From an uncultured Verrucomicrobiae bacterium (lineage in GTDB: Bacteria > Verrucomicrobiota > Verrucomicrobiia > Chthoniobacterales > UBA10450): a stretch of 64,000 nucleotides of DNA. The stretch lies in assembly GCA_963726745.1 (NCBI GenBank), contig CAVSDR010000004.1, forward strand, positions 192,001 to 256,000, in the 5' to 3' direction. This document shows positions 1 to 64,000 of the stretch, piece by piece (position 1 is the first letter of the stretch; every line of letters begins with the position of its first letter). The notes below the pieces were generated by a model that ran no database searches, was not told where the DNA came from, and worked only from the letters and a program-made list of their open reading frames with translations. Position numbers and translations under genes: made by a program.

Positions 1-26
1 CGGGCAAACCAGAGTGACGGCAGGCT

Positions 27-365
27 TCATGATGCGCTGGGTTTGCTCTCGGTCTTTTTGGGCGCCGGAGTGCTCGCTTCTTTCGCCGGCGCAGCTTTCT
101 CGCTCCCCGTGCCGGCGGCGGTGGCCGGCGCATCCTTCTTCGCGCCTTCCTTGTAGTTATTGCTCCGGTAGTCGGTGATGTAGAAGCCGGAGCCCTTAAA
201 GATGAGCCCGGCGCCGGTCCCGAGGAGGCGCTTCACTTTCCCGTGGCCCCACTTCGCCTGCTGGCATTTCTCTTTCGGGCATTCAGTCAGCGCGTTGTCG
301 CGCATTGACTGGAAAAGGTCGAAATTCTTCCCGCACTTTTCGCAATGATATTCGTAGGTCGGCAT
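27..365 (-). CDS. FmdB-family zinc-ribbon regulatory protein
   Basis: MPTYEYHCEKCG...CP..C...GSGFYITDY signature; start moved to the ATG at 365. Confidence 0.85.
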   Translation of the reverse strand: MPTYEYHCEKCGKNFDLFQSMRDNALTECPKEKCQQAKWGHGKVKRLLGTGAGLIFKGSGFYITDYRSNNYKEGAKKDAPATAAGTGSEKAAPAKEASTPAPKKTESKPSAS

Positions 366-523
366 AAGGCAGTGGCCGAGCGAGCCACGGCGCAGTGTGC
401 GTGAACTCAAGCAGATTTCAAGCGAGGCGCCGTGGAACCCTCGTAGCCGGATGAAGCTGCCGGCAAAACCGGCCCGCTACCTTGACTTGGCGCAGGGCGA
501 GAGTTATGGAGCCGCTCCCAAAA

Positions 524-1138
524 ATGTTTACTTCACGGTTCCTACTTCGCCTTTCAAAAACGCTGGCCGCCGCGGCTTTCGCCATCGCCCTGGTCTCTTG
601 CGATGAGGACCCGTCGATGGGCACCCAATATCTCGGCGGCGTTTACGGCCCGGGTGGGGTCGCCTCCTCCGCACCGCAGGACACGGTCTCTTATTGGGAC
701 GGCGACGGCGTGCCCGGAAAGCCCTCGATCAAGATCAAGCTGAGCGAGCAGCGCGCTTATTTCTACAAAGGCGACCGCCTCGTTGGCATCTCGCAACTCT
801 CCACTGGCCGCGAAGGTCTCGACACCCCCACCGGCACCTTCAGGATTTCGCAGAAAGACAAGGACCACGTCTCGAGCAAGTACGGCGATTACGTCGATGA
901 AGCCGGGAATGTCGTCGTCCCGAACGTCGATTCCACGAAGGACCCAAAGCCTCCCGGCACCCGCTTCAAGGGCGCGCCGATGCCGTTCTTCATGCGCATC
1001 GTCGGCGGCGTGGGCATGCATGCCGGCTATCTCCCGGGTTATCCCGCGTCGCACGGTTGCATCCGCATGCCGGAGTTCATGGCGGAGAATTTCTTCAAGG
1101 ACGTCGACAGCGGCACGCCGGTCACGGTCACGCAGTAA
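524..1138 (+). CDS. L,D-transpeptidase (YkuD family) lipoprotein
   Basis: Lipobox LVSC; catalytic motif GMHAG...ASHGCIRM; start uncertain (506 or 524). Confidence 0.85.
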   Translation: MFTSRFLLRLSKTLAAAAFAIALVSCDEDPSMGTQYLGGVYGPGGVASSAPQDTVSYWDGDGVPGKPSIKIKLSEQRAYFYKGDRLVGISQLSTGREGLDTPTGTFRISQKDKDHVSSKYGDYVDEAGNVVVPNVDSTKDPKPPGTRFKGAPMPFFMRIVGGVGMHAGYLPGYPASHGCIRMPEFMAENFFKDVDSGTPVTVTQ

Positions 1139-1190
1139 CCGCGGCCTTGCCCTTCCCGCGGCCTAACGACAGGATCAGGGCGCACCGCTC

Positions 1191-2207
1191 ATGATCATCA
1201 TCACGCAGCCCGGCGCGACCGAGGAACAGATCGCGGGCATCGTGGCGCACGTCCGGCAATTCGGCCTGGAAGCGCATGTCAGCCGGGGCGATTCCCGCGT
1301 GATTGTCGGAGTCGTCGGTCCGCAGGAATTACTCGCCGAGAAACCGCTGGCTGCGCTCCCCGGGGTGGAAGCGCTCGTGCCCGCGGCGCAGCCGTATAAA
1401 CGCGCCGCCTTCGAGGCCAGCGGCCGCGCGACCAAGGTCGACATCTGCGGCGTGAGCATCGGCGCCGATGCCGCCGTCGCCTTGATTTGCGGGCCCTGCT
1501 CGGTGGAAAGCCGCGAGCAAATCGTCTCCCTCGCGCACATGGTCAAGGACGCCGGCGCGCGCCTTCTCCGCGGCGGCGCGTTCAAGCCGCGCACTTCGCC
1601 TTACAGCTTCCAGGGATTGCAGGAAGATGGCCTGCGCTTGCTCGCCGAAGCACGGAACGAAACCGGCCTCCCGGTCATCACCGAAATCATGGACGCGCGC
1701 GACCTCGCGGTGGTCGAGCGTTACGCCGATTGCCTGCAAATTGGCGCGCGCAACATGCAGAATTATTCCCTGCTCAAAGAAGTCGGCCGCAGCCATCTGC
1801 CGGTGCTCTTGAAGCGCGGCTTTAGCGCGACCTTGCAGGAGTTCATCCTGAGCGCGGAATACATTCTCAACGCCGGCCAGGAGAACGTCCTCCTTTGCGA
1901 ACGCGGCATCCGCACGTTCGAAAACGCCACCCGTTACACGCTCGATCTTTCCGCGGTCCCGATCTTGAAGGCGAAAACGCATCTGCCCGTGGTGGTCGAT
2001 CCCGCGCATGCCGTCGGCTTGTCCGCTTTTGTCCCGCAGATGGCGCTGGCCGCGGTCGCCGCCGGGGCGGATGCGATCATGCTCGAGGTGCACGCCTCGC
2101 CGGAATCGGCCCGGAGCGATGGCGAGCAGGCGCTCCTCCCCGAGACGCTGCGCAAGCTTTTCCCGCGGCTGCGCGCGGTGGCCAACGCCATCGGGCGCGA
2201 TCTCTAG
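1191..2207 (+). CDS. aroF: 3-deoxy-7-phosphoheptulonate (DAHP) synthase, type I-beta
   Basis: GPCSVE, RGGAFKPRTSPYSFQG, QIGARNMQN, LCERGIRTFE motifs. Confidence 0.93.
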   Translation: MIIITQPGATEEQIAGIVAHVRQFGLEAHVSRGDSRVIVGVVGPQELLAEKPLAALPGVEALVPAAQPYKRAAFEASGRATKVDICGVSIGADAAVALICGPCSVESREQIVSLAHMVKDAGARLLRGGAFKPRTSPYSFQGLQEDGLRLLAEARNETGLPVITEIMDARDLAVVERYADCLQIGARNMQNYSLLKEVGRSHLPVLLKRGFSATLQEFILSAEYILNAGQENVLLCERGIRTFENATRYTLDLSAVPILKAKTHLPVVVDPAHAVGLSAFVPQMALAAVAAGADAIMLEVHASPESARSDGEQALLPETLRKLFPRLRAVANAIGRDL

Positions 2208-2209
2208 TC

Positions 2210-5200
2210 TTGAGCGCGGAGCTGCTGGCCCGGGTCGTTGCGACGCCGCCGATCGCGGAGCGGCTGGAGGCGATTCGCGCCGGCAAAAAACAGACAGCAT
2301 TCTCCCACGTCGCGGAGCAGGCGCAGGGCTTCCTGGTGGCGGCGATCGCGGGCGAGATCGGGAAAACGCTCTGGGTCCTCTGCCCCACGGTGCGCTCGCA
2401 GGAATTGCTCTACGAAAGCCTGCTCAACTGGAAACCGGGCGCGCTTTTCCTGCCGGAGGCGGAGTTCGCCGCGGTCGAAAACATCCTGCCCGATCCCGAG
2501 ATCGCGGCCGAGCGGCTGGCGCTTTTGAAGCAGGTCGCGGCCGGCGGCGGACCGCATGTGATCGTGACCACGCGCGCTGCGCTCGAGCAACCCGCCCCGA
2601 AAAAAGCCGCGCTCGGCTCGGCCGGCTTGAAGCTGAAACGCGGCCGCGGACTGGCGATGGAAAGCCTGATCGCGCAGTTGAGCGAGGCGGGTTATGAGCG
2701 CGTGCCGCAGGTGACCACGCGCGGTCAATTCGCCGTCCGCGGCGGCATTCTCGATCTCTACTCGTGGCAGGCGCAGCTCCCGGCGCGCGCGGAATTTTTT
2801 GGCGACGAGATCGAATCGCTGCGCGAGTTCGACGTCGATACGCAGACCTCCGTGCGCAACCTGCAAACGCTCGACCTCTTGTTAGGCGCAGCCGACGACC
2901 AGAGCGGCCAGGTGCGAGACTACGTAGGAAAGGATCACCTCTGCCTGGCGGTCGAGCCGGAGGAAGGCGACGCAGCGCACATCCTCGTGGGCGAAGGCTG
3001 GCTCGGGAAAGCGAAGAAGGAAGACTTCCGCGGAGCCTTCCTCGATGCCGAGGTGGGCGAGTTTGCTGTGGGCGATTTCATGGTCGCGGAGGCGAAGCGC
3101 GGGCAGTTTGCCGCCCGGCTCGCGCAGTGGAAAAACGAAGGCGCCCAGGTTGCTGTCTATTTCCAAACCGAAGGCGAAATCGAGCGCTTCCGCGAGATCA
3201 TGGACCGCGGCCTGGAGGGCGTGGACTTGCTCGAGGGCACGCTCCCGCGCGGCTTCACCTTTCCCGATGGGCAGCTCGTGGTCCTCTCGGGCGCGGAGCT
3301 TTTCGGGCGCGCGACCGCGCATGGCCGGCGGCGTTTGCAGCGCGCGGAACGCTTCGGCCGCAACCGCGCGCAAATCGACTTCAGCGAGCTGAACGAGGAC
3401 GATCTCGTGGTTCACCTGGAGCACGGCGTCGGCCGTTTCGTCGAGCTCACGAAGATGCCCGCGCCCGGAGGCGGGTCGCAGGAAGTGCTCACGCTCGAGT
3501 TTGCCGACGATGCGCGGCTCTACGTCCCGCTGGAGCAGGCTTACCTGGTTTCGCGCTACGTTGGCGTCGGCAAAAAATCGCCGCCGCTCTCCTCGCTGGC
3601 CGACGCCAAGTGGGCGCGCGCGAAGAAGAACGCGGTCGCGTCGATCTTCGACTACGCCGGCAAAATGCTCGCGGTGCAGGCAGAGCGCGAGACGCAGATC
3701 GGGCACACTTTTGGCCCGGACACGAAGTGGCAGAGCGAGTTCGAGCACTCGTTCCCGTATCGCGAAACAGCCGACCAATTGAAGGCCATCCAGGACACGA
3801 AGCGCGACATGGAGCAGCCGCGCTCGATGGATCGCTTGATCTGCGGCGACGTCGGCTTTGGCAAAACCGAGGTCGCGATCCGCGCTGCGTTCAAGGCGGT
3901 GATGGACGGCAAGCAAGTGGTCGTGCTCACGCCCACGACCGTGCTCGCGCAGCAGCATTTCGAGAACTTTCGCGCGCGCATGCTCGACTACCCGGTGCAG
4001 GTGGAAATGCTCAGCCGCTTCCGCACGCACGCGGAGCAAAAGAAAGCGCTCCAGGGCCTGGCCGACGGCAGCGTGGACATCGTCGTCGGGACGCACCGGC
4101 TCATTTCCGGCGATGTCGTGTTCAAGGACCTCGGCCTGGTGATCATCGACGAGGAGCAGCGCTTCGGCGTGCTCCACAAGGAGAAGTTCAAGGAGCTGTT
4201 TAAATTAGTCGACGTCCTTACGCTCTCGGCCACGCCGATTCCACGCACGCTCTACCTCTCGTTAGTCGGGGTGAAAGACATGTCCACGATCGAGACCCCG
4301 CCGCAGAATCGCCTGCCGGTGGAGACGGTCATCTGCGGCTACGACGAGCGCATCATCCGCGACGCGATCAACCGCGAGCTCGAGCGCCAGGGCCAGGTTT
4401 ATTTCCTGCACAATCGCGTGCAATCGATCCAGAAAGTGCGCGACCGCATCGCGGAGCTTTGTCCGGCGGCCCGGGTCGATATCGGCCATGGCCAGATGGA
4501 GGCCGACGAGCTCGAGGAAGTGATGGCGCGCTTCATCGCCGGGAAGACCGACGTGCTCGTTTGCACCACGATCATCGAAAGCGGGCTCGATATTCCAAAC
4601 GCGAACACGATCGTGATCGACCGCGCGGATCGTTTCGGCCTGGCCGATCTCTACCAGCTCCGCGGCCGCGTAGGCCGGGCGGAACACAAGGCCTACGCCT
4701 ACCTCATGCTTCCACGCGAGATGATGACCGTGGGCGCCGCGCGCAAGCGGATCAACGCGATCAAGCAATACAGCTCGTTAGGCGCCGGCTTCCGGATCGC
4801 GATGCGCGATCTCGAGATTCGCGGCGCGGGCAGCATTCTCGGCACGCAGCAAAGCGGCCACATCATGGCGGTAGGCTTCGACCTTTACTGCCAGCTCCTG
4901 AAGCAGGCCGTCGCGCAGATCAAGGGCGAGCGGCACAAGGCGCGCCTGGAGGTGGAGGTGCGGCTCGACTTCGTGGCCACGAACGAGGCCGAGTTTGTCG
5001 AGCAAGGACCGGCGGCGCGGCTGCCGGCGTTCCTCCCGACGAGCTTCGTGGGCGACACCACTTTGCGCATCCAGGCCTACCGGCACCTCGCGGAAATCAG
5101 CAGCCGCGAGCAGTGGGACAAGCTGCGCAAGGAGTGGCGCGACCGCTTCGGCAAGTTCCCCGCGGCCGTTGACAATTTGCTGGCTTTAACCGAGATAAAA

Positions 5201-5368
5201 CTCGCCGCAGCCAAAGCCGGGATCACCCGCGTGGAGGTCCGCGAAGGAAAGCTGATGCTGACTCGTCGCGGGGATTACATCCTTGTGGGCGGCAAATTCC
5301 CTCGCTTGAGCGCTGGCGACTTGAACCGCAATCTTGCCGAAGTAGTCGCACTAACAAAGAACGTCTAA
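2210..5368 (+). CDS. mfd: Transcription-repair coupling factor
   Basis: UvrB-like region, [37 protein letters not shown]; real start probably TTG 2210 just after the aroF stop. Confidence 0.95.
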
Positions 5369-6399
5369 TGATTCGTCCCCTGCTCGTCCTCGCCCTCCTG
5401 CTGGCCCTCGGCCTGCCTTTGTCGGCGCAAAAAACCACCCGCTCGAAAGCCTCGAAACCGTTGCTCGAGGCCACTGTGGGCGATCGTCCGGCGCGCGGAG
5501 AACCGGAGGTAATCGACGGGATTGCCGCGGTCGTGAACGGCGAGGTCATCACCTTCTCGCAGGTGCGCCAGGTGGTGGGACCGCGCGAGCGTTTGCTCCG
5601 CCAGCAATTCACCGGCGAGGAATTAGCCAGCAAGCTCAAGGAAGTGCGCGCGCTCGCCTTGAAGGATTTGATCGATCGCCAGTTGATCGTCCAGCAGTTC
5701 AAGAAAGAAGAGCTGCAGCTTCCCGAGTATTTCGTCGACCAGCGGATGAGCGAGATCATCCGGGAGAACTTCGGCGGCGACCGCAACGCCTTCATCAAGA
5801 CCTTGCAGGCGCAGAATTATTCCATTGGCCAGTTCCGCAAGGAAGAGTTCGACAAGATCGTGGTCGCGGCCATGCGCGGGAAAAACGTCAAGCCAAACGC
5901 GGCCGCTTCGCCCACGAAAGTGGAAGAATATTACCGCAAGCACCGCGACGAATTCACCAGCAAGGAAGAGGTCAAGCTGCGCCTGATCATGATCCCGAGC
6001 CACTCGTCCGACGGCAACGCCGCCTCACAAAAAGCGATGGCCGAGGAGATCCTCGGGAAGCTCGCCGGCGGCGCCGATTTCGAGCGCATGGCGCAGATGT
6101 ACAGCGAAGACAGCACCCGCGATAGCGGCGGCGATTGGGGCTGGGTCGCCCGCAAGACGCTCGCACCGGAACTCGAGAAAGTCGTCTTCAGCCTGCCGAC
6201 GAAAAAGATCAGCAACATCGTCTCGCTTGGCGGGAATTATTACATCCTGCGCGTGGACGAGAAACGCGGCGGCGTGACCAAGTCGCTCGCGGAAGTGCGC
6301 GACGAAGTCGAGAAAAAGCTCATCCAGGAAGAAGGCCAGCGGCTCCAGGAAAACTGGCTCGCCGGTCTCCGCCAGAAGGCCACCATCCGGACGTTCTAG
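5368..6399 (+). CDS. SurA-like parvulin peptidyl-prolyl isomerase/chaperone
   Basis: Signal peptide, IDGIAAVVNGEVIT, FERMAQMYSED..GGDWGWV; sits between mfd and pdxA. Confidence 0.85.
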   Translation: MIRPLLVLALLLALGLPLSAQKTTRSKASKPLLEATVGDRPARGEPEVIDGIAAVVNGEVITFSQVRQVVGPRERLLRQQFTGEELASKLKEVRALALKDLIDRQLIVQQFKKEELQLPEYFVDQRMSEIIRENFGGDRNAFIKTLQAQNYSIGQFRKEEFDKIVVAAMRGKNVKPNAAASPTKVEEYYRKHRDEFTSKEEVKLRLIMIPSHSSDGNAASQKAMAEEILGKLAGGADFERMAQMYSEDSTRDSGGDWGWVARKTLAPELEKVVFSLPTKKISNIVSLGGNYYILRVDEKRGGVTKSLAEVRDEVEKKLIQEEGQRLQENWLAGLRQKATIRTF

Positions 6400-6417
6400 T
6401 CCGCCGTTGCTTACCCG

Positions 6418-7278
6418 GTGTCCCTCCGCATCGGCATTACCGTGGGCGACCCGGCCGGGGTCGGGCCGGAAATTGTTCGCGCCGCGCTCGCCGCAAGAGA
6501 ATTGCCGGCAGGATGTGAATTCCGCGTCCTTGGAAACTTAGCCGGCCACACGCCCGGCCAGCCTTCGCCGGATGGTGCGCGCGCCGCTTTCGCCGCGCTC
6601 GAGGAGTCCATCTCGCTGGCTAAAAATGGCGAGCTCGACGCCGTCGTCACCGGGCCGATCCACAAGGCGAACATGTATGAGGTCGGCTTCGCTTTCCCGG
6701 GGCAAACCGAGTTCTTCGCCCGGCGTTTGCATGTGGAAAATTTCGCCATGTGCCTGACGGGCGGCGCGCTCACCGTGGCCCTGGTCACGGCGCACATTCC
6801 ACTGCGCCGCGTGGCCGATCTCCTGAGCGTGGAGGAAATCGTGCGCGTGGGCCAGTTGCTGGAAGCATTCGTTAGGCAACGCGGGGTGCGCGTACCGCGA
6901 ATCGCGGTCGCGGGTTTGAATCCACACGCCGGCGAATCCGGCGCGCTCGGCCGCGAAGAGATGGAAACGATCCAGCCGGCCGTGCGGCAACTGCAGGCCG
7001 CGCACGCCGGTTTCGCAGGGCCCTTTCCGCCGGACACGATTTTCCACCACGCCGCCGCCGGGGAATGGGACGCGGTCCTCTGCATGTATCACGACCAGGG
7101 CTTGATTCCGCTGAAGCTGCACGCCTTCCACGAAGGGGTAAACGTCACCCTTGGTCTCCCCTTCCCGCGCACCAGTCCGGACCACGGGACCGCGTTTGCG
7201 ATCGCTGGGAAAGGCGTGGCTCGTCCCGACAGCATGCTTGCCGCGATCCGCCTGGCCGCCGAATTGGCCACGAAGTAA
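6418..7278 (+). CDS. pdxA: 4-hydroxythreonine-4-phosphate dehydrogenase
   Basis: GDPAGVGPE, GLNPHAGE, MYHDQGLIP, RTSPDHGTAF. Confidence 0.93.
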   Translation: MSLRIGITVGDPAGVGPEIVRAALAARELPAGCEFRVLGNLAGHTPGQPSPDGARAAFAALEESISLAKNGELDAVVTGPIHKANMYEVGFAFPGQTEFFARRLHVENFAMCLTGGALTVALVTAHIPLRRVADLLSVEEIVRVGQLLEAFVRQRGVRVPRIAVAGLNPHAGESGALGREEMETIQPAVRQLQAAHAGFAGPFPPDTIFHHAAAGEWDAVLCMYHDQGLIPLKLHAFHEGVNVTLGLPFPRTSPDHGTAFAIAGKGVARPDSMLAAIRLAAELATK

Positions 7279-8091
7279 ATGGTGATGTCGCTGGCTAAAT
7301 ATGTCGCCGTCTTCAAGCTCGGCCTGCAGAACACTTTTGTTTACCGCTGGAATTATCTCCTGCGCGCGGTCTTCGGCCTGATCCCGCTCGCGGGCACGAT
7401 TTTCCTCTGGCGCGCGGTCTTCCAGGAAAGCGGCGGCGGGATGCGAGGCTACGACTACGCCTCGATGATCTATTACTACTTGCTGACTATTTTGGTCTCG
7501 AACCTGGTCACGCCGACGGAGGATGAATGGCAGATTGCCTCGGACATTCGCGAGGGCCAGATCAATTCTTTCCTGACCAAGCCGCTGAGCTATCTGGCCT
7601 ACCGCTTCAGCATTTTCCTGAGCGGCCGGCTGGTCTACACGCTGGTTACGCTGGCGCCGATCGCCGCGATCTTCGTTTACTTCCGCAGCTTTGTAACCGT
7701 GCCGGCCGATCCGCTGGTCTGGCTGGCGGCGCTCGTCTCGCTGGCGATGGCGGCGATGATCCAGTTTTTCATCACCTACAGCATCGCGATGATGGCTTTC
7801 TGGATCCTCGAGATTTCGACCATAGTTTTCATCGTTTACTCCTTCGAGTACTTCCTCGGCGGCCAGATGTTCCCGGTCGACATCATGCCGGTGGGCGTGC
7901 AGGCGGTGATGAAGTGGCTGCCTTTTTACTACGAGCTCTTCTGCCCGATCGCGATCTTCTTGGAGCGCCTGCAAGGAGCGCGCCTGCTCGAGGCGCTCGC
8001 CATTCAGACCGGCTGGCTCCTCGCCAGCTGGGCCACGGCGCGCGCAATGTGGCGCCGCGGGCTCGGGCATTACCAAGCCGTCGGCGGCTAA
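7279..8091 (+). CDS. ABC-2 type transporter permease (ABC2_membrane_6-like)
   Basis: Multi-TM protein, IASDIREGQINSFLTKP motif. Confidence 0.8.
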   Translation: MVMSLAKYVAVFKLGLQNTFVYRWNYLLRAVFGLIPLAGTIFLWRAVFQESGGGMRGYDYASMIYYYLLTILVSNLVTPTEDEWQIASDIREGQINSFLTKPLSYLAYRFSIFLSGRLVYTLVTLAPIAAIFVYFRSFVTVPADPLVWLAALVSLAMAAMIQFFITYSIAMMAFWILEISTIVFIVYSFEYFLGGQMFPVDIMPVGVQAVMKWLPFYYELFCPIAIFLERLQGARLLEALAIQTGWLLASWATARAMWRRGLGHYQAVGG

Positions 8092-8105
8092 CGAGAGCCT
8101 AACGA

Positions 8106-8900
8106 ATGCGGCGCTACCTCGAGATTTACGGCATCATGCTGCGGAACTCGCTCATTCGCGAGATGAGCTTCAAGGCGAACTTCATCCTTTGGATGCTGGT
8201 GGAGGTGCTCTGGTTCTGCGGGCAGATCGTTTTCTTCGGAATCATCTTCGGGCAGGTCGACCAGATCGGCGATTGGACCAAATGGGAGGTCGTGCTCCTC
8301 GTGGGCACGCACCAGATCATCGCGCAGCTCTTCCAGGCGTTCTTTTTCATGAACGTCTCCAATATCCCCGAGCTGGTGCGCACCGGGAAGCTCGACTCGC
8401 TCCTGGTCCTGCCGATGGACAGCCAGTTCGCCGTCTCTACGAAGCAGTTCGGTTTAGACAGCGTGATCAACGCGCTCCTTGGCGGCGTGGTTGTGATCGT
8501 CTCGCTGGCTAAACTGCACCTCGTCCCGGGCCTCGGCTACGTGCTGCTTTACCTCTGTGCGCTCGCCTTTGGGATCGCGATCCACTACTCAGTCATGCTC
8601 GCGCTGGCCGCCTTCAGCTTCTGGATCGTGCGCGCGCAGGGGCTGGTCTATGGCTACTTCAATTTCCTCCAGATCGCGCGTTATCCGGATGTGATTTTCC
8701 CCCGGCTTTTCCGGTTCGTCTTCGGCTGGATCATCCCGGTGCTGATTGTGGCCAATATTCCCGCGCGCCTCCTGGTGAAGCCGCTCGGGCAGCCCGGTTG
8801 GCTGGTCTTGCATCTCCTGATTGCCTCTGCCGGGGCGCTATTTCTCTCCCGAGTTTTCTGGCGTTTTGCCCTCCGGCGTTATTCGAGCGCGAGCTCTTGA
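8106..8900 (+). CDS. ABC-2 type transporter permease
   Basis: Multi-TM protein, VRTGKLDSLLVLP, ARYPDVIF, ends RRYSSASS. Confidence 0.8.
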   Translation: MRRYLEIYGIMLRNSLIREMSFKANFILWMLVEVLWFCGQIVFFGIIFGQVDQIGDWTKWEVVLLVGTHQIIAQLFQAFFFMNVSNIPELVRTGKLDSLLVLPMDSQFAVSTKQFGLDSVINALLGGVVVIVSLAKLHLVPGLGYVLLYLCALAFGIAIHYSVMLALAAFSFWIVRAQGLVYGYFNFLQIARYPDVIFPRLFRFVFGWIIPVLIVANIPARLLVKPLGQPGWLVLHLLIASAGALFLSRVFWRFALRRYSSASS

Positions 8901-8950
8901 TTTCCCCGGGTAAACCGCGAGGGTCGCAGACCCGTTTTTCCGGGGAAATC
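8899..8950. promoter_or_regulatory. Intergenic stem-loop upstream of dksA
   Basis: GATTTCCCCGG (8899-8909) pairs with CCGGGGAAATC (8940-8950), enclosing an inner GGGTC-gca-GACCC hairpin; function not established. Confidence 0.4.
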
Positions 8951-9029
8951 TCTCCTTGCGCTGGGTAGGCTTTGCTCTTAAGTAAGCGTCCGCTTCCGCC
9001 GGGCTGCCGGCGTTCCCCCTACTGAATTT

Positions 9030-9755
9030 ATGGCAAGTTCCAAGACGAAAAAGGCTGCTCCAAAAGCCAAGAAGACCGCGCCGGCCAAGAAGCCCGCGGC
9101 CAAGCCGGCGGCTGCAACGAAAGCGCCTGCGACCAAGGCTTCCGCCGCCAAGAAGGCGCCGGCTAAAAAAGCCGCCGCGCCGAAAAGCTCCGGCCGCTCT
9201 CCGATCAACGGTCAAAAGGGCCACAAAGAGCTCACGACCACGCAGGCGATTCTCGGCACCAATCACAAGCAGCAAAAGCTCGACCCATTCATTCGCGGCC
9301 AACGCGACAAGCTCCTGCAGCTCCGCGATTCCATGGTCGACTCCATGGCGGGCGTGGCCCAGGACACGCTCCGCTCGCGCGCCGAGGGGAGCGAAGCTTC
9401 CGCCTTCGGGATGCACCAGGCCGATGCCGGCAGCGACGCCTACGATCGCGACTTTGCCCTCAGCCTGCTTTCGCAGGAACAGGACGCGCTTTACGAGATC
9501 GACCAGGCGCTCAAGCGCATTGAGCTCGGCACCTACGGCGTCTGCGAAATGTCCGGGAAAGCAATCTCGCACGCGCGTCTGGAGGCAATCCCCTTTGCCC
9601 GGTTCACCGTCGAGTGCCAGTCGCAACTCGAGAAGCAGAACAAGCAATCGCGCGTCCGTCAGTCCGTCACTTCCCTCTTCGGCTTGACCGATGACGACGG
9701 CGCGGAGACCGAGGAAGAGGACTCCAAGAGCAGCAGCGACGACAGCAAGGAATAG
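9030..9755 (+). CDS. dksA: DksA/TraR-family protein with Lys/Ala-rich N-terminus
   Basis: [21 protein letters not shown]...[15 protein letters not shown]. Confidence 0.82.
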
Positions 9756-9760
9756 TTTTT

Positions 9761-9934
9761 ATGGCCCAGGAAATCATCACCCTCGAGTGCACCGAGGCGA
9801 AAGCCGCCGGGATGCCCGTCTCGCGCTACATGAGCACGCGCAACAAGAAGAGCCCGCGCACGCCCAACCGTCTCGAGAAGAAAAAATACAACCCGTTCAT
9901 GAAGCGGCATACCCTCCACCGGGAGACTCGTTAG
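9761..9934 (+). CDS. rpmG: 50S ribosomal protein L33 (not in ORF track)
   Basis: Hand translation [57 protein letters not shown]. Confidence 0.92.
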
Positions 9935-9937
9935 ACC

Positions 9938-10177
9938 ATGCAACCGAAAACCGCCAAACGCCGTTCCGCTTTCCGCCGCGCCAACCGCACGATGCCGCGG
10001 CGCCGCATCGACATCGCCACCGAGGCGATTGATTACAAGAACCCCGACCTCCTGAAGAAGTTCGTTACCGAAAGCGGCAAAATCCTGCCCCGTCGTGTCA
10101 CCGGCATGCCGGCGCACATGCACCGCAAGATCACGCGCGAGATCAAGCGCAGCCGGTCGGTTCTCTTGATGAAGTAA
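9938..10177 (+). CDS. rpsR: 30S ribosomal protein S18
   Basis: [26 protein letters not shown]. Confidence 0.95.
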
Positions 10178-10186
10178 GGCGGGGGC

Positions 10187-10555
10187 TCACGCTTTTCGCG
10201 TGCGCTCGCCTTGCTCGATCAAGTTCCAAAACTCGCGCGTCTGCCCGAGTTTTTCGTCCTCGGCTGCCGGCGTCGGCAGCTTGCTCCGGTAGAGGAAATC
10301 TTTCAGCGTGTTCTTGTGGAGCACGCGGTGCACCGTGATTCCTTCGTCACGTTTCTCGAAGTAGATCCGGTAGTCCTTCGCCCGGTAGCGGTGCAGCCGT
10401 TTGCCGCCGCGCTCGATGATTCCAAAGCGGGTCCCGTCGAGCTTCTCCAGATCGGTCGGCAGCACCTGGAATTCAGCCAGCAACTCGAGCTGGAGCAGCT
10501 TCGGCAAAGCCGACATCTCCGCTGCGCTCAATTCGTTGAAGATGATCTGGAACAT
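10187..10555 (-). CDS. RelE/ParE-superfamily-like protein
   Basis: MFQIIFNELS...LHRYRAKDYRIYFE...VHRVLHK pattern of the RelE fold. Confidence 0.6.
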   Translation of the reverse strand: MFQIIFNELSAAEMSALPKLLQLELLAEFQVLPTDLEKLDGTRFGIIERGGKRLHRYRAKDYRIYFEKRDEGITVHRVLHKNTLKDFLYRSKLPTPAAEDEKLGQTREFWNLIEQGERTRKA

Positions 10556-10564
10556 CGTGCTGGC

Positions 10565-11629
10565 TCACAGATACACGCGCGCCACCCGGCTGCCAATGCC
10601 GGTGAAAATCTCCCATGGAATCGTGTCCGCCCGGTCCGCCAGCTCGCGCGCGGGAAGACCCTCGCCTAGGAGCACCGCCTCGTCCCCTAACGAGACCTCG
10701 GCCGCATCGGTCACGTCCACCATCAGCAGGTCCATCGTCACCCGTCCGAGCACCGGGCAACGCCGGCCCCCGAGGAGCACCGCGGCTCCGCGGCTCGAGA
10801 CCGCGCGCGGATAACCGTCGGCGTAGCCGACCCCGAGGGTGGCCACGCGCGTCGGCCGCTCGGCCGTCCAGGTGTGGCCGTAACTCACCGTGCTCCCCGC
10901 GGGCAGCTCGCGGAGAAGGACCACGCGTGCCTTCCAGGTGAGCGCCGGCTGGAGCGTTTCCTGCAATTCCGGCTGCGGCGCCACGCCATAAAGCATCAAG
11001 CCCGCGCGCACCAAGTCGAACGCGTGCCCGCCAAAACCGAGCACGCCCGCGCTCGGGAGCGCGTGAATCCGATAGCCGCCTGGAACGGCCGCGCGCAGCT
11101 GCTGCACCACTTCGGCGAAGTGCGCCAATTGCGCGCGCGTGAAGACGGCATCTTCATCCGCCGCCGCCAGGTGGGTGGAGACGCTGTGGATGGTCACCTT
11201 GGGCAGAGCCGCGATTGCCTGGACTTGTTCCAGCGCCGCAGTTGCCGCCAGGCCCATCCGGCCCATCCCGGTATCGATCGCGCAGTTGACCGACACCGCA
11301 CCGCATTGCGCGAAAGCCTTCGCTTCCGCCAGGCTCGAGATCGAAGGAATGAATCCCTGTTCCACAATCCCGGCGCGCTCTTCCGCCAGCGCGGGCCCGA
11401 GGATCATCACCGGTCGCGCCCTGACCGCCGCGCGCGCTTCCAGTGCTTCCTGCAGATTCGCCACGCCAAATAATTCCACCTCCTCCGCGAGCGCTTGCGC
11501 AACCGCGGCCAGGCCGTGGCCGTAGCCGTTTGCCTTGATCACCGCGAGCACGCTGGCGCCGCTCCGTTCGCGCGCGACACGCGCGTTATGCCGCAGCGCG
11601 GCGCGATCGATTTCCACCCAGCAGCGCAT
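10565..11629 (-). CDS. alr: Alanine racemase
   Basis: AVIKANGYGHG (PLP lysine), DTGMGRMG, GYADG, GRVTMD; start MRCWVEID coupled TGATG to tsaB. Confidence 0.95.
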   Translation of the reverse strand: MRCWVEIDRAALRHNARVARERSGASVLAVIKANGYGHGLAAVAQALAEEVELFGVANLQEALEARAAVRARPVMILGPALAEERAGIVEQGFIPSISSLAEAKAFAQCGAVSVNCAIDTGMGRMGLAATAALEQVQAIAALPKVTIHSVSTHLAAADEDAVFTRAQLAHFAEVVQQLRAAVPGGYRIHALPSAGVLGFGGHAFDLVRAGLMLYGVAPQPELQETLQPALTWKARVVLLRELPAGSTVSYGHTWTAERPTRVATLGVGYADGYPRAVSSRGAAVLLGGRRCPVLGRVTMDLLMVDVTDAAEVSLGDEAVLLGEGLPARELADRADTIPWEIFTGIGSRVARVYL

Positions 11630-12207
11630 CAGGTTTTCGCGGCTCGCGGTGGAGTAATGTGCGGCTCTCGCAGGTAAATCGGCTCGAGCGGCGGATGCGT
11701 CGCGCAGTCGAGCGGCATCGCGGCGAGGAATCGCGCCGCCGGAAATGCGAGGGTCACTTGTGGAAAACGCGCGATCGTTTCCGTGCCGAAAACCGGCAGC
11801 GAGATGTCCTCCAGCTTGCTGTCTAATTCCTCCGCGCTCATCAGCTCCGGCCCGGCGAAGCAGCAGCGGTCGCGCACCGCGGCAAAGAAAAACGACTGCC
11901 GCCGCGCGTCCCCGATGACGACATACTCCGCCGCCGGAAACGCGCAGATCGAGGGCAGGCCATGAAGTTTCGCGGCTGTCGCCGCTTGCAAACCAATGGC
12001 TGCAGCGATGGCGATGCGCGTACCTGCATACGAGCCGGGACCGAGCCCGACGACGATCCGTTCCGGCCGGCCATGCGTCGCCAGGATGCGCTGGAGACAT
12101 TCAAAGAATGCGCCGGAATGCTTCCGGTCATTCGGGAATTCCTCCTCGCCGCCGGGCCAGGCGATGCTCCCGCGCGCGCTCGAGAGTTCCAGAGCCAACA
12201 CTTTCAT
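11629..12207 (-). CDS. tsaB: tRNA threonylcarbamoyladenosine biosynthesis protein TsaB
   Basis: MKVLALELSS, VGLGPGSYAGTRIA, IGDARR, EPIYLR. Confidence 0.88.
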   Translation of the reverse strand: MKVLALELSSARGSIAWPGGEEEFPNDRKHSGAFFECLQRILATHGRPERIVVGLGPGSYAGTRIAIAAAIGLQAATAAKLHGLPSICAFPAAEYVVIGDARRQSFFFAAVRDRCCFAGPELMSAEELDSKLEDISLPVFGTETIARFPQVTLAFPAARFLAAMPLDCATHPPLEPIYLREPHITPPRAAKT

Positions 12208-12620
12208 CGCTCCGGCAATCCATCGATCGCGCGTTCCTCCTCGCTCGTCATCGCCAGAGAAATCCACCGCGTGCCCTCCGGGAGCAACTCGCGAAAACGA
12301 TCGGCCCACTCCACCAGGCAGACGCCGTCGCCCTCAAGGTAATCATCCCAGCCGAGCCGGAGCGCGGCCTGCGCGTTCTCCAGACGGTAGAAATCGAAAT
12401 GATAAACCGGCAGGCGACCGCCGGAGTACTCGTGCACCAGCGTAAACGTGGGGCTGGTGACCTCACCGCTACAGTCGAGCCCGGCGACGAAACCTTTGAC
12501 GAAATGCGTTTTCCCTGCGCCCAGATCGCCGGTGAGCGCGATCACATCGCCTGCTTGCGCGGTCTGCGCGAGCTCCGCGCCGGCGGCCTTGGTCTCCTCC
12601 GCGCTATTGGAAATGCGCAT
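12204..12620 (-). CDS. tsaE: tRNA threonylcarbamoyladenosine biosynthesis ATPase TsaE
   Basis: GDLGAGKT, VTSPTFTLVHEY, HFDFYRL, VEWA. Confidence 0.93.
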   Translation of the reverse strand: MRISNSAEETKAAGAELAQTAQAGDVIALTGDLGAGKTHFVKGFVAGLDCSGEVTSPTFTLVHEYSGGRLPVYHFDFYRLENAQAALRLGWDDYLEGDGVCLVEWADRFRELLPEGTRWISLAMTSEEERAIDGLPER

Positions 12621-13494
12621 AGCCGGCAGGGAATTTTCGATGATCGGTGTTCGATTTCTGCGTGAGCTGGCCGATGCGCGTGAGCGGGAGCTTCGGGAAT
12701 TTTTTCGCCCACGCCTTTTGCAATCTCGCTGTCTGTTTTTGAGGAAGGGCGAAGAGAAGCTCGTAATCTTCGCCGTCGGAGATCGCCTGCTCCACGCTGC
12801 AGCCGGACGTGCGAGGAATCGCCGCCTGGTCGACCACGTAGCCAAGGCCGCTGGCCTTGGCCAACCGTGGCAGGTCCGTGCCCAGGCCGTCGCTCAAGTC
12901 CATCATCGCGTGCACCGGGAAATGACTCGTTAGCCAACGCGACTCCGCAAGGCGCGGGGTAAACCGCAGGTGCTTGCCCCGGATGGAACCGCCGAGTTTG
13001 CCGGTGACGAAAAGCTCGTCGCCCGGCCGCCCGCCGGCGCGTCCCGTCCAGCGCTTCGCTTCGACGTAGCCAGCCAGGTGGACTGTGATCGCGAGCGGCC
13101 CGGTGGTGCCGCTGGTTTCGCCGCCGACGATCGCGACCCGGAAGTTGCCGGCTATTTTTGCGAGGCCGCGATAGAGGTCGGTGACCCATTTTACCGGCGT
13201 GCTGGGCGGGGCCATGAGCGTGACAAGGGCGAACTGCGGAACCGCGGAAGTCGCAGCGAAGTCGCTCAGAGGTCGCGCAAGTGCCTTCCATCCCACCGCC
13301 TGCGGCTTCGCCTTCGGCAGGAAATGCACCCCGGAAATGACGCAGTCTGTTTTCAAAACCAGCAGCCGATCCGACCCGGGGAAACGCGTGAGCGCGCAGT
13401 CGTCGCCCACGCCGGAAACGACCGCGCGACCGCCCGGCAGAAGCGGCGCGAGCTTTTCGAGCAGCCGGTCTTCACCGAGCTGGCGCAGATTCAT
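12604..13494 (-). CDS. thiL: Thiamine-monophosphate kinase
   Basis: GVGDDCA, GVHF, LSDFAA, MMDLSDGL, DGEDYELLF. Confidence 0.92.
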   Translation of the reverse strand: MNLRQLGEDRLLEKLAPLLPGGRAVVSGVGDDCALTRFPGSDRLLVLKTDCVISGVHFLPKAKPQAVGWKALARPLSDFAATSAVPQFALVTLMAPPSTPVKWVTDLYRGLAKIAGNFRVAIVGGETSGTTGPLAITVHLAGYVEAKRWTGRAGGRPGDELFVTGKLGGSIRGKHLRFTPRLAESRWLTSHFPVHAMMDLSDGLGTDLPRLAKASGLGYVVDQAAIPRTSGCSVEQAISDGEDYELLFALPQKQTARLQKAWAKKFPKLPLTRIGQLTQKSNTDHRKFPAGYAHFQ

Positions 13495-14306
13495 GGCTGC
13501 GGAAACTTGTCCGGAAAAGCCAGCGCCACCAGCGTCATGGAATTGAAGAGCGCGTGCATCGTCATCGAAACCACGATCGATTCGCTCCATTCATAGGCGA
13601 GCGCGAAGCAGGCCCCGAGGACAAAGAGCGGCGCGGCCGACGGCAGGTGAGCATGCACCGCGGCGAAAAGTGCCGCCGAGGCGACGAGCGCGACCCAACG
13701 CCCCAGATAACGCCGCGCGACTCCGTAGAGAAAGAAGCGAAAAAAGAACTCCTCGACCAGCGGCGCGATTCCGACCGCGAGGACAATGATGAGCACGCGC
13801 TGCTGGAGCGTTTGCGAGCTGGTGAAAAGCTCGACGATGTTCTGCTTGCTCGAGGAACCGCCCAGCACCAGCCGGGAGAAAAGGTCGGCTAAAAAGATCA
13901 GCGGGTAAGCCGCGAGCAGGAGCACGACCGCGGTCGCGAGCGACCGCCAGAAAGGCAACTTCGCAAAGCCGGCCATCGAAACCACGCGGCGGCCGCGCAG
14001 GGTTAGAAAAGCGGCGAGGAAAACGAAAAGGCCCACGGAGATGAGGGCGTTGGCCACCAGGTCGTTCGTGCCCAGGGCGATCTTCTCGGGCCGCGAAGGC
14101 GAGGCGACCGCGTTGAAGATGAAGAGCAGCGCGAGGAAGAGCGCGAGGACGACATCTGGCAGCGAAAACGTCGGCTCCAACTCGTCGGTGTGAACCTGAT
14201 CTCGCCGGCTAATTTGCCTAACGAGAGCAACGTAAAGATAGATCCCGCCGGCAAAAAAGATCGCGTTGAAGACCGCGGCGAGCGCGGAAAGGAGGCCGGC
14301 CGACAT
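13491..14306 (-). CDS. CPBP (Abi/CAAX) family intramembrane protease
   Basis: EEFFFR, FAAVH, HALFN motifs in a multi-TM protein. Confidence 0.88.
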   Translation of the reverse strand: MSAGLLSALAAVFNAIFFAGGIYLYVALVRQISRRDQVHTDELEPTFSLPDVVLALFLALLFIFNAVASPSRPEKIALGTNDLVANALISVGLFVFLAAFLTLRGRRVVSMAGFAKLPFWRSLATAVVLLLAAYPLIFLADLFSRLVLGGSSSKQNIVELFTSSQTLQQRVLIIVLAVGIAPLVEEFFFRFFLYGVARRYLGRWVALVASAALFAAVHAHLPSAAPLFVLGACFALAYEWSESIVVSMTMHALFNSMTLVALAFPDKFPQP

Positions 14307-14321
14307 GGTCAAGCGCGCGGC

Positions 14322-15329
14322 CTAGGGCGCGTAATAGCTGGGGAGGAAATAGGCGCGGCCGGATTCCAGCTGCGGCATGAATTGATGCGGCAGCGCGATC
14401 TCGAGCTTCGCCGCGCGCGTCTCGCCGAGCGCGCGGAAGATGCGTCCGAAGCTATAGGGCGGCGCATACTTCACCACCGTCGCCTCATGCGCGCCGCTCA
14501 ACTCCTTCGCTTTCTTGTAGGCGTCCTCGATCTGGCCCAGGCCATCTATGAGCCGGCTCTGGAGCGCCGCATCGCCGGAGAGAATGCGACCGTCGGCGAT
14601 GGTGTTGCGCAATTCGTCCGCCGGCAGGTTGCGTTCTTTCGCCACGATCCCGAGAAATTTCTCGTAGGTGCTCATGACGAAGCCCTGCACATACTCGCGC
14701 TCCTCCGGGGTGATCGGGCGCGCGCCGTTGAGCATGTCCTTAAACTTGCCGCTTTTGAACACGACCGAGGCGAGGCCGACTTTGTTGAAGAGCTGCTCGT
14801 AGTTCAACGTCTGGATGATCACGCCGATGCTGCCGGTAATGGTGGTCTCGTTCGCCATCAAAAATTTCCCGCCGCAGGCCACGTAGTAACCGCCGGAAGC
14901 GGCTAACGAGTCCATATAGACCACCACCGGCTTCTTCGCGCGCGTCTTGACCACGGCGTTATAGATCACGTCGGAAGCGGTCACTTCGCCGCCGGGCGAG
15001 TCAATCTCGAGCACCACCGCGCGCACGTTCTCGTCTTCGCGCGCCTGCTCCAGGGCGTAACGCAGGTCGTCCACCATCGAGTCGCCGATGCTGCCGGGAA
15101 GCGAGGAACTAATCACCCCGCGCAGGGCGATGACCACGATCTTGCCGCGCTCTCCTTTCCCGCCGCGCTCGAGCACGGTCTCGCGAAAGCGGGCGAGCCG
15201 GTCCTGTTCCACCCCGCCGCCGCCGAGATGGCCAAAGGCCACGAGCACGAGGACGACATTGCCCAGGAGACTGGCGCACAATGCGAGGAAGAGAAAGATG
15301 CTCAGGCAGCCCAGTTTTCGATTGGCCAT
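14322..15329 (-). CDS. sppA: Signal peptide peptidase SppA (S49)
   Basis: IDSPGG, AASGGYYVA, TGSIGVI, KSGKFKD. Confidence 0.92.
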   Translation of the reverse strand: MANRKLGCLSIFLFLALCASLLGNVVLVLVAFGHLGGGGVEQDRLARFRETVLERGGKGERGKIVVIALRGVISSSLPGSIGDSMVDDLRYALEQAREDENVRAVVLEIDSPGGEVTASDVIYNAVVKTRAKKPVVVYMDSLAASGGYYVACGGKFLMANETTITGSIGVIIQTLNYEQLFNKVGLASVVFKSGKFKDMLNGARPITPEEREYVQGFVMSTYEKFLGIVAKERNLPADELRNTIADGRILSGDAALQSRLIDGLGQIEDAYKKAKELSGAHEATVVKYAPPYSFGRIFRALGETRAAKLEIALPHQFMPQLESGRAYFLPSYYAP

Positions 15330-15391
15330 GACGGCTGCTAATTGATCGGAGAACCCGAGGCAAACAAGTGGTTTTGGCGGCGGCCCCGCCC

Positions 15392-15637
15392 ATGGCACAG
15401 ACGCTGCTTTTAGACAGCAGCATGAACAGCAGTGGCCACCTTCCCATGAGCGACTCCGCCGTCCGACCGCTGGGCAAAGCCAAGCGCGGCCGGCCGCGCA
15501 AGCGCGCCGTGGAGGGAGCCAACGAAGCTCGCCCCCCGCGCCCGCAGGCGGCCGTCGGTACCCTTACCCGCACCAAGAGCCTGCTCGCCGCGGCCTTGCG
15601 CGTGTGGGAGCTTAAGCAACGCGGCCTCGGCAACTAA
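15392..15637 (+). CDS. Small hypothetical protein with AT-hook-like KRGRPRK motif
   Basis: Fills the gap between sppA and a terminator hairpin; start uncertain. Confidence 0.5.
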   Translation: MAQTLLLDSSMNSSGHLPMSDSAVRPLGKAKRGRPRKRAVEGANEARPPRPQAAVGTLTRTKSLLAAALRVWELKQRGLGN

Positions 15638-15644
15638 GAGCCGC

Positions 15645-15676
15645 AAAACAAAACGGCTCCGGATCGCTCCGGAGCC
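15645..15676 (-). terminator. Intrinsic terminator between convergent genes
   Basis: GGCTCCGGA-tcgc-TCCGGAGCC perfect stem with a T-rich tail on the minus strand. Confidence 0.7.
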
Positions 15677-15703
15677 ATTTGCGTGGTTAGGCGTTTCGCG
15701 CGC

Positions 15704-17482
15704 CTATTGCTCGGGCGTTGCCGGCTGCGCCGGCTGCTCGCCTTTCTTCGGCTTGCGCTCCTTCCCCTCTCGGGGCGCTGGCGCTTCCCGGGGTGGCTGA
15801 GCGGCACGCGGAGCCTCTGCCTGCGGCGCGCGCTGCGGACGCGGCGCGGCTTCCATTTGCGGCGCACGCTCGGGGCGCGGCGCGGCTTCCGGTTGCGGCG
15901 CGCGGTCGGGGCGGCCGCCGCCACGATTTATCGGGCGCTCGAGGTTGCGCGGCGCGGCTTCCGGCTGCGCAGGCAGCGCGGTCGCCTGCGGGGCGCGCTC
16001 GGGTGCTGGAGTTAACTCGCGCACCCGGTTCGGCTTTTCGCGCTTCGGCGGGCGCTCCGCGCGGTCCGGAGCCGGCGCCGCTTGCGGTTCGCTGCGCTCC
16101 ACCTGGGGCGGCGTCTGCGGCGGCTCGCTTTGGATCTCGCTCGCGCGCGTGCCGCCCTTGCGATCGTTGCGCTGCATAATTTCGCTGGCAGCGTTCGCGC
16201 GCGGTTTCGCGGGCTTATCGGCCTTGGGCGCGATCGGCGCGTCGGTCTCGTTAGGCGTCGATGATGGCTGCTCCGAGCGGGCCGCGCGCTTATCGCCGGC
16301 TTTTCTGCCCGGAATTCTTTGCATCGCCGGGCTCCCCGCGGTCCCGGGCACGGGCGCGTCCGCCTGGACTCCGCGCTCCCCGCGATCGGCCCGGTCGGCA
16401 GGTGGAAGTTGCTGTCTATTTTTGCCTTTGCCATTCGGCTGCGGGGCGGCGGAAGCATTCGCGTCCGCTTGCGCCGGGGCGCCGGCACCTTCCGGTTTCT
16501 CCGCCATCGCCGGCGGTTTTTCTCCCGGCTGGAAGGTCGGCGGCGCGACGTTTTTCCGGTCTTCCTTCTTCATCTTCTCGGTTAACTGCGCCTTCGCTTG
16601 CTGATCGGCCATGCCACTCCACCCAGTCTCCAGCTTCGGCTGCTCCAGCTTCGTTTTTAACTTCCGGGGCGCGGCCGACTGCGGTGCGCGCTCGATCCGC
16701 TGCGGGGCCGCGATCATGAGGCGATTTCCCTGCACGCGGCTCATTTTGCCTGCTTGCAGCGCGGCGCGCGGATCGAGGTTGGTCTCGCGCTCGAGGGTCA
16801 AGCGCTGGATCGGCCGCGTGGAGTAACGGCTTAAACGATCGTAGTCCGGACCGTAGACCTGCACCCGGTTATCGTTGTAGGTGATGTTGGTCACGTTCAC
16901 CGTTTGGTTGATGTAGGTGACGTTGCGCGTAGGCTCGAAAATCCGGTCGCGCAGGACCGGCTCGCCGATGTAACGCACGTCGACGAAGTTGTAATAGGAG
17001 GGCCCGATGTTGAACTCGATGTCGACCTGCCCGCTGATCCCACGACCTTCATAGATGGGTTCGCCGCCGCGACCAGAGCGCGGTGGGAGCGGAGCCCAGC
17101 CGACATAATCGCCACCGGTGCGCCACGAGACCCAGGCCGGTCCCCACTCCGTTCCCGGCACCCAGACCCAGCCGTAATCTTCGAGCTGCGCCCAACGCCC
17201 GTAGTGGTAAGTGGCCCAGCCGAAGTCCTCGTAGGAAACCCAGGTCCAGCCGACATCGGTGTAAGCCCAGTAACCGTCGGTATAGGGACGCCAGTCGCGA
17301 TTGCTCGCAGCGACATTTGGCTGCCAGCAGTAGCCATAGTCGCCCGCTTCCACCCAGCTTCCATTGTCGCCGAGGTTATCGTAGAAAAAGTCAATCGAGA
17401 CATCGGTGCCGGCCGCTGCCTGACGCAGGGACGGCAGGACGAGCGCGCTGATTGCGAGGGCAAGAAGAAGGATTCGTTTCAT
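15704..17482 (-). CDS. Secreted DUF6600-like protein with Pro/Ala/Glu/Arg-rich C-terminal tail
   Basis: Signal peptide MKRILLLALA; Trp/Gly/Tyr-rich WRPYTDGYW..GWATYHYGRW..WGPAWVSWR..GWAPLPP; PQxEAAPR repeats near the C-terminus. Confidence 0.75.
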   Translation of the reverse strand: MKRILLLALAISALVLPSLRQAAAGTDVSIDFFYDNLGDNGSWVEAGDYGYCWQPNVAASNRDWRPYTDGYWAYTDVGWTWVSYEDFGWATYHYGRWAQLEDYGWVWVPGTEWGPAWVSWRTGGDYVGWAPLPPRSGRGGEPIYEGRGISGQVDIEFNIGPSYYNFVDVRYIGEPVLRDRIFEPTRNVTYINQTVNVTNITYNDNRVQVYGPDYDRLSRYSTRPIQRLTLERETNLDPRAALQAGKMSRVQGNRLMIAAPQRIERAPQSAAPRKLKTKLEQPKLETGWSGMADQQAKAQLTEKMKKEDRKNVAPPTFQPGEKPPAMAEKPEGAGAPAQADANASAAPQPNGKGKNRQQLPPADRADRGERGVQADAPVPGTAGSPAMQRIPGRKAGDKRAARSEQPSSTPNETDAPIAPKADKPAKPRANAASEIMQRNDRKGGTRASEIQSEPPQTPPQVERSEPQAAPAPDRAERPPKREKPNRVRELTPAPERAPQATALPAQPEAAPRNLERPINRGGGRPDRAPQPEAAPRPERAPQMEAAPRPQRAPQAEAPRAAQPPREAPAPREGKERKPKKGEQPAQPATPEQ

Positions 17483-17608
17483 AGGTTGGCTCCAGAAAGA
17501 AGTTGGAATTATAGACCTCGCCACGAGGTCGCTTATTCACTCCAGCTTTGATTCGGCGCTGGTTGCGCGCCTGCGCGTGAAGCGAGCCAATCCCGCGGGA
17601 TCGCTCGC

Positions 17609-19162
17609 CTAACGATCGCGCAAAACGACAAACGAGCGCGTGCGATGCCGGCAAATCGACACCAGGTAAGGCCCGTTCGGATCGAGCGCGCTGATGATTT
17701 TACGGTAATCGGCCACGCTGGTCACCGGCTGTTGGTTGACCTCCTCGATCACGTCGCCTTTGCGCAACTCCCCGCTGGCGTCGTCCAGGCCGGTCACCAC
17801 CACACCATGCACGTTTGCCGGGAGATCGAGCTGGCGCGCCAGCTCCGCCGTCAACTCGGCTACCTGCACGCCTGCGAGCGGCGCTTCATCCTGCAGGTCG
17901 CTCTCGTCCTCGTTCGCGCCCGGCGCAGGATTCGGGCTCAGCCCACCGGGCGGAAGCAGTGGCTGGCGTTGCGCTGGCTGCGGCGAACGCGGCGCCACTC
18001 CGGCGGTCTGGTAGTTGACCGGCTGCTCCTTGATCACGGTGGAAACAGTCAGCGCTTTGCCAGCGCGCAGCAGTTCCACCTCGACCTTTTTATTCAGCTC
18101 CTTTTGCGAGACCACATTGCGCAACTCCGCGAAGCTCCGGACCTCGCGCCCGTCGAATTTTCGGATGACATCGCCGGGTTGGATCTGGGCCTCGGCCGCG
18201 GGTGAGTTTGGGACTACGTCGTCCACCACCACACCCTGCGCCTCGCGCTCTTCGCCCGGAGCCGGCGTCCGCATTTGAATTCCGAGATAGCCCCGGATGA
18301 TCCGCCCATTCTTGAGCAGACTCTCGAGAGCGTTCTTGGCTGTGTTCGACGGGATGGCAAAGCCAATCCCCTGCGAGCCACCACTGCGCGAGATGATTGC
18401 GGTGTTAATGCCGATGATCTCGCCCTGGAGGTTGATCAACGGCCCGCCGCTGTTCCCCGGATTGATCGCTGCGTTCGTTTGCAGGAAATCACCAAAGCCA
18501 TCGATGCGATTCGGCCGGCCTTTCGAGCTAATGATGCCGTCTGTGACCGTCTCCTCGAAGCCGAAGGGATTCCCCACCGCGAGCACGAAATCGCCCGCTT
18601 GCACCTCGTCGGAATCGCCAAACTTCAGCGGATGCACTCCGGGATCGTCAATCTTCAGCACGGCCAGATCGGCGATCGAATCCGCGCCGATCAAGCGCGC
18701 CTTCTTCGTGCGGCCATCGCTGAGCTGCACCTCGATTTCGTCCACCTGGTCGACCACGTGATTATTCGTCACGATGTGGCCCTCGCTGGAGACAATCACC
18801 CCCGAGCCAAGGGAATTTTGCACCGTCTCCTGCTCGCTGCGGTTCCGGAATTGGCGTGAGTTTCGATAGAAAAATTCAAACGGATCCATCCCCGAGCGGC
18901 GCACCGGAATTTTCTTTGAGGTCTTGATGCTGACAACCGAAGGCAGAACGGCCGAGACCAGCGCACGCCGCTCGCGGTCGAGCGCCTGCAAGGTCCCGAT
19001 CTTTCCGGGCTCGATGCTCGGGGTGCTCGCGAGGGTGTATTTTTCCGGCTGCGCCCGTCCGGCGAGGCTTAGCCCGCCATGTTTCATGCGGTAGTCGTAA
19101 AGCGCAGAAATGCCGGCGCTCAGGAGCGCGACGAAGAGAAGAAATTTAAGGAGATTTTTCAT
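17609..19162 (-). CDS. HtrA/DegP-family serine protease with two PDZ domains
   Basis: SLGSGVIV, TNNHVV, AAINPGNSGGPL. Confidence 0.92.
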   Translation of the reverse strand: MKNLLKFLLFVALLSAGISALYDYRMKHGGLSLAGRAQPEKYTLASTPSIEPGKIGTLQALDRERRALVSAVLPSVVSIKTSKKIPVRRSGMDPFEFFYRNSRQFRNRSEQETVQNSLGSGVIVSSEGHIVTNNHVVDQVDEIEVQLSDGRTKKARLIGADSIADLAVLKIDDPGVHPLKFGDSDEVQAGDFVLAVGNPFGFEETVTDGIISSKGRPNRIDGFGDFLQTNAAINPGNSGGPLINLQGEIIGINTAIISRSGGSQGIGFAIPSNTAKNALESLLKNGRIIRGYLGIQMRTPAPGEEREAQGVVVDDVVPNSPAAEAQIQPGDVIRKFDGREVRSFAELRNVVSQKELNKKVEVELLRAGKALTVSTVIKEQPVNYQTAGVAPRSPQPAQRQPLLPPGGLSPNPAPGANEDESDLQDEAPLAGVQVAELTAELARQLDLPANVHGVVVTGLDDASGELRKGDVIEEVNQQPVTSVADYRKIISALDPNGPYLVSICRHRTRSFVVLRDR

Positions 19163-21252
19163 TAACTGACGTTGGAAAAGCTGCGTCCCTGTTCTTCGAC
19201 AATCAATCGGCGGAAACGTTGATTCTCCGGCGCCTCGAGAAATGGGTCCCATTCCATGATCGCGGTGGCCGCGGCGCGCGCGCGCAACATCAACTCGCGA
19301 TCGGTCTGCAAATTTCCCAGCTGCAATCCCGGTAATCCGCTTTGCGCCGTCCCCAGGAGGTCGCCCGGCCCGCGCTGTTCCCAATCCGCTTCCGCGACCT
19401 CGAAGCCGTCGCGCGTGCGCTCCAGCACAGAAAGTTTAGCCAGCGTCTCGGGCGACTTCTCATCGCTCAAGAGAACGCAATAAGACTTGTGCTCGCCGCG
19501 GCCGATGCGCCCGCGCAATTGGTGCAACTGCGCCAGGCCGAAACGCTCCGCATTTTCAATCAGCATGATGGTCGCGTTCGGCACATCCACCCCAACTTCC
19601 ACCACCGTGGTGCTGACTAAAACGCTCGTCTCCCCGCGGCGAAATGCCTCCATCGTCGCCTGCTTTTCCGGCGCCGGGATGCGGCCATGCAGCAACCCGC
19701 AACGAAACGGTCGCAGCCGCTCCTGCCATTGCGCGAACTCCGCCGCCGCCGCCTTCACGTCGAGCTTCTCGCTTTCTTCGATCAGCGGATAGATCACATA
19801 AGCCTGCCGGCCCGCTTCCAGTTCTTTGCGCAGGAAAGCGAGCACCTCGCCCAGCTTCGAGCTCTCGCGCAGCGCGGTTAAAATCTTCCCACGGTTAGAC
19901 GGCATCTCGTCGATCGTGGAAACGTCGAGATCGCCATAGATCGTCATCGTCAAGGTGCGCGGGATCGGCGTGGCCGTCATCACGAGCACGTCCGGCGCCG
20001 GCTCCCGACTCGTTAGCCGCGCCCGCTGAGAGACGCCAAACTTGTGCTGCTCATCGATCACCACCAACCCCAGGCGCGCAAACTCCACCGAATCGTAAAG
20101 CAACGCGTGCGTGCCGATGATGATCTGCGGCTGGTCGGCGCCGACAGCCGATGCCAGATCGCCCGTTTCGCCGCCGAACAACGGCAGCGGCGCGCTCTCT
20201 TCCTTGCGGGTTCCTGTGCGCAGCGCAAGACGGAGGCCGAGCGGCTCGAGCCAACGTCGGAGGACGGCGTAATGCTGCTCGGCGAGAATTTGCGTGGGCG
20301 CCATGAGCGCGGCCTGCGAGCCCGCCTCCACCGCGAGGAGCATGGCCGCGGTCGCGACGACGGTTTTGCCCGAGCCGACGTCGCCCTGCAGCAGCCGGTT
20401 CATCGGCTTGCCGGTGGCGAGGTCGCGCCGCACTTCGTCTAGCACCCGGACCTGCGCAGCAGTGAGTTGAAACGGCAGCGCGGCCAGGAAGCGCTCGAGA
20501 ATTTTGCCAGCACTTTGATGCGCCATGCCCAGCCGTTGCGCGGTGGTCGCGCGACGGGCGGCGATCGCCATTTGCAGCGCAAAGAACTCCGAGAAAACCA
20601 GATGCTCGCGCGCAGCTTTGAGCGAATCCCAGTCGTCCGGAAAATGAATTTGCCCCAAGGCCACGCGTCGCGAACCGGCCGCGTGGTTCCGCGGCAGAAG
20701 CGTCTCCACCTCGCCTTCATCGAGGTGCTCGAGCGCGTGAAAAACCAGCCCGCGGAAAACCCGCTGCGAGAGCCCTTCGGTTGCCGGATAGATCGGCGTG
20801 ATCCGCCCGAAATGGATCGAGATCTCCTCGTCGCTCTCGATCACCTCGAACTCCGGATGCTCCATGCAGAGCCGCTGCCCGCGCAACCGCGGCTTCCCGA
20901 AAACCACCAGCCGCTGGCCGGTGGCGATCATCTTTTGCACGTAGTGCAGGTTGAACCAACGCAGGACCAGCGGCTGGCTGAGCGCATTGGCCTCGTCCTC
21001 CTGCAGCGTCGCCTCGAAGATCTTCTTCCAGCCGCCGAAACGCCGCACCGAGGTCTTCGTCACTTCGCCGCAAATGCAGACCGGCTTCTCGCTCTCGTCG
21101 CGCGGGAAGCCGGGAAACTGCGTCCGGTCCTCGTGCCGCCGCGGGAAATGCGTCAGCAAATTCTCCACCGAGATAATTCCGAGCCGCTTCAACGGCGCGA
21201 GCCGCGGGCGCGGCACCCAGTCGCAGTTCTCGAGCAGGTCGGAGAGTTGCAT
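19162..21252 (-). CDS. recG: ATP-dependent DNA helicase RecG
   Basis: [41 protein letters not shown]. Confidence 0.96.
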   Translation of the reverse strand: MQLSDLLENCDWVPRPRLAPLKRLGIISVENLLTHFPRRHEDRTQFPGFPRDESEKPVCICGEVTKTSVRRFGGWKKIFEATLQEDEANALSQPLVLRWFNLHYVQKMIATGQRLVVFGKPRLRGQRLCMEHPEFEVIESDEEISIHFGRITPIYPATEGLSQRVFRGLVFHALEHLDEGEVETLLPRNHAAGSRRVALGQIHFPDDWDSLKAAREHLVFSEFFALQMAIAARRATTAQRLGMAHQSAGKILERFLAALPFQLTAAQVRVLDEVRRDLATGKPMNRLLQGDVGSGKTVVATAAMLLAVEAGSQAALMAPTQILAEQHYAVLRRWLEPLGLRLALRTGTRKEESAPLPLFGGETGDLASAVGADQPQIIIGTHALLYDSVEFARLGLVVIDEQHKFGVSQRARLTSREPAPDVLVMTATPIPRTLTMTIYGDLDVSTIDEMPSNRGKILTALRESSKLGEVLAFLRKELEAGRQAYVIYPLIEESEKLDVKAAAAEFAQWQERLRPFRCGLLHGRIPAPEKQATMEAFRRGETSVLVSTTVVEVGVDVPNATIMLIENAERFGLAQLHQLRGRIGRGEHKSYCVLLSDEKSPETLAKLSVLERTRDGFEVAEADWEQRGPGDLLGTAQSGLPGLQLGNLQTDRELMLRARAAATAIMEWDPFLEAPENQRFRRLIVEEQGRSFSNVS

Positions 21253-21255
21253 TCG

Positions 21256-22957
21256 TTAGACCGGCGCGGCCGCGCGCACCGCTTCCACGTGCATTTGCAG
21301 GCGCTTTTCGCCGAGATACTCGTCGATCTCCAAGCGGTAGGCCACGTCCCACGGCGGCGGCGGGAGCGGCGTGCTCGCAGCGCCGAAGAAAATGCCGCGC
21401 GCGCGATGATTCCGCTGGCGCAGGCGCAGCTGGAGATGCTTCTCCTTGACCACGCGCGGCGTCTCTGTCGGCTCGACCGCGCGCGAGAAAAACATCGGCT
21501 GCGGGTTGCCCGCGCCAAACGGCTCCAGCGCTTCGTGCCAGCGCAGGAGGTCGCTGTTTAATTCCGCGAAGGAGAGCTCGTGATCGAGCAGAAGCCGCGG
21601 CTGGAGCGCTTCCTCGCTGAGGAGCGCCCGGGCCGCGGCGCGGAAGTCGTCGGCAAATTTCTCGAACTCCGCCTCCCGAATGGTCAAGCCGGCCGCCATC
21701 TCGTGCCCGCCAAATTTCTCCAGTCGTGCGGCGCAACGCCCGAGCGCCTCGACCAACGAAAGCCCTTCGATGCTCCGCCCGCTCCCCTTTCCCACGCCGT
21801 TCGCGTCGAAGCCGACCAGGATGGTGGGCCGATGGAATTTCCGCGCGAGCCGCGAGGCGACGATCCCGAGCACGCCTGGGTGCCAATCACGCGCACCGAG
21901 CACGATCGCGGCGTCGCGCGCCGGATCGAACTCCTGGGCCACCCGCTCCTCGGCCGCCGCCGCGATCGCCTTCTCCACGCCCTGGCGCTCGCGGTTTTGC
22001 CCATCGAGGAACGCGGAAAGCTCCGTGGCCTCGGCATCGTCTTCCGTGAGCAAAAGCCGGAGCGCTTTCTCCGCGGTGGCGAGCCGGCCGGCGGCATTGA
22101 GCCGCGGCCCGAGACGAAAGCCAATGTCCGCCGCGCACGGCTGCGCGCGCACGCCCGCGACTTCGATCAAGCGGCGCACGCCGAGCCGCGAACTGCGCGC
22201 AATCTGCCGGAGACCATGTTGCACAAAGCACCCGATTCTCGCGCTCCAGCGGAACGATATCGGCCACGGTGCCAAGTGCCACCAGGTCGAGGTGCGCACG
22301 CAGATCGAAGCCGGAGACCGGACGCGTTTTCAGGAGCGCGTGGCAGAGCTTGAAGACCACGCCGACGCTGCAGAGGTAGCGCAGGGCGCAATCCTCCACC
22401 GCCTTCGGATTAACCAGCGCGACGCAAAGAGGCAGCGCGCTCTTTGGTTCGTGGTGATCGAGCACGATCACTTCCACCCCGCGGGTGCGCAGGAGCGCGA
22501 TCTCATCGAGCGAGGACGTCCCGCAATCGACCGCGACCAGGAGCTGCGGTTGATGCTCCGCGCAGCAGCGCTCCACGCTTTCGCGGCTAAGGCCGTAGCC
22601 TTCCTCCATCCGCAGCGGCAGGAAGAGCGCCGGCGTGGCGCCGTAAGCGCGGAGCATGGTCGAGAGCAGCGCGAGCGAAGTGACGCCATCGACATCGTAG
22701 TCGCCGAAAAGAACGATGCGCTCCCCGCGATCGATCGCCTCGAGGATCCGCGCGACCGCGAGCTGCATTTGCGGCAAGAGAAAGGGATCGCCTAACGAAC
22801 GCAGACGCGGCGCGAGAAAAGCGTTCACTTCGTCGGCGCAGGCAAAACCTTTGCGCCGCAGAAGCGCGGCGATGCAGGGCAAGCCGCAGAGTTCGGCCCA
22901 GGGAATGGCCCCAAGCTCCTCCGCTTTTGCCTCGTGAATGACCCAGCGCCGCTCCAT
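21256..22957 (-). CDS. recJ: ssDNA exonuclease RecJ (split by a +1 indel near 22226)
   Basis: GDYDVDG, DHH, LGTVADIVPL in one frame; GPRLNAAGRL, GSGRS, FGGHEMAAG in the next. Confidence 0.92.
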
Positions 22958-22963
22958 CGCGCG

Positions 22964-23824
22964 CTACTGTAGCATCTGCGCGAGCGTCTGTGCGTTGAAG
23001 GGTGCGTGGACCTTGGCGTCGTTATCGAAATAGAGAAAAACCTCGCGCGCCCACCGCCGGATTCGCCGGGCCCAGGCGCGCAGTTCCGCATCCGAGTATC
23101 CGCTCACATAGAGCTGCTCCGCGCCATGCAGACGCACGTAGACGAAGTCCGCGGTTACCTCCTCGGCATAGGGAAATTTGCCGGCGGTATCGGCGACCAC
23201 GAAGGCGATCCCGAACTCGCGGAGAAGCGCGAAGAACTCCGGCACAAGAAAGGTCGGGTGCCGGATCTCAACTGCGTAGCGCAGCGGCCGGGAGCGATCG
23301 GTCTCCGCATGGACGCCGTGCTTCAGCTTGTCGTCGTGCAAGCGCGCGAGCTGCGCGGCTTCGGCGGTGGTTTTAGGCAGCAACTTGAAGAACTCGCGGA
23401 AGCGCGCGGGATTCCAGCCGAAGTTCGGCGGGAACTGCCAGAGGATGGGCCCGAGTTTCTCGCGCAGCGCGAGCACGCCCGAGCCGAAGAAATTAGCCAG
23501 CGGGATCTCGACCTCGCGCAGCTTCTTCATGTGGGTGATGAAGCGCGCGCCCTTGACCGCGAAGACGAATCCGGGCGGCGTCTGCGCATACCAGCTCGCG
23601 TAGCTCGACGGTCGTTGGAGCGAGTAAAAGGAGCCGTTAATCTCGATGCTGTTGAACTGGCGGCTGGCGTATTCCAGCTCGCGCTTTTGCGTGAGGTCTT
23701 GCGGGTAAAAGACGCCGCGCCACGGCGCGTAAGTCCAGCCGGAGATGCCGATGCGCGGTGGCTTCTTCAGACGAGCGGCAGCGGGCCGTCGTTTCCCGGA
23801 GGGAGCAGTGCGTGGCGTTGGCAT
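22964..23824 (-). CDS. DUF72 (YecE-like) protein
   Basis: RIGISGWTY, IEINGSFY, VKGARFITH, YVRLHG, YFDND. Confidence 0.88.
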   Translation of the reverse strand: MPTPRTAPSGKRRPAAARLKKPPRIGISGWTYAPWRGVFYPQDLTQKRELEYASRQFNSIEINGSFYSLQRPSSYASWYAQTPPGFVFAVKGARFITHMKKLREVEIPLANFFGSGVLALREKLGPILWQFPPNFGWNPARFREFFKLLPKTTAEAAQLARLHDDKLKHGVHAETDRSRPLRYAVEIRHPTFLVPEFFALLREFGIAFVVADTAGKFPYAEEVTADFVYVRLHGAEQLYVSGYSDAELRAWARRIRRWAREVFLYFDNDAKVHAPFNAQTLAQMLQ

Positions 23825-24523
23825 AACTGGCGAAACTTGAGCAAGCCTTCCTGCTCGCGCGGGCCGAAGCCGAAGCGCAGGCAATCGTTGAAGTAGAATC
23901 GCAGAAAGTCGGGCGAGTAGTTTTCCTCCGCCGCGATCAATTGCTCGAGGCCTGCGAGATTCGCATCGCGCCGCGCGCGCAGCTGCTCGGCGATCGCCTT
24001 GCCTTCGCCCACCTCGGGGCGCACCAGCCAAAGCGCGAAGACGAACGGCAGGCCGGTCATTTCCTTCCACCATTGCCCGAGGTCGCGGTAGTGGAATCCG
24101 TCGCCATGCTCCTCGCGGAAGCGGATCGCCTGGTCGCCAATCAGGAGGCGCGCGGAGTCGTTAGCCGACGAGATCAGGCGCGGCGAAAGACCGGACTCGG
24201 CGAGGAGGCAGCGGAGGAGATTGACCGAGGTCAACGAAGCCGGGTCGAGCGCGATCTCGCCGGATTTCCTCGAGCGGCGCGCGGTGCGCCAGGACCACGC
24301 TGTAAACCGGGCCATCGGAACCCACGGCGACGCCTTCGACGATCCGATAGATCGGATGCTGCAGCAGCTCGAAGCTGGAAACGAAAGCGATGTCTAATTC
24401 TCCCGCAGCCAGCCGGCGGCAAAGGGCCGAGGGCGTGTCGAATTCAACCGGACCGGGCCAGCCGGCAATGAGCGGTCGGGAGTTGAGATATTGGACGCAG
24501 CCAATCCGCCGGTCGGCGCTCAC
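23767..24523 (-). CDS. mqnA: Chorismate dehydratase (futalosine pathway), split by an indel near 24262
   Basis: IGCVQYLNSRPL ... ASLTSVNLL, LLIGDQAI, DLGQWW..TGLPFVFALW. Confidence 0.85.
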
Positions 24524-25659
24524 GCGCAGACCAGCTCGGCCTCGGCCGGGGGCTGCGCAGCGCGGGCCTTACCTAGGTGATGGTAATAGCTGTCGCGCTG
24601 CATCGGTTCGCGGCCAGCTTCGCGAATGGCGTTCTCGAGCATCTCGACGGTTAATTCCTGGGGCGTCTTCGCGCCCGCCATGTGAAAGATTTTCTCTTCC
24701 ATGATCGTGCCGTGGAGATCGTCGACCCCGTAGCCTAACGAGACCTGCGCCAGCGGCAGGCCCATGGAAACCCAGTAAGCGGTGAGGTGGTCGAAATTAT
24801 CCAGGTAGATGCGGCTGACCGCGAGATTGCGCAGTTGCTCGACGCCGGTGGCGCGCGGGATATGCGCGAGGATTTCGGTCTGCGGCTCGAAGGCGAATGG
24901 AACAAAACCAGTGAAGCCGCCGGTCTCGTCCTGCAGCTCGCGGAGTTGCCGCAAGTGATCGACCCGCTGCGCAAGCGTTTCGATATGGCCGTAAAGCATG
25001 GTCGCGGTGCTGCGCCCGCCCATTTGGTGCCAGGTGCGATGAACCTCCAGCCATTCCTCGGCGCTTTCCTTTCCGCGGCAGATTTCATCGCGCACCGCGG
25101 CGTCGAAAATCTCCGCGCCGCCGCCGGTGAGCGCGCCCAGGCCGGCATCGCGCAGCGTCGCCAAAGTGTCGGCAATCGAAAGCTTGAAGACGCGCTCGGC
25201 CAGATGGCGAATCTCGATCGCGGTGAACGCTTTCAGGATCAATCCGGGATCGAGCGCGCGCAGGCGCGTGAGCAATTCCAGATACCACTCCTTCTTCAAC
25301 GACGGATGCAGCCCGCCGACCATGTGCACTTCGGTAATGCCGAGTCGGAGAGCGTCCTGCACGGCGACCACAATCTCATCGATCGCGAGCTCGAAGGCGT
25401 GCGGGTCGCGCTTGCGCGCGGCGAAGGCGCAGAATTGGCAGGAGAGGATGCAGACGTTCGAATAATTGATGTAGCGATTGAGAATGTAGGTCGCGAAGTT
25501 GCCGTTCTTCCGTTCGCGGACGGCACTTGCCATGATCCCCAGGGCATTCAAGTCTTGCGCCTGGTAGAGCGCCAGCGCATCGGCCTCGGTGATGCGCTCG
25601 GCCGCCTCCACCTTCTCGGCGATGCGTCGGAGTGCGGGCGGAATGAGGGAAAAATTCAT
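24520..25659 (-). CDS. mqnE: Aminofutalosine synthase (radical SAM)
   Basis: CILSCQFC, HMVGGLHP, GGGAEIF, ATMLYGHIET; adjacent to mqnA. Confidence 0.85.
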   Translation of the reverse strand: MNFSLIPPALRRIAEKVEAAERITEADALALYQAQDLNALGIMASAVRERKNGNFATYILNRYINYSNVCILSCQFCAFAARKRDPHAFELAIDEIVVAVQDALRLGITEVHMVGGLHPSLKKEWYLELLTRLRALDPGLILKAFTAIEIRHLAERVFKLSIADTLATLRDAGLGALTGGGAEIFDAAVRDEICRGKESAEEWLEVHRTWHQMGGRSTATMLYGHIETLAQRVDHLRQLRELQDETGGFTGFVPFAFEPQTEILAHIPRATGVEQLRNLAVSRIYLDNFDHLTAYWVSMGLPLAQVSLGYGVDDLHGTIMEEKIFHMAGAKTPQELTVEMLENAIREAGREPMQRDSYYHHLGKARAAQPPAEAELVCA

Positions 25660-25812
25660 CAAGAAAGAGTGCGAAAATTAAGCGCTGAATGATGCACGCG
25701 CCCCTCAGCCAGCGCAACCAAAACGCCCCTGCGCGGGCTCTTTCCGCGCGACCATTTGCCAGAAGCCGGGTTCAAACGGCAGGACCGCGCGGGCGCAGTC
25801 CGTTAAATCTGC

Positions 25813-26418
25813 ATGATCTCGCCTGACCGACCGGCCAACGAGCCGACTGCGCCCGACGCAGAAGACGTCCGATGGATGGGCGCGATCAAAGCCGGCGACA
25901 TGGCCGCCTTTGAACGGTTGGTGGAGAAACACCAGACGCTCGTGGTGGGCACGGTCGCGCGCATGCTCGGGAATCCCTCGGACGCGGAAGACATCGCGCA
26001 GCAGGTCTTCGTGCGCGTGTGGAAAAGCGCCGGCCGCTACGAGGCGCGGGCGAAGTTCACCACCTGGCTGCTGAAGATCACGCGCAACCTCGTCTTTAAC
26101 GAGCTGCGTCGGCGGAAGCGCCACCCGGCCACGGCGCTGCAGGGAGCGAACGAAGGCGAAGAGCTACAGGTGAAAGATCCGCAGGGGCAGACGCCGCGGG
26201 ATTCACTCCTGGAGGGAGAGTTGCAGCAGGCGATCGAAGCGGCGATCGCCGACCTGCCGGAGACGCAGCGGATGGCGGTGGTGCTGCGGCGTTACGAGGA
26301 ATTGAGCTACGAGGAAATAGCCGACGTTTTGGAGCAATCGGTCTCCGCAGTGAAGAGCCTGCTCTTTCGCGCGCGCACGCAATTGCGCGAGACACTTGCG
26401 CGATACCTCGCCGAGTAA
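25813..26418 (+). CDS. ECF sigma-70 factor
   Basis: DAEDIAQQVFVRVW, FTTWLLKITRN, LSYEEIADVL..VKSLLFRAR. Confidence 0.92.
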   Translation: MISPDRPANEPTAPDAEDVRWMGAIKAGDMAAFERLVEKHQTLVVGTVARMLGNPSDAEDIAQQVFVRVWKSAGRYEARAKFTTWLLKITRNLVFNELRRRKRHPATALQGANEGEELQVKDPQGQTPRDSLLEGELQQAIEAAIADLPETQRMAVVLRRYEELSYEEIADVLEQSVSAVKSLLFRARTQLRETLARYLAE

Positions 26419-26420
26419 CC

Positions 26421-26457
26421 AAAAAAAGAGACGGGCTCTCTTGCGAGAACCCGCCTC
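26421..26457 (-). terminator. Intrinsic terminator of the secretin gene
   Basis: Minus strand GAGGCGGGTTCTC-GCAA-GAGAGCCCGTCTC followed by T7. Confidence 0.85.
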
Positions 26458-26478
26458 CTCAACCCCACAATTTGCTGC

Positions 26479-28261
26479 CTAGTATTCGCGGTCTTTCGCG
26501 TCGGCCATGAAGCGCATCCGGCTCGCACCCTCGGTCTTCACCGGCGCCGGCGGCGTGCCCGGCTTTGGGTAGTCGGCCACGACTTGCCGCTGCGCGGTAG
26601 GAACCAGTCGCACCGCGCCCTTGGCGTTGTTCCGCCAGCCGTTCGGATCGGCAAATTCTTCGCCGCTGTGACGCAGCCCGCTCACCTGGTCCTCGAGACC
26701 GGTGCCGTAATTTTGATCAATGATCGTCGGGGTGACGAAGACCAGGAGGTTGCGCTTGGTGCGCGCATTCAGGCGTTCCTGGAAGAAGTAGCCGAGCACC
26801 GGGACGTCGCCGAGCACCGGGACCTTGCTGCGGGCCTTGGTCACTTCGTCCTGGAGCAAGCCGCCGATCGCGAGGGTGTCGCCGCTGCGGATGAGGACGT
26901 TCGAGTCGAGGCTGCGGGTGTCGATCACCGGGCTGGCCACGGTCGCGCCGGCGAAGACGAAGGTGGCATCGGCAACCTTGTTACTGATCTCCGGTTTCAC
27001 CTGCAGGGTGATGAAGTTGTCCTTGTTCACCGATGGGCGGACGACCAGCGTGTTGCCGTATTTTTTGTCCTGGAAGCCACCGAAGACGGCGGTCGCGGTT
27101 TGCTCGTTGAAGTTGAGCTGCGGCACCGGCTGGTTTCGGATGATCTCGATTTTAGCCTGCTGATTGTCGGCGGTGACGATGCGCGGGATTCGCGAGGAAC
27201 TCAGCATCGGCATCTTCATTCAAGGCGCGCATGGTCACGGACATCTGCGGCACCGTCAGGATGGCGAACTGGCCGGTCGCGATCTGGGAGAGGCTGTTGC
27301 CGATGTGGCTGAAGGCGTTGTTGGTTTTGCCGCCAAGCGCGAAGTCAGTCGTGGGGATGTTCGTGCTCGTGGGGCTGGAGGAAGCGGCGTTCGTCTGGCC
27401 GTAACCGAAGGTCTTGCCGCCGGCAGCACTGCCGACCACGCCGGCCCAGTTGATCCCGTAGCTTTGGCGCGGGTTCGCGGTCACTTCCACGAGGCGGGCC
27501 TCGATCATGACTTGCTTGGTCGGCTTGTCGATTTGCACCAGGAGCTTGCGGATGACGTCGATGTTGCTGCGGGTCTCGCGGTAGAACATCGTGTTCGTGC
27601 GCTCGTCGACCTGCGGGGCGTCCTTGCTCTGGAGCTGGGCGGCCACGAGCGGCGCGGTGTCTTTCGCGCGGCTGTAGCTGAACTGGTAGCTGTCGCTTTC
27701 GGTCGGCTCCGCAGTGCGCTCGGCCGCGGTCTTGATGTAGTAAACGTTGTCGATCTTGTCCATGAACAGGCCCTTGGCCTTGACGATGATCGCGATCGCC
27801 TGGAGCGCAGTCACATCCTCGAGGCGCATGGTTACGGTGGTGTTCGGCGGGATCTGGTCGCTTACGACCATGTTAATCTTCGATTGCCGGGCGAGCAGGC
27901 GCAGGACCTGGCCGACATCGTCGCCTTGGAACTCACGCACGCCGGCGTTGCCGGAATCAGCCGAGGCCTCCGCGGAGGAATCGGCGCTGACCGCGGCGGG
28001 CGCGGCGGTGACTGGCCGGGTGGCGCTCGGGGCTGGCGGAGTGGCCGCCTGCACGAGCATCATGTTGGAGTCGGAAGTTGCGCTGGAGAGAGCGGCGGCG
28101 TTCGCCGCTTTCGCGCTCGCAACCGGGGCAACAACCGTTTCTGGCGCCACCACTACGGGGCTGTCGAGCGGCGCAGGCGAACTGAGCTGCGCTTGAGAAA
28201 CGGACATTGCTCCGAGCAAAGCCGCCGCTCCGCAGACGATGTGGTTAAGACGAGTGGACAT
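26479..28261 (-). CDS. Secretin (PilQ/GspD family), split by an indel near 27185
   Basis: VDERTN, IDKPTKQVMIEARLVEV, FLANP|RIVTADNQ, IGGLLQD..KVPVLGDVPVLGYFF, LLVFVTPTII. Confidence 0.88.
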
Positions 28262-28386
28262 AGATTTAAGTAGGAGATTGATGACTGCGAATGCTTTTAA
28301 GCAGAAAGCAGACCAGCCCGGAAAAAGGCCGCGTTTAATCTTCCACCGGGCCTCCTCCTCCCGGGAAACGGCGATGAAGTTGCCGG

Positions 28387-29058
28387 CTAAATCTCTGCTG
28401 CCGCCGCGCGGGCCGCGGCCACAAACGCGCGCACCCGCGCGTGATCCTTCCGACCCGCCGACGCCTCGACCCCGCTGGTCACGTCGACCCCGAACGGCCG
28501 CGTCGCGCGCACCGCCGCGGCGACATTTTCCGGAGCCAGACCGCCCGCCAGGATCACTCGGTGTGCGGGATTCTCCGCCACGAAACGGCGCGCAATTTCC
28601 CACGGAAAAACTCTCCCCGTCCCGCCAAAAACTCCTGGCGCGTGCGAATCGAGCACGAAAATTTCCGTGGAGTAATCGGGCAACGCCGCCAGCGAATGCT
28701 CATCGCGCACCGGCAAAGCCTTGGCGAATTGCACTCCCGCAGCGGCGAGCCGCGCGCAAAACTCCGGCGTCTCCATGCCGTGCAGTTGCAGGCCGTCCAC
28801 GAAAGGGAGCCGCCCAAGCGCGAGCGCTTCCTCCCACGTCGGGTTCACCAGGACGGCGACCCGGCGCAAGCTTGCTGGCAATTTTCCGATCCACTCTCCG
28901 GCGGCGGCGATGTCCAGATAACGCCGGCTGCCCGGCCAGCCGTTCAAACCGATCGCATCCGCCCCCGCATCGACCGCGGCCCAGGCGTCCTCCTCGTGGC
29001 AGATTCCGCAAATCTTCACCCGCAGCCGTCGCGGCTGCTCCTCCGCCGGGCCGAACAT
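28387..29058 (-). CDS. trpF: Phosphoribosylanthranilate isomerase
   Basis: VKICGI, QLHG, GGTGRVFPW, LAGGLAPENV, GVDVTSGVE. Confidence 0.95.
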   Translation of the reverse strand: MFGPAEEQPRRLRVKICGICHEEDAWAAVDAGADAIGLNGWPGSRRYLDIAAAGEWIGKLPASLRRVAVLVNPTWEEALALGRLPFVDGLQLHGMETPEFCARLAAAGVQFAKALPVRDEHSLAALPDYSTEIFVLDSHAPGVFGGTGRVFPWEIARRFVAENPAHRVILAGGLAPENVAAAVRATRPFGVDVTSGVEASAGRKDHARVRAFVAAARAAAAEI

Positions 29059-29474
29059 CAGCGCTCGATCACGCGGGCCTCTTTCACCTGCTTGATCTGC
29101 GTGTGATGCGTCAGCATGTGCACCCGGCCATCGCTCCCTTTAAAGAAAGCGCTCAAGAGCCAGCTGATGATCCCGATGATGATCGCGCCCCAGAAGGCGG
29201 TGCTGAAGTGGTCGACATGAAACCCCGGGACAAACGTCGGCACCCAGAGAAGGAGGAAGGCATTGATCACCAGAATGAATAATCCCAGGGTCACCAAGAT
29301 CAGAGGCGCGCTCAGAAGCAACAGCACCGGACGGACGAAAGCATTCAGGATCCCGAGCAAAAGCGCTGCCCCCAGCAGGCTGCCGGTGCTGTCAAAACGC
29401 ACACCGTCGAGCAGGGCCGAGGTCACCATGACGCCGACAGTGGTGACCAGCCAGCGAAAGACGAAGTGCTTCAT
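29058..29474 (-). CDS. YvlD/DUF360 (4-TM holin-like) membrane protein
   Basis: LLGILNAFVRPVLLLLSAPLILVTLGLFILVINA. Confidence 0.85.
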   Translation of the reverse strand: MKHFVFRWLVTTVGVMVTSALLDGVRFDSTGSLLGAALLLGILNAFVRPVLLLLSAPLILVTLGLFILVINAFLLLWVPTFVPGFHVDHFSTAFWGAIIIGIISWLLSAFFKGSDGRVHMLTHHTQIKQVKEARVIER

Positions 29475-29580
29475 CGCTCCAAGGTAAGTGCCAAAGCGCG
29501 AAGCTGCCAACGCTTTAGGAAAATCGCTTGCAAACTGCCTCGGTAAAAGTAATCGGTGCGGTTCAATCCCAATCATCAAA

Positions 29581-29976
29581 GTGCCCAAGAAAACCAAACC
29601 AGAATCAAGCAACGGATCGGCCGTGCCCGCGTCCGCCTCGACCGCCCCGGAAGCAGCCCCACCACCCGTGACTGCTCCCGCGACTGCCGAAGCGAAGCAG
29701 CCTGCGGCGAAGAAATCCTCCGCCAAGAAATCCAGCGCCAAGACCGCGGCCAGGAAGTCGTCGGCTAAAAAAGCTTCGACGCGCAAAGCCGCTCCCGCGG
29801 CGAAGAAAGGAACGCCGTTAATCGAGCCGTCCGACGACGAGATCCGCTTGCGCGCCTACTTCATCGCCGAGCGTCGCACCCGCCAGCAGCTTCACGGCGA
29901 CCAGGCAAACGATTGGCTGCAAGCGCGCCAGGAGCTCCTCGCCGAGCTCAATTCCAAAAGCGACGCGCAGGAATAG
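29581..29976 (+). CDS. DUF2934-domain protein with Lys/Ala-rich N-terminus
   Basis: EIRLRAYFIAERR...DWLQARQEL; GTG start inferred. Confidence 0.75.
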   Translation: MPKKTKPESSNGSAVPASASTAPEAAPPPVTAPATAEAKQPAAKKSSAKKSSAKTAARKSSAKKASTRKAAPAAKKGTPLIEPSDDEIRLRAYFIAERRTRQQLHGDQANDWLQARQELLAELNSKSDAQE

Positions 29977-29987
29977 CCGGCAAGCTT

Positions 29988-30404
29988 TCAGGCGCGCGGC
30001 TCGATCCCGGGAAGGCATTCCCGCACCTTTTCGAGCAGGCGATTAATCGCGAACGGCTTCGAGATGAAGCCGCGCACCCGCGGCTCCTTGAGCAGCTCCT
30101 GCGCGCGCGCCTCATCGCCCCGGCCGGAAACCAGGATCAGCGGCGGAACCACGCGCGCGGGCTGCGCTGCCTCGTAGACTTTGCTCACAAGGAAAAAGAG
30201 CATCGCGCCGTCGATCATCGGCATCGAGAAATCGAAGATTAAGAGGTCGTAGTCCCGCTTTAGGAGCAACTCGAAGGCATACTCTGGCCGGGGCGAGGAA
30301 TCGACCGTGCAAAGGAGGAACGCAGTGAGCGCTTCCCTCGTCACCCGCATCAGCGCGACGTCATCATCCACGATCAGGATTCGCTTTGGCTCTGGTGCGG
30401 GCAC
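29988..30404 (-). CDS. Single-domain response regulator
   Basis: ILIVDDD, LLIFDFSMP, SG, ISKPF. Confidence 0.85.
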   Translation of the reverse strand: MPAPEPKRILIVDDDVALMRVTREALTAFLLCTVDSSPRPEYAFELLLKRDYDLLIFDFSMPMIDGAMLFFLVSKVYEAAQPARVVPPLILVSGRGDEARAQELLKEPRVRGFISKPFAINRLLEKVRECLPGIEPRA

Positions 30405-30452
30405 GGATGGACGCTTGCGCGAAAGCCGGGGGCGTTACAAGCTTTTCCCGCG

Positions 30453-30686
30453 ATGGACGAACCTTACCGGAAATTAGCCGACGCTTTGCGCGCACGCACG
30501 GCGATCATTGGCGACGAGCGCAGCCGGCAAAATCCCGAAGCGCATCTGGCGCGCCTGCAGGAAGTGTCGGAACGCCTGGAAGCGGCCGAGCGCGAACTGC
30601 CGCCAGCGATCGATCCGCAACTGCGGCACTATTTACAGCGACGCAGCTACTCGAAGGCGCTCGAGTTTCTCGAACAGCCAGCCTAG
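30453..30686 (+). CDS. Small helical hypothetical protein
   Basis: 77-aa ORF filling an intergenic gap, ends DPQLRHYLQRRSYSKALEFL. Confidence 0.65.
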   Translation: MDEPYRKLADALRARTAIIGDERSRQNPEAHLARLQEVSERLEAAERELPPAIDPQLRHYLQRRSYSKALEFLEQPA

Positions 30687-30724
30687 CCCCCGGAGAGCCT
30701 CCGGGCGGGCGAAGCCATCGCGGC

Positions 30725-31336
30725 CTAGCGCGAATAAAGCTCGACGATTAACTGCTCGTTAACCATCGGCTGCATCTCGTCGCGGCTCGGGATCCGGGCC
30801 ACCTTGCCGCTGAGGGCATCGCGGTTCGCGACCAGCCAATCCGGCACCGGCGCGATCTGCGTGAGCTCAAGGTTGCGCATCGCGAGCTGGCGCGACTTTG
30901 GCTTGTCCTTGATCGAGACTTCGTCACCCGATTTCACGTTGTAGGAGGCAATGTCGACGCCCTTGCCGTTGACCATCACGTGACCGTGAGAAACGAGCTG
31001 GCGGGCGGCGCTGCGCGTGTTCGCGAGGCCGAGGCGGAAGACGACGTTGTCAAGACGGGTCTCGAGGAGTTGCAGAAGCGTCTCGCCGGTAACGCCGCGG
31101 CGCTGGAGCGCCGTCTGGAAGATCCGGCGGAATTGCTTCTCGAGCAGGCCGTATTGATACCGCAGCTTCTGCTTCTCGCCGAGCGCCACGGCGTAGTCGG
31201 ATTGCTTGCGGCGCGAACCCTTCGGGCCGTGCATGCCTGGAGGATAATTTTTGCGCTCGAGGGATTTCGAAGGGCCAAAGAGCGGGACGCCATAGCGGCG
31301 GCTGACTTTGGTTTTTGGTCCGGTATATCTGCCCAT
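30725..31336 (-). CDS. rpsD: 30S ribosomal protein S4
   Basis: MGRYTGPK, LETRLDNVVFRLG, LIVELYSR. Confidence 0.97.
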   Translation of the reverse strand: MGRYTGPKTKVSRRYGVPLFGPSKSLERKNYPPGMHGPKGSRRKQSDYAVALGEKQKLRYQYGLLEKQFRRIFQTALQRRGVTGETLLQLLETRLDNVVFRLGLANTRSAARQLVSHGHVMVNGKGVDIASYNVKSGDEVSIKDKPKSRQLAMRNLELTQIAPVPDWLVANRDALSGKVARIPSRDEMQPMVNEQLIVELYSR

Positions 31337-31370
31337 GATCTAGAGAGTGCTGGCTAAAATAAGTGAAGAA

Positions 31371-32069
31371 TCAGACGCGACGCTGTTTTGGCGGGCGGCA
31401 ACCATTGTGCGGCACCGGGGTCACGTCGCGGATAACAGTAAGGTCGAGACCGATCGCCTGGAGCGCACGCACGGCAGACTCGCGGCCGGCGCCAGGTCCG
31501 CGGACGAGGACTTCGACTTCCTTCAAACCATGGCCCATGGCCTGACGGGAAGCGTCCTGCGCCACCATCTGGGCAGCATAAGCAGTGCTCTTGCGCGAGC
31601 CCTTAAAGCCAACTTTACCTGCGCTCGACCAACCGATGACGTTGCCGTTCATGTCGGTGATGGTGACGATGGTGTTGTTAAAGGTGGAAAGGATATGCGC
31701 CACACCCGAGTGGATGTTTTTGCTCCCCTTGGCCTTGATGATCTTCGGCTTCTCGACGTCGTTCGGGTCGAGCGAGAGATTTTCCTTCGGAGCTTCGGCT
31801 TTCTCGGCTTCGGCCTTCTTGGCCTTGGCGGTCTTCTTGGCCGGCTTTGGCGCGGCTGGAGCAGCAGCTTCCGCAGTAGGCGCTGGAGTGGCTGGGGCGG
31901 TCTCGGCCGCAGGAGCGGCCGTCGCTTCGGCCGGCGCGGCAGCGGACTCAGCGGCGGGCGCGGTCGACTCTGGCGCCACGGTGGATTCCGTTGGGGCGGC
32001 CGCGGCCTTCGCGGGTTTCGCCTTCTTCTCGGCCTTCGCCGGTTTTGTCTCTTCTGATTCTTCTGCCAT
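31371..32069 (-). CDS. rpsK: 30S ribosomal protein S11 with long N-terminal extension
   Basis: [40 protein letters not shown]. Confidence 0.96.
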
Positions 32070-32101
32070 GACCTAGCTCCTGATGTCTAAATTTTTGCGC
32101 G

Positions 32102-32488
32102 CTACTTCTTCGCGTCCTTGTTGCGGATCACGCCGACCGTCTTGCGCGGGCCCTTGCGCGTGCGCGCGTTCGTGGAAGTTCTCTGCCCGCGGACCGGAAG
32201 GCCGCGGCGATGCCGAATGCCGCGGTAACAATTGATCGCCTGGAGGCGCTTGAGGTTGCTCTGGAGATCGCGGCGCAGATCGCCCTCGATCATGAGCTTG
32301 TTGTCGGTGATCGCGTGGATGATGTCGTTCAACTGCGAGGGCGAAAGATCCTTCGCGCGCAGGTTGGGATCGATGTTCGTCTGATCGAGGATGCGCTTCG
32401 CGGTCGTCGGCCCGATGCCGTAGACGTAGGTGAGAGACGCTTCGATGCGCTTGTCCGAGGGAATTTCTACTCCGAGTAAACGTGGCAT
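32102..32488 (-). CDS. rpsM: 30S ribosomal protein S13
   Basis: [26 protein letters not shown]. Confidence 0.97.
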
Positions 32489-32512
32489 AAGGAAAAATTA
32501 AATAAGCGCTCG

Positions 32513-32626
32513 TTAGCCCTGCCGCTGTTTATGGCGGGGATTCTTGCAAATCACGCGGACAACATTCTTCCGCTTCACGATCTTGCACGCTTCACAAAGT
32601 CTTTTTACCGAGGGTCGCACTTTCAT
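32513..32626 (-). CDS. rpmJ: 50S ribosomal protein L36 (not in ORF track)
   Basis: Hand translation [37 protein letters not shown]. Confidence 0.95.
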
Positions 32627-32793
32627 AACTGGGCCGATTTAGGAGACAAAAAACGCGGAGATTGGCTCCGCGCGATCACTCTGGGCGAACGTCGTTCGCC
32701 GCTCCGACAATCCGTAAGGAGAAAGACAGTTAGCAGAAGATTCCGAGCTGGCAACACGGAGCGCATGATTTTTCGGAGAATTTGCCGGCAACT

Positions 32794-33570
32794 TCACTTG
32801 AGCTGGGCCTGGCCTCGGGCAGTCAGAATTTCCGGCGCCTCGCGCGTGATCAAAACCGTATGCTCGAAATGCGCCGAGGGCATGCCGTCGGCCGTGCAAA
32901 CGGTCCAGCCATCGTCCATCAAGCGTACGCCCGCGGCGCCACTATTGATCATCGGCTCGATCGCCAAAGTCATACCTGCTTTCAAGCGCGGGCCGCTGCC
33001 GGGGCGGCCGTAGTTCGGCACCTGCGGTTCCTCGTGCAACTTCCGGCCCACGCCGTGACCGACGAATTCCCGAACCACCGAGAAACCATGGCCGACCGCT
33101 TCCTGCTCGATCGCTGAGCAGACATCGCCCAGGCGCACGCCTTCGCCGATGACGCTGATTGCGCACCGGAGCGCATTTTCAGTCACGCGAAGCAGCTTCT
33201 CCGTGCGTTCGTCGATCTGGCCGACCGCGACGGTGTAAGCCGTGTCCCCCACCCAACCGTCTTTGATCACGCCAATGTCGAGCTTGACGATGTCGCCGTA
33301 TTGGATGCGTCGCTGGCTGCCAATGCCGTGGACGATTTCGTCATTGAGCGAAATGCAGATGTTACCGGGAAACACGCGATGCCCCAGCCGGTAGCCCAGG
33401 AAAGCGCTGCGCACCTTGGCTTCCGCCATCAGGTCGGCGGCCGCTTCGTCGACTTCTTTCGTGGAAATGCCCGGCCGCACGAGCTCGCTTAAGCGCTCGA
33501 GGATCTCGCTCGCCGTGCGGCAGGCCAGCCGCATTTTCTCGATCTCTTTCCCGCTCTTGATCGGGATCAT
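32794..33570 (-). CDS. map: Methionine aminopeptidase type I
   Basis: CISLNDEIVHG, GHGVGRKLHEEP, AIEPMIN, SAHFEHT. Confidence 0.95.
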   Translation of the reverse strand: MIPIKSGKEIEKMRLACRTASEILERLSELVRPGISTKEVDEAAADLMAEAKVRSAFLGYRLGHRVFPGNICISLNDEIVHGIGSQRRIQYGDIVKLDIGVIKDGWVGDTAYTVAVGQIDERTEKLLRVTENALRCAISVIGEGVRLGDVCSAIEQEAVGHGFSVVREFVGHGVGRKLHEEPQVPNYGRPGSGPRLKAGMTLAIEPMINSGAAGVRLMDDGWTVCTADGMPSAHFEHTVLITREAPEILTARGQAQLK

Positions 33571-34223
33571 GCCGCCGCCTGTTCGATCAAGCGCGAGATG
33601 TCGGCAAAAACTTCCTCGCGGCCGCGATTGCCATCGATTTTTTGGAGGCAGCCAAGTTTTTGGTAATACTCCGCCAACGGCTCCGTCTTGGCGTGGAATT
33701 CCGCCAGCCGCTTCTGCAAAACGGAGACATCGTCGTCCGTGCGGCGCACCAGTGGACCGTCGCAATATGGGCAGATGGGTCGCTCCGCGAAGACGGCAGC
33801 TCCCGCGCTGGTGGTGAACCCGCAGGCCTGGCATTGCAGCCGGCTGGAGATGCGATCGATCACCGTCTGCTCGCCGACCTCCAGCCAGATCGCGAGATCC
33901 AGCGGCGTCTTCCGGCGTTCCAACAAATTCTGCAAGCTCTCCGCCTGACCGGCGGTGCGCGGGAAGCCATCGAAGACGAAACCATGGCCGCCGTGCAGAC
34001 GCAGCCAGTCTTCGATCAGCTCCACGATGATCTTGTCCGAAACCAAGCCACCATGCTGCGTCGTCTCCGCGGTTTCGAGGCCGAGCGGCGTGCCGAGATC
34101 GCGTTCGCGACGAAGGATCGCGCCAGGCGACGTCACCGGCACTCCGAATTGCCGGGTAATCATCTCTGCCTGGGTTCCCTTTCCGGAACCGGGCGCGCCG
34201 AGGAGGACGAGTCGCCTTTTCAC
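33567..34223 (-). CDS. adk: Adenylate kinase
   Basis: LLGAPGSGKGTQA, DGFPRT, Zn lid CQAC..CPYC. Confidence 0.93.
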   Translation of the reverse strand: MKRRLVLLGAPGSGKGTQAEMITRQFGVPVTSPGAILRRERDLGTPLGLETAETTQHGGLVSDKIIVELIEDWLRLHGGHGFVFDGFPRTAGQAESLQNLLERRKTPLDLAIWLEVGEQTVIDRISSRLQCQACGFTTSAGAAVFAERPICPYCDGPLVRRTDDDVSVLQKRLAEFHAKTEPLAEYYQKLGCLQKIDGNRGREEVFADISRLIEQAAA

Positions 34224-35725
34224 TAGCGCCCGTAAACGAAGATGGCCACGCCGCCGATCACGAGGACCGCGATTCCAACGTAGAGCCACATCAAGGTAGT
34301 TTGCGGCGCTGCTTCACCGCGATTGTAGGAAGAGCGATCGGAACGGCCCCGGATGCGCCCCTTGCGCAGGAACCCGTCGTAATGCCGCTGGATCAAATGC
34401 GTTTCTACCTGCCGCATGGTGTCGAGCATTACGCCGACAATAATCAGCAAGCTGGTGCCGCCGAAGAATTGCGCGGTGATAGCTGGCACATTGAGCGATT
34501 GGCTAAGCAGACTCGGAAGAATCGCGATAATCGTAAGGAAGATCGCGCCGGCAAAAGTCAGGCGCGTCATCGTGAAGTCGAGGAACTCCGCGGTCGGCTT
34601 GCCTGGACGCACGCCCGGGATGTAACCGCCGTATTTCTTCAAGTCGTCGGCAATCTGCGAAGGCTGAAACTGCGTCGCGACCCAGAAGTAACTGAAAAAG
34701 AAAATCATCAACGCCAGGGCCACGTAATGCGCCCAGCCATGCGCGAGCGCATCCGAGATCTGGCGTGCGAGCCGGCTGTTTTGGAAAGCCATGCTCACGA
34801 TCGTGGTCGGGAACAACAACAACGCCCACGCGAAGATGATCGGCATGACGCCGGCGTAGTTAACCTTCAAAGGCATATACTGCGTCTGGCCGCCATACAT
34901 CTTCCGGCCGACCACCCGCTTGGCATATTGCACCGTGATCTTGCGCACGCCCTGCGTGACCGCGATGACCGCCGCGATCACGATGAAGAGAAATGCGATC
35001 ATCATGACCAAGATTGCCGGACTCACCTGACCGGTCCCGGCGCCCGTCGGAACGAAAGTCTTCCAGGCCTGGGCAAGCGCTGCAGGCAGGCGCGCCACGA
35101 TCCCCACGGTGATGATGAGCGAGATGCCGTTCCCGATGCCGCGCTCGGTGATTTGGTCACCCAGCCACATCAGGAAAAGAGTGCCCGAAGTGAGCGTAAG
35201 CACGGTGACGATGCGGAACATCATCCCGAGATCGGCCACCAAAGGGATGCCTAATTTACTGACCGTCTCGGTGATCCCCGGCAGCATCGTCTGGTAGGAT
35301 TCCGGATGCTGGAAGGAAACCGCCAGGAGGTAACCCTGGACAATACAAAGCGCCACGGTCGCGTAGCGGGTGTACTGCATGATCTTCTGCCGGCCACCGT
35401 CCTCGCGGGCCAGGCGTCCGAGCTGCGGGATTACGGCCGTGAGCAGCTGCATCATGATCGATGCGCTGATATACGGCATAATGCCTAACGAGAAGATGGC
35501 GCAGTTCTCGAGTGCGCCACCGCTGAATAAGTTAAATAGCGCCGCGACCCCGCCTCCCGATTTCTGCGAGAAGCTGCCCCGGAACCATTCCTGCAGGACG
35601 GCCGCGTTCACTCCAGGCGTGCTGATGGCAGCACCCAGGCGAACAATGACGATCACCGCGAGGGTGAACAAAATCCGCCGGCGAAGCTCGGGGATTTTAA
35701 CGGAATTGAGAAAGGCCGAAACCAT
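34223..35725 (-). CDS. secY: Preprotein translocase subunit SecY
   Basis: FSLGIMPYISASI, WLGDQITERGIGNG, IPGVRPG, GGTSLLI. Confidence 0.97.
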   Translation of the reverse strand: MVSAFLNSVKIPELRRRILFTLAVIVIVRLGAAISTPGVNAAVLQEWFRGSFSQKSGGGVAALFNLFSGGALENCAIFSLGIMPYISASIMMQLLTAVIPQLGRLAREDGGRQKIMQYTRYATVALCIVQGYLLAVSFQHPESYQTMLPGITETVSKLGIPLVADLGMMFRIVTVLTLTSGTLFLMWLGDQITERGIGNGISLIITVGIVARLPAALAQAWKTFVPTGAGTGQVSPAILVMMIAFLFIVIAAVIAVTQGVRKITVQYAKRVVGRKMYGGQTQYMPLKVNYAGVMPIIFAWALLLFPTTIVSMAFQNSRLARQISDALAHGWAHYVALALMIFFFSYFWVATQFQPSQIADDLKKYGGYIPGVRPGKPTAEFLDFTMTRLTFAGAIFLTIIAILPSLLSQSLNVPAITAQFFGGTSLLIIVGVMLDTMRQVETHLIQRHYDGFLRKGRIRGRSDRSSYNRGEAAPQTTLMWLYVGIAVLVIGGVAIFVYGR

Positions 35726-35734
35726 TCCGATTCG

Positions 35735-36280
35735 TTAGCTCTTTTTTTTCGCCGCGCCGCTCTTCTTGGCTGCCGGAGATTTTTTCGCTGCTGCCGCCGC
35801 CGCTTCCGGACGCCGTGGTCCGCGAGGACCCGCTTCCGGCTTCAGGTTCAGCGTGCCGCCGGCGCTTTCGATCTTCGCGCGGGCCGCTTCGCTGGCTTTA
35901 TCGGCCTCGATCGTCAGCCCGTGCTTCAATTCGCCGGTGGCAAGAATTTTGACCCCGGCGCCGTTGCCGCGCACCAGGCCGGCATCACGCAGGAGCTGCT
36001 CCGTCACGGTAGTGCCGGCGTCGAATTCGTTCAGATCACTTAGGTTGACCACCGCGTAAGTCTTATGAAAACGCGCGTTGTTAAAGCCGCGTTTCGGGAG
36101 ACGACGAATGAGCGGCATCTGGCCGCCTTCGAAACCGAGACGAATGCTGCCGCCGGAACGCGCCTTCTGGCCCTTGTGTCCCTTGCCGCTGGTCTTGCCA
36201 TGGCCAGAGCTTTCGCCAATGCCGAGTCGCTTGACCCGATGTTTCGCGCCAGGGCGCGGCTTGAGATTGTGCAACCGCAT
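35735..36280 (-). CDS. rplO: 50S ribosomal protein L15
   Basis: GKTSGKGHKGQKAR, GFEGGQMPL. Confidence 0.96.
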   Translation of the reverse strand: MRLHNLKPRPGAKHRVKRLGIGESSGHGKTSGKGHKGQKARSGGSIRLGFEGGQMPLIRRLPKRGFNNARFHKTYAVVNLSDLNEFDAGTTVTEQLLRDAGLVRGNGAGVKILATGELKHGLTIEADKASEAARAKIESAGGTLNLKPEAGPRGPRRPEAAAAAAKKSPAAKKSGAAKKKS

Positions 36281-36843
36281 CATGACTCGTCACCCTTTCC
36301 GTCCGCCGTCGCCATTGCTGGGCGAATCCCACGGGTCTTGAAAATTTCGTCTTTCCGGCGCAGGCCGCGTAGCGCTTCGATCGTGGCCTTGACCACATTC
36401 GAGTGATTGCTCGAGCCTAACGACTTTGCCAGCACATCCTTGATTCCGACCGCTTCCACGACCGCACGCACGCCGCCGCCAGCGATGACGCCAGTTCCAG
36501 GCGAAGCCGGGCGCAAAAGCACACGACCGCCGCCGAATTCCCCGACCGTCTCGTGCGGGATGGTGTTCAAATGCAGGGACATTTTCTCCATCCCTTTGCG
36601 AGCAGCTTCCGAGGCCTTGCGGATCGCTTCTGCGACTTCATTGGCCTTGCCAAATCCGACACCGACTTTGCCGTCGTGATCGCCCGCCACAATCAAGGCG
36701 CTGAAGCTGAAGCGACGTCCGCCCTTCACGACCTTCGCGCATCGATTGATGAACACGACCTTCTCGGTCGTATCCCCACGTGCTGCTGAGCTCTTATCTG
36801 TCTGGCGTTCCTGACGCCGACCGCCACCGTGTTGTTGTGCCAT
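36280..36843 (-). CDS. rpsE: 30S ribosomal protein S5
   Basis: [22 protein letters not shown]. Confidence 0.97.
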
Positions 36844-36853
36844 GACTTATTTT

Positions 36854-37207
36854 CTAAAACTTAAGTCCGCCTTCGCGGGCCGCATCAGCCAGCGCTTTCA
36901 CTTTGCCGTGATACTGCGCGCCGCCGCGATCGAAGACGACTTTGTCGACATTCTTCGCGAGCAACCGCTCGGCGACCGACTTGCCAATCTTCTCCGCCGA
37001 GGCGCGATTCGCCGCGGCTTTGCCAAAACCTTCTTCCGTGGTCGTCGCGGCCGCGAGGGTGCGACCGGCATCGTCGTCGATCACCTGGGCATAGACATGC
37101 TTGCCCGAGAAATGCACTGCCAGGCGGGGCCGTTCGGCCGTGCCGCTGACGCGTTTGCGGATGCGCTTGTGGATCCGGTCCCGAATAATTTTGCGACTCG
37201 CTCTCAT
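36854..37207 (-). CDS. rplR: 50S ribosomal protein L18
   Basis: RPRL, VFDRGG.YHGKVKALADAARE. Confidence 0.96.
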   Translation of the reverse strand: MRASRKIIRDRIHKRIRKRVSGTAERPRLAVHFSGKHVYAQVIDDDAGRTLAAATTTEEGFGKAAANRASAEKIGKSVAERLLAKNVDKVVFDRGGAQYHGKVKALADAAREGGLKF

Positions 37208-37208
37208 A

Positions 37209-37749
37209 TTACTGAACCGTCTTTCCTTCCTTGCGGCGAATCACTTCGCCCGCGTAACGCACGCCCTTGCCCTTGTAAGGCTCGGGTGGGTAATAACGGC
37301 GAATGTCCGCCGCCACCTGGCCGACAACTTTCTTGTCGATGCCACTGATGCTGATCTTGGTGTTGTCCGCGACTTTGATCTCGATCCCTTGGGGAATCGG
37401 GAAAAGCACGGGATGCGAAAAACCGAGCGCAAGGTTCAAAATCTGACCCTTGAACGTTGGCCTTGAAGCCCACGCCCTCGATGATGAGATCCTTGGTGAA
37501 GCCGGTACTGACGCCTTGGACCATGTTGTGGACCAGGCTACGCGAAAGACCATGCAGCGCCTTCACGCTGCGGGTCTCGGCGCTGCGGACGACATTGATC
37601 GTCTTGTCCGAAACTGTTGCCTGGATTTCACGCGGCAACTGCCAGTTTAGCTTACCCTTCGGTCCCTCCACCGCGACGGCGCCATCGTTGCCGATGTTTA
37701 CCTTCACCTTGTCGGGAATCTCGACCGCTTTATTTCCAATTCGTGACAT
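37209..37749 (-). CDS. rplF: 50S ribosomal protein L6 (split by a +1 indel near 37447)
   Basis: MSRIG...EGVGFK in one frame, LGFSHP...PEPYKGKG in the next. Confidence 0.93.
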
Positions 37750-37764
37750 AGCAATTCGGGCCGC

Positions 37765-38163
37765 TTACCAAATGTAAGCCAGCAACTCGCCTCCCAGTTT
37801 TTGCTTCTTGGCGTCCTTGCCGGAGAGGATCCCGCGCGAAGTCGAAAGAATCGAGATGCCCATGCCACCGAGGACGCGCGGAATTTCATCGGCGCCCACA
37901 TAGCGGCGGAGACCAGGACGGCTCACGCGCTTCAAGCCGGTGATCGCGCTGGTGCGGTTGTGGATCTTGTTCGTGATCTTGATCCGCGGATGCGCCCCTT
38001 CGTTGTTCAGTTCAAAATCGGTGATGTAGCCTTCTTCCTTCAAGATGCGGATGATCTCCGACTTGATCTTGGAATAAGGGACAAACATTTCGTGCTTCCC
38101 GGCAGCCCCGGCGTTGCGCACGCGGGCCAGGAGGTCGGCAATAGGATCGGTTACAGTGCTCAT
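37765..38163 (-). CDS. rpsH: 30S ribosomal protein S8
   Basis: DPIADLL, SRPGLRRY, STSRG. Confidence 0.96.
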   Translation of the reverse strand: MSTVTDPIADLLARVRNAGAAGKHEMFVPYSKIKSEIIRILKEEGYITDFELNNEGAHPRIKITNKIHNRTSAITGLKRVSRPGLRRYVGADEIPRVLGGMGISILSTSRGILSGKDAKKQKLGGELLAYIW

Positions 38164-38166
38164 TCG

Positions 38167-38742
38167 TTAGGCCGCGGCAGGGGCGGCAGGTTTTTTCGCG
38201 CGATCGCTGAAGGGCATGCCCATTTCGGCGAGAAGCGACTTGGCTTCTTCGTTCGTCCGCGCGGAAGTGACGATGGTAACATCAAAACCGATGTTGCGCT
38301 TGATTTTATCGAGCTCGACTTCGGGGAAGATCGACTGATCGGAAACGCCCAAGGTGTAGTTGCCGTTGCCGTCAAAGGCCTTCGGCGAAACTCCACGAAA
38401 ATCGCGGATGCGCGGGAGGGCGGTTTTGATCAAACGCTCCAGGAATTCATACATGTGCTCGCCGCGCAGGGTAACCTTCGCGCCGATGGCCTGCTCCTGC
38501 CGGAGCTTGAAGTTCGCGATGCTTTTCTTCGCACGGGTCTCGGCCGGCTTCTGTCCGCTGATGAGCGCGAGTTCCGCCTTGGCGTCCTCTAGAGCCTGCT
38601 TCACATCGGCTTGTGAACCAACAGAAGTGTTGATCACCACTTTCTCCACTTTCGGGATCTGGTGGACGTTCTTGTAGCCGTGGGTTTCCTGCAGGGCAGG
38701 AACCACGCGCTTTTTGTAGTCGTCGTAAAATTCGTTCTTCAT
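38167..38742 (-). CDS. rplE: 50S ribosomal protein L5
   Basis: KSIANFKLR, ALPRIRDFRG, FDGNGNY. Confidence 0.97.
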   Translation of the reverse strand: MKNEFYDDYKKRVVPALQETHGYKNVHQIPKVEKVVINTSVGSQADVKQALEDAKAELALISGQKPAETRAKKSIANFKLRQEQAIGAKVTLRGEHMYEFLERLIKTALPRIRDFRGVSPKAFDGNGNYTLGVSDQSIFPEVELDKIKRNIGFDVTIVTSARTNEEAKSLLAEMGMPFSDRAKKPAAPAAA

Positions 38743-38745
38743 GGC

Positions 38746-39090
38746 TTACGCCTCCTCTTTGGAGGCTTTCTTTTTAGCCGGCGCTTTCTTCTTCGCGGCC
38801 GCTTTCGGTTTAGCCGACGCCTTGGTCTTGGCGTCCTTCTTGTCGGTCTTCTCCGGGCGATCGAGCACTTTCACATTCGAGATGTGAATCGGGCCTTCGC
38901 GCTCGGCGATTTTGCCCTGCGGATTGTCCTGAGACTTGCGCAGATGCTTCTTGATCATGCGCACGCCCTCCACGAGCACGCGCTGCTTGGTGGCCATCAC
39001 TTCCAGCACCTTGCCGCTGGAACCTTTGAAGTTGCCGGCAATTACTTCCACATTGTCGCCCTTGCGGACGTGCAGCTTGATCCGGTTCAT
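38746..39090 (-). CDS. rplX: 50S ribosomal protein L24
   Basis: [17 protein letters not shown]. Confidence 0.95.
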
Positions 39091-39455
39091 AGAACCTCCG
39101 GCGCCAGGGAGACGATCTTCATGAAATTGCGCTCGCGCAGTTCACGGGCGACTGGCCCGAAGATACGGGTGCCACGCGGGTTCAGGTCTTTGTCGATGAT
39201 CACGATCGCGTTGTTGTCGAAACGCAGGACCGAGCCGTCGTCGCGCTTGATTGGCTGCCGAGTGCGCACGAGGACCGCGCGCACGACTTCGCCCTTCTTC
39301 ACCGTGCCGCCGGCGGAGGCTTCCTTCACGTTCGCGGTGATCACGTCGCCGATGCCGGCAGTCTGGCTGGTGCCCTGACCAATGACGCCGATCATCGTGG
39401 CCATGCGTGCGCCGCTGTTATCGGCCACGTCGAGTCTGGATCTAATCTGAACCAT
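39087..39455 (-). CDS. rplN: 50S ribosomal protein L14
   Basis: [25 protein letters not shown]. Confidence 0.97.
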
Positions 39456-39477
39456 ATAAAATTTCCCTGTTGTTAGG

Positions 39478-39774
39478 CTACTTCGCGACCACTTCGACCA
39501 GCCGCCAGCGCTTGAGCTTGCTCAAAGGGCGGGTCTCCATGATCCGGACGGTGTCGCCGGTCTTCGCCTTGTTCTCTTCGTCGTGAGCGTAGAATTTCTT
39601 CATCTGCTTCACGATTTTGCCGAACTTCGCGTGCGGCACGCGGGTGACGGTGCGAACCACGATGGTCTTGTTCATCCCGCTGGAAATGACTTCGCCGGTG
39701 CGGGTCTTCCGCGTTGGGCGTTTGGTTTCCTCGGCCGTGCTCGGGCTATTCTCAGTCTGTGTCTCTTCGGCCAT
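39478..39774 (-). CDS. rpsQ: 30S ribosomal protein S17
   Basis: [15 protein letters not shown]. Confidence 0.95.
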
Positions 39775-39777
39775 AAA

Positions 39778-39990
39778 TTATTTGCTCGCGGGTTGCTGCT
39801 GCTGCTGCGCGCGCTGCGAAAGCACGGTCTCGACCTGTGCTACCTGGCGACGGAGGAGACGAAGGCGGCTCGGTTGTTCGAGCTGCCCGCTCTTCTGCTG
39901 GAGGCGGAGATGCAGGCTCTCTTGGCGAAGATCACGCTTCTTCGTGGTCAGCTCTTCGGAGCTCATCTCGTTGATTTCTTTAAATTTCAT
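39778..39990 (-). CDS. rpmC: 50S ribosomal protein L29
   Basis: GQLEQPSRLRLLRRQVA; position between rplP and rpsQ. Confidence 0.92.
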   Translation of the reverse strand: MKFKEINEMSSEELTTKKRDLRQESLHLRLQQKSGQLEQPSRLRLLRRQVAQVETVLSQRAQQQQQPASK

Positions 39991-39995
39991 ACTCG

Positions 39996-40421
39996 TTAGG
40001 CGGCAGCCACGTGGTGCCGGGTGAGGAACTTGGTCCGGACTGGCAGCTTATTGGCCGCCAGGCGGAGCGACTCGCGGGCGACCGATTCAGTCACGCCGTC
40101 GAGCTCAAAAAGAATGTTGCCGGGGCGCACGGTCGCAACCCATTTCTCCGGCTGGCCTTTACCTTTACCCATGCGGGTTTCTGGCGGGCGGGCGGTGACG
40201 GATTTGTCCGGGAAGATACGAATCCAAAGCTTGCCTTTGCGTTTCATGTTGCGGGTCAGGGCAACGCGGGCGGCCTCGATCTGGGTGTTGGTGATCCAGG
40301 CGCGTTCCAGCGTCTGGAGCCCGAATTCGCCGAAATCAATCTTGAGCGTGCGGGAAGCGGTCCCCTTGCGGCTGCCCCGCTGGGTCTTGCGATACTTCAC
40401 GCGTTTGGGCATCAATGGCAT
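39996..40421 (-). CDS. rplP: 50S ribosomal protein L16
   Basis: [16 protein letters not shown]. Confidence 0.97.
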
Positions 40422-40449
40422 GTCAGTGTCTCCTTAAAAAAATCGTTCG

Positions 40450-41133
40450 TTAGGCTTCGACCGGCGCCGGCGGCGGGGTCGATGGCTGAGCCACCGGTTC
40501 CACCGGCGTCTCGTCCTTCTTACAGATCCAGCATTTCACGCCGATCTTTCCGTAAACTGTATTTGCCTCGGCAAAGCCGTAATCGATCGGCGTACGCAGG
40601 GTGTGAAGCGGCACTTTGCCTTCGCGATACCATTCCGAGCGGGAAATTTCCGCGCCGTTGAGGCGGCCGGAGCTGCGCAGGCGGATGCCCTGGGCACCGA
40701 AGTCCATTGCGATCTGCACGGCCTTTTTCATCGCGCGGCGATAAGCGATGCGGCGCTCGATCTGCAGGGCCACGTTCTCGGCCACGAGCTGCGCGTCGAG
40801 TTCCGGCGTTTTGATTTCCTGGATGTCGATCTTGATCTGTTTCCCCTGCGCCATCTTCGAGATTTCCTCGGTCATCTTCTCGATCTCGGCGCCTTTTCGT
40901 CCAATGACGATACCTGGGCGGGCGGTGTGGATGGTCACGCGAATGCTGTTCCACGCACGCTCGATGATGATCTTCGAGACGGCGGCAAACTGCAGCTTCT
41001 TCTTCACGTAATCGCGGATGCGAATGTCGCTATGGAGGAAGGCCGGCATATCCTGCGGCGAGGCATACCAGCGTGAGCGCCAGTCGCGATTGACCGCGAG
41101 GCGGAAGCCAATTGGATTAACTTTCTGTCCCAT
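40450..41133 (-). CDS. rpsC: 30S ribosomal protein S3
   Basis: [18 protein letters not shown]. Confidence 0.97.
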
Positions 41134-41135
41134 GA

Positions 41136-41612
41136 CTAGCTTTCTGCTTTCTCTGCGCCAGCTTCGGCCTGGGCCGGGGCGGCTACTTTGGTTTCTTTCG
41201 CGGGCTTGGCGGCCTTCGCGCGGGTGCTCTTTTTCGCGCCCGACTTCTTCGCCTTCGACTTGTCGCGGCGCTTGATCTCGATCTCGTCGGTTAAAATAAT
41301 CCGGATGTGCGCGCTACGCTTGAGGATGCGGCTGCCACTTCCGCGGGCGCGCGTCATCATCCGCTTCATCGTGGGGCCTTCACCCACAGTGGCCTCTTTC
41401 ACCACCAGGCCGTCGACCTTCATGTTGGCGTTGTTCTCCGCGTTGGCCACGGCGCTCTTGAGCGTCTTGTTCACCAAACCGGCGGCTTTTTTGGGGCTAA
41501 ACGCGACCACGTCGAGCGCTGCCGAAACCGGCAGACCCTGGATGGCACGCGTGACCTCGCGCACCTTGAAGGGCGAAATCTTCGCGTAACGATATATCGA
41601 TCGGACTTCCAT
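41136..41612 (-). CDS. rplV: 50S ribosomal protein L22
   Basis: [27 protein letters not shown]. Confidence 0.95.
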
Positions 41613-42404
41613 TTACTTTAAACTCACGTTTTGGCGGGCATCAGCTTGCAGCTTATCCCCTACCTTTATTTTTTCCTTCGTCGTTCCCAATTCCTGAATC
41701 ACCGCCCCGCAAATCTTCTGGCGCACATCGACCACCCGGAGGGTGGCGATCAGGCGGCCGTCGCGCAGCACGCGCAATGGCATCCCAACCTTGACTCCCT
41801 GCCGTTCGCCGAGGTTACCCACGACCAGCGACCACTCGTCTTTCACACTCACCACGCTGCCATCCATCAAGCTGGGCTGCGGCTCCGGCGCTTTCGCCTG
41901 CTGGCTAATCTCGTTCGTCCGCCGCAATTGCGCTTCCACTTCCGCGCGGGCCTTCGCATCGCCGCCCGTTGAAGTCTGGAGCAGCGGCAAAAGCGCTTCC
42001 GTTAACCGCAACATCTGGTCGCGATACTGATCGCGCTCCTTGCGCATCAACTGCAAGTCACTGACCGCGCTTAGGAGCCGTTGCTCCAGCTTCGCACGAT
42101 CCTGACTTGCCGCATCGAGGCCTAATGCTTCCACGCGCAGCTGCAGGTCCGAATACTTTCGGCGGAACAATTCCGCTTCGGCATTCGACTCGGCCAGGCT
42201 CTCCGTGAGGGCCCGGACCGACTGCTGCTGCACCTCGAGCTGCTCGCGCAACTCGCTCAAATTGGATCCTGACAAAGAACTATTTCCCTGCGCCATCAGC
42301 TCACTGGCTGACAAGACGCTGCCTAACAACGCGATCATCGGTTTGCGCCCGACACCGGCCTTTACAGGCCTGCGCCAGTCGAAAAGCGAAAATCGAAAAT
42401 TCAA
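41613..42404 (-). CDS. Hypothetical coiled-coil protein inserted in the S10 operon
   Basis: 263-aa ORF exactly filling rpsS-rplV; hydrophobic N-terminal segment, heptad region, C-terminal beta domain (LVVGNLGERQGVKVG); start uncertain. Confidence 0.75.
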   Translation of the reverse strand: MNFRFSLFDWRRPVKAGVGRKPMIALLGSVLSASELMAQGNSSLSGSNLSELREQLEVQQQSVRALTESLAESNAEAELFRRKYSDLQLRVEALGLDAASQDRAKLEQRLLSAVSDLQLMRKERDQYRDQMLRLTEALLPLLQTSTGGDAKARAEVEAQLRRTNEISQQAKAPEPQPSLMDGSVVSVKDEWSLVVGNLGERQGVKVGMPLRVLRDGRLIATLRVVDVRQKICGAVIQELGTTKEKIKVGDKLQADARQNVSLK

Positions 42405-42409
42405 AAAAA

Positions 42410-42688
42410 CTACTTCGTCACCTTCGCCGTATGCGACCCGTGCTTCTTAAAGATGCGCGTCGGTGAGAACTCCCCGAGTTTGTGCCCGACCATGTTTTCG
42501 GTCACGAAAACGGAGTTAAAAATCTTGCCATTATGCACCAGGAAGGTGTGCCCCACGAAATCAGGCGTCACCATCGAACGGCGCGACCAGGTCTTGATCG
42601 GCTTCTTCACCCCGGCGGTGTTCATCTTGTCGATCTTCTCGAGAAGATGCGGTTCGACGAACGGTCCTTTTTTTAACGATCGGCTCAT
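42410..42688 (-). CDS. rpsS: 30S ribosomal protein S19
   Basis: [17 protein letters not shown]. Confidence 0.97.
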
Positions 42689-42694
42689 AGCAAA

Positions 42695-43546
42695 TTACTT
42701 CTTCTTCCGGCTCACGCGGCGATCCTGCATGATGAAGCGATCGCTTGGCTTGTGCTTCGAACGGGTCTTGAAGCCCTTCGCGAGCTGACCCCATGGGCTG
42801 GTAAGATGTTGGCGTCCGCCACCACCCTTGGATTTGCCCTGGCCGCCACCGTTCGGGTGATCGACCGGGTTCATGACCATGCCGCGGACGGTCGGGCGGA
42901 TGCCCTTCCAGCGCGAACGGCCGGCCTTGCCGCTGACCACATTCATGTGATCGACGTTTCCGACCTGGCCGATGGTGGCAAAGCAGGTGTCGTGAATCCG
43001 GCGAATCTCGCCAGACGGCAACTTCACCAAGGCATAACCGGCTTCCCGGTTGCTCAAGGTCGCCTGCTGACCGGCGCTCCGCGCCACCTGGCCACCGCGA
43101 CCCGGGGCGATCTCGATATTGTGAATGCTCGCGCCGAGCGGGATTGCGCTCAACGGAAGCGCATTGCCCACTTCCGGCGGGGCGGTTGGGCCAGACATCA
43201 CTTTCGCACCGGCGGTCAAACCGTCCGGAGCCAGGATATAGCTCATCTCGCCGTCTGCATATTTGATCAGGGCGATACGAGCAGAGCGGTTCGGATCGTA
43301 CTCGATCCCCACCACTTCGGCGCCGACGCCATGCTTCCGCCGGCGGAAGTCGACCTTGCGATATTTCTGTTTGTGCCCGCCGCCGATGTGACGCGAGGTC
43401 AAACGGCCATTATTGTTGCGGCCACCGCTGCGCTTCTTGACTTCCAGCAGCGACTTGTGCGGCTTCGACTTCGTGATTTCCTCGAAGGTCGAGAGCGTCG
43501 CAAAGCGAAGCGTCGGGGTGAGTGGGCGAAATGTGCGTATTGCCAT
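42695..43546 (-). CDS. rplB: 50S ribosomal protein L2
   Basis: [23 protein letters not shown]. Confidence 0.97.
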
Positions 43547-43552
43547 AAGTCG

Positions 43553-43837
43553 TTAGACGAGGTCGATCTTCTCGCCCTCTTTCAGGGTCACGATGGCTTT
43601 TTTCCAGTGCGGCTTCCGGCCGAAATCGGCGCGGCGCTCGCGCTTTTTCTTGCCGGCGTAGTTCGCCGTGTTCACGGAAACAACCTTCTTGTTGAAGAGC
43701 TGCTCGATCGCCTGCTTGATCTGGATTTTGTTCGCCCGCGGGGCGACCCGGAAGACGTACTTGTTCAGCTTCTCGCTCAAGAGCGAGGCCTTCTCGGTCA
43801 ACGAGGCGGTTTCAATGATGTCGAAAGGTTCGTTCAT
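43553..43837 (-). CDS. rplW: 50S ribosomal protein L23
   Basis: TEKA, WKKAIVTL. Confidence 0.95.
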   Translation of the reverse strand: MNEPFDIIETASLTEKASLLSEKLNKYVFRVAPRANKIQIKQAIEQLFNKKVVSVNTANYAGKKKRERRADFGRKPHWKKAIVTLKEGEKIDLV

Positions 43838-44448
43838 TCCCGGGTGGTCCTTCCCGCGAGCTGCTCGAGGGCTTTGCTGGTGACAAGGATCTTGTCGAAA
43901 GCCAGCAGTTGTTCGGTGTTCACGTCGGTCGCGGTCGCGAGCAACACCGGCCGCACATTACGCGCAGCGCGATAGGTGTTCTCGTCAAACGCGTCCGAAA
44001 TAAGCAGCACTTTGGTCGCGTCGGTCTGCTGTTTCAGCAGGGTCAGAAAAGTCTTGGTCTTGATCTCCGGCACGGAGAAAGAATCGATCGTGAGCACGTC
44101 GCCCGCGTTGATCCGCTCAGTCAGCGCTTTCGAGAAAGCGAGTCGGCGGGTCGTCTTGGAAACCTTCTTCGTGTAGTCCCGCGGCTTCGGTCCGAAGACC
44201 ACGCCGCCGCCGCGCCAAATAGGCGACGACTTGTAGCCCGCACGGGCGCGGCCGGTCCCCTTCTGGCGCCAGGGCTTGGCACCGGAAAGATTGACTTCCG
44301 CCTTCGTCTTCGTGTTGGCCGAGCCGGAACGGCGCGCCGCGCGCATGGCCACGACCACATCGTGCACCGCTTGCGTCCCGCGTCCGCCTTCCACCAGGAC
44401 CATCTTCGCGTCCTTCGCGGCTTCGATTGTTAAAACTTTCGCGCTCAT
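43834..44448 (-). CDS. rplD: 50S ribosomal protein L4
   Basis: KPWRQKGTGRARAG, GGGVVFGPKPR. Confidence 0.97.
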   Translation of the reverse strand: MSAKVLTIEAAKDAKMVLVEGGRGTQAVHDVVVAMRAARRSGSANTKTKAEVNLSGAKPWRQKGTGRARAGYKSSPIWRGGGVVFGPKPRDYTKKVSKTTRRLAFSKALTERINAGDVLTIDSFSVPEIKTKTFLTLLKQQTDATKVLLISDAFDENTYRAARNVRPVLLATATDVNTEQLLAFDKILVTSKALEQLAGRTTRE

Positions 44449-45095
44449 TTCGCTTCCCCTGCTTTCACGGGCTTCTTGATCGCCGGGCGCACAACCACCA
44501 GGCTGCCATTCGCTCCGGGGATCGCCCCGCTGATCAAAATTACCTTGTCGCTCTCGCGCACCTGCAGGACCTGCAGGTTCTGCACGGTCACGCGCTCGTC
44601 GCCCATATGACCCGGCATGCCCATGTTCTTGAACACGCGGCCGGGGGTGGAGCGATTACCGATGGCGCCGTTGCGGCGGTGAGTCTTTGAACCGTGCGCC
44701 GCGCCCTGGCCGGCGAAGTTGTGCTTCTTCATCACGCCCTGGAAGCCTTTGCCCTTCGAGCGGCCAATCACGTCCACCCAGTCGCCTTCGGCGAACTGCG
44801 TCACGCTCAAGTTGATCTCGCTCTCCGGCGCGTCTTCCTGCAGGCGGAATTCCCGCACGAAACGCTTCGGCTCGACCCCAGCTTTCTTGAACTCGCCGAG
44901 ATTCGCGTTGTTGATCCGCGACTCCTTCTGCGCGCCGTAGCCGACCTTGATCGCCGAGTAGCCGTCATTCTCCGCGGTGACACGTCGCACGATGACGTTG
45001 TCCCCCGCAGCGATCACGGTAACAGGACGCAGCTTGCCCGATGCATCGTAGATGCTGGTCATGCCGATTTTCTGTCCTAAAAGTCCAATGCTCAT
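44445..45095 (-). CDS. rplC: 50S ribosomal protein L3
   Basis: KIGMT, SKGKGFQG, MPGHMG. Confidence 0.97.
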   Translation of the reverse strand: MSIGLLGQKIGMTSIYDASGKLRPVTVIAAGDNVIVRRVTAENDGYSAIKVGYGAQKESRINNANLGEFKKAGVEPKRFVREFRLQEDAPESEINLSVTQFAEGDWVDVIGRSKGKGFQGVMKKHNFAGQGAAHGSKTHRRNGAIGNRSTPGRVFKNMGMPGHMGDERVTVQNLQVLQVRESDKVILISGAIPGANGSLVVVRPAIKKPVKAGEAK

Positions 45096-45131
45096 GATAG
45101 TGGGCTTGCAAATGTTCCAAGTGCGCGGGCA

Positions 45132-45443
45132 CTAAATCTTGATCGTGATATCCACGCCGGCCGGCAGGTTGAGTTTCTTCAGCTCATCCACCGTCTTCGC
45201 GGTCGGCTCGATAATGTCGAGCAGGCGCTTGTGCGTGCGAATTTCAAACTGGTCCATCGACTTCTTGTCGACGTGCGGCGAGCGGTTGACCGTGAACTTC
45301 TCGATCAAGGTCGGGAGCGGGATCGGTCCCGCGACGCGCGCGCCGGTGCGCTTGGCCGTTTCGACAATGTCGACGGCAGATTGATCCAGCATTCGGTGAT
45401 CGAATGCTTTCAGACGAATGCGAATACGTTGCCCGCTGGCCAT
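45132..45443 (-). CDS. rpsJ: 30S ribosomal protein S10
   Basis: [25 protein letters not shown]. Confidence 0.97.
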
Positions 45444-45444
45444 G

Positions 45445-47624
45445 TTACTTGGTCTCCTTCTGGTCGAGCACAGCGGCGACGAGCTGCTGCGGGACTTGTT
45501 CGAAATGTGACGGCTCCATCGAGTAGCTCGAACGGCCTTTGGAAAGCGAACGGATGGCGGTGGCGTAACCGAACATTTCGGCCAGCGGCACTTCCGCCTG
45601 GATCATCGTGAGGTTGCCCTTCACTTCGATGCTTCCGATCTTGCCGCGGCGACGGTTCAAGTCGCCCATGATGTCGCCCTGGAATTCTTCCGGGGTGGCG
45701 TTTTCCACCTTCATGATCGGCTCGAGCAGGATCGGCTTGGCTTTCTTGAACGCGTCCTTGACTGCAAAAATAGCCGCCAACTTGAAGGCCATTTCGTTCG
45801 AATCGACGTCGTGGTAGGAGCCGTCGACGATGTCAACGTGCGCGTCGATCACCTGGTAGCCGCCGACCACGCCATTGAGCATCGCTTCTTCGATGCCCTT
45901 CTTGCAGGCGGGAATGTATTCCTTCGGAATGTTGCCGCCCACGACTTTGTTCTCCACCGTGATCCCCTTGCCGCGCTCGTTCGGCGCGACCTTGATCACC
46001 ACGTGACCGTATTGACCGCGACCGCCCGACTGCTTGATCAGCTTGCCTTCGCCATCGGCCGGTGAGGTGATGGTTTCGCGGTAAGCGATCTGCGGTTTGC
46101 CGGAGTTCGCGTCGACCTTGAACTCACGCAGCATGCGGTCGCGAATGATCTCCAAATGGAGTTCGCCCATGCCCGCGATGATCGTCTGGCCGGTGTCTTC
46201 GTGCGTGAAGACCTTAAAAGTCGGATCCTCTTCGGACAAACGCTGGAGCGCGTTGCCCATCTTTTCCTGGTCCTGCTTCGTCTTCGGCTCGATCGCCATC
46301 GAGATGACGGGATCAGGGAACGACGGCGGCTCGAGCAGGATCGGGTGATCCTCGTCGCAGAGCGTGTCGCCCGTGGTGATATTCTTAATCCCCACGATCG
46401 CGGCAATGTCGCCCGCGTAGCAGGTGTCGATGTCTTCGCGCTTGTCGGCCTGAATCTGAATCAGCCGGCTAATGCGCTCGCGCTTGTTCGTGCGCGGGTT
46501 GTAAACGTTGTCGCCCTTCGAGAGGGAGCCGGAATAAACGCGGAAGAAGACGAGCTTGCCGACAAACGGATCGCTCCAAAGCTTGAACGCGAGCGAGCAG
46601 AACTTGCCGTTGTCGTCCGTCGGCGCTTCGATTTTCTTCTCGGTGTTATCGGGATCGAGACCCACGGCCGGCGGAATGTCCAGCGGGCCCGGAAGGTAAT
46701 CGATGACCGCATCGACGAGATACTGCACGCCCTTGTTCTTGAAAGCGGAACCACCGACCACCGGCACGAACTTGTTCGCGATCGTCTGGCGGCGGATGCC
46801 CGCCTTCAACATCTGCGGAGTGATCTCTTTCTCTTCGAGAACCGCTTCCGCGATCTCGTCGTCAATATTGGAAATCTGCTCGACCAAGCGTGGCGTAAGC
46901 CTGCTCGACCTGCTCTTTGTTCTCCTCGGGAATCTTCGCGGACTTCGTAGACCGAGCCCATCGAGTCGTCGTCGAGATAGAAGACCGCCTTGCGGTTGAC
47001 CACATCGAGCTGGCCCTTGAGATAATCTTCTTTGCCGAGAGGGATCAGCACCGGCCAGGCATTCGCGGCCAGCTTCTTGTGCATCGAGTCGATCGCCGCG
47101 TCGAAGTCGGCGCCCACGCGATCCATCTTGTTGATGAAAGCGATCCGCGGCACTTGATACTTGTTCGCCTGACGCCAGACGGTCTCGGATTGCGGCTGCA
47201 CGCCGGCGACCGCGTCGAAAACTGCGATGGCACCGTCGAGCACGCGCAGGGAGCGCTCGACCTCGGCGGTGAAATCGACGTGCCCGGGAGTGTCGATGAT
47301 GTTCACGCGCATTTTGATGCCGTCATACATCTTGTAGACACCCGGCTCCGGCTTCTGCATCCAGGCGCAGGTCGTCGCAGCCGACGTGATCGTGATGCCA
47401 CGCTCGCGTTCCTGCTCCATCCAATCCGTCACGGTCGTGCCTTCGTGCACTTCACCGATCTTGTGGATCATGCCGGTGTAAAAAAGGATGCGCTCGGTCA
47501 GCGTCGTCTTGCCGGCATCGATGTGCGCAGCAATCCCGATGTTCCGCGTCTTCTCGAGCGGGAACTTGCGGTTCGGCGAATTCGGGTTCGTCGATTTGGG
47601 TTTATCTAGAGTCGCAGTAGCCAT
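45445..47624 (-). CDS. fusA: Elongation factor G (two +1 indels near 46935 and 46887)
   Basis: [41 protein letters not shown]; removing two bases restores ...[25 protein letters not shown]. Confidence 0.95.
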
Positions 47625-47636
47625 GACCAAAAATTT

Positions 47637-48110
47637 CTACCAACGGAAATGTGCAAAGGCGCGGTTCGCCTGCGCCATCTTGTGAGTGTCGTCGCGCTTC
47701 TTGATCGCGTTGCCCTGGCCGGCAGCGGCGTCCTTCAGTTCAGCCGCGAGCGCATCGGCCATCGGCATGCCGCGGCGGTTGTCCGCGTAGGCCACGATCC
47801 AGCGCATCGCGAGCGAGACCTGGCGGGCCGGGGTCACTTCCATCGGCACCTGGTAGGTCGCGCCACCAACGCGGCGGGACTTCACTTCGAGGCGCGGGCG
47901 GACATTTTCCAGCGCTTTGTTGACCACTTCGAGCGGATCGACCGCATCGGAGTTTTCGCGCGATTTATCGATCGCGGTATAAACGATCCGCTCCGCGAGC
48001 GATTTCTTGCCGCGCTTCATCACGGTCGAAATCAAACGCGCCACGGCAACGCTGCCGTAACGCGAGTCAACCTTCTCTTCTTTTTTATAAACTTTCCGAC
48101 GACGGGACAT
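47637..48110 (-). CDS. rpsG: 30S ribosomal protein S7
   Basis: EVKSRRVGGATYQVP, ANRAFAHFRW. Confidence 0.97.
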   Translation of the reverse strand: MSRRRKVYKKEEKVDSRYGSVAVARLISTVMKRGKKSLAERIVYTAIDKSRENSDAVDPLEVVNKALENVRPRLEVKSRRVGGATYQVPMEVTPARQVSLAMRWIVAYADNRRGMPMADALAAELKDAAAGQGNAIKKRDDTHKMAQANRAFAHFRW

Positions 48111-48130
48111 GGGAGTGGGTCAGTTAAAGA

Positions 48131-48538
48131 CTACTTCTTCTTGCCTTTGGTTTCGGCTTCGGCACCTGGCTTCGGACGCTTGGCGCCGTATTTCGAGCGG
48201 CTGCGGCGGCGACCGTCCACCCCGAGGCTGTCGAGCGTGCCGCGCACGATGTGATAACGCACGCCGGGCAAATCTTTCACGCGTCCGCCGCGCACGAGCA
48301 CGATGGAGTGTTCCTGCAAATTGTGTCCCTCGCCGGGAATGTAAGCGATGATCTCCTGGCCATTCGTCAGGCGCACCTTGGCCACTTTGCGCAAGGCAGA
48401 GTTCGGCTTTTTCGGCGTGCGCGTCATGACCTGCGTGCACACCCCGCGGCGCTGCGGACAATTCTTCAGTGCCGGTGATTTCGATTTCACCGAAACTTTC
48501 TTTCGTCCCTTGCGAATAAGCTGATTGATCGTTGGCAT
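48131..48538 (-). CDS. rpsL: 30S ribosomal protein S12
   Basis: [28 protein letters not shown]. Confidence 0.97.
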
Positions 48539-48638
48539 TTCGTTACAATAAAAGCCGCCCAACGATTCCGTTCGGGCGACGAAAAAACCGCTCAGGCCGG
48601 CACTCAAATTCCTGCCGCACCTGATGCGGGGAGCGCGC

Positions 48639-48666
48639 AATATAGGAACGAATCATTACCCCGCAA
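48639..48666 (-). promoter_or_regulatory. Candidate sigma-70 promoter of the str/S10/spc cluster
   Basis: Minus strand TTGCGG-N16-TATATT about 100 nt upstream of rpsL. Confidence 0.5.
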
Positions 48667-48747
48667 GAATATTTTCCTCTGGGAACGCCCTAGGCGCTCA
48701 ATTCCCGCGCGCGCAGGGACTTTCTCCCGCCCTAACGAGTGCTGGAT

Positions 48748-50662
48748 CTACCCGGCAGCACTCGCGGCGGCGGCGATTTCCGCCAGCTCCTCCCAGCGCG
48801 CGTAAAGCCGCGCGACTTCCCGGCGCGCATTTTCCAGCTCCTCCTCGTGGCGCCGGAGATTCGCCGCTTCCCGCACGATAAATTCCGGGTCGGCGAAAAG
48901 GTTCTCCATCCGCGCGACCTCCCCCTCGGCCGCGAGGATGGCGGCTTCGATGCCTTCCAGCTCGCGCTCTTCCTTCCACTTCAACTTTCGCCCGCGCGCG
49001 GTCGGCGCGGCTTTCCCGGCCGGCTCCGCTTTCGCAGACACTCGGCGGCGCGGTTAATTCCTGCGCCCGCTTCTCGAGATAATAGTCGTAATTGCCCACC
49101 GCATAGCGCACCGCGCCGTCGTCCTCGAAGGCGAGGATCGCGGTGCAAACGCGGTTCAGGAAATAGCGGTCGTGACTCACGACCACGACGCTGCCCTTGA
49201 AAGCCGCGAGCGCTTCCTCGAGCAGGCGCAGCGTGCCCAGGTCGAGATCGTTCGTCGGCTCGTCGAGGATAAGCACGTTCCCGCCGCGCTTGAGAATTTT
49301 CGCCAGCAAGACGCGGCTGCGCTCGCCGCCGCTGAGTTGAAAGATCTTGGTGTTGATCCGGTCCTCGGTGAAGAGGAACCGCCGCAGGTAACCGCGCAGG
49401 GTGATGTTCTCCTCGCCGAGGCGCACGTATTCCATCCCCTCGCCCACCTCTTCCCAGACGGTTTTCTGGTCGTCCAGCAGCAGCCGGTTTTGGTCGACGT
49501 AATTGATCTCCGTCCGCGCCCCGATCTCGACCTCGCCACTGGTCGGCTCGAGTTGCCGGAGCATGATTTTCAACAGCGTCGACTTGCCGAGCCCGTTGCG
49601 CCCAACAATCCCCAGCCGCTCCCCCGCTTGCAGGTCTAACGAGACGTCGCGGAACAAGGTCCGGCCGCCCAGTTCCATCCCCACCCCGCGCACTTCGATC
49701 ACGCGATTGGCCAGCTTCGGCGCCGGCGGGATGATCAAGTCCACGTCGAGCTCCGCTTCCGGCGCTTCCTGCGCGGCCATCTCGAAATAGCGCTCCACCC
49801 GGTCGACCGATTTCGTCCGCCGCGCGCGCGGCGCTTTCCGCACCCAGGCGAGTTCGCGCTTGAGGAATTTCTGCCGCTTGTGCTCCTGCATCTCTTCCAC
49901 CGCGGCCCGCTCGGCGCGCGCCAGCAGGTAGTCGGTGTAGTTCCCGTCGTAGCTGTAAAATTTGCCGCGCGAAAGCTCGACTACGCGGGTGGCGATCCGG
50001 TCGAGAAAATAGCGGTCGTGCGTCACGAAAAGACAGGTGCCGCTGTAGCGCGCGAGAAAGTCCTCCAGCCACTCGATCGAGCCGGTGTCGAGATGGTTGG
50101 TCGGTTCGTCGAGGATGAGAAAATCCGGCCGCGCGAGCAACGCCCGGCAGAGCGCGACGCGCCGTTTCTCCCCGCCGGAAAGCTCGCTCACGCGGCGCTC
50201 GGCCGCGGGCGCGTGCAAATTAGTCAGCAAGCTCTGCGCGCGTTGCTCGAGATTCCAGCCGTCGAAATGCTCGATTTGCTCGAGCACCGTTCCGCTGCGC
50301 GCGCTCTCCGCCGGCAGCCGCTCGTATTCCGCGATCAAGTCGAGCACGTGCTGCGCACCCGCGAGAATATTAGCCTGCACATTGGCCGTCTCATCGAGCT
50401 CGAACATCTGCGGCATGTAGCCGGTAAGAAGGTCGCGGCGCTGATTGAGTTCGCCTGCGTCCGGCTTGGTGATCCCGGCCGCGATTTGCAGGAAGGTCGA
50501 CTTGCCCGAGCCATTCCGCCCGACCAAACCCACGCGCTCGCCTTCGCGAATCGTCAGGGTCGCATGGTCGAGCACCGCCTGGTTGCCAAACCGGACCACG
50601 AGTTCACTGGCACTGACCACGGCATTGGCGACGACGGCTTCGGACACCCCTTCCCATATCAC
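48748..50662 (-). CDS. ABC-F family ATPase (Uup-like), frameshift near 49040
   Basis: Two NBDs (GRNGSGKST/LSGGE/DEPTNHLD and GRNGLGKST/LSGGE/DEPTNDLD); C-terminal KLKWKEERELE..YARWEEL in the shifted frame. Confidence 0.9.
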
Positions 50663-50688
50663 ATTGTCAGCTCGTGATCAGCCGCGAG

Positions 50689-53600
50689 CTACGGCAGGCG
50701 GTAGACTTCCACCAAGCCCACGCCGACGGCTCCGCCCTTCCCGCGCACGATCGCGGTGTAATTGCCGGGCGGCAGCGAAACGACCAGGGCCGATTCCCGC
50801 GGGTCTCCCGGAATAACGCCGGTTTGCGTGATCTCTGCCTCCTGGCTCTCCTGCCAGTCGTCGTTCAGCGTGACATTGCCGTTGCTGTCGTAGAACGATA
50901 GCGTCGTGTCCGGCAAGGGGTCGGCTACGCCCTGCCGCCCGAGCGACGGCCCAAGCGCGCGCAGCAAAACATTCCGCCGCCCACTGCCGCCGTTGACGAT
51001 GAACCCACCGATCATGACGTTGTCGCCGTTTTCCACGCGAGTGCGGCTGGAGACGTTGGCCAAGGTGGCCCGGGCGGACGGATCCAGATCGTAGACTTCG
51101 ACCAGGCCGACGCCGCTCGTGCCATCCTGCCCGCGCACGATCGCGGTGTAACCGCCCGGAGCGAGGGTCGCGACGATGGCCGCTTCTCGGTCAAAATGTG
51201 GCGGCAAAGTGCTCGCTTCGATCTCCGCCTTTTGATTTTGCTTCCAGTCGTCGTTGAAGATGACTGAGCCATCCGGCTGGTGCAGTTCGAGCGTGGGGTT
51301 TTCTAAAAAACCGCTGACGCCATGGGTTCCAAGCTCCGGACCCAACGCGCGAAGCAACACTTTCTTCGGCTCGGCCCCAGTAATGATGAAGCCCGCAATC
51401 ATCACATTGTCCCCCGTCTGCACGCGACCGCGGGTGGAAATATTGCGCAGCTCTGGAAACGGGGTGGGCGTTGGGGTGGGCGTTGCAGTCGGAGTGGGCG
51501 TAATCGTCGGGCTCGGCGTCGCAGTCGGCGTGGGCGTTGCAGTCGGTGTGGGCGTTGCAGTCGGAGTGGGCGTCGCGGTCGGCGTGGGCGTCGGCAACGG
51601 CGGGGCTGCGAGCGTCACCACGTTGCTCCAGGGCGAACTGAGCGAGGGACTGTCGGCTTTAATTCGGAATTCGTAGCTCTCGTTAGGCACGAGCGCATTA
51701 TCGGCAAAGGAGGTCGCGTTCTGCGCGATGCTGGACGAGACGTCTTCCCAGTATGCCGCCCCGATGATTCGCCGCTGGAGGGTGAAACCCGTCTCGAGAG
51801 ATTGCTCGCTCCAGTTAAGGGTCGCGCCGGCCCCATCCGCCGCGCGGGTGCCGGAGAGAGCGGGCGCGGGCATGGCGGCCGGGCCGGCCAGCGAGAAAAA
51901 TCCGATGGCCGCGCCGACCTGCGCCACGAGCTTGTCGGTAGTGGAATTGTAAGCGCTCACGGTGGTGTCGCTCGGCATTCCGTAGGCAATCACGCCAGTC
52001 TCGGTGAGGTAGATATTCTTTTGCCCGAAGGCGTAGCGGCCATCTTTGCTCGCGGCGTAGATAAAGTCCCGCAGATTGGTCACGCCCACGAGGTTGGGAT
52101 CGTAGGCTTCGCCGTTCCAGAAAATGCGGCTGCCATCTTCCGATGCCACAACGACGCGCGAACCGTAGTAGCCGTAGGGATTGATCCGAGCAGCGCCCAG
52201 TTCGCTGAAGCGATCGCCGGTCAGGTCGAGTTTATGCAATTGGGCGCCCGAAGAGTTGTCGTCCCCGTGATAATAATAACGACCGGTCGGATCGGTCGCG
52301 CCGCCGCCCTGGCGCTGGAAGCTATTGGCCAGTTTCGTTCCCGCGTTGGTGTCGAAAATCGAGACATTGATCCACTGATCATACTCCTCCACGATGACCC
52401 GCCCCGCGCCGCTGGCGGTCACGCGAAAGACATCGTTGCTCGACGAGCCGACCGCGCCCGCCGGACTGAATCCATAGGTCCGCGCGAGCGCGAAGGAGGC
52501 GCGGTCCACCGCGAGCAGGCTGCCGCCCTTCCAATTCGGGACGTAGATGCGGTTTTCCGGTAAATGCAGCGCCAGATCCGTCACGGAATTTCCCACCGCC
52601 AGGACCCGCGTCACCGCCTGGCTCGCGCTATCGATCTCCAACAAGTAGGCCACTGTCGGAGTAACCGAAGGGTCTTCACTCACGCCGTAGACCATGGCCG
52701 ACGATCGATCTGACTTCAGGATGGTGAGCTTTAGCGGATCGACCCGCAGTTGCACCGGAATGGAAAAGGGCCCGCCCGAGGAACCAGCGATTCGGACAGC
52801 GCCATTGTAAGTGCCCGGCGCCAGCTGCCCGGCGTTCAGGACCACGCGCAAGGTCGCCGGGGTGACCCCGCTGGTTTGCACGAACGTGATCCACGGTTCC
52901 GCCGCCGAAGCCTGCCACGCCTTCCCCGTGCTGCTCGAGTCCAGCGCGATCGGGATCGTGTGATTGGTGTGCCCGCGCACGGTCGCCGTGATGATTTGCG
53001 CCGGGCTGGCGGAAATATCGGACACCGTGAAATGGTAGACATCGCTGCGCGAAGTCTCATGCGCCGTCACCGTATCGATCCGCCAATAATAGGTCAGCCC
53101 AGCGGTCAACGGCGTGCCCAGGGTGAACTCCGGCGTGCGCGTTTCGCCGAGAAAACTGGGCGAACCCAACCCGGCCATCTGGACCGCACTCTCGGAAGTT
53201 CCGAGATAGATTTGATATTTCTCGGCCCCGGGCAGGGCGGACCAGCGCAGGCTCGCCGGCGGGAGCACGATGGAGCCATTGGCCGGTGAGAGTGTCCGCT
53301 TGAGAATCACGTCGCCGACTGCAGTGGTCAGGTTCACCGTGCCCAGGACGTGCTGCGTGGGATGGTAATAAACCAGCCGCGCATAGTCCGCGGTGATCGC
53401 CTGGACGCTGCTGGCGACCGGCAGATCGTAGACTTTGCTCCCACTCTGCACTTCGTAGATCGCCGTCTTGGTGGCTGCGATTTCACCGCCATCGCTGATC
53501 GAGTAGACCGGCGAAGGGAAACCGGATTGCGTTTGCGTAACCGCGTGCGCCAGCACCGCGAGCTGCTTTACGAAAGCCAGCCGGCCATCATTGCTGATCA

Positions 53601-54573
53601 GCACCGGCGTATCCAATGGGTCGCGCGAAAGCGTGGTCGGATACGTCGAAGTGGTCGTCTCCGCCGGCGTGAGCAGGCCGTTGGCTGCCACATTATAACG
53701 CGCGATGTAGGAACCCGCCCAGCCCGCCGTCCAGCCGTATTGCACCCAGCCGACCAGCGTCCCGCGATCCGGCGTGAGCGCAAAATCGCCGCAGCCGTAA
53801 TTATTGCTGCCACCGATGTAAACCGTCTGCAGGACCGTGCGGGTCGCCCGATCAAACACGCGCAAAGCCGGCGCCCACTCGCCGTCGGTATAGTAAAGAA
53901 TGTTCCCGCTCCCGACCTTGAGGTTCGCGCTCGTGTCGCTCTGACCCCACTCCGTGTAAGCGGGCAAGGCAATCGTCTCCTTCACCGCCCACGTCTCCAG
54001 GTTGATCACCGTCAGGGCGCGGTCCACGCTGTTGATCACGAACAACTCCGAGCCATCGTTCGAGACCGCCAGATCGGTCGGCTTGTTCCCGACGGTCACG
54101 CTCCCGAGGAGTTGCGCGTTAATCGGATCGTAAATCAACACCGCGCCGCGCAGCAGCCCGTTCTGGTGCACCGCGTAAACCCGCGAGCGAAACGGGTCAG
54201 CCAGCAATTTCACCACATTGAGCTGCGACACCGCCGCGCGCACAAAGAACGTCCGCGTATCGCCCCCCTGGGTCGCTGTGATCGTCGCCGTGTAGGAAGC
54301 ATTGATCAGCCCACTGGTGGCAAAACTGAGCCGCACACTCCTGCCCGCCGCATCCACCGAAGGCGTCACCCAGGCTGCATCCGACTGCACCCCGAGCGCG
54401 CCGTAATCGAAAGTGCCGGCGGCGTTGATCGGCACCCGCACGTCTGCGTGATTGGCCGGCGGCGCCACCACCACATCCACCTGCGAAACCGCGAAAGTGA
54501 AAGGCTCGCCCATGGCCCCGGCGCAGATGAGGAAAGAAGCCGAGACCAGAGAGAAGAAAGATGCGGCTTTCAT
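50689..54573 (-). CDS. Large secreted protein: beta-propeller regions, BACON/Ig-like and FN3-like modules, PT linker, duplicated NISTR domain
   Basis: Signal peptide MKAASFF..AMG; VGNKPTDLAVS YVTN-like; WQASAAEPWITF; YEFRIKA..SPWSN; (PTAT)n; NISTRG../NVSSRT..GVGLVEVY twice. Confidence 0.8.
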   Translation of the reverse strand: MKAASFFSLVSASFLICAGAMGEPFTFAVSQVDVVVAPPANHADVRVPINAAGTFDYGALGVQSDAAWVTPSVDAAGRSVRLSFATSGLINASYTATITATQGGDTRTFFVRAAVSQLNVVKLLADPFRSRVYAVHQNGLLRGAVLIYDPINAQLLGSVTVGNKPTDLAVSNDGSELFVINSVDRALTVINLETWAVKETIALPAYTEWGQSDTSANLKVGSGNILYYTDGEWAPALRVFDRATRTVLQTVYIGGSNNYGCGDFALTPDRGTLVGWVQYGWTAGWAGSYIARYNVAANGLLTPAETTTSTYPTTLSRDPLDTPVLISNDGRLAFVKQLAVLAHAVTQTQSGFPSPVYSISDGGEIAATKTAIYEVQSGSKVYDLPVASSVQAITADYARLVYYHPTQHVLGTVNLTTAVGDVILKRTLSPANGSIVLPPASLRWSALPGAEKYQIYLGTSESAVQMAGLGSPSFLGETRTPEFTLGTPLTAGLTYYWRIDTVTAHETSRSDVYHFTVSDISASPAQIITATVRGHTNHTIPIALDSSSTGKAWQASAAEPWITFVQTSGVTPATLRVVLNAGQLAPGTYNGAVRIAGSSGGPFSIPVQLRVDPLKLTILKSDRSSAMVYGVSEDPSVTPTVAYLLEIDSASQAVTRVLAVGNSVTDLALHLPENRIYVPNWKGGSLLAVDRASFALARTYGFSPAGAVGSSSNDVFRVTASGAGRVIVEEYDQWINVSIFDTNAGTKLANSFQRQGGGATDPTGRYYYHGDDNSSGAQLHKLDLTGDRFSELGAARINPYGYYGSRVVVASEDGSRIFWNGEAYDPNLVGVTNLRDFIYAASKDGRYAFGQKNIYLTETGVIAYGMPSDTTVSAYNSTTDKLVAQVGAAIGFFSLAGPAAMPAPALSGTRAADGAGATLNWSEQSLETGFTLQRRIIGAAYWEDVSSSIAQNATSFADNALVPNESYEFRIKADSPSLSSPWSNVVTLAAPPLPTPTPTATPTPTATPTPTATPTPTATPSPTITPTPTATPTPTPTPFPELRNISTRGRVQTGDNVMIAGFIITGAEPKKVLLRALGPELGTHGVSGFLENPTLELHQPDGSVIFNDDWKQNQKAEIEASTLPPHFDREAAIVATLAPGGYTAIVRGQDGTSGVGLVEVYDLDPSARATLANVSSRTRVENGDNVMIGGFIVNGGSGRRNVLLRALGPSLGRQGVADPLPDTTLSFYDSNGNVTLNDDWQESQEAEITQTGVIPGDPRESALVVSLPPGNYTAIVRGKGGAVGVGLVEVYRLP
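51460..51600 (-). repeat. Pro-Thr linker repeat (PTPTAT)n
   Basis: About 18-nt tandem units such as GGCGTTGCAGTCGGAGTG on the + strand. Confidence 0.85.
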
Positions 54574-54676
54574 GCGAGGGATGCGCCGAGTGCAGCGCTT
54601 TCTTCTGCAAGAAGCAAGAATTTGTCTCCACCTCCGGAACGCGTGGTGGGCCACAACGGCTTCGAACACCCGCAAG

Positions 54677-55714
54677 TCACGGACTGGTGACGTAGCGCTC
54701 ATAGGCCGCCGCGTCGTAAACCAGGTCAAGCGTCGGCACGAGCTGGAATTCGCGGCCGCCGAATTTGCGTTTGAAGACGCTGAAGTCCCACCAGGGATGC
54801 TCCGGGTTGTCCGCTGGTGAAATGCCCCAGAAGTCATACCAGGCGCAGCCGCGCGCCTTCGCTGCGCGCATGATTTCCCAATGGAGAAGATACGGCGCCA
54901 TCAGCTGCCGCTGCTCGCCTAACGAGCCGCCGTAAAAGTAAGTCGCCTTCTCGCCAAAGAAAATGACCACGGCCGCGGCCAGGCGTTTCCCTTCGTGCTC
55001 GGCGAAGAAAAAGCTGCCTGTTTTTGCCGTCGCCAGCGTCTCGTGCAGGGCCTCGAAGTAGCTATCCGGTTTTTCGCTCATCGGCTGGCGCGCGGCCGTC
55101 TCGCGGTAGATCGCGAGGAAATCAGCCAGCGCTTTGGCGGACGAATCTTCAGCCACGGTTACGCCGTGTCGCTGGGCCAGGCGGATGTTGTAGCGGCCTT
55201 TCGGCTTCATTTGCACGAGGATTTCCACTTCGGGCGGCCGCAGATCCACACAGAGGGTCTCGCGCGGCTCGAGAATCCCGTCGCTCAGCGGTGCGACCGG
55301 TTGCCATCCGCGGACGAAGGCTGGCAAAGTCGCCCAACGCGGCTCGATTCGCAGATGGCTCACGGGAAGCGGCGCGCGCGCGCGCTCCGCTGCGACTGCG
55401 TCGAGCACTGCGGCGAAGATTTGTTCCGCGGCGCCTTCATCAGGCGGCAGGATGGGCCCATCCGGGATGTAGAGGAAACACTCCCCTGGCACGCAGGAGA
55501 ACTTCATTACCAAAGCGCCGCCTAAAATCTTGCCCCCGGACCGCAGAACCGCGCCAAAATGCTCGTAACCTGCGTCGCAGCGAAACTCGGCCCACCACGA
55601 AGTCTGCATGAAGCCGCCATCGGCGCGCGCTTCTACGAACCGATCCCAGGCAGCCCAGCGATTCGGCGGCGCCACCGCGACCGGAGCTTCGGCAAGAGCG
55701 GACGAGTGGTTCAT
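54677..55714 (-). CDS. FemAB/FemX-family aminoacyl-tRNA-dependent transferase (double GNAT)
   Basis: FMQTSWWAEFR, DGP, LRIEP, MKPKGRYNIRLAQRHGV, YFYGGS..MAPYLLHWEIM..YDFWGI..FKRKFGG. Confidence 0.88.
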   Translation of the reverse strand: MNHSSALAEAPVAVAPPNRWAAWDRFVEARADGGFMQTSWWAEFRCDAGYEHFGAVLRSGGKILGGALVMKFSCVPGECFLYIPDGPILPPDEGAAEQIFAAVLDAVAAERARAPLPVSHLRIEPRWATLPAFVRGWQPVAPLSDGILEPRETLCVDLRPPEVEILVQMKPKGRYNIRLAQRHGVTVAEDSSAKALADFLAIYRETAARQPMSEKPDSYFEALHETLATAKTGSFFFAEHEGKRLAAAVVIFFGEKATYFYGGSLGEQRQLMAPYLLHWEIMRAAKARGCAWYDFWGISPADNPEHPWWDFSVFKRKFGGREFQLVPTLDLVYDAAAYERYVTSP

Positions 55715-55722
55715 GCGCGCGC

Positions 55723-56711
55723 TTAAGTGTCCGGCACGTAGGCCACGCTGACCTCGAACTTTACCGTGACCTGTTTTACCTGCCGCCGGACGGGCACGAC
55801 CTTGTGCAGCGCCGGGTTGAAGTAATCCTTCAGCATCGGAGGCCGCGGCCCGTCGACGTAATAGGCAGCCGCTTCTTCGACCACGGTATCGGCGATGACC
55901 TCGAGCTCGTCGCGCGTGGCCGCATGCTGGACCACGCAGGGAGCGTGGGAGTAGCCGAGCGCGCGCAAGGCGTAGGCGCGATGGCTGCCATTGTTCAAGA
56001 TGAGCCGGTCGCCGGAGCGAATGGCGTTGAGGAAATTTGAGCCAAAGCCGACCGCCGCGCCGACCACGCCCACGAGCGTGCCGGCGGTGCCCTGGCCGCG
56101 GAGGTGGCGCGGCTCGAGGCGCAGGGTGCGGAGAAAACGAAGGTCGTTAGACGGCGAGATGAAGATGAAAGTGTCGCGGCCGATGCGCTCCCAGGTGACC
56201 GGCGGAGACGGATGATCGTAGGGCAGGCAGAAGCGGAAAATTTCCTCCGCAGTGGGCGTCGGGCCGAGGCGTTCGAGGAGCCGGCGGACGAAGGCGAGAT
56301 CGATGCGCTTTTGATAGACCACCAGCCGGTCGAGCTCGACAAACGCGACCTCGGTCGGCACGGAGTTGAACCCGCGCTGGACCAATGGATCGCTCAAGAA
56401 CTGGAGCAAGAGCGGCTCGTAGGTGGCATCGACCGGGACCGGTTTCCGCCCGGGATGATCGGCCCAGTGGGCCTCGGATTTTTCGAGCTCCGCGACGCGC
56501 TCACGCGCAGCCTTCCACTCGGCGATGAGGACCGCTTCCTCCTCGGGCTCGACCGCCTCGTGCTGGACGAAATGGAGGAAGCTCTTGAGCGACGGACGGC
56601 CCGTGAGGTAGATGGTGTCATCGGCCGAGGCCGTCGGGGGGCGCTGGGCGATTGGTTTGGTTTGCTGGTGAATGGCGGTGGCTCCAGGGGGTTGAAGTTG
56701 CTGTCTACCAC
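55723..56711 (-). CDS. Uncharacterised enzyme with ParB/sulfiredoxin-like motif (about 329 aa after fixing a -1 indel in the C6 run near 56636-56641)
   Basis: Frame stays open upstream of the tracked TTG (..DDTIYLTGRPSLKSFLHFV..EWKAARERV..); GTG at 56711 overlaps the upstream stop; LILNNGSHRAYAL resembles ParB/Srx (L/I)xxG-x-HR. Confidence 0.7.
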
Positions 56712-59008
56712 CACGACCAAAACTCGACGCGAAAGGTGCGCGAGATCCGGCGGGTGATGAGATCGATCAAGCGCCGCTGGCCGCATTCGATCTTGGCCAT
56801 GCCGCTCATGCCGGGCTTGAGCAGGCCTGCGCGATTGTCGATCTCGGTGGTCACGAGAATGGTGTTGGCGTTCTTTCCGCTCTCCGGCACGAGCCCGCCG
56901 GCGGGGCCGCTTTTGCCGCCGGAGGCGAGCGCCGTCCCGCCTACGCCCTGCACGGTGGTGGCAATTTCAGTAACTGTGCCGGGGAAGACGCGGTCGGGAT
57001 AGGCGCGCACTTTCAGCGAAACCGTCTGGCCCTTGCGGACATCGGCGATTTCCTTCTCGGGGATGGCCATCTCCGCGGTGATGACCTTGAAGTCGAAGAC
57101 CTTCGCGATCAGGTCGCCTTTGTGGACGAGCTGGTGGCGCATCTCGCTGAGCTGGCGCGAGGGGGTGGTCACGATGCCGGCGGCGGGGCTGAGGACCTTG
57201 GTGAGGCTCAGCTGACTCTGAAGATAGGCGCGCTGGGTCTCGAGGCTGCGGACCATCGCGCGGAGCGCCTCGATTTCCTCCGGGCGGCTTCCGGCCTGGA
57301 GGAGCTGGAGTTTCTTCGAGGCTTCCGCGAGATCACTTTCGCTGCTCGCGACCAGGCGCGCGCTTTCCTCGTAATCGAGCGCGGAAAGAAGCTGCTGCTC
57401 GTTCAACTGCCGGTAACGCTCGAGGCGCGACTGGAGGAATTTCAACTGCTCCTGGTGACGCGCGACGGTGGTTTGCGCGAGCTGGATTTCCTCAAGGCGT
57501 GAGCCGGCTTCGAGGAGCCGCAGGCGGGCTTTGTTCTCGGCCACCTGCGCTTCCACTTTTTGCAGCTCCGCCTGGAGGTCGCGCCCGAAAAGCGCGGCGA
57601 TCGGCTGGCCGGCTTCCACGCGCTCGCCTTCGTCGACGTAGACCACCTCGATGATGCCCTCGATCTCCGCCCGCACGTCGGCGTTGTGGATCGGAAAGGC
57701 GCTCACCGGCCCGGCGACGCGGAGCTCCGCCTTGACTACAAACAGCAAGATGACGACGGCGGCGGCGAGGAGGATTTTCGGGAAACGACTCTTCAGGAAA
57801 CGGGAACGCCGGCGCGGCTCCGAGCGGGCGCGCTTCCCGTGGCCAAAGAGCCGGCGGAATTTTCCCTGGAAACGCACGCCGACGAGCCCGGCGAAAAGAA
57901 AGAAAGCCAGCCGCTGTCCCTGAACCACGAGGTGCTCGCCGATGAGCAGGGCCACGTAAGCGGTGAAGAGAAACGAGAAGGTCCAGGCGATGATCCCATA
58001 GATGAGAAAAACGCGGCGCTCCTGGCGCGCCACTTCCGGGAGCCCGGCGCGCCAGCCACCGAGGGTGCGCAGGAAATCGCCCAGGTAACGGAAGGCGCGC
58101 TTGCGCAAATTTACGATCCCGAGGTAATCGCTGAGCAGGTAATAGCCATCGAGCTTGATCAACGGATTGAAGTTGAAAAACGTCTTGATCCCTGAGGTGG
58201 CCATGACGATGAGCGCGATCCGGCTGATCCAGGTATCAGAGTCGGTCACGCGCCAGCAGAGCGTGGCCAGGGCCCAGATGAAGAGCTCGAGATACGGACC
58301 GGCAAACGACACCCAAAGCCGCTTCCCCTTGGAAAAAAACCACGCGTCGCTCACGTTGCAGAAGAAGGCCGGCTGGAAATAAATCAGCATGAAACCCATC
58401 TCGCGCACTTCGCCGCCGAAGTGTTTGCAGGCGAGCCCGTGGCCAAACTCGTGCGCCGTGGTCACGGCAAAGGCGACCGCAATCAGAAGCGGCAAGGTCG
58501 AGAGCCGATAGAGCTGCGAAGCATCGCCCACGATCTGGTCCCAGTGGAACGCGGAGACGGCTGCGGCGGCGAGAATGGTAGCCGCGGAAAAGACCAGGAA
58601 ACGCGCGGTGAAGGCAAATCGGACCCGCGGATAGAGCCGGTTAAGCAGCCCGTCGGGGTCGAAGAGGCGGAAGCGCAGCGTCATCAGGCCGCCGTCGAGC
58701 CGTTTCGGTTTCGCCGGCGCGCGGTGACCTTTGGCTCCGTTCTCGAGCAGGCTGTTTTTAGCCAGCGTTTTGACAAACGCATTCAGCTCTTCCGGCGGGA
58801 GCGTGGCGCCAAATTTATTCTCCACCCGGTGATTGACCACGTGCAGCGGCGTTTCGCCGTCGAGCTGCTCGGCGATGAAGCGTTCCGCCGCGCGCAGGCG
58901 GTAGAATTGCCGGCTTAGCGGATCCTTGATCACGAGCACGGTGCCCTCGGCCGTGCTTTGCAGACGGCGGTCGAGATCGCCGCGCAATTTCGGCAGGGTC
59001 GCGATCAT
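56705..59008 (-). CDS. PqqD/RRE-like domain + M50 (site-2) Zn peptidase + HlyD membrane-fusion protein fusion
   Basis: N-terminal VIKDPLSRQFYRL..FIAEQLDG..EELNAFV; HEFGH and NFNPLIKLDGY; VDEGERVEAGQPI, coiled coil, SPAAGIV, LKPGMSG. Confidence 0.88.
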   Translation of the reverse strand: MIATLPKLRGDLDRRLQSTAEGTVLVIKDPLSRQFYRLRAAERFIAEQLDGETPLHVVNHRVENKFGATLPPEELNAFVKTLAKNSLLENGAKGHRAPAKPKRLDGGLMTLRFRLFDPDGLLNRLYPRVRFAFTARFLVFSAATILAAAAVSAFHWDQIVGDASQLYRLSTLPLLIAVAFAVTTAHEFGHGLACKHFGGEVREMGFMLIYFQPAFFCNVSDAWFFSKGKRLWVSFAGPYLELFIWALATLCWRVTDSDTWISRIALIVMATSGIKTFFNFNPLIKLDGYYLLSDYLGIVNLRKRAFRYLGDFLRTLGGWRAGLPEVARQERRVFLIYGIIAWTFSFLFTAYVALLIGEHLVVQGQRLAFFLFAGLVGVRFQGKFRRLFGHGKRARSEPRRRSRFLKSRFPKILLAAAVVILLFVVKAELRVAGPVSAFPIHNADVRAEIEGIIEVVYVDEGERVEAGQPIAALFGRDLQAELQKVEAQVAENKARLRLLEAGSRLEEIQLAQTTVARHQEQLKFLQSRLERYRQLNEQQLLSALDYEESARLVASSESDLAEASKKLQLLQAGSRPEEIEALRAMVRSLETQRAYLQSQLSLTKVLSPAAGIVTTPSRQLSEMRHQLVHKGDLIAKVFDFKVITAEMAIPEKEIADVRKGQTVSLKVRAYPDRVFPGTVTEIATTVQGVGGTALASGGKSGPAGGLVPESGKNANTILVTTEIDNRAGLLKPGMSGMAKIECGQRRLIDLITRRISRTFRVEFWSWW

Positions 59009-59158
59009 GGGAGCTGGGAGCGCATCGAACAAGGAGCCGAACTTTTCCGCGTGGAGGAAGGCCGCGAGCCGGGGCCGGCAGCCTTCCCGTCACGTGGAGG
59101 TGACCCCACCGGCCACGGGAGAAACTCCCGCTGCGGGTGGTCCATCTAGCAGCGGGCG

Positions 59159-59326
59159 CTAGTGCTTGGAGCCTTTGCTGCCCTTGCTTCCTTTGGACCC
59201 CTTGCTGCCCTTGGATCCTTTGCTGCCTTTGGACCCTTTGCTGCCGGATCCGCCGCCGCCGCAGCCGAGCCGGCCGGGGGCGATGCGTTGCTCTAGTTTC
59301 TCCAGTTCAAGATTTAGATGATTCAT
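59159..59326 (-). CDS. 55-aa putative precursor peptide MNHLNLELEKLEQRIAPGRLGCGGGGS(GSK)9H (not in ORF track)
   Basis: Hand translation; GAAAGGA Shine-Dalgarno 5 nt before the ATG; synonymous codon variation across the repeats; first gene of the operon. Confidence 0.85.
   Translation of the reverse strand: MNHLNLELEKLEQRIAPGRLGCGGGGSGSKGSKGSKGSKGSKGSKGSKGSKGSKH
59165..59245 (-). repeat. Nine degenerate 9-nt repeats encoding Gly-Ser-Lys
   Basis: GGN-(AGC/TCC)-AAR x9. Confidence 0.9.
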
Positions 59327-59542
59327 CTAATTCCTTTCGCTTGAGCTTGGCGTGTTCACCCGGGCCGCACTCGCGGACCGAGCCTTGCAGTGTGCCAGGC
59401 TGCAAATTGGGGGGTGTGAAAGCTTTCGCCTTCGCGGCGATTAAACCAACCGCGAAGAAACCGGACAAGCCTTTTTTGCCCGCGCGCCGCCTTTAGTCGT
59501 TAGGCGCTTGCGTGCGAGAACCTTCCGCGGAACGTCTGCCGC

Positions 59543-60659
59543 GTGTTTGAACTGCTGCAAACCGATCCCGCGTCGAAAGCCCGCCGCGGCCGCCTAACGA
59601 CCGCGCATGGTGTGATCCAGACGCCGGCGTTCATGCCCGTGGGCACGCAGGGGTCGGTCAAGGCCGTAAGTCCGCGCGAACTCCGGGAGTTGCAGACGCA
59701 GATCCTCCTCGGCAACACCTATCACCTTTTCGTCCGGCCGGGCCTGGAGATTATCCGGCACTTTGGCGGGCTCCATCGTTTCATGAATTGGGACGGGCCC
59801 ATCCTGACCGACAGCGGCGGTTACCAGATCTTCTCGTTAGCCAAGATCCGCCGGATCACCGAGGAAGGCGCGCGCTTCCAAAATCATCTCGACGGCACGC
59901 CCACCTTCATTTCGCCGGAGATCGCGATGGAAATCCAGGCCTCGTTAGGCAGCGACATCGCGATGGTGCTGGATGAATGCCCGCCCTGGCCGTGCGAACG
60001 CGACTACGCCGCGCGGAGTCTGGAGATGACGGCGCGCTGGGCGCGGCGCAGCCAAGAGGCGCCACATGCGGAAGGCCAGTTGATCTTCGGCATCGTGCAA
60101 GGGGCGACGTTTCGCGGATCTGCGCCGGGAGGCGGCGGAGGCGACGGTCGCGCTCGGGTTCGATGGCTATGCCATCGGCGGGGTGAGCGTGGGCGAACCG
60201 GAGCCGGAGATGATGCTCGCAGTGGAAAACAGCGAGCCGTTTCTGCCGAAGGATAAGCCGCGCTATTGCATGGGCCTGGGGACGCCGCCGCAGATCGTCG
60301 AGCTGATCGCGCGCGGCGTGGATATGTTCGATTGCGTGCTGCCGACCCGCCTGGCGCGGCACGGGACGGTCTTCACCGCGGGCGGCACACTGAACTTGAA
60401 GAACGCGGAGTTCGCGCTCGACCGGGGGCCGATCGAAGACGGCTGCAGTTGCCCGGCGTGCGCGGAATTTTCGCGCGGCTACATCCGGCATCTGCTGAAA
60501 GCGGAGGAGATCCTCGGGCTGCGGCTGGTCACGTTGCACAACCTGCATTTTTATCTCGGCCTCACCACGCGTGCGCGCGTCGCGATCGAGGATGGAACCT
60601 TCGCGGAGTTCCGGCGGGAGTTTGTCGGCAACTACGCGGTCCGCGCGGCCGAGTCCTGA
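59543..60659 (+). CDS. tgt: Queuine tRNA-ribosyltransferase (split by a +1 indel near 60110)
   Basis: TPAFMPVGT, LTDSGGYQ, FGIVQG | DGYAIGG, DMFDCVLPTR, CSCPAC..HNL. Confidence 0.94.
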
Positions 60660-63600
60660 GATCGACGGCGAAACCGGCGGCGCTGCGAATAGGCGAGCCC
60701 GAGGAAAGCGAGTGCGCCGGCCGCATAGGTCCCCGGTTCCGGCACCGCGGAGATCGGCGTGAGCTCGAAGAAGCCGCCGCCTAAATCAAATTGCGCCGCG
60801 CCCGGTCCGTAGCCATTGAAGGCGAAGCTCGCGAGGTTCCCGAGCTGGCTGGAATTAAAGATCAGCCGATCGGTGCCGCTATTGCCCACCGTGGCCAGGA
60901 GGCCGGTCCAGTTCAGGATCGTGACGAGATTCCCGCTCGGGACGAAGCTGGCAAAGCTGAGCACCCCGACCGCGCCCGTCCCGAAATCCAGCTTGGAACC
61001 GGCGGCCGTCAGGGTGAGCGCGCCCATGCCCGCACTGTTGGCTGCGCCTTCGTTGAACGCGCCTTTGGCCAACGTCCCGCCGGCGAGCGTGACCGAGGCC
61101 GCGTTGTTGATCTGGTTGCTCGCCCCGAGCAAGAGCGTGCCGCCGGAGTTGACCGTGATCGCGGTGGTCGAAGCGAGGGCGCTGCCCGAGGTGGTGCCGA
61201 GGAGCAATGTGCCCGCCTCGACCGTGGTCGTGCCGGTGAAATTGTTTAAGCCGGTGAGAGTGAGGACGCCGGTCCCGCTTTTCGCAAGGCTGCCCGTGCC
61301 GGTGAGGACGCCGGAGAAAGTCGTGCTCGTGCCGTCGCCCCCGGCGGTGAGCTTGGTCCCGCTACTGCCGACCACACCGAGGCTGATTGTGCCCGCGCCG
61401 GCGACGGAGCCGACGGTTTCGCTGTTGTCGTTCAAATCGAAGGTCGCGCCGCTGGCCACGACCACGGCCGAGTTATCGTGAATCCGTTCCGCGGCGGCGA
61501 GCTGCAGGGTGCCGCCGTTGATGGAGGTCGCGCCCGTCCGCGTGCTGCTGCCGGCCAGGATGAGCATGCCCGCGCCGATCTTGGTTAACGAACGCGCGCC
61601 GCCGCTTTCGGAGAGCGTGCCGTTGAGGATGAAGCTGTCGTCCAGGAGCTGAATGCCGATGGTGGAGTTCGAAGCGAGGACGATGTTGCCATTCCAGATG
61701 TTGTCGCCGGCGGCGACATCGATCGCGCCCGCGCCAGCCACGCCGCTGCCGTTGAGGGTGATCGTCTCGTTCCCCACGGTCAGGCCGGCAGGATCGATGA
61801 ACTGCAAGGCCGCGCCATTCGCGACCACGGTTTCGTTCCCCACCCCGGTGGCGCCGAGGGCCGCGGAATTTTGCACGCGAAGCACTCCGGTGTTGATCGA
61901 AGTGAGGCCGGTGAAAGTGTTGGCTGCGGTCAGGGTCAGGCTGCCGTTGCCGTTCTTGCTCACCCCGCCGCTGCCACTGATGACGCCGTTTGCCTGGATG
62001 TCGCCCGCGCCGGTGAAAGCGAGCGCGCGCGTCCCGAGCGAAATGGCGCCCACGCTCAGCAGTCCGCTATCGGAGCCGATCGTGCTGTCGCCCGCGAGGG
62101 TGATGCCGCCGGTCCACGAGCCGCCCGCGGTCGCGCGCAACGCGCCTGCGCCCGTGACCCCATTGCCCTCGAGGGTCAGGCTTTCGCCGTTGATCGAGAT
62201 CGCGCCGCCGAGCCGCAGCTCCGCACCCGCCATCACCGTCGTTCCGCTCGCGGTGCCGCCGAAGGCGCTCGCGTTTTGCGCCAGCAAGACGCCGGCATTG
62301 ACGCTCGTTAGGCCGGCGAAATTGTTCGCGCCGGATAGCGTGAGCGTGCCGCTGCCAGTCTTGGTGAAGCCGCCCGGGCCGCTCAGGATGCCCGAGAAAG
62401 TCGTGTCCAGGTTATTCGTCCCGGCCGAAAGCAGGGCGCTGCCTAACGACACTGCGCCCGCACCGCTGAGCGAGCCGACGGATTGGTTGAAGCTGTCCAA
62501 ATCGAGCGTCGCACCACTGGCCACGCTCAGGTCCGTCGCGCCCGCCAAAGCGCTGGCTAAACCAAGGCGCAGCGTGCCGGCGTTCACATTGGTCGCGCCG
62601 GTGAAAGTGTTCGCACCGGAAAGAGTCAGCACGCCGGTGCCGGTCTTAACGAAGGCACCGCTGCCGGTGAGGACACCGGAATAGGCGGTCGAAGAATTAT
62701 TCGCGCCCGCCGTTAGCGTCCCGGCTCCGAGTTGAACCGCGCCGCTGCCCGCGAGCGAGCCGATGCTGTCGCTGTATCCATTCAGCGCAAAGGTGGTGCC
62801 GCTCGCCAGGGTGAGGGCCGAGAGACTGGAGACGCCGTTCGCGCCCGCAAGCTGAAGCGTGCCGGCGCTGACTGTTGTCGCGCCGCTGTAGCTGCCGGCG
62901 GCGCTGAGCGTCAGCATGCCGGTCCCGGTTTTCGTCCAGCCGAACAAGCCCGAGATCGCGCCCAGGGTGGCGTTCGCCGAGGAGGTATCGAAGGTCGCAG
63001 CGCCGCTCAGCGTGACCGCGCCCAGCGTGAGGCCGGCGCCGTTGCTGCCGGTAAAGCTGAGCGTGCTCGCGCCGATCGCCAGCGTGCCGAGAGCATGAGT
63101 CACGGCCGGCGTGGTGCCGGTGAGGCGGCTGGCGTCGATCGTGGAATTCGCCGTGACCGTGAGATCGTTTGCGAAGTTGGTGCTGGCATCGTTGCGCAAG
63201 CGCAAGCTGCCGCCGTTCAGAGTCACACGGCCGCGATTGATCGCATCTCCGAGGGACTGCGCATCGCGCAGCTCGACGCTGCCGGCATTGATCTGGAGGA
63301 CGCCGTCAAAGTTTGCGTTGCCGCTCGGCACCACGAGCGCCCCGGCACCTTTCTTAAAGAGCGTGCTCGCGACGTTGCCGGTGACGAGAACATTGGCCGC
63401 GTTGCCGAGGGTGAGGGTTTGGCCGGAATTGATATCGAGCGTGCCGGCGAGATCCGCGGCCACGCTGAAGACCTTGGTCGCATCGGCCACGAACCCGGCG
63501 GTCACGTTGAGCGTGCCGCCGTTGAAAGTGACGTCGTTGCCGACATTCCCGAGATTGTTTTCCGCGCTGATCTGGAGCACGCCGCCGTTGAGGAAATTTG

Positions 63601-64000
63601 TGCCCGTGTAGATGTTCGCCCCGGAAAGAATGAGGAGCCCGCTGTCGGCTTTAGTCAGCGAGACGAGGCCGTCATCGGCGTCGCCGTAGAGGCCATTCGC
63701 GCCGGCGTTGTTGATGATGCTGGAAGAAATCGTGAGCGAGTCCGAGCCGTTGACCGCGATCGAGAGCGCGCCATTTGCGATCCCGCCCGCGGTCAACCGC
63801 CCCGCGCCGGAGATGGTGCTCGCAAGCGGGCTGCTCTTGATCAAGCCGCCGCTGGAGAGGTTGAGGGTGCGGGTGGCATCGCTGCCGAGATCGAGCGTGG
63901 CGATATCGTTCAAGACCAGCGCCTGGTTAGTCGTGGTGCCCGCGCCGGTCAAAGTGAACCCCGAAGCCTGGGCCAGGCTGGTCAGCTGCACCGTGGTCGA
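60632..64000 (-). CDS. Autotransporter-associated beta-strand repeat protein with PEP-CTERM tail (5' end outside the window)
   Basis: Many KTGxGxLTLSGANTFTGxTxVNAGTL repeats; ends VPEPGTYAAGALAFLGLAYSQRRRFRRR. Confidence 0.9.
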   Translation of the reverse strand, partial: STTVQLTSLAQASGFTLTGAGTTTNQALVLNDIATLDLGSDATRTLNLSSGGLIKSSPLASTISGAGRLTAGGIANGALSIAVNGSDSLTISSSIINNAGANGLYGDADDGLVSLTKADSGLLILSGANIYTGTNFLNGGVLQISAENNLGNVGNDVTFNGGTLNVTAGFVADATKVFSVAADLAGTLDINSGQTLTLGNAANVLVTGNVASTLFKKGAGALVVPSGNANFDGVLQINAGSVELRDAQSLGDAINRGRVTLNGGSLRLRNDASTNFANDLTVTANSTIDASRLTGTTPAVTHALGTLAIGASTLSFTGSNGAGLTLGAVTLSGAATFDTSSANATLGAISGLFGWTKTGTGMLTLSAAGSYSGATTVSAGTLQLAGANGVSSLSALTLASGTTFALNGYSDSIGSLAGSGAVQLGAGTLTAGANNSSTAYSGVLTGSGAFVKTGTGVLTLSGANTFTGATNVNAGTLRLGLASALAGATDLSVASGATLDLDSFNQSVGSLSGAGAVSLGSALLSAGTNNLDTTFSGILSGPGGFTKTGSGTLTLSGANNFAGLTSVNAGVLLAQNASAFGGTASGTTVMAGAELRLGGAISINGESLTLEGNGVTGAGALRATAGGSWTGGITLAGDSTIGSDSGLLSVGAISLGTRALAFTGAGDIQANGVISGSGGVSKNGNGSLTLTAANTFTGLTSINTGVLRVQNSAALGATGVGNETVVANGAALQFIDPAGLTVGNETITLNGSGVAGAGAIDVAAGDNIWNGNIVLASNSTIGIQLLDDSFILNGTLSESGGARSLTKIGAGMLILAGSSTRTGATSINGGTLQLAAAERIHDNSAVVVASGATFDLNDNSETVGSVAGAGTISLGVVGSSGTKLTAGGDGTSTTFSGVLTGTGSLAKSGTGVLTLTGLNNFTGTTTVEAGTLLLGTTSGSALASTTAITVNSGGTLLLGASNQINNAASVTLAGGTLAKGAFNEGAANSAGMGALTLTAAGSKLDFGTGAVGVLSFASFVPSGNLVTILNWTGLLATVGNSGTDRLIFNSSQLGNLASFAFNGYGPGAAQFDLGGGFFELTPISAVPEPGTYAAGALAFLGLAYSQRRRFRRRSQDSAARTA

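What the first reader, a model, noticed from the sequence alone, without database searches (positions are those of the whole stretch)
54677..59326. Candidate new RiPP-like system: (GSK)9 precursor + RRE/M50/HlyD fusion + ParB/Srx-motif enzyme + FemABX transferase
Seen: four co-oriented, closely spaced minus-strand genes, divergent from tgt. They encode a 55-aa peptide, an RRE-like/M50/HlyD fusion, a protein with NGSHR and a FemAB-family protein. Established: PqqD-like RRE domains bind RiPP leaders. An M50-type membrane peptidase (YydH/EpeP) processes the B. subtilis epipeptide precursor. FemX/MurM-type enzymes transfer amino acids from aminoacyl-tRNA to a lysine epsilon-amine. Inference: the leader is bound and cleaved during export, and the nine Lys (and possibly nine Ser) of the core are iteratively modified, giving a comb-like branched peptide. 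I know no described RiPP class with this combination. No ABC ATPase or TolC is encoded in the cluster.
Basis: partly seen in the sequence, partly recalled or inferred. Interest (0 to 1): 0.9.

Follow-up and report, generated by a model that had tools for sequence, protein, structure and literature searches.

The report
New repeat-peptide maturation and export cluster
A small gene cluster found in many soil bacteria encodes a short peptide with a near-invariant 17-residue tag and a tail of Gly-Ser-Lys repeats, a membrane protein built to recognise, cut and export it, and one or two enzymes that probably decorate it; I found no description of such a peptide family, so it may be an unexplored class of bacterial peptide products.

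Summary
Four co-oriented minus-strand genes lie divergent from tgt:
- a 55-aa peptide with a 17-aa leader and (GSK)9;
- a PqqD-like RRE / M50 site-2 protease / HlyD fusion;
- a ParB/Srx-fold protein with an NNGSHR motif;
- a FemAB-family protein.

The frame has no ATG/GTG/TTG above 56409, and ATT at 56673 is the likely start.

Comparative data make this a real, widespread system. In 38 of 38 related loci with room, a small ORF with almost the same leader lies upstream of the fusion. Its core is a hypervariable low-complexity G/S/T/K/H repeat. The fusion sits directly upstream of the ParB-like gene in 72 of 78 loci. FemAB is accessory, present in 21 of 57 loci, always with a GSK-type Lys core.

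In Burkholderiales-order genomes, distant ParB-like homologues sit beside double-glycine-leader peptides with G/S/K(N)-rich low-complexity cores. Two of these loci also carry a C39-ABC exporter. The ParB-like enzyme therefore tracks the core, not the leader.

Best reading: a RiPP-like pathway with leader capture, cytoplasmic tailoring, cleavage and export. All chemistry is inferred. Seven literature searches and NCBIfam gave no description. Interest is high.

The parts
59162..59326 (-). Precursor peptide gene (55 aa). Residues 1-17 are the leader (59276..59326), residues 18-55 the core with (GSK)9, and the stop is 59162..59164. An AAGGA ribosome-binding site lies 6 nt upstream.
   Evidence: The same leader is found upstream of the fusion gene in 38 of 38 testable loci. 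The alignment of 34 precursors has M1, L11, E12, R14 and A16 invariant.
56705..59008 (-). RRE / M50 / HlyD fusion gene. The likely start is ATG 59008 (767 aa); the first possible start is TTG 59032 (775 aa).
58718..59005 (-). N-terminal PqqD-like RiPP recognition element (about residues 10-105 of the 775-aa reading): three strands followed by three helices.
   Evidence: - The alignment profile hits only TfuB1 6jx3_B among PDB sequences (E 0.0084, residues 9-95).
- AF2 model with pLDDT 81.
- Foldseek top rows are TfuB1, TbiB1 (target TM 0.72-0.78, prob 1.00) and PqqD 5sxy.
- Some homologues carry a precomputed Pfam PF05402 hit.
57833..58675 (-). M50 / site-2-protease membrane domain (about residues 120-400). 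It carries HExxH at 194-198 and the NPLIKLDG motif with D295.
   Evidence: - NCBIfam daptide_HExxH 7.7e-66 and YydH/LiaK 3.9e-10.
- H194, E195, H198, D295 and G296 are invariant in 29 sequences.
- Foldseek matches S2P 3b4r and SpoIVFB 8vjl/8vjm.
56708..57790 (-). HlyD-type periplasmic adaptor domain (about residues 415-775). It follows a basic linker and one further hydrophobic helix.
   Evidence: Pfam HlyD_D23 1.1e-18 and HlyD_3 1.6e-14, both above their cut-offs. NCBIfam RND_mfp and HlyD models also match.
55723..56673 (-). ParB/Srx-fold protein gene (316 aa from the proposed ATT start; the frame is open to 56766). It is the one gene besides the exporter that is conserved throughout, and so the candidate tailoring enzyme.
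   Evidence: -.
- AF2 model.
- All 10 chains with Z of 2 or more, out of 48,161, are ParB/Srx-type entries.
- The family comprises 1312 clusters at 50% identity.
55978..55995 (-). NNGSHR motif (residues 227-232) at the strand-to-helix junction of the ParB/Srx domain.
   Evidence: N228, G229, H231 and R232 are invariant in 23 close homologues and at least 90% conserved in 47 distant ones. The weak NCBIfam SerK hit covers this stretch.
54677..55714 (-). FemAB-family (FemX-like) transferase gene. Its start lies 8 nt after the stop of the ParB-like gene. It is an accessory module of the GSK subtype.
   Evidence: - Pfam FemAB 1.1e-37.
- PDB FemX matches: 6snr 1.5e-16 and 3gkr 3.7e-15.
- Cluster-linked homologues are 49-64% identical in 21 of 57 loci.
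- No close homologue in 60 relatives.

Best explanation
This is a leader-dependent (RiPP-like) peptide maturation and export operon of a kind I found no description of.

Proposed mechanism:
1. The 55-aa precursor is made in the cytoplasm.
2. Its 17-residue leader (LNLELEKLEQRIAP) is captured by the PqqD-like RRE at the cytoplasmic N-terminus of the membrane fusion protein.
3. While tethered, the low-complexity (GSK)9 core is tailored. The ParB/Srx-fold protein does this in every subtype. I propose NTP-dependent phosphoryl (or nucleotidyl) transfer to Ser/Thr hydroxyls.
4. In this GSK subtype the FemX-like enzyme acts as well. I propose aminoacyl transfer from aminoacyl-tRNA to Lys epsilon-amines.
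5. The M50 intramembrane metalloprotease removes the leader near the RIAP/G boundary.
6. The fused HlyD adaptor passes the product towards an outer-membrane channel encoded elsewhere.

Shown: gene anatomy, folds and families, intact catalytic motifs, conserved synteny, and a conserved leader with hypervariable cores.
Inferred: binding, the cleavage site, export, both chemistries and the biological role of the product.
For: Anatomy and families.

RRE domain:
- The only PDB sequence hit of the N-half profile is the lasso leader-binding protein TfuB1 (E 0.0084).
- The model shows a strand-strand-strand-helix-helix-helix unit.
- Foldseek tops are TfuB1, TbiB1 and PqqD, together with S2P and SpoIVFB.

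M50 domain: the zinc and catalytic residues H194, E195, H198 and D295 are invariant in 29 sequences.

Synteny:
- The fusion lies directly upstream of the ParB-like gene in 72 of 78 loci. For two of the six exceptions, the gene map shows the fusion adjacent after all.
- A leader ORF lies upstream in 38 of 38 loci.
- All four genes occur in a Vicinamibacterales MAG of another phylum, with FemAB 58% identical.

Precursor pattern: the leader is near-invariant while the cores are hypervariable repeats, the usual RiPP pattern.

ParB/Srx fold (Z, rmsd in Å, residues aligned):
- Srx 1yzs: Z 6.3, 2.7 Å, 93 aligned.
- Srx 6ky4: Z 6.2, 2.4 Å, 86 aligned.
- Atu1540: Z 6.2, 3.9 Å, 107 aligned.
- Free serine kinase 5x0b: Z 5.5, 3.7 Å, 103 aligned.
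- SbnI: Z 4.7, 3.8 Å, 101 aligned.
- All 10 of 48,161 chains with Z of 2 or more are of this type. Foldseek agrees.

Universal target residue: Ser/Thr occur in 42 of 42 cores (minimum 11%, median 33%), whereas Lys is absent from 9.

Independent architecture: in Burkholderiales-order genomes, ParB-like homologues (about 35% identity in L008) sit next to GG-leader peptides with G/S/K(N)-rich low-complexity cores (4 of 4 loci with upstream sequence). HlyD genes lie in L008, L099, L101 and L098, C39-ABC genes in L008 and L101, and an OEP gene in L008.

FemAB link:
- It lies 12-870 bp downstream on the same strand in 18 loci and upstream in 3 more, out of 57.
- 11 of 11 FemAB+ loci with a known precursor have a core with 4 or more Lys of GSK type.
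- No close homologue in 60 relatives, best 22-31% identity (the count includes unpublished G008 and G030, which gave weak hits only).

Leader-RRE docking gave weak support. The score was 0.35 against a best control of 0.01.
- Calibration: that mark was reached by 116 of 157 solved complexes and 2 of 215 mismatches. At scores of 0.60 or under, only 18 of the 157 reached it, and so did both mismatches.
- Run quality: the runs agree in at least 96% of contacts, and partner pLDDT is at least 49.
- Caveat: lasso B1-leader complexes are solved, so the pass may reflect likeness.
Against: - No modification, cleavage or export has been observed, and no expression data exist.
- The ParB-like protein has no Pfam or NCBIfam hit. 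Its fold matches are modest: Z of 6.3 or less, a range the tool says may reflect only a common arrangement, and Foldseek E of 0.03 or more. Its model is poor over residues 153-211.
- ParB/Srx proteins also include CTP switches, regulators and nucleases, so kinase chemistry is only one option.
- The RRE sits on the protease, not on the putative tailoring enzymes.
- No energy source for export is encoded in the operon.
- FemAB is absent from 36 of 57 loci, including Lys-rich ones such as L013, L016 and L037. Lys cores therefore do not need it.
- The FemAB+ loci may be close kin, so the 11 of 11 association is not independent.
- The gene for the ParB-like protein lacks a canonical start here, and the neighbouring tgt is frameshifted. 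Local assembly errors or decay cannot be excluded.
Confidence: 0.62

Rival explanations
1. An export-only system. The low-complexity peptide is secreted unmodified after leader removal. The ParB/Srx-fold protein is not a tailoring enzyme but an NTP-driven gate, chaperone, energiser or regulator of the exporter.
For: - The operon encodes no ATPase for export, and ParB/Srx proteins bind NTPs (recalled knowledge of the families listed).
- The RRE is on the exporter, not on the ParB-like protein.
- No hit to any known peptide-modifying family.
Against: - In the L008 and L101 cousins a complete C39-ABC exporter is present with its own ATPase, yet the ParB-like gene is still kept next to the peptide.
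- No HTH or DNA-binding domain was detected.
- One family member is fused to a GT25 glycosyltransferase and a methyltransferase domain, which is typical company for tailoring enzymes.
Confidence: 0.17
2. The FemAB protein does not touch the peptide. It modifies the producer's cell envelope, for example as self-immunity like the FemAB-like factors of lysostaphin producers (recalled), or it is an unrelated neighbour.
For: - FemAB is missing from 36 of 57 loci, including Lys-rich ones.
- Its best solved relatives act on peptidoglycan precursors.
- A second, distant FemAB paralogue exists in the genome.
Against: - It is tightly linked on the same strand, 8 nt after the ParB-like stop here and 12-870 bp in 18 loci.
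- It is 49-64% identical across phyla, yet no close copy exists in 60 relatives. It therefore travels with the cluster.
- It is found only with GSK-type Lys cores (11 of 11).
Confidence: 0.15
3. A regulated-intramembrane-proteolysis signalling module. The M50 protease releases the small peptide as a signal or regulator, and the product is not a secreted natural product.
For: Site-2 proteases such as SpoIVFB, which is among the structural matches, act in signalling (function recalled).
Against: - The precursor has no transmembrane segment.
- A PqqD-like RRE and a fused HlyD adaptor point to leader recognition and envelope-spanning export.
- Hypervariable cores are not expected of a signalling substrate.
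Confidence: 0.04
4. The 55-aa ORF is a chance open frame in GC-rich DNA and the four genes are unrelated neighbours.
For: Many spurious ORFs occur in this 63% GC sequence.
Against: - The leader recurs in 38 of 38 loci and across phyla.
- Synonymous Ser codons are used within the repeat.
- Only one such leader exists in the whole 3.4-Mb genome, and it lies at this spot.
Confidence: 0.01

Closest known systems
Epipeptide systems (B. subtilis YydFGHIJ / EpeXEPAB) with the M50 protease YydH/EpeP
   Same: An intramembrane M50 metalloprotease encoded next to a small precursor. EpeP is thought to both cleave and export (passages read in PMC10885120). The NCBIfam YydH/LiaK model hits at 3.9e-10.
   Different: The score is far below that model's cut-off (39.8 against 225 bits). 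There is no radical-SAM epimerase and no ABC transporter in the operon. Here the protease carries an N-terminal RRE and a C-terminal HlyD adaptor. The leader and core are unrelated.
Daptide biosynthesis intramembrane metalloprotease (NCBIfam NF041824)
   Same: It is the best-scoring curated model for residues 27-385, covering both the RRE-like and M50 parts (7.7e-66, 222.7 bits).
   Different: The score is below the 300-bit cut-off. None of the other daptide enzymes is present in the operon. The HlyD fusion, ParB-like enzyme and repeat cores are not daptide features (daptide pathway recalled).
PqqD-like RiPP recognition elements (lasso B1 proteins TfuB1/TbiB1, PqqD)
   Same: The same three-strand, three-helix fold (target TM 0.66-0.78, rmsd 2.5-3.5 Å) and a weak profile match to TfuB1.
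   Different: Here the element is fused to the leader protease/exporter rather than to, or beside, a modifying enzyme. Pfam PqqD does not reach significance on the window protein.
ParB/Srx-fold phosphotransferases: sulfiredoxin and the free L-serine kinases SerK and SbnI
   Same: The fold and a (D/N)GxHR-type motif at the strand-helix junction. SerK and SbnI phosphorylate a serine hydroxyl (entry titles; enzymology recalled).
   Different: No significant sequence similarity. The protein has an extra N-terminal domain and an insertion at residues 153-211. The substrate would be a peptide, and activity is untested.
FemX/FemABX aminoacyl-tRNA-dependent transferases
   Same: Clear family membership (Pfam 1.1e-37; FemX structures 1e-16 to 1e-14). 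Lys epsilon-amine is the classical acceptor (recalled).
   Different: It is encoded in a peptide-export operon of a Gram-negative-type bacterium. It scores below the FemX and PEP-CTERM equivalog cut-offs (78.5 against 500 bits; 57.2 against 260 bits). The acceptor is unknown.
His-Xaa-Ser repeat (Hxs) precursor systems
   Same: Short precursors made of low-complexity tandem repeats. There is a weak hit to HxsA4 over the repeats (1.2e-06, 29.3 bits).
   Different: The score is below the cut-off of 55. There are no HxsB/HxsC radical-SAM genes, and the leader is different.
Double-glycine-leader peptides exported by C39-peptidase ABC transporters with HlyD and TolC
   Same: This route is used by the Burkholderiales-order cousins of this system. 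In L008 a GG-leader peptide lies next to the ParB-like gene with C39-ABC, HlyD and OEP genes. In L101 the C39-ABC and HlyD genes are present.
   Different: The window's system replaces the GG leader and C39-ABC with the LEQRIAP leader and the RRE-M50-HlyD fusion.

Membership tests
M50 / site-2 protease | HExxH zinc motif in a membrane helix plus a downstream NxxPxxxLDG-type motif supplying the third ligand | tested here: met
   H194, E195, H198, D295 and G296 are invariant in 29 sequences. Structural matches to 3b4r and 8vjl. Pfam Peptidase_M50 is below its cut-off on the window protein (19.3 against 27.2 bits) but is precomputed on many homologues.
PqqD-like RRE | Winged helix-turn-helix with a three-stranded sheet followed by three helices | tested here: met
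   Model strands 21-27, 30-36 and 43-46; helices 48-56, 63-74 and 80-92. Foldseek TfuB1, TbiB1 and PqqD with prob 0.97-1.00. Profile hit to TfuB1 at E 0.0084.
PqqD-like RRE | Binds the leader of its cognate precursor | tested here: inconclusive
   In-silico docking gave weak support only: 0.35 against a best control of 0.01. No experiment.
HlyD / membrane-fusion (periplasmic adaptor) proteins | Barrel-sandwich/lipoyl and beta-barrel domains after an N-terminal membrane anchor | tested here: met
   Pfam HlyD_D23 at 67.8 bits (cut-off 30) and HlyD_3 at 55 bits (cut-off 22.2).
ParB/Srx superfamily | ParB N-terminal-domain fold with a GxxR / (D/G)GxHR-type nucleotide-binding motif | tested here: met
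   All 10 of 48,161 chains with Z of 2 or more are ParB/Srx-type (best Z 6.3, rmsd 2.7 Å, 93 aligned). Foldseek's list agrees. NGxHR is conserved. There is no Pfam ParBc hit. That these entries form one superfamily is recalled.
ParB/Srx-fold kinases (SerK/SbnI) | NTP/ADP-dependent phosphorylation of a serine hydroxyl | not testable with these tools
   Only a 12.9-bit local hit to the SerK model (cut-off 380) and fold likeness.
FemABX transferases | FemAB/GNAT-pair fold | tested here: met
   Pfam FemAB at 130.3 bits (cut-off 24). FemX structures at 1.5e-16 to 1.4e-14.
FemABX transferases | Uses aminoacyl-tRNA as donor and an amine (Lys epsilon-NH2) as acceptor | not testable with these tools
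   Inferred from family membership only.
Daptide biosynthetic clusters | Protease above the NF041824 cut-off, plus the daptide tailoring enzymes | tested here: not met
   222.7 bits against a cut-off of 300. No such enzymes among the four genes or their neighbours.
Epipeptide (YydF/EpeX) clusters | Radical-SAM epimerase next to the precursor and the M50 protease | tested here: not met
   No radical-SAM domain in any of the four proteins or their neighbours. The YydH/LiaK model scores 39.8 bits against a cut-off of 225.
His-Xaa-Ser (Hxs) system | HxsA-type precursor above the cut-off, with HxsB/HxsC radical-SAM enzymes | tested here: not met
   29.3 bits against a cut-off of 55. No radical-SAM genes.
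RiPP pathways in general | Conserved leader with a variable core, a leader-recognition domain, a leader protease, and at least one tailoring enzyme that changes the core | tested here: inconclusive
   The first three are met. Post-translational modification itself is not shown.

The most novel reading that the evidence does not exclude
A widespread, undescribed class of exported bacterial 'decorated repeat' peptides.
- A ParB/Srx-fold enzyme acts as a peptide Ser/Thr kinase (or nucleotidyltransferase) on Gly/Ser/Lys/His repeat cores.
- In the GSK subtype a FemX-like enzyme hangs amino acids from aminoacyl-tRNA on each Lys. This would be the first FemABX enzyme working on a ribosomal peptide, and some loci add a 2OG-oxygenase-like protein.
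- The result would be zwitterionic, comb-like peptides chemically reminiscent of diatom silaffins (phospho-Ser plus modified Lys; recalled). They would serve in metal or mineral binding or surface conditioning in soil, rather than as antibiotics.
- The RRE-M50-HlyD fusion would be a self-contained leader-reading, cleaving and exporting machine.
Probability: 0.2. Interest if true: 0.92.

Novelty: new variant of a known kind. Interest (0 to 1): 0.8.

Why it matters
- It would add a RiPP-like class defined by an enzyme fold (ParB/Srx) that I found in no description of peptide tailoring. It would also give a function to a family of at least 1312 sequence clusters that carries no Pfam or NCBIfam model and is annotated 'hypothetical'.
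- It offers a compact protein that unites leader recognition, leader cleavage and an envelope-spanning adaptor. That is of interest for understanding, and possibly re-using, peptide export.
- The near-invariant 17-residue leader joined to freely varying repeat cores is a natural library. It makes the substrate rules of the enzymes directly testable.
- If the FemX-like enzyme acts on the peptide's lysines, tRNA-dependent side-chain aminoacylation would extend from cell-wall precursors to ribosomal peptides.
- The system appears to be common in soil metagenomes (399 confirmed stretches in one capped scan) but rare in reference genomes. This may be why it has been overlooked.

Tried and rejected
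- Pfam and NCBIfam on the ParB-like protein gave nothing usable.
- Its profile against PDB sequences gave only an arginine kinase at E 2, rejected as noise.
- The protein-atlas look-up found only unnamed clusters. The distant leads (ParB-CE, PFIN) score 0.76-0.77 and are leads only.
- A single-protein scan of genome contigs returned only 4 loci. I therefore switched to an alignment and metagenome contigs.
- The intergenic region between the precursor and the fusion gene has no fold better than shuffles (z -1.25), so the attenuator idea was dropped.
- The sigma-70 promoter scan found 0 sites. Terminator-like sites (11 against 5.7 expected) lie mostly inside genes and were not used.
- Expression: no RNA holder was listed.
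- The 2OG-oxygenase-like companion of FemAB (A5) has no PDB sequence match and is not found in the window's genome (94.7% complete).
- Genome-level co-occurrence statistics were not pursued, because the system is too sparse in reference genomes: 3 of 61, 2 of 301 and 5 of 401.
- Literature: seven full-text searches and passages of PMC8277102, PMC10885120 and PMC8939145 gave no description of this gene set. The library lacks most subscription journals, and no supplements were read.
- The reading 'FemAB is a housekeeping cell-wall gene' was rejected, because no close homologue exists in 60 relatives.


Full report
**1. What is in the window**

Searches confirm four co-oriented minus-strand genes between 54677 and 59326. 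They are divergent from tgt, which runs on the plus strand from 59543.

- The first gene (59162..59326) encodes MNHLNLELEKLEQRIAPGRLGCGGGGSGSKGSKGSKGSKGSKGSKGSKGSKGSKH.
- The nine GSK units are perfect at the protein level but not at the DNA level. Ser is written alternately AGC and TCC, and Tandem Repeats Finder gives only 65% matches at period 9. The repeat is therefore maintained by selection on the peptide, not by recent slippage.
- The second gene probably starts at ATG 59008 (767 aa), not at the first TTG (59032). Homologues begin there, and the window's own database entry has 767 residues.
- The third gene needs a correction. The frame ending at 55723 is open up to 56766 but contains no ATG, GTG or TTG above 56409.
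- The roughly 88 residues upstream of 56409 are conserved in all homologues. I therefore propose ATT at 56673, with GGAG 8 nt upstream, as the start, giving 316 aa. The database holds the gene as a 228-aa truncation (P0005).
- The neighbouring tgt is split into two ORFs, and Pfam profile positions 182-205 are missing from both. Local assembly errors therefore cannot be excluded.

**2. What the proteins are**

The fusion protein has three parts.

- *RRE.* Residues about 10-105 form three strands followed by three helices (AF2, mean pLDDT 81).
  - The best Foldseek rows are the lasso-peptide leader-binding proteins TfuB1 and TbiB1 (prob 1.00, target TM 0.66-0.78) and PqqD.
  - The only PDB sequence reached by the profile of 29 homologues is TfuB1 (E 0.0084, residues 9-95).
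  - Several homologues carry a precomputed PqqD Pfam hit.
- *M50 protease.* Residues about 120-400 are an M50 site-2-type protease.
  - H194, E195, H198 and D295 are invariant.
  - Structures 3b4r and 8vjl/8vjm match.
  - The best curated model is the daptide intramembrane metalloprotease (7.7e-66, but 222.7 bits against a cut-off of 300). The YydH/LiaK epipeptide protease model comes next at 3.9e-10.
- *HlyD adaptor.* After a strongly basic linker and one more hydrophobic helix comes a HlyD-type periplasmic adaptor (Pfam HlyD_D23 and HlyD_3, both above cut-off). By the positive-inside rule (inference), the basic linker places the RRE in the cytoplasm and the HlyD part in the periplasm.

The third protein has no Pfam or NCBIfam family.

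- Its model has pLDDT 72 and is poor over residues 153-211.
- Foldseek returned ParB, PadC, Noc, sulfiredoxin, free serine kinase, KorB and SbnI at E 0.03-0.7.
- In the exhaustive VIA search, all 10 of 48,161 chains with Z of 2 or more were of this type:

| Chain | Z | rmsd (Å) | Residues aligned |
|---|---|---|---|
| Srx 1yzs | 6.3 | 2.7 | 93 |
| Srx 6ky4 | 6.2 | 2.4 | 86 |
| Atu1540 | 6.2 | 3.9 | 107 |
| SerK 5x0b | 5.5 | 3.7 | 103 |
| PadC | 5.0 | 3.8 | 89 |
| SbnI | 4.7 | 3.8 | 101 |

- Such Z values alone are modest. The uniformity of the list and the conserved NGxHR motif at the strand-helix junction are what persuade me. That these entries form one superfamily is recalled.

The fourth protein is a clear FemAB-family member. 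Pfam gives 1.1e-37, and the solved relatives are S. aureus FemX 6snr at 1.5e-16 and W. viridescens FemX at about 4e-15.

**3. Conservation elsewhere**

*Size and spread of the families.*
- The ParB-like protein has at least 1618 homologues at 90% clustering. All named ones are 'hypothetical', from Chthoniobacterales, Acidobacteria and Terriglobia MAGs.
- Its profile finds 1312 clusters at 50% identity, of which 334 reach E 1e-30 or better.
- In reference genomes it is sparse:
  - 3 of 61 relatives, counting the window's own genome;
  - 2 of 301 in the class of a Vicinamibacterales MAG;
  - 5 of 401 in the order of a Methylotenera MAG.
- One capped metagenome scan confirmed 399 stretches, of which I received the best 80.

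*Linkage of the fusion and the ParB-like gene.* I analysed those 80 loci plus the window, L004, L005, L006 and L007 by script.
- The fusion gene ends within -150 to +400 bp upstream of the ParB-like gene, on the same strand, in 72 of 78 loci with at least 300 bp of upstream sequence.
- The six exceptions:
  - L016 and L052 show a fusion-cluster gene directly upstream in the gene map. L016 has two tandem ParB-like copies.
  - L049 and L061 have an M50 hit further upstream.
  - L027 has another gene order.
  - L050 has no fusion gene.

*Leader ORFs.*
- In 38 of 38 loci where the N-terminus of the fusion and at least 300 bp upstream are present, a small same-strand ORF with the leader motif lies upstream.
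- The only off-target match of the narrower motif LE.R[IVLM][AST]P in these loci was one antisense ORF in L023. The wider pattern has no such background count.
- The window's genome has exactly one such leader.

*Leader and cores.*
- The leader is nearly invariant across phyla (M1, L11, E12, R14 and A16 invariant in 34 sequences).
- The cores share no alignable sequence. They are repeats of GSK, GSKSH, HKSSKS, SSK, GS, GTKD, GSKDH or HSTKG, G/T-rich runs, or Gly/hydrophobic stretches ending in Cys/His/Asp/Glu.
- Four loci carry two precursors.

**4. FemAB is an accessory module**

- Among 57 loci with at least 1200 bp downstream of the ParB-like gene, FemAB lies downstream in 18 and upstream of the precursor in 3 more. 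It is absent from the fetched stretch in 36.
- The two same-genus relatives (G019, G022) have the three-gene core followed by an unrelated membrane protein.
- A Vicinamibacterales MAG, from another phylum, has all four genes with FemAB at 58% identity.
- None of 60 relatives has a close FemAB homologue (best 22-31% identity, a count that includes the unpublished G008 and G030). The gene therefore travels with the cluster and is not a housekeeping gene.
- All 11 FemAB+ loci with a known precursor have a GSK-type core with 4 or more Lys. Among FemAB- loci, 7 of 19 peptides have 4 or more Lys, mostly of the HKSSKS or SSK type.
- These loci are not phylogenetically independent, so this is an association, not a test.
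- In 9 loci FemAB is accompanied by a 205-241-aa protein with invariant H87, D89 and H161.
  - The atlas places it near 2OG-Fe(II) oxygenase clusters (0.94-0.97, a lead only).
  - It is not found in the window's genome.

**5. An independent architecture**

A ParB-like homologue with 35% identity in a Methylotenera MAG (L008) lies beside four other genes:
- a 61-aa ORF with a double-glycine leader and a Lys/Ser/Asn/Gly-rich repeat core;
- an outer-membrane efflux protein;
- a C39-peptidase ABC transporter;
- a HlyD gene.

Four more genomes of that order carry the gene.
- In the three with upstream sequence, a GG-leader peptide with a GGSK- or SK-repeat core sits directly upstream (L099, L101, L100).
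- A HlyD gene lies downstream in L099, L101 and L098, and a C39-ABC gene follows in L101.

The ParB-like protein thus keeps company with G/S/K-type low-complexity cores under two unrelated leader and export solutions. This is the strongest argument that the core peptide is its substrate or partner.

**6. Mechanism**

I commit to the following sequence. What is shown and what is inferred is marked for each step.

- *Leader capture by the cytoplasmic RRE.* The fold is shown. Binding is inferred.
  - Docking gave weak support: score 0.35 against a best control of 0.01.
  - Calibration: that mark was reached by 116 of 157 solved complexes and 2 of 215 mismatches. At scores of 0.60 or under, only 18 of the 157 reached it, and so did both mismatches.
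  - The runs agree in at least 96% of contacts, and partner pLDDT is at least 49.
  - Lasso B1-leader complexes are solved, so the pass may reflect memory of those.
- *Tailoring of the core by the ParB/Srx-fold protein.* This is inferred. Apart from Gly, Ser/Thr are the residues found in all 42 LEQRIAP-type cores, and Ser is also in all four GG-type cores read. Two structural relatives are serine kinases. I therefore favour phosphoryl or nucleotidyl transfer to Ser/Thr hydroxyls.
- *Aminoacylation of Lys in the GSK subtype.* I infer transfer from aminoacyl-tRNA by the FemX-like enzyme, from family chemistry and the Lys association.
- *Leader removal by the M50 domain near RIAP/G.* The catalytic motifs are shown. 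The site is inferred from where conservation ends.
- *Export.* The fused HlyD adaptor hands the product to an outer-membrane channel encoded elsewhere (inferred).
- One family member is fused to GT25 glycosyltransferase and methyltransferase domains. This is consistent with a tailoring context.
- The product's role is unknown. Its composition suggests a hydrophilic, metal- or surface-binding peptide rather than a classical membrane-active bacteriocin (speculation).

**7. Rivals**

- Export-only, with the ParB-like protein as an NTP-driven accessory. This is weakened by the L008 and L101 cousins, which have their own ABC ATPase.
- FemAB as envelope immunity or an unrelated neighbour. This is weakened by tight linkage, cross-phylum identity and absence from relatives.
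- Regulated intramembrane proteolysis signalling. This is weakened by the RRE, the HlyD part, the lack of a transmembrane segment in the precursor, and the hypervariable cores.
- A chance ORF. This is refuted.

**8. Relation to known systems and novelty**

- The parts are known kinds: a PqqD-like RRE, M50 leader proteases (EpeP, and TglG/TmoG; passages of PMC10885120), HlyD adaptors, and FemABX and ParB/Srx folds.
- The set is not a member of the daptide, epipeptide or Hxs systems. Model scores are below the cut-offs, and the defining radical-SAM or daptide enzymes are missing.
- No NCBIfam model covers the precursors, the ParB-like family or the oxygenase-like companion.
- Seven full-text searches found no description. 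The library omits most subscription journals and I read no supplements, so prior description cannot be excluded.
- I rate it a new variant of a known kind: a candidate new RiPP class. Interest is high because of its breadth, its clean comparative signal and its direct testability.

**9. Limits**

- Nothing here shows a modification, a cleavage, an exported product or transcription.
- The metagenome loci are the best 80 of 399 and are mostly short contigs.
- Gene calling in the scripts was heuristic, so antisense ORFs appear.
- The fold evidence for the ParB-like protein is moderate.

Noticed in passing
window 59543..60659 (+): tgt is split into two ORFs. They cover Pfam TGT profile positions 2-181 and 206-355, and the piece between lies in another frame. 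This implies at least one, probably two, frameshifts: either assembly indels or a decaying gene.
   Followed up: partly
window 56409..56766 (-): The ParB-like gene has no ATG/GTG/TTG start upstream of its conserved N-terminal region. The database holds it as a 228-aa truncation (P0005). ATT 56673 with an upstream GGAG is the likely start.
   Followed up: partly
L014 9099-9755, L017, L018, L021, L033, L042, L052, L064, L075: A 205-241-aa protein with invariant H87, D89 and H161 accompanies FemAB in 9 loci, either before or after it. It has no Pfam or PDB sequence hit, and the atlas places it near 2OG-Fe(II) oxygenase clusters. It is absent from the window's genome.
   Followed up: partly
L008 6944-13185; L099 2787-5424; L100 7557-8919; L101 107-4917: Burkholderiales-order variant of the system. 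A double-glycine-leader peptide with a GGSK, SK or NSNK repeat core sits next to the ParB-like gene, with HlyD in L008, L099 and L101, C39-ABC in L008 and L101, and an OEP gene in L008.
   Followed up: yes
P0194 (730 aa): A family member in which the ParB-like domain (residues 421-726) is fused to a GT25 glycosyltransferase and a methyltransferase domain. Three other long forms (P0145, P0198, P0146) have N-terminal extensions with no Pfam hit.
   Followed up: partly
L016 (gene map): Two tandem copies of the ParB-like gene (342 and 328 aa) follow the fusion gene. L039, L046, L063 and L073 carry two precursor genes each, the second often Lys-poor and Cys-rich.
   Followed up: no
window 50689..54837 (-): A large secreted protein downstream of FemAB. 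It has a signal-peptide-like start near MKAASFF, an fn3 hit, a long Thr/Pro linker and two similar C-terminal domains. It is not conserved next to the system in other loci.
   Followed up: no
window 60632..63991 (-): A 1119-aa protein with seven PATR (autotransporter-associated) repeats and a PEP-CTERM-like C-terminus (VPEPG...RRRFRRR). The motif name is recalled.
   Followed up: no
L089 1557-3335 (-) and 7 other loci (cluster 5): Subtilase (Peptidase_S8) genes lie near the system in 8 loci. The L089 copy ends in a long SxWGTQ tandem repeat.
   Followed up: no
L046/L047/L072/L073: A leader variant ending in RIATW instead of RIAPG occurs in loci where FemAB lies upstream of the precursor rather than downstream of the ParB-like gene.
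   Followed up: partly
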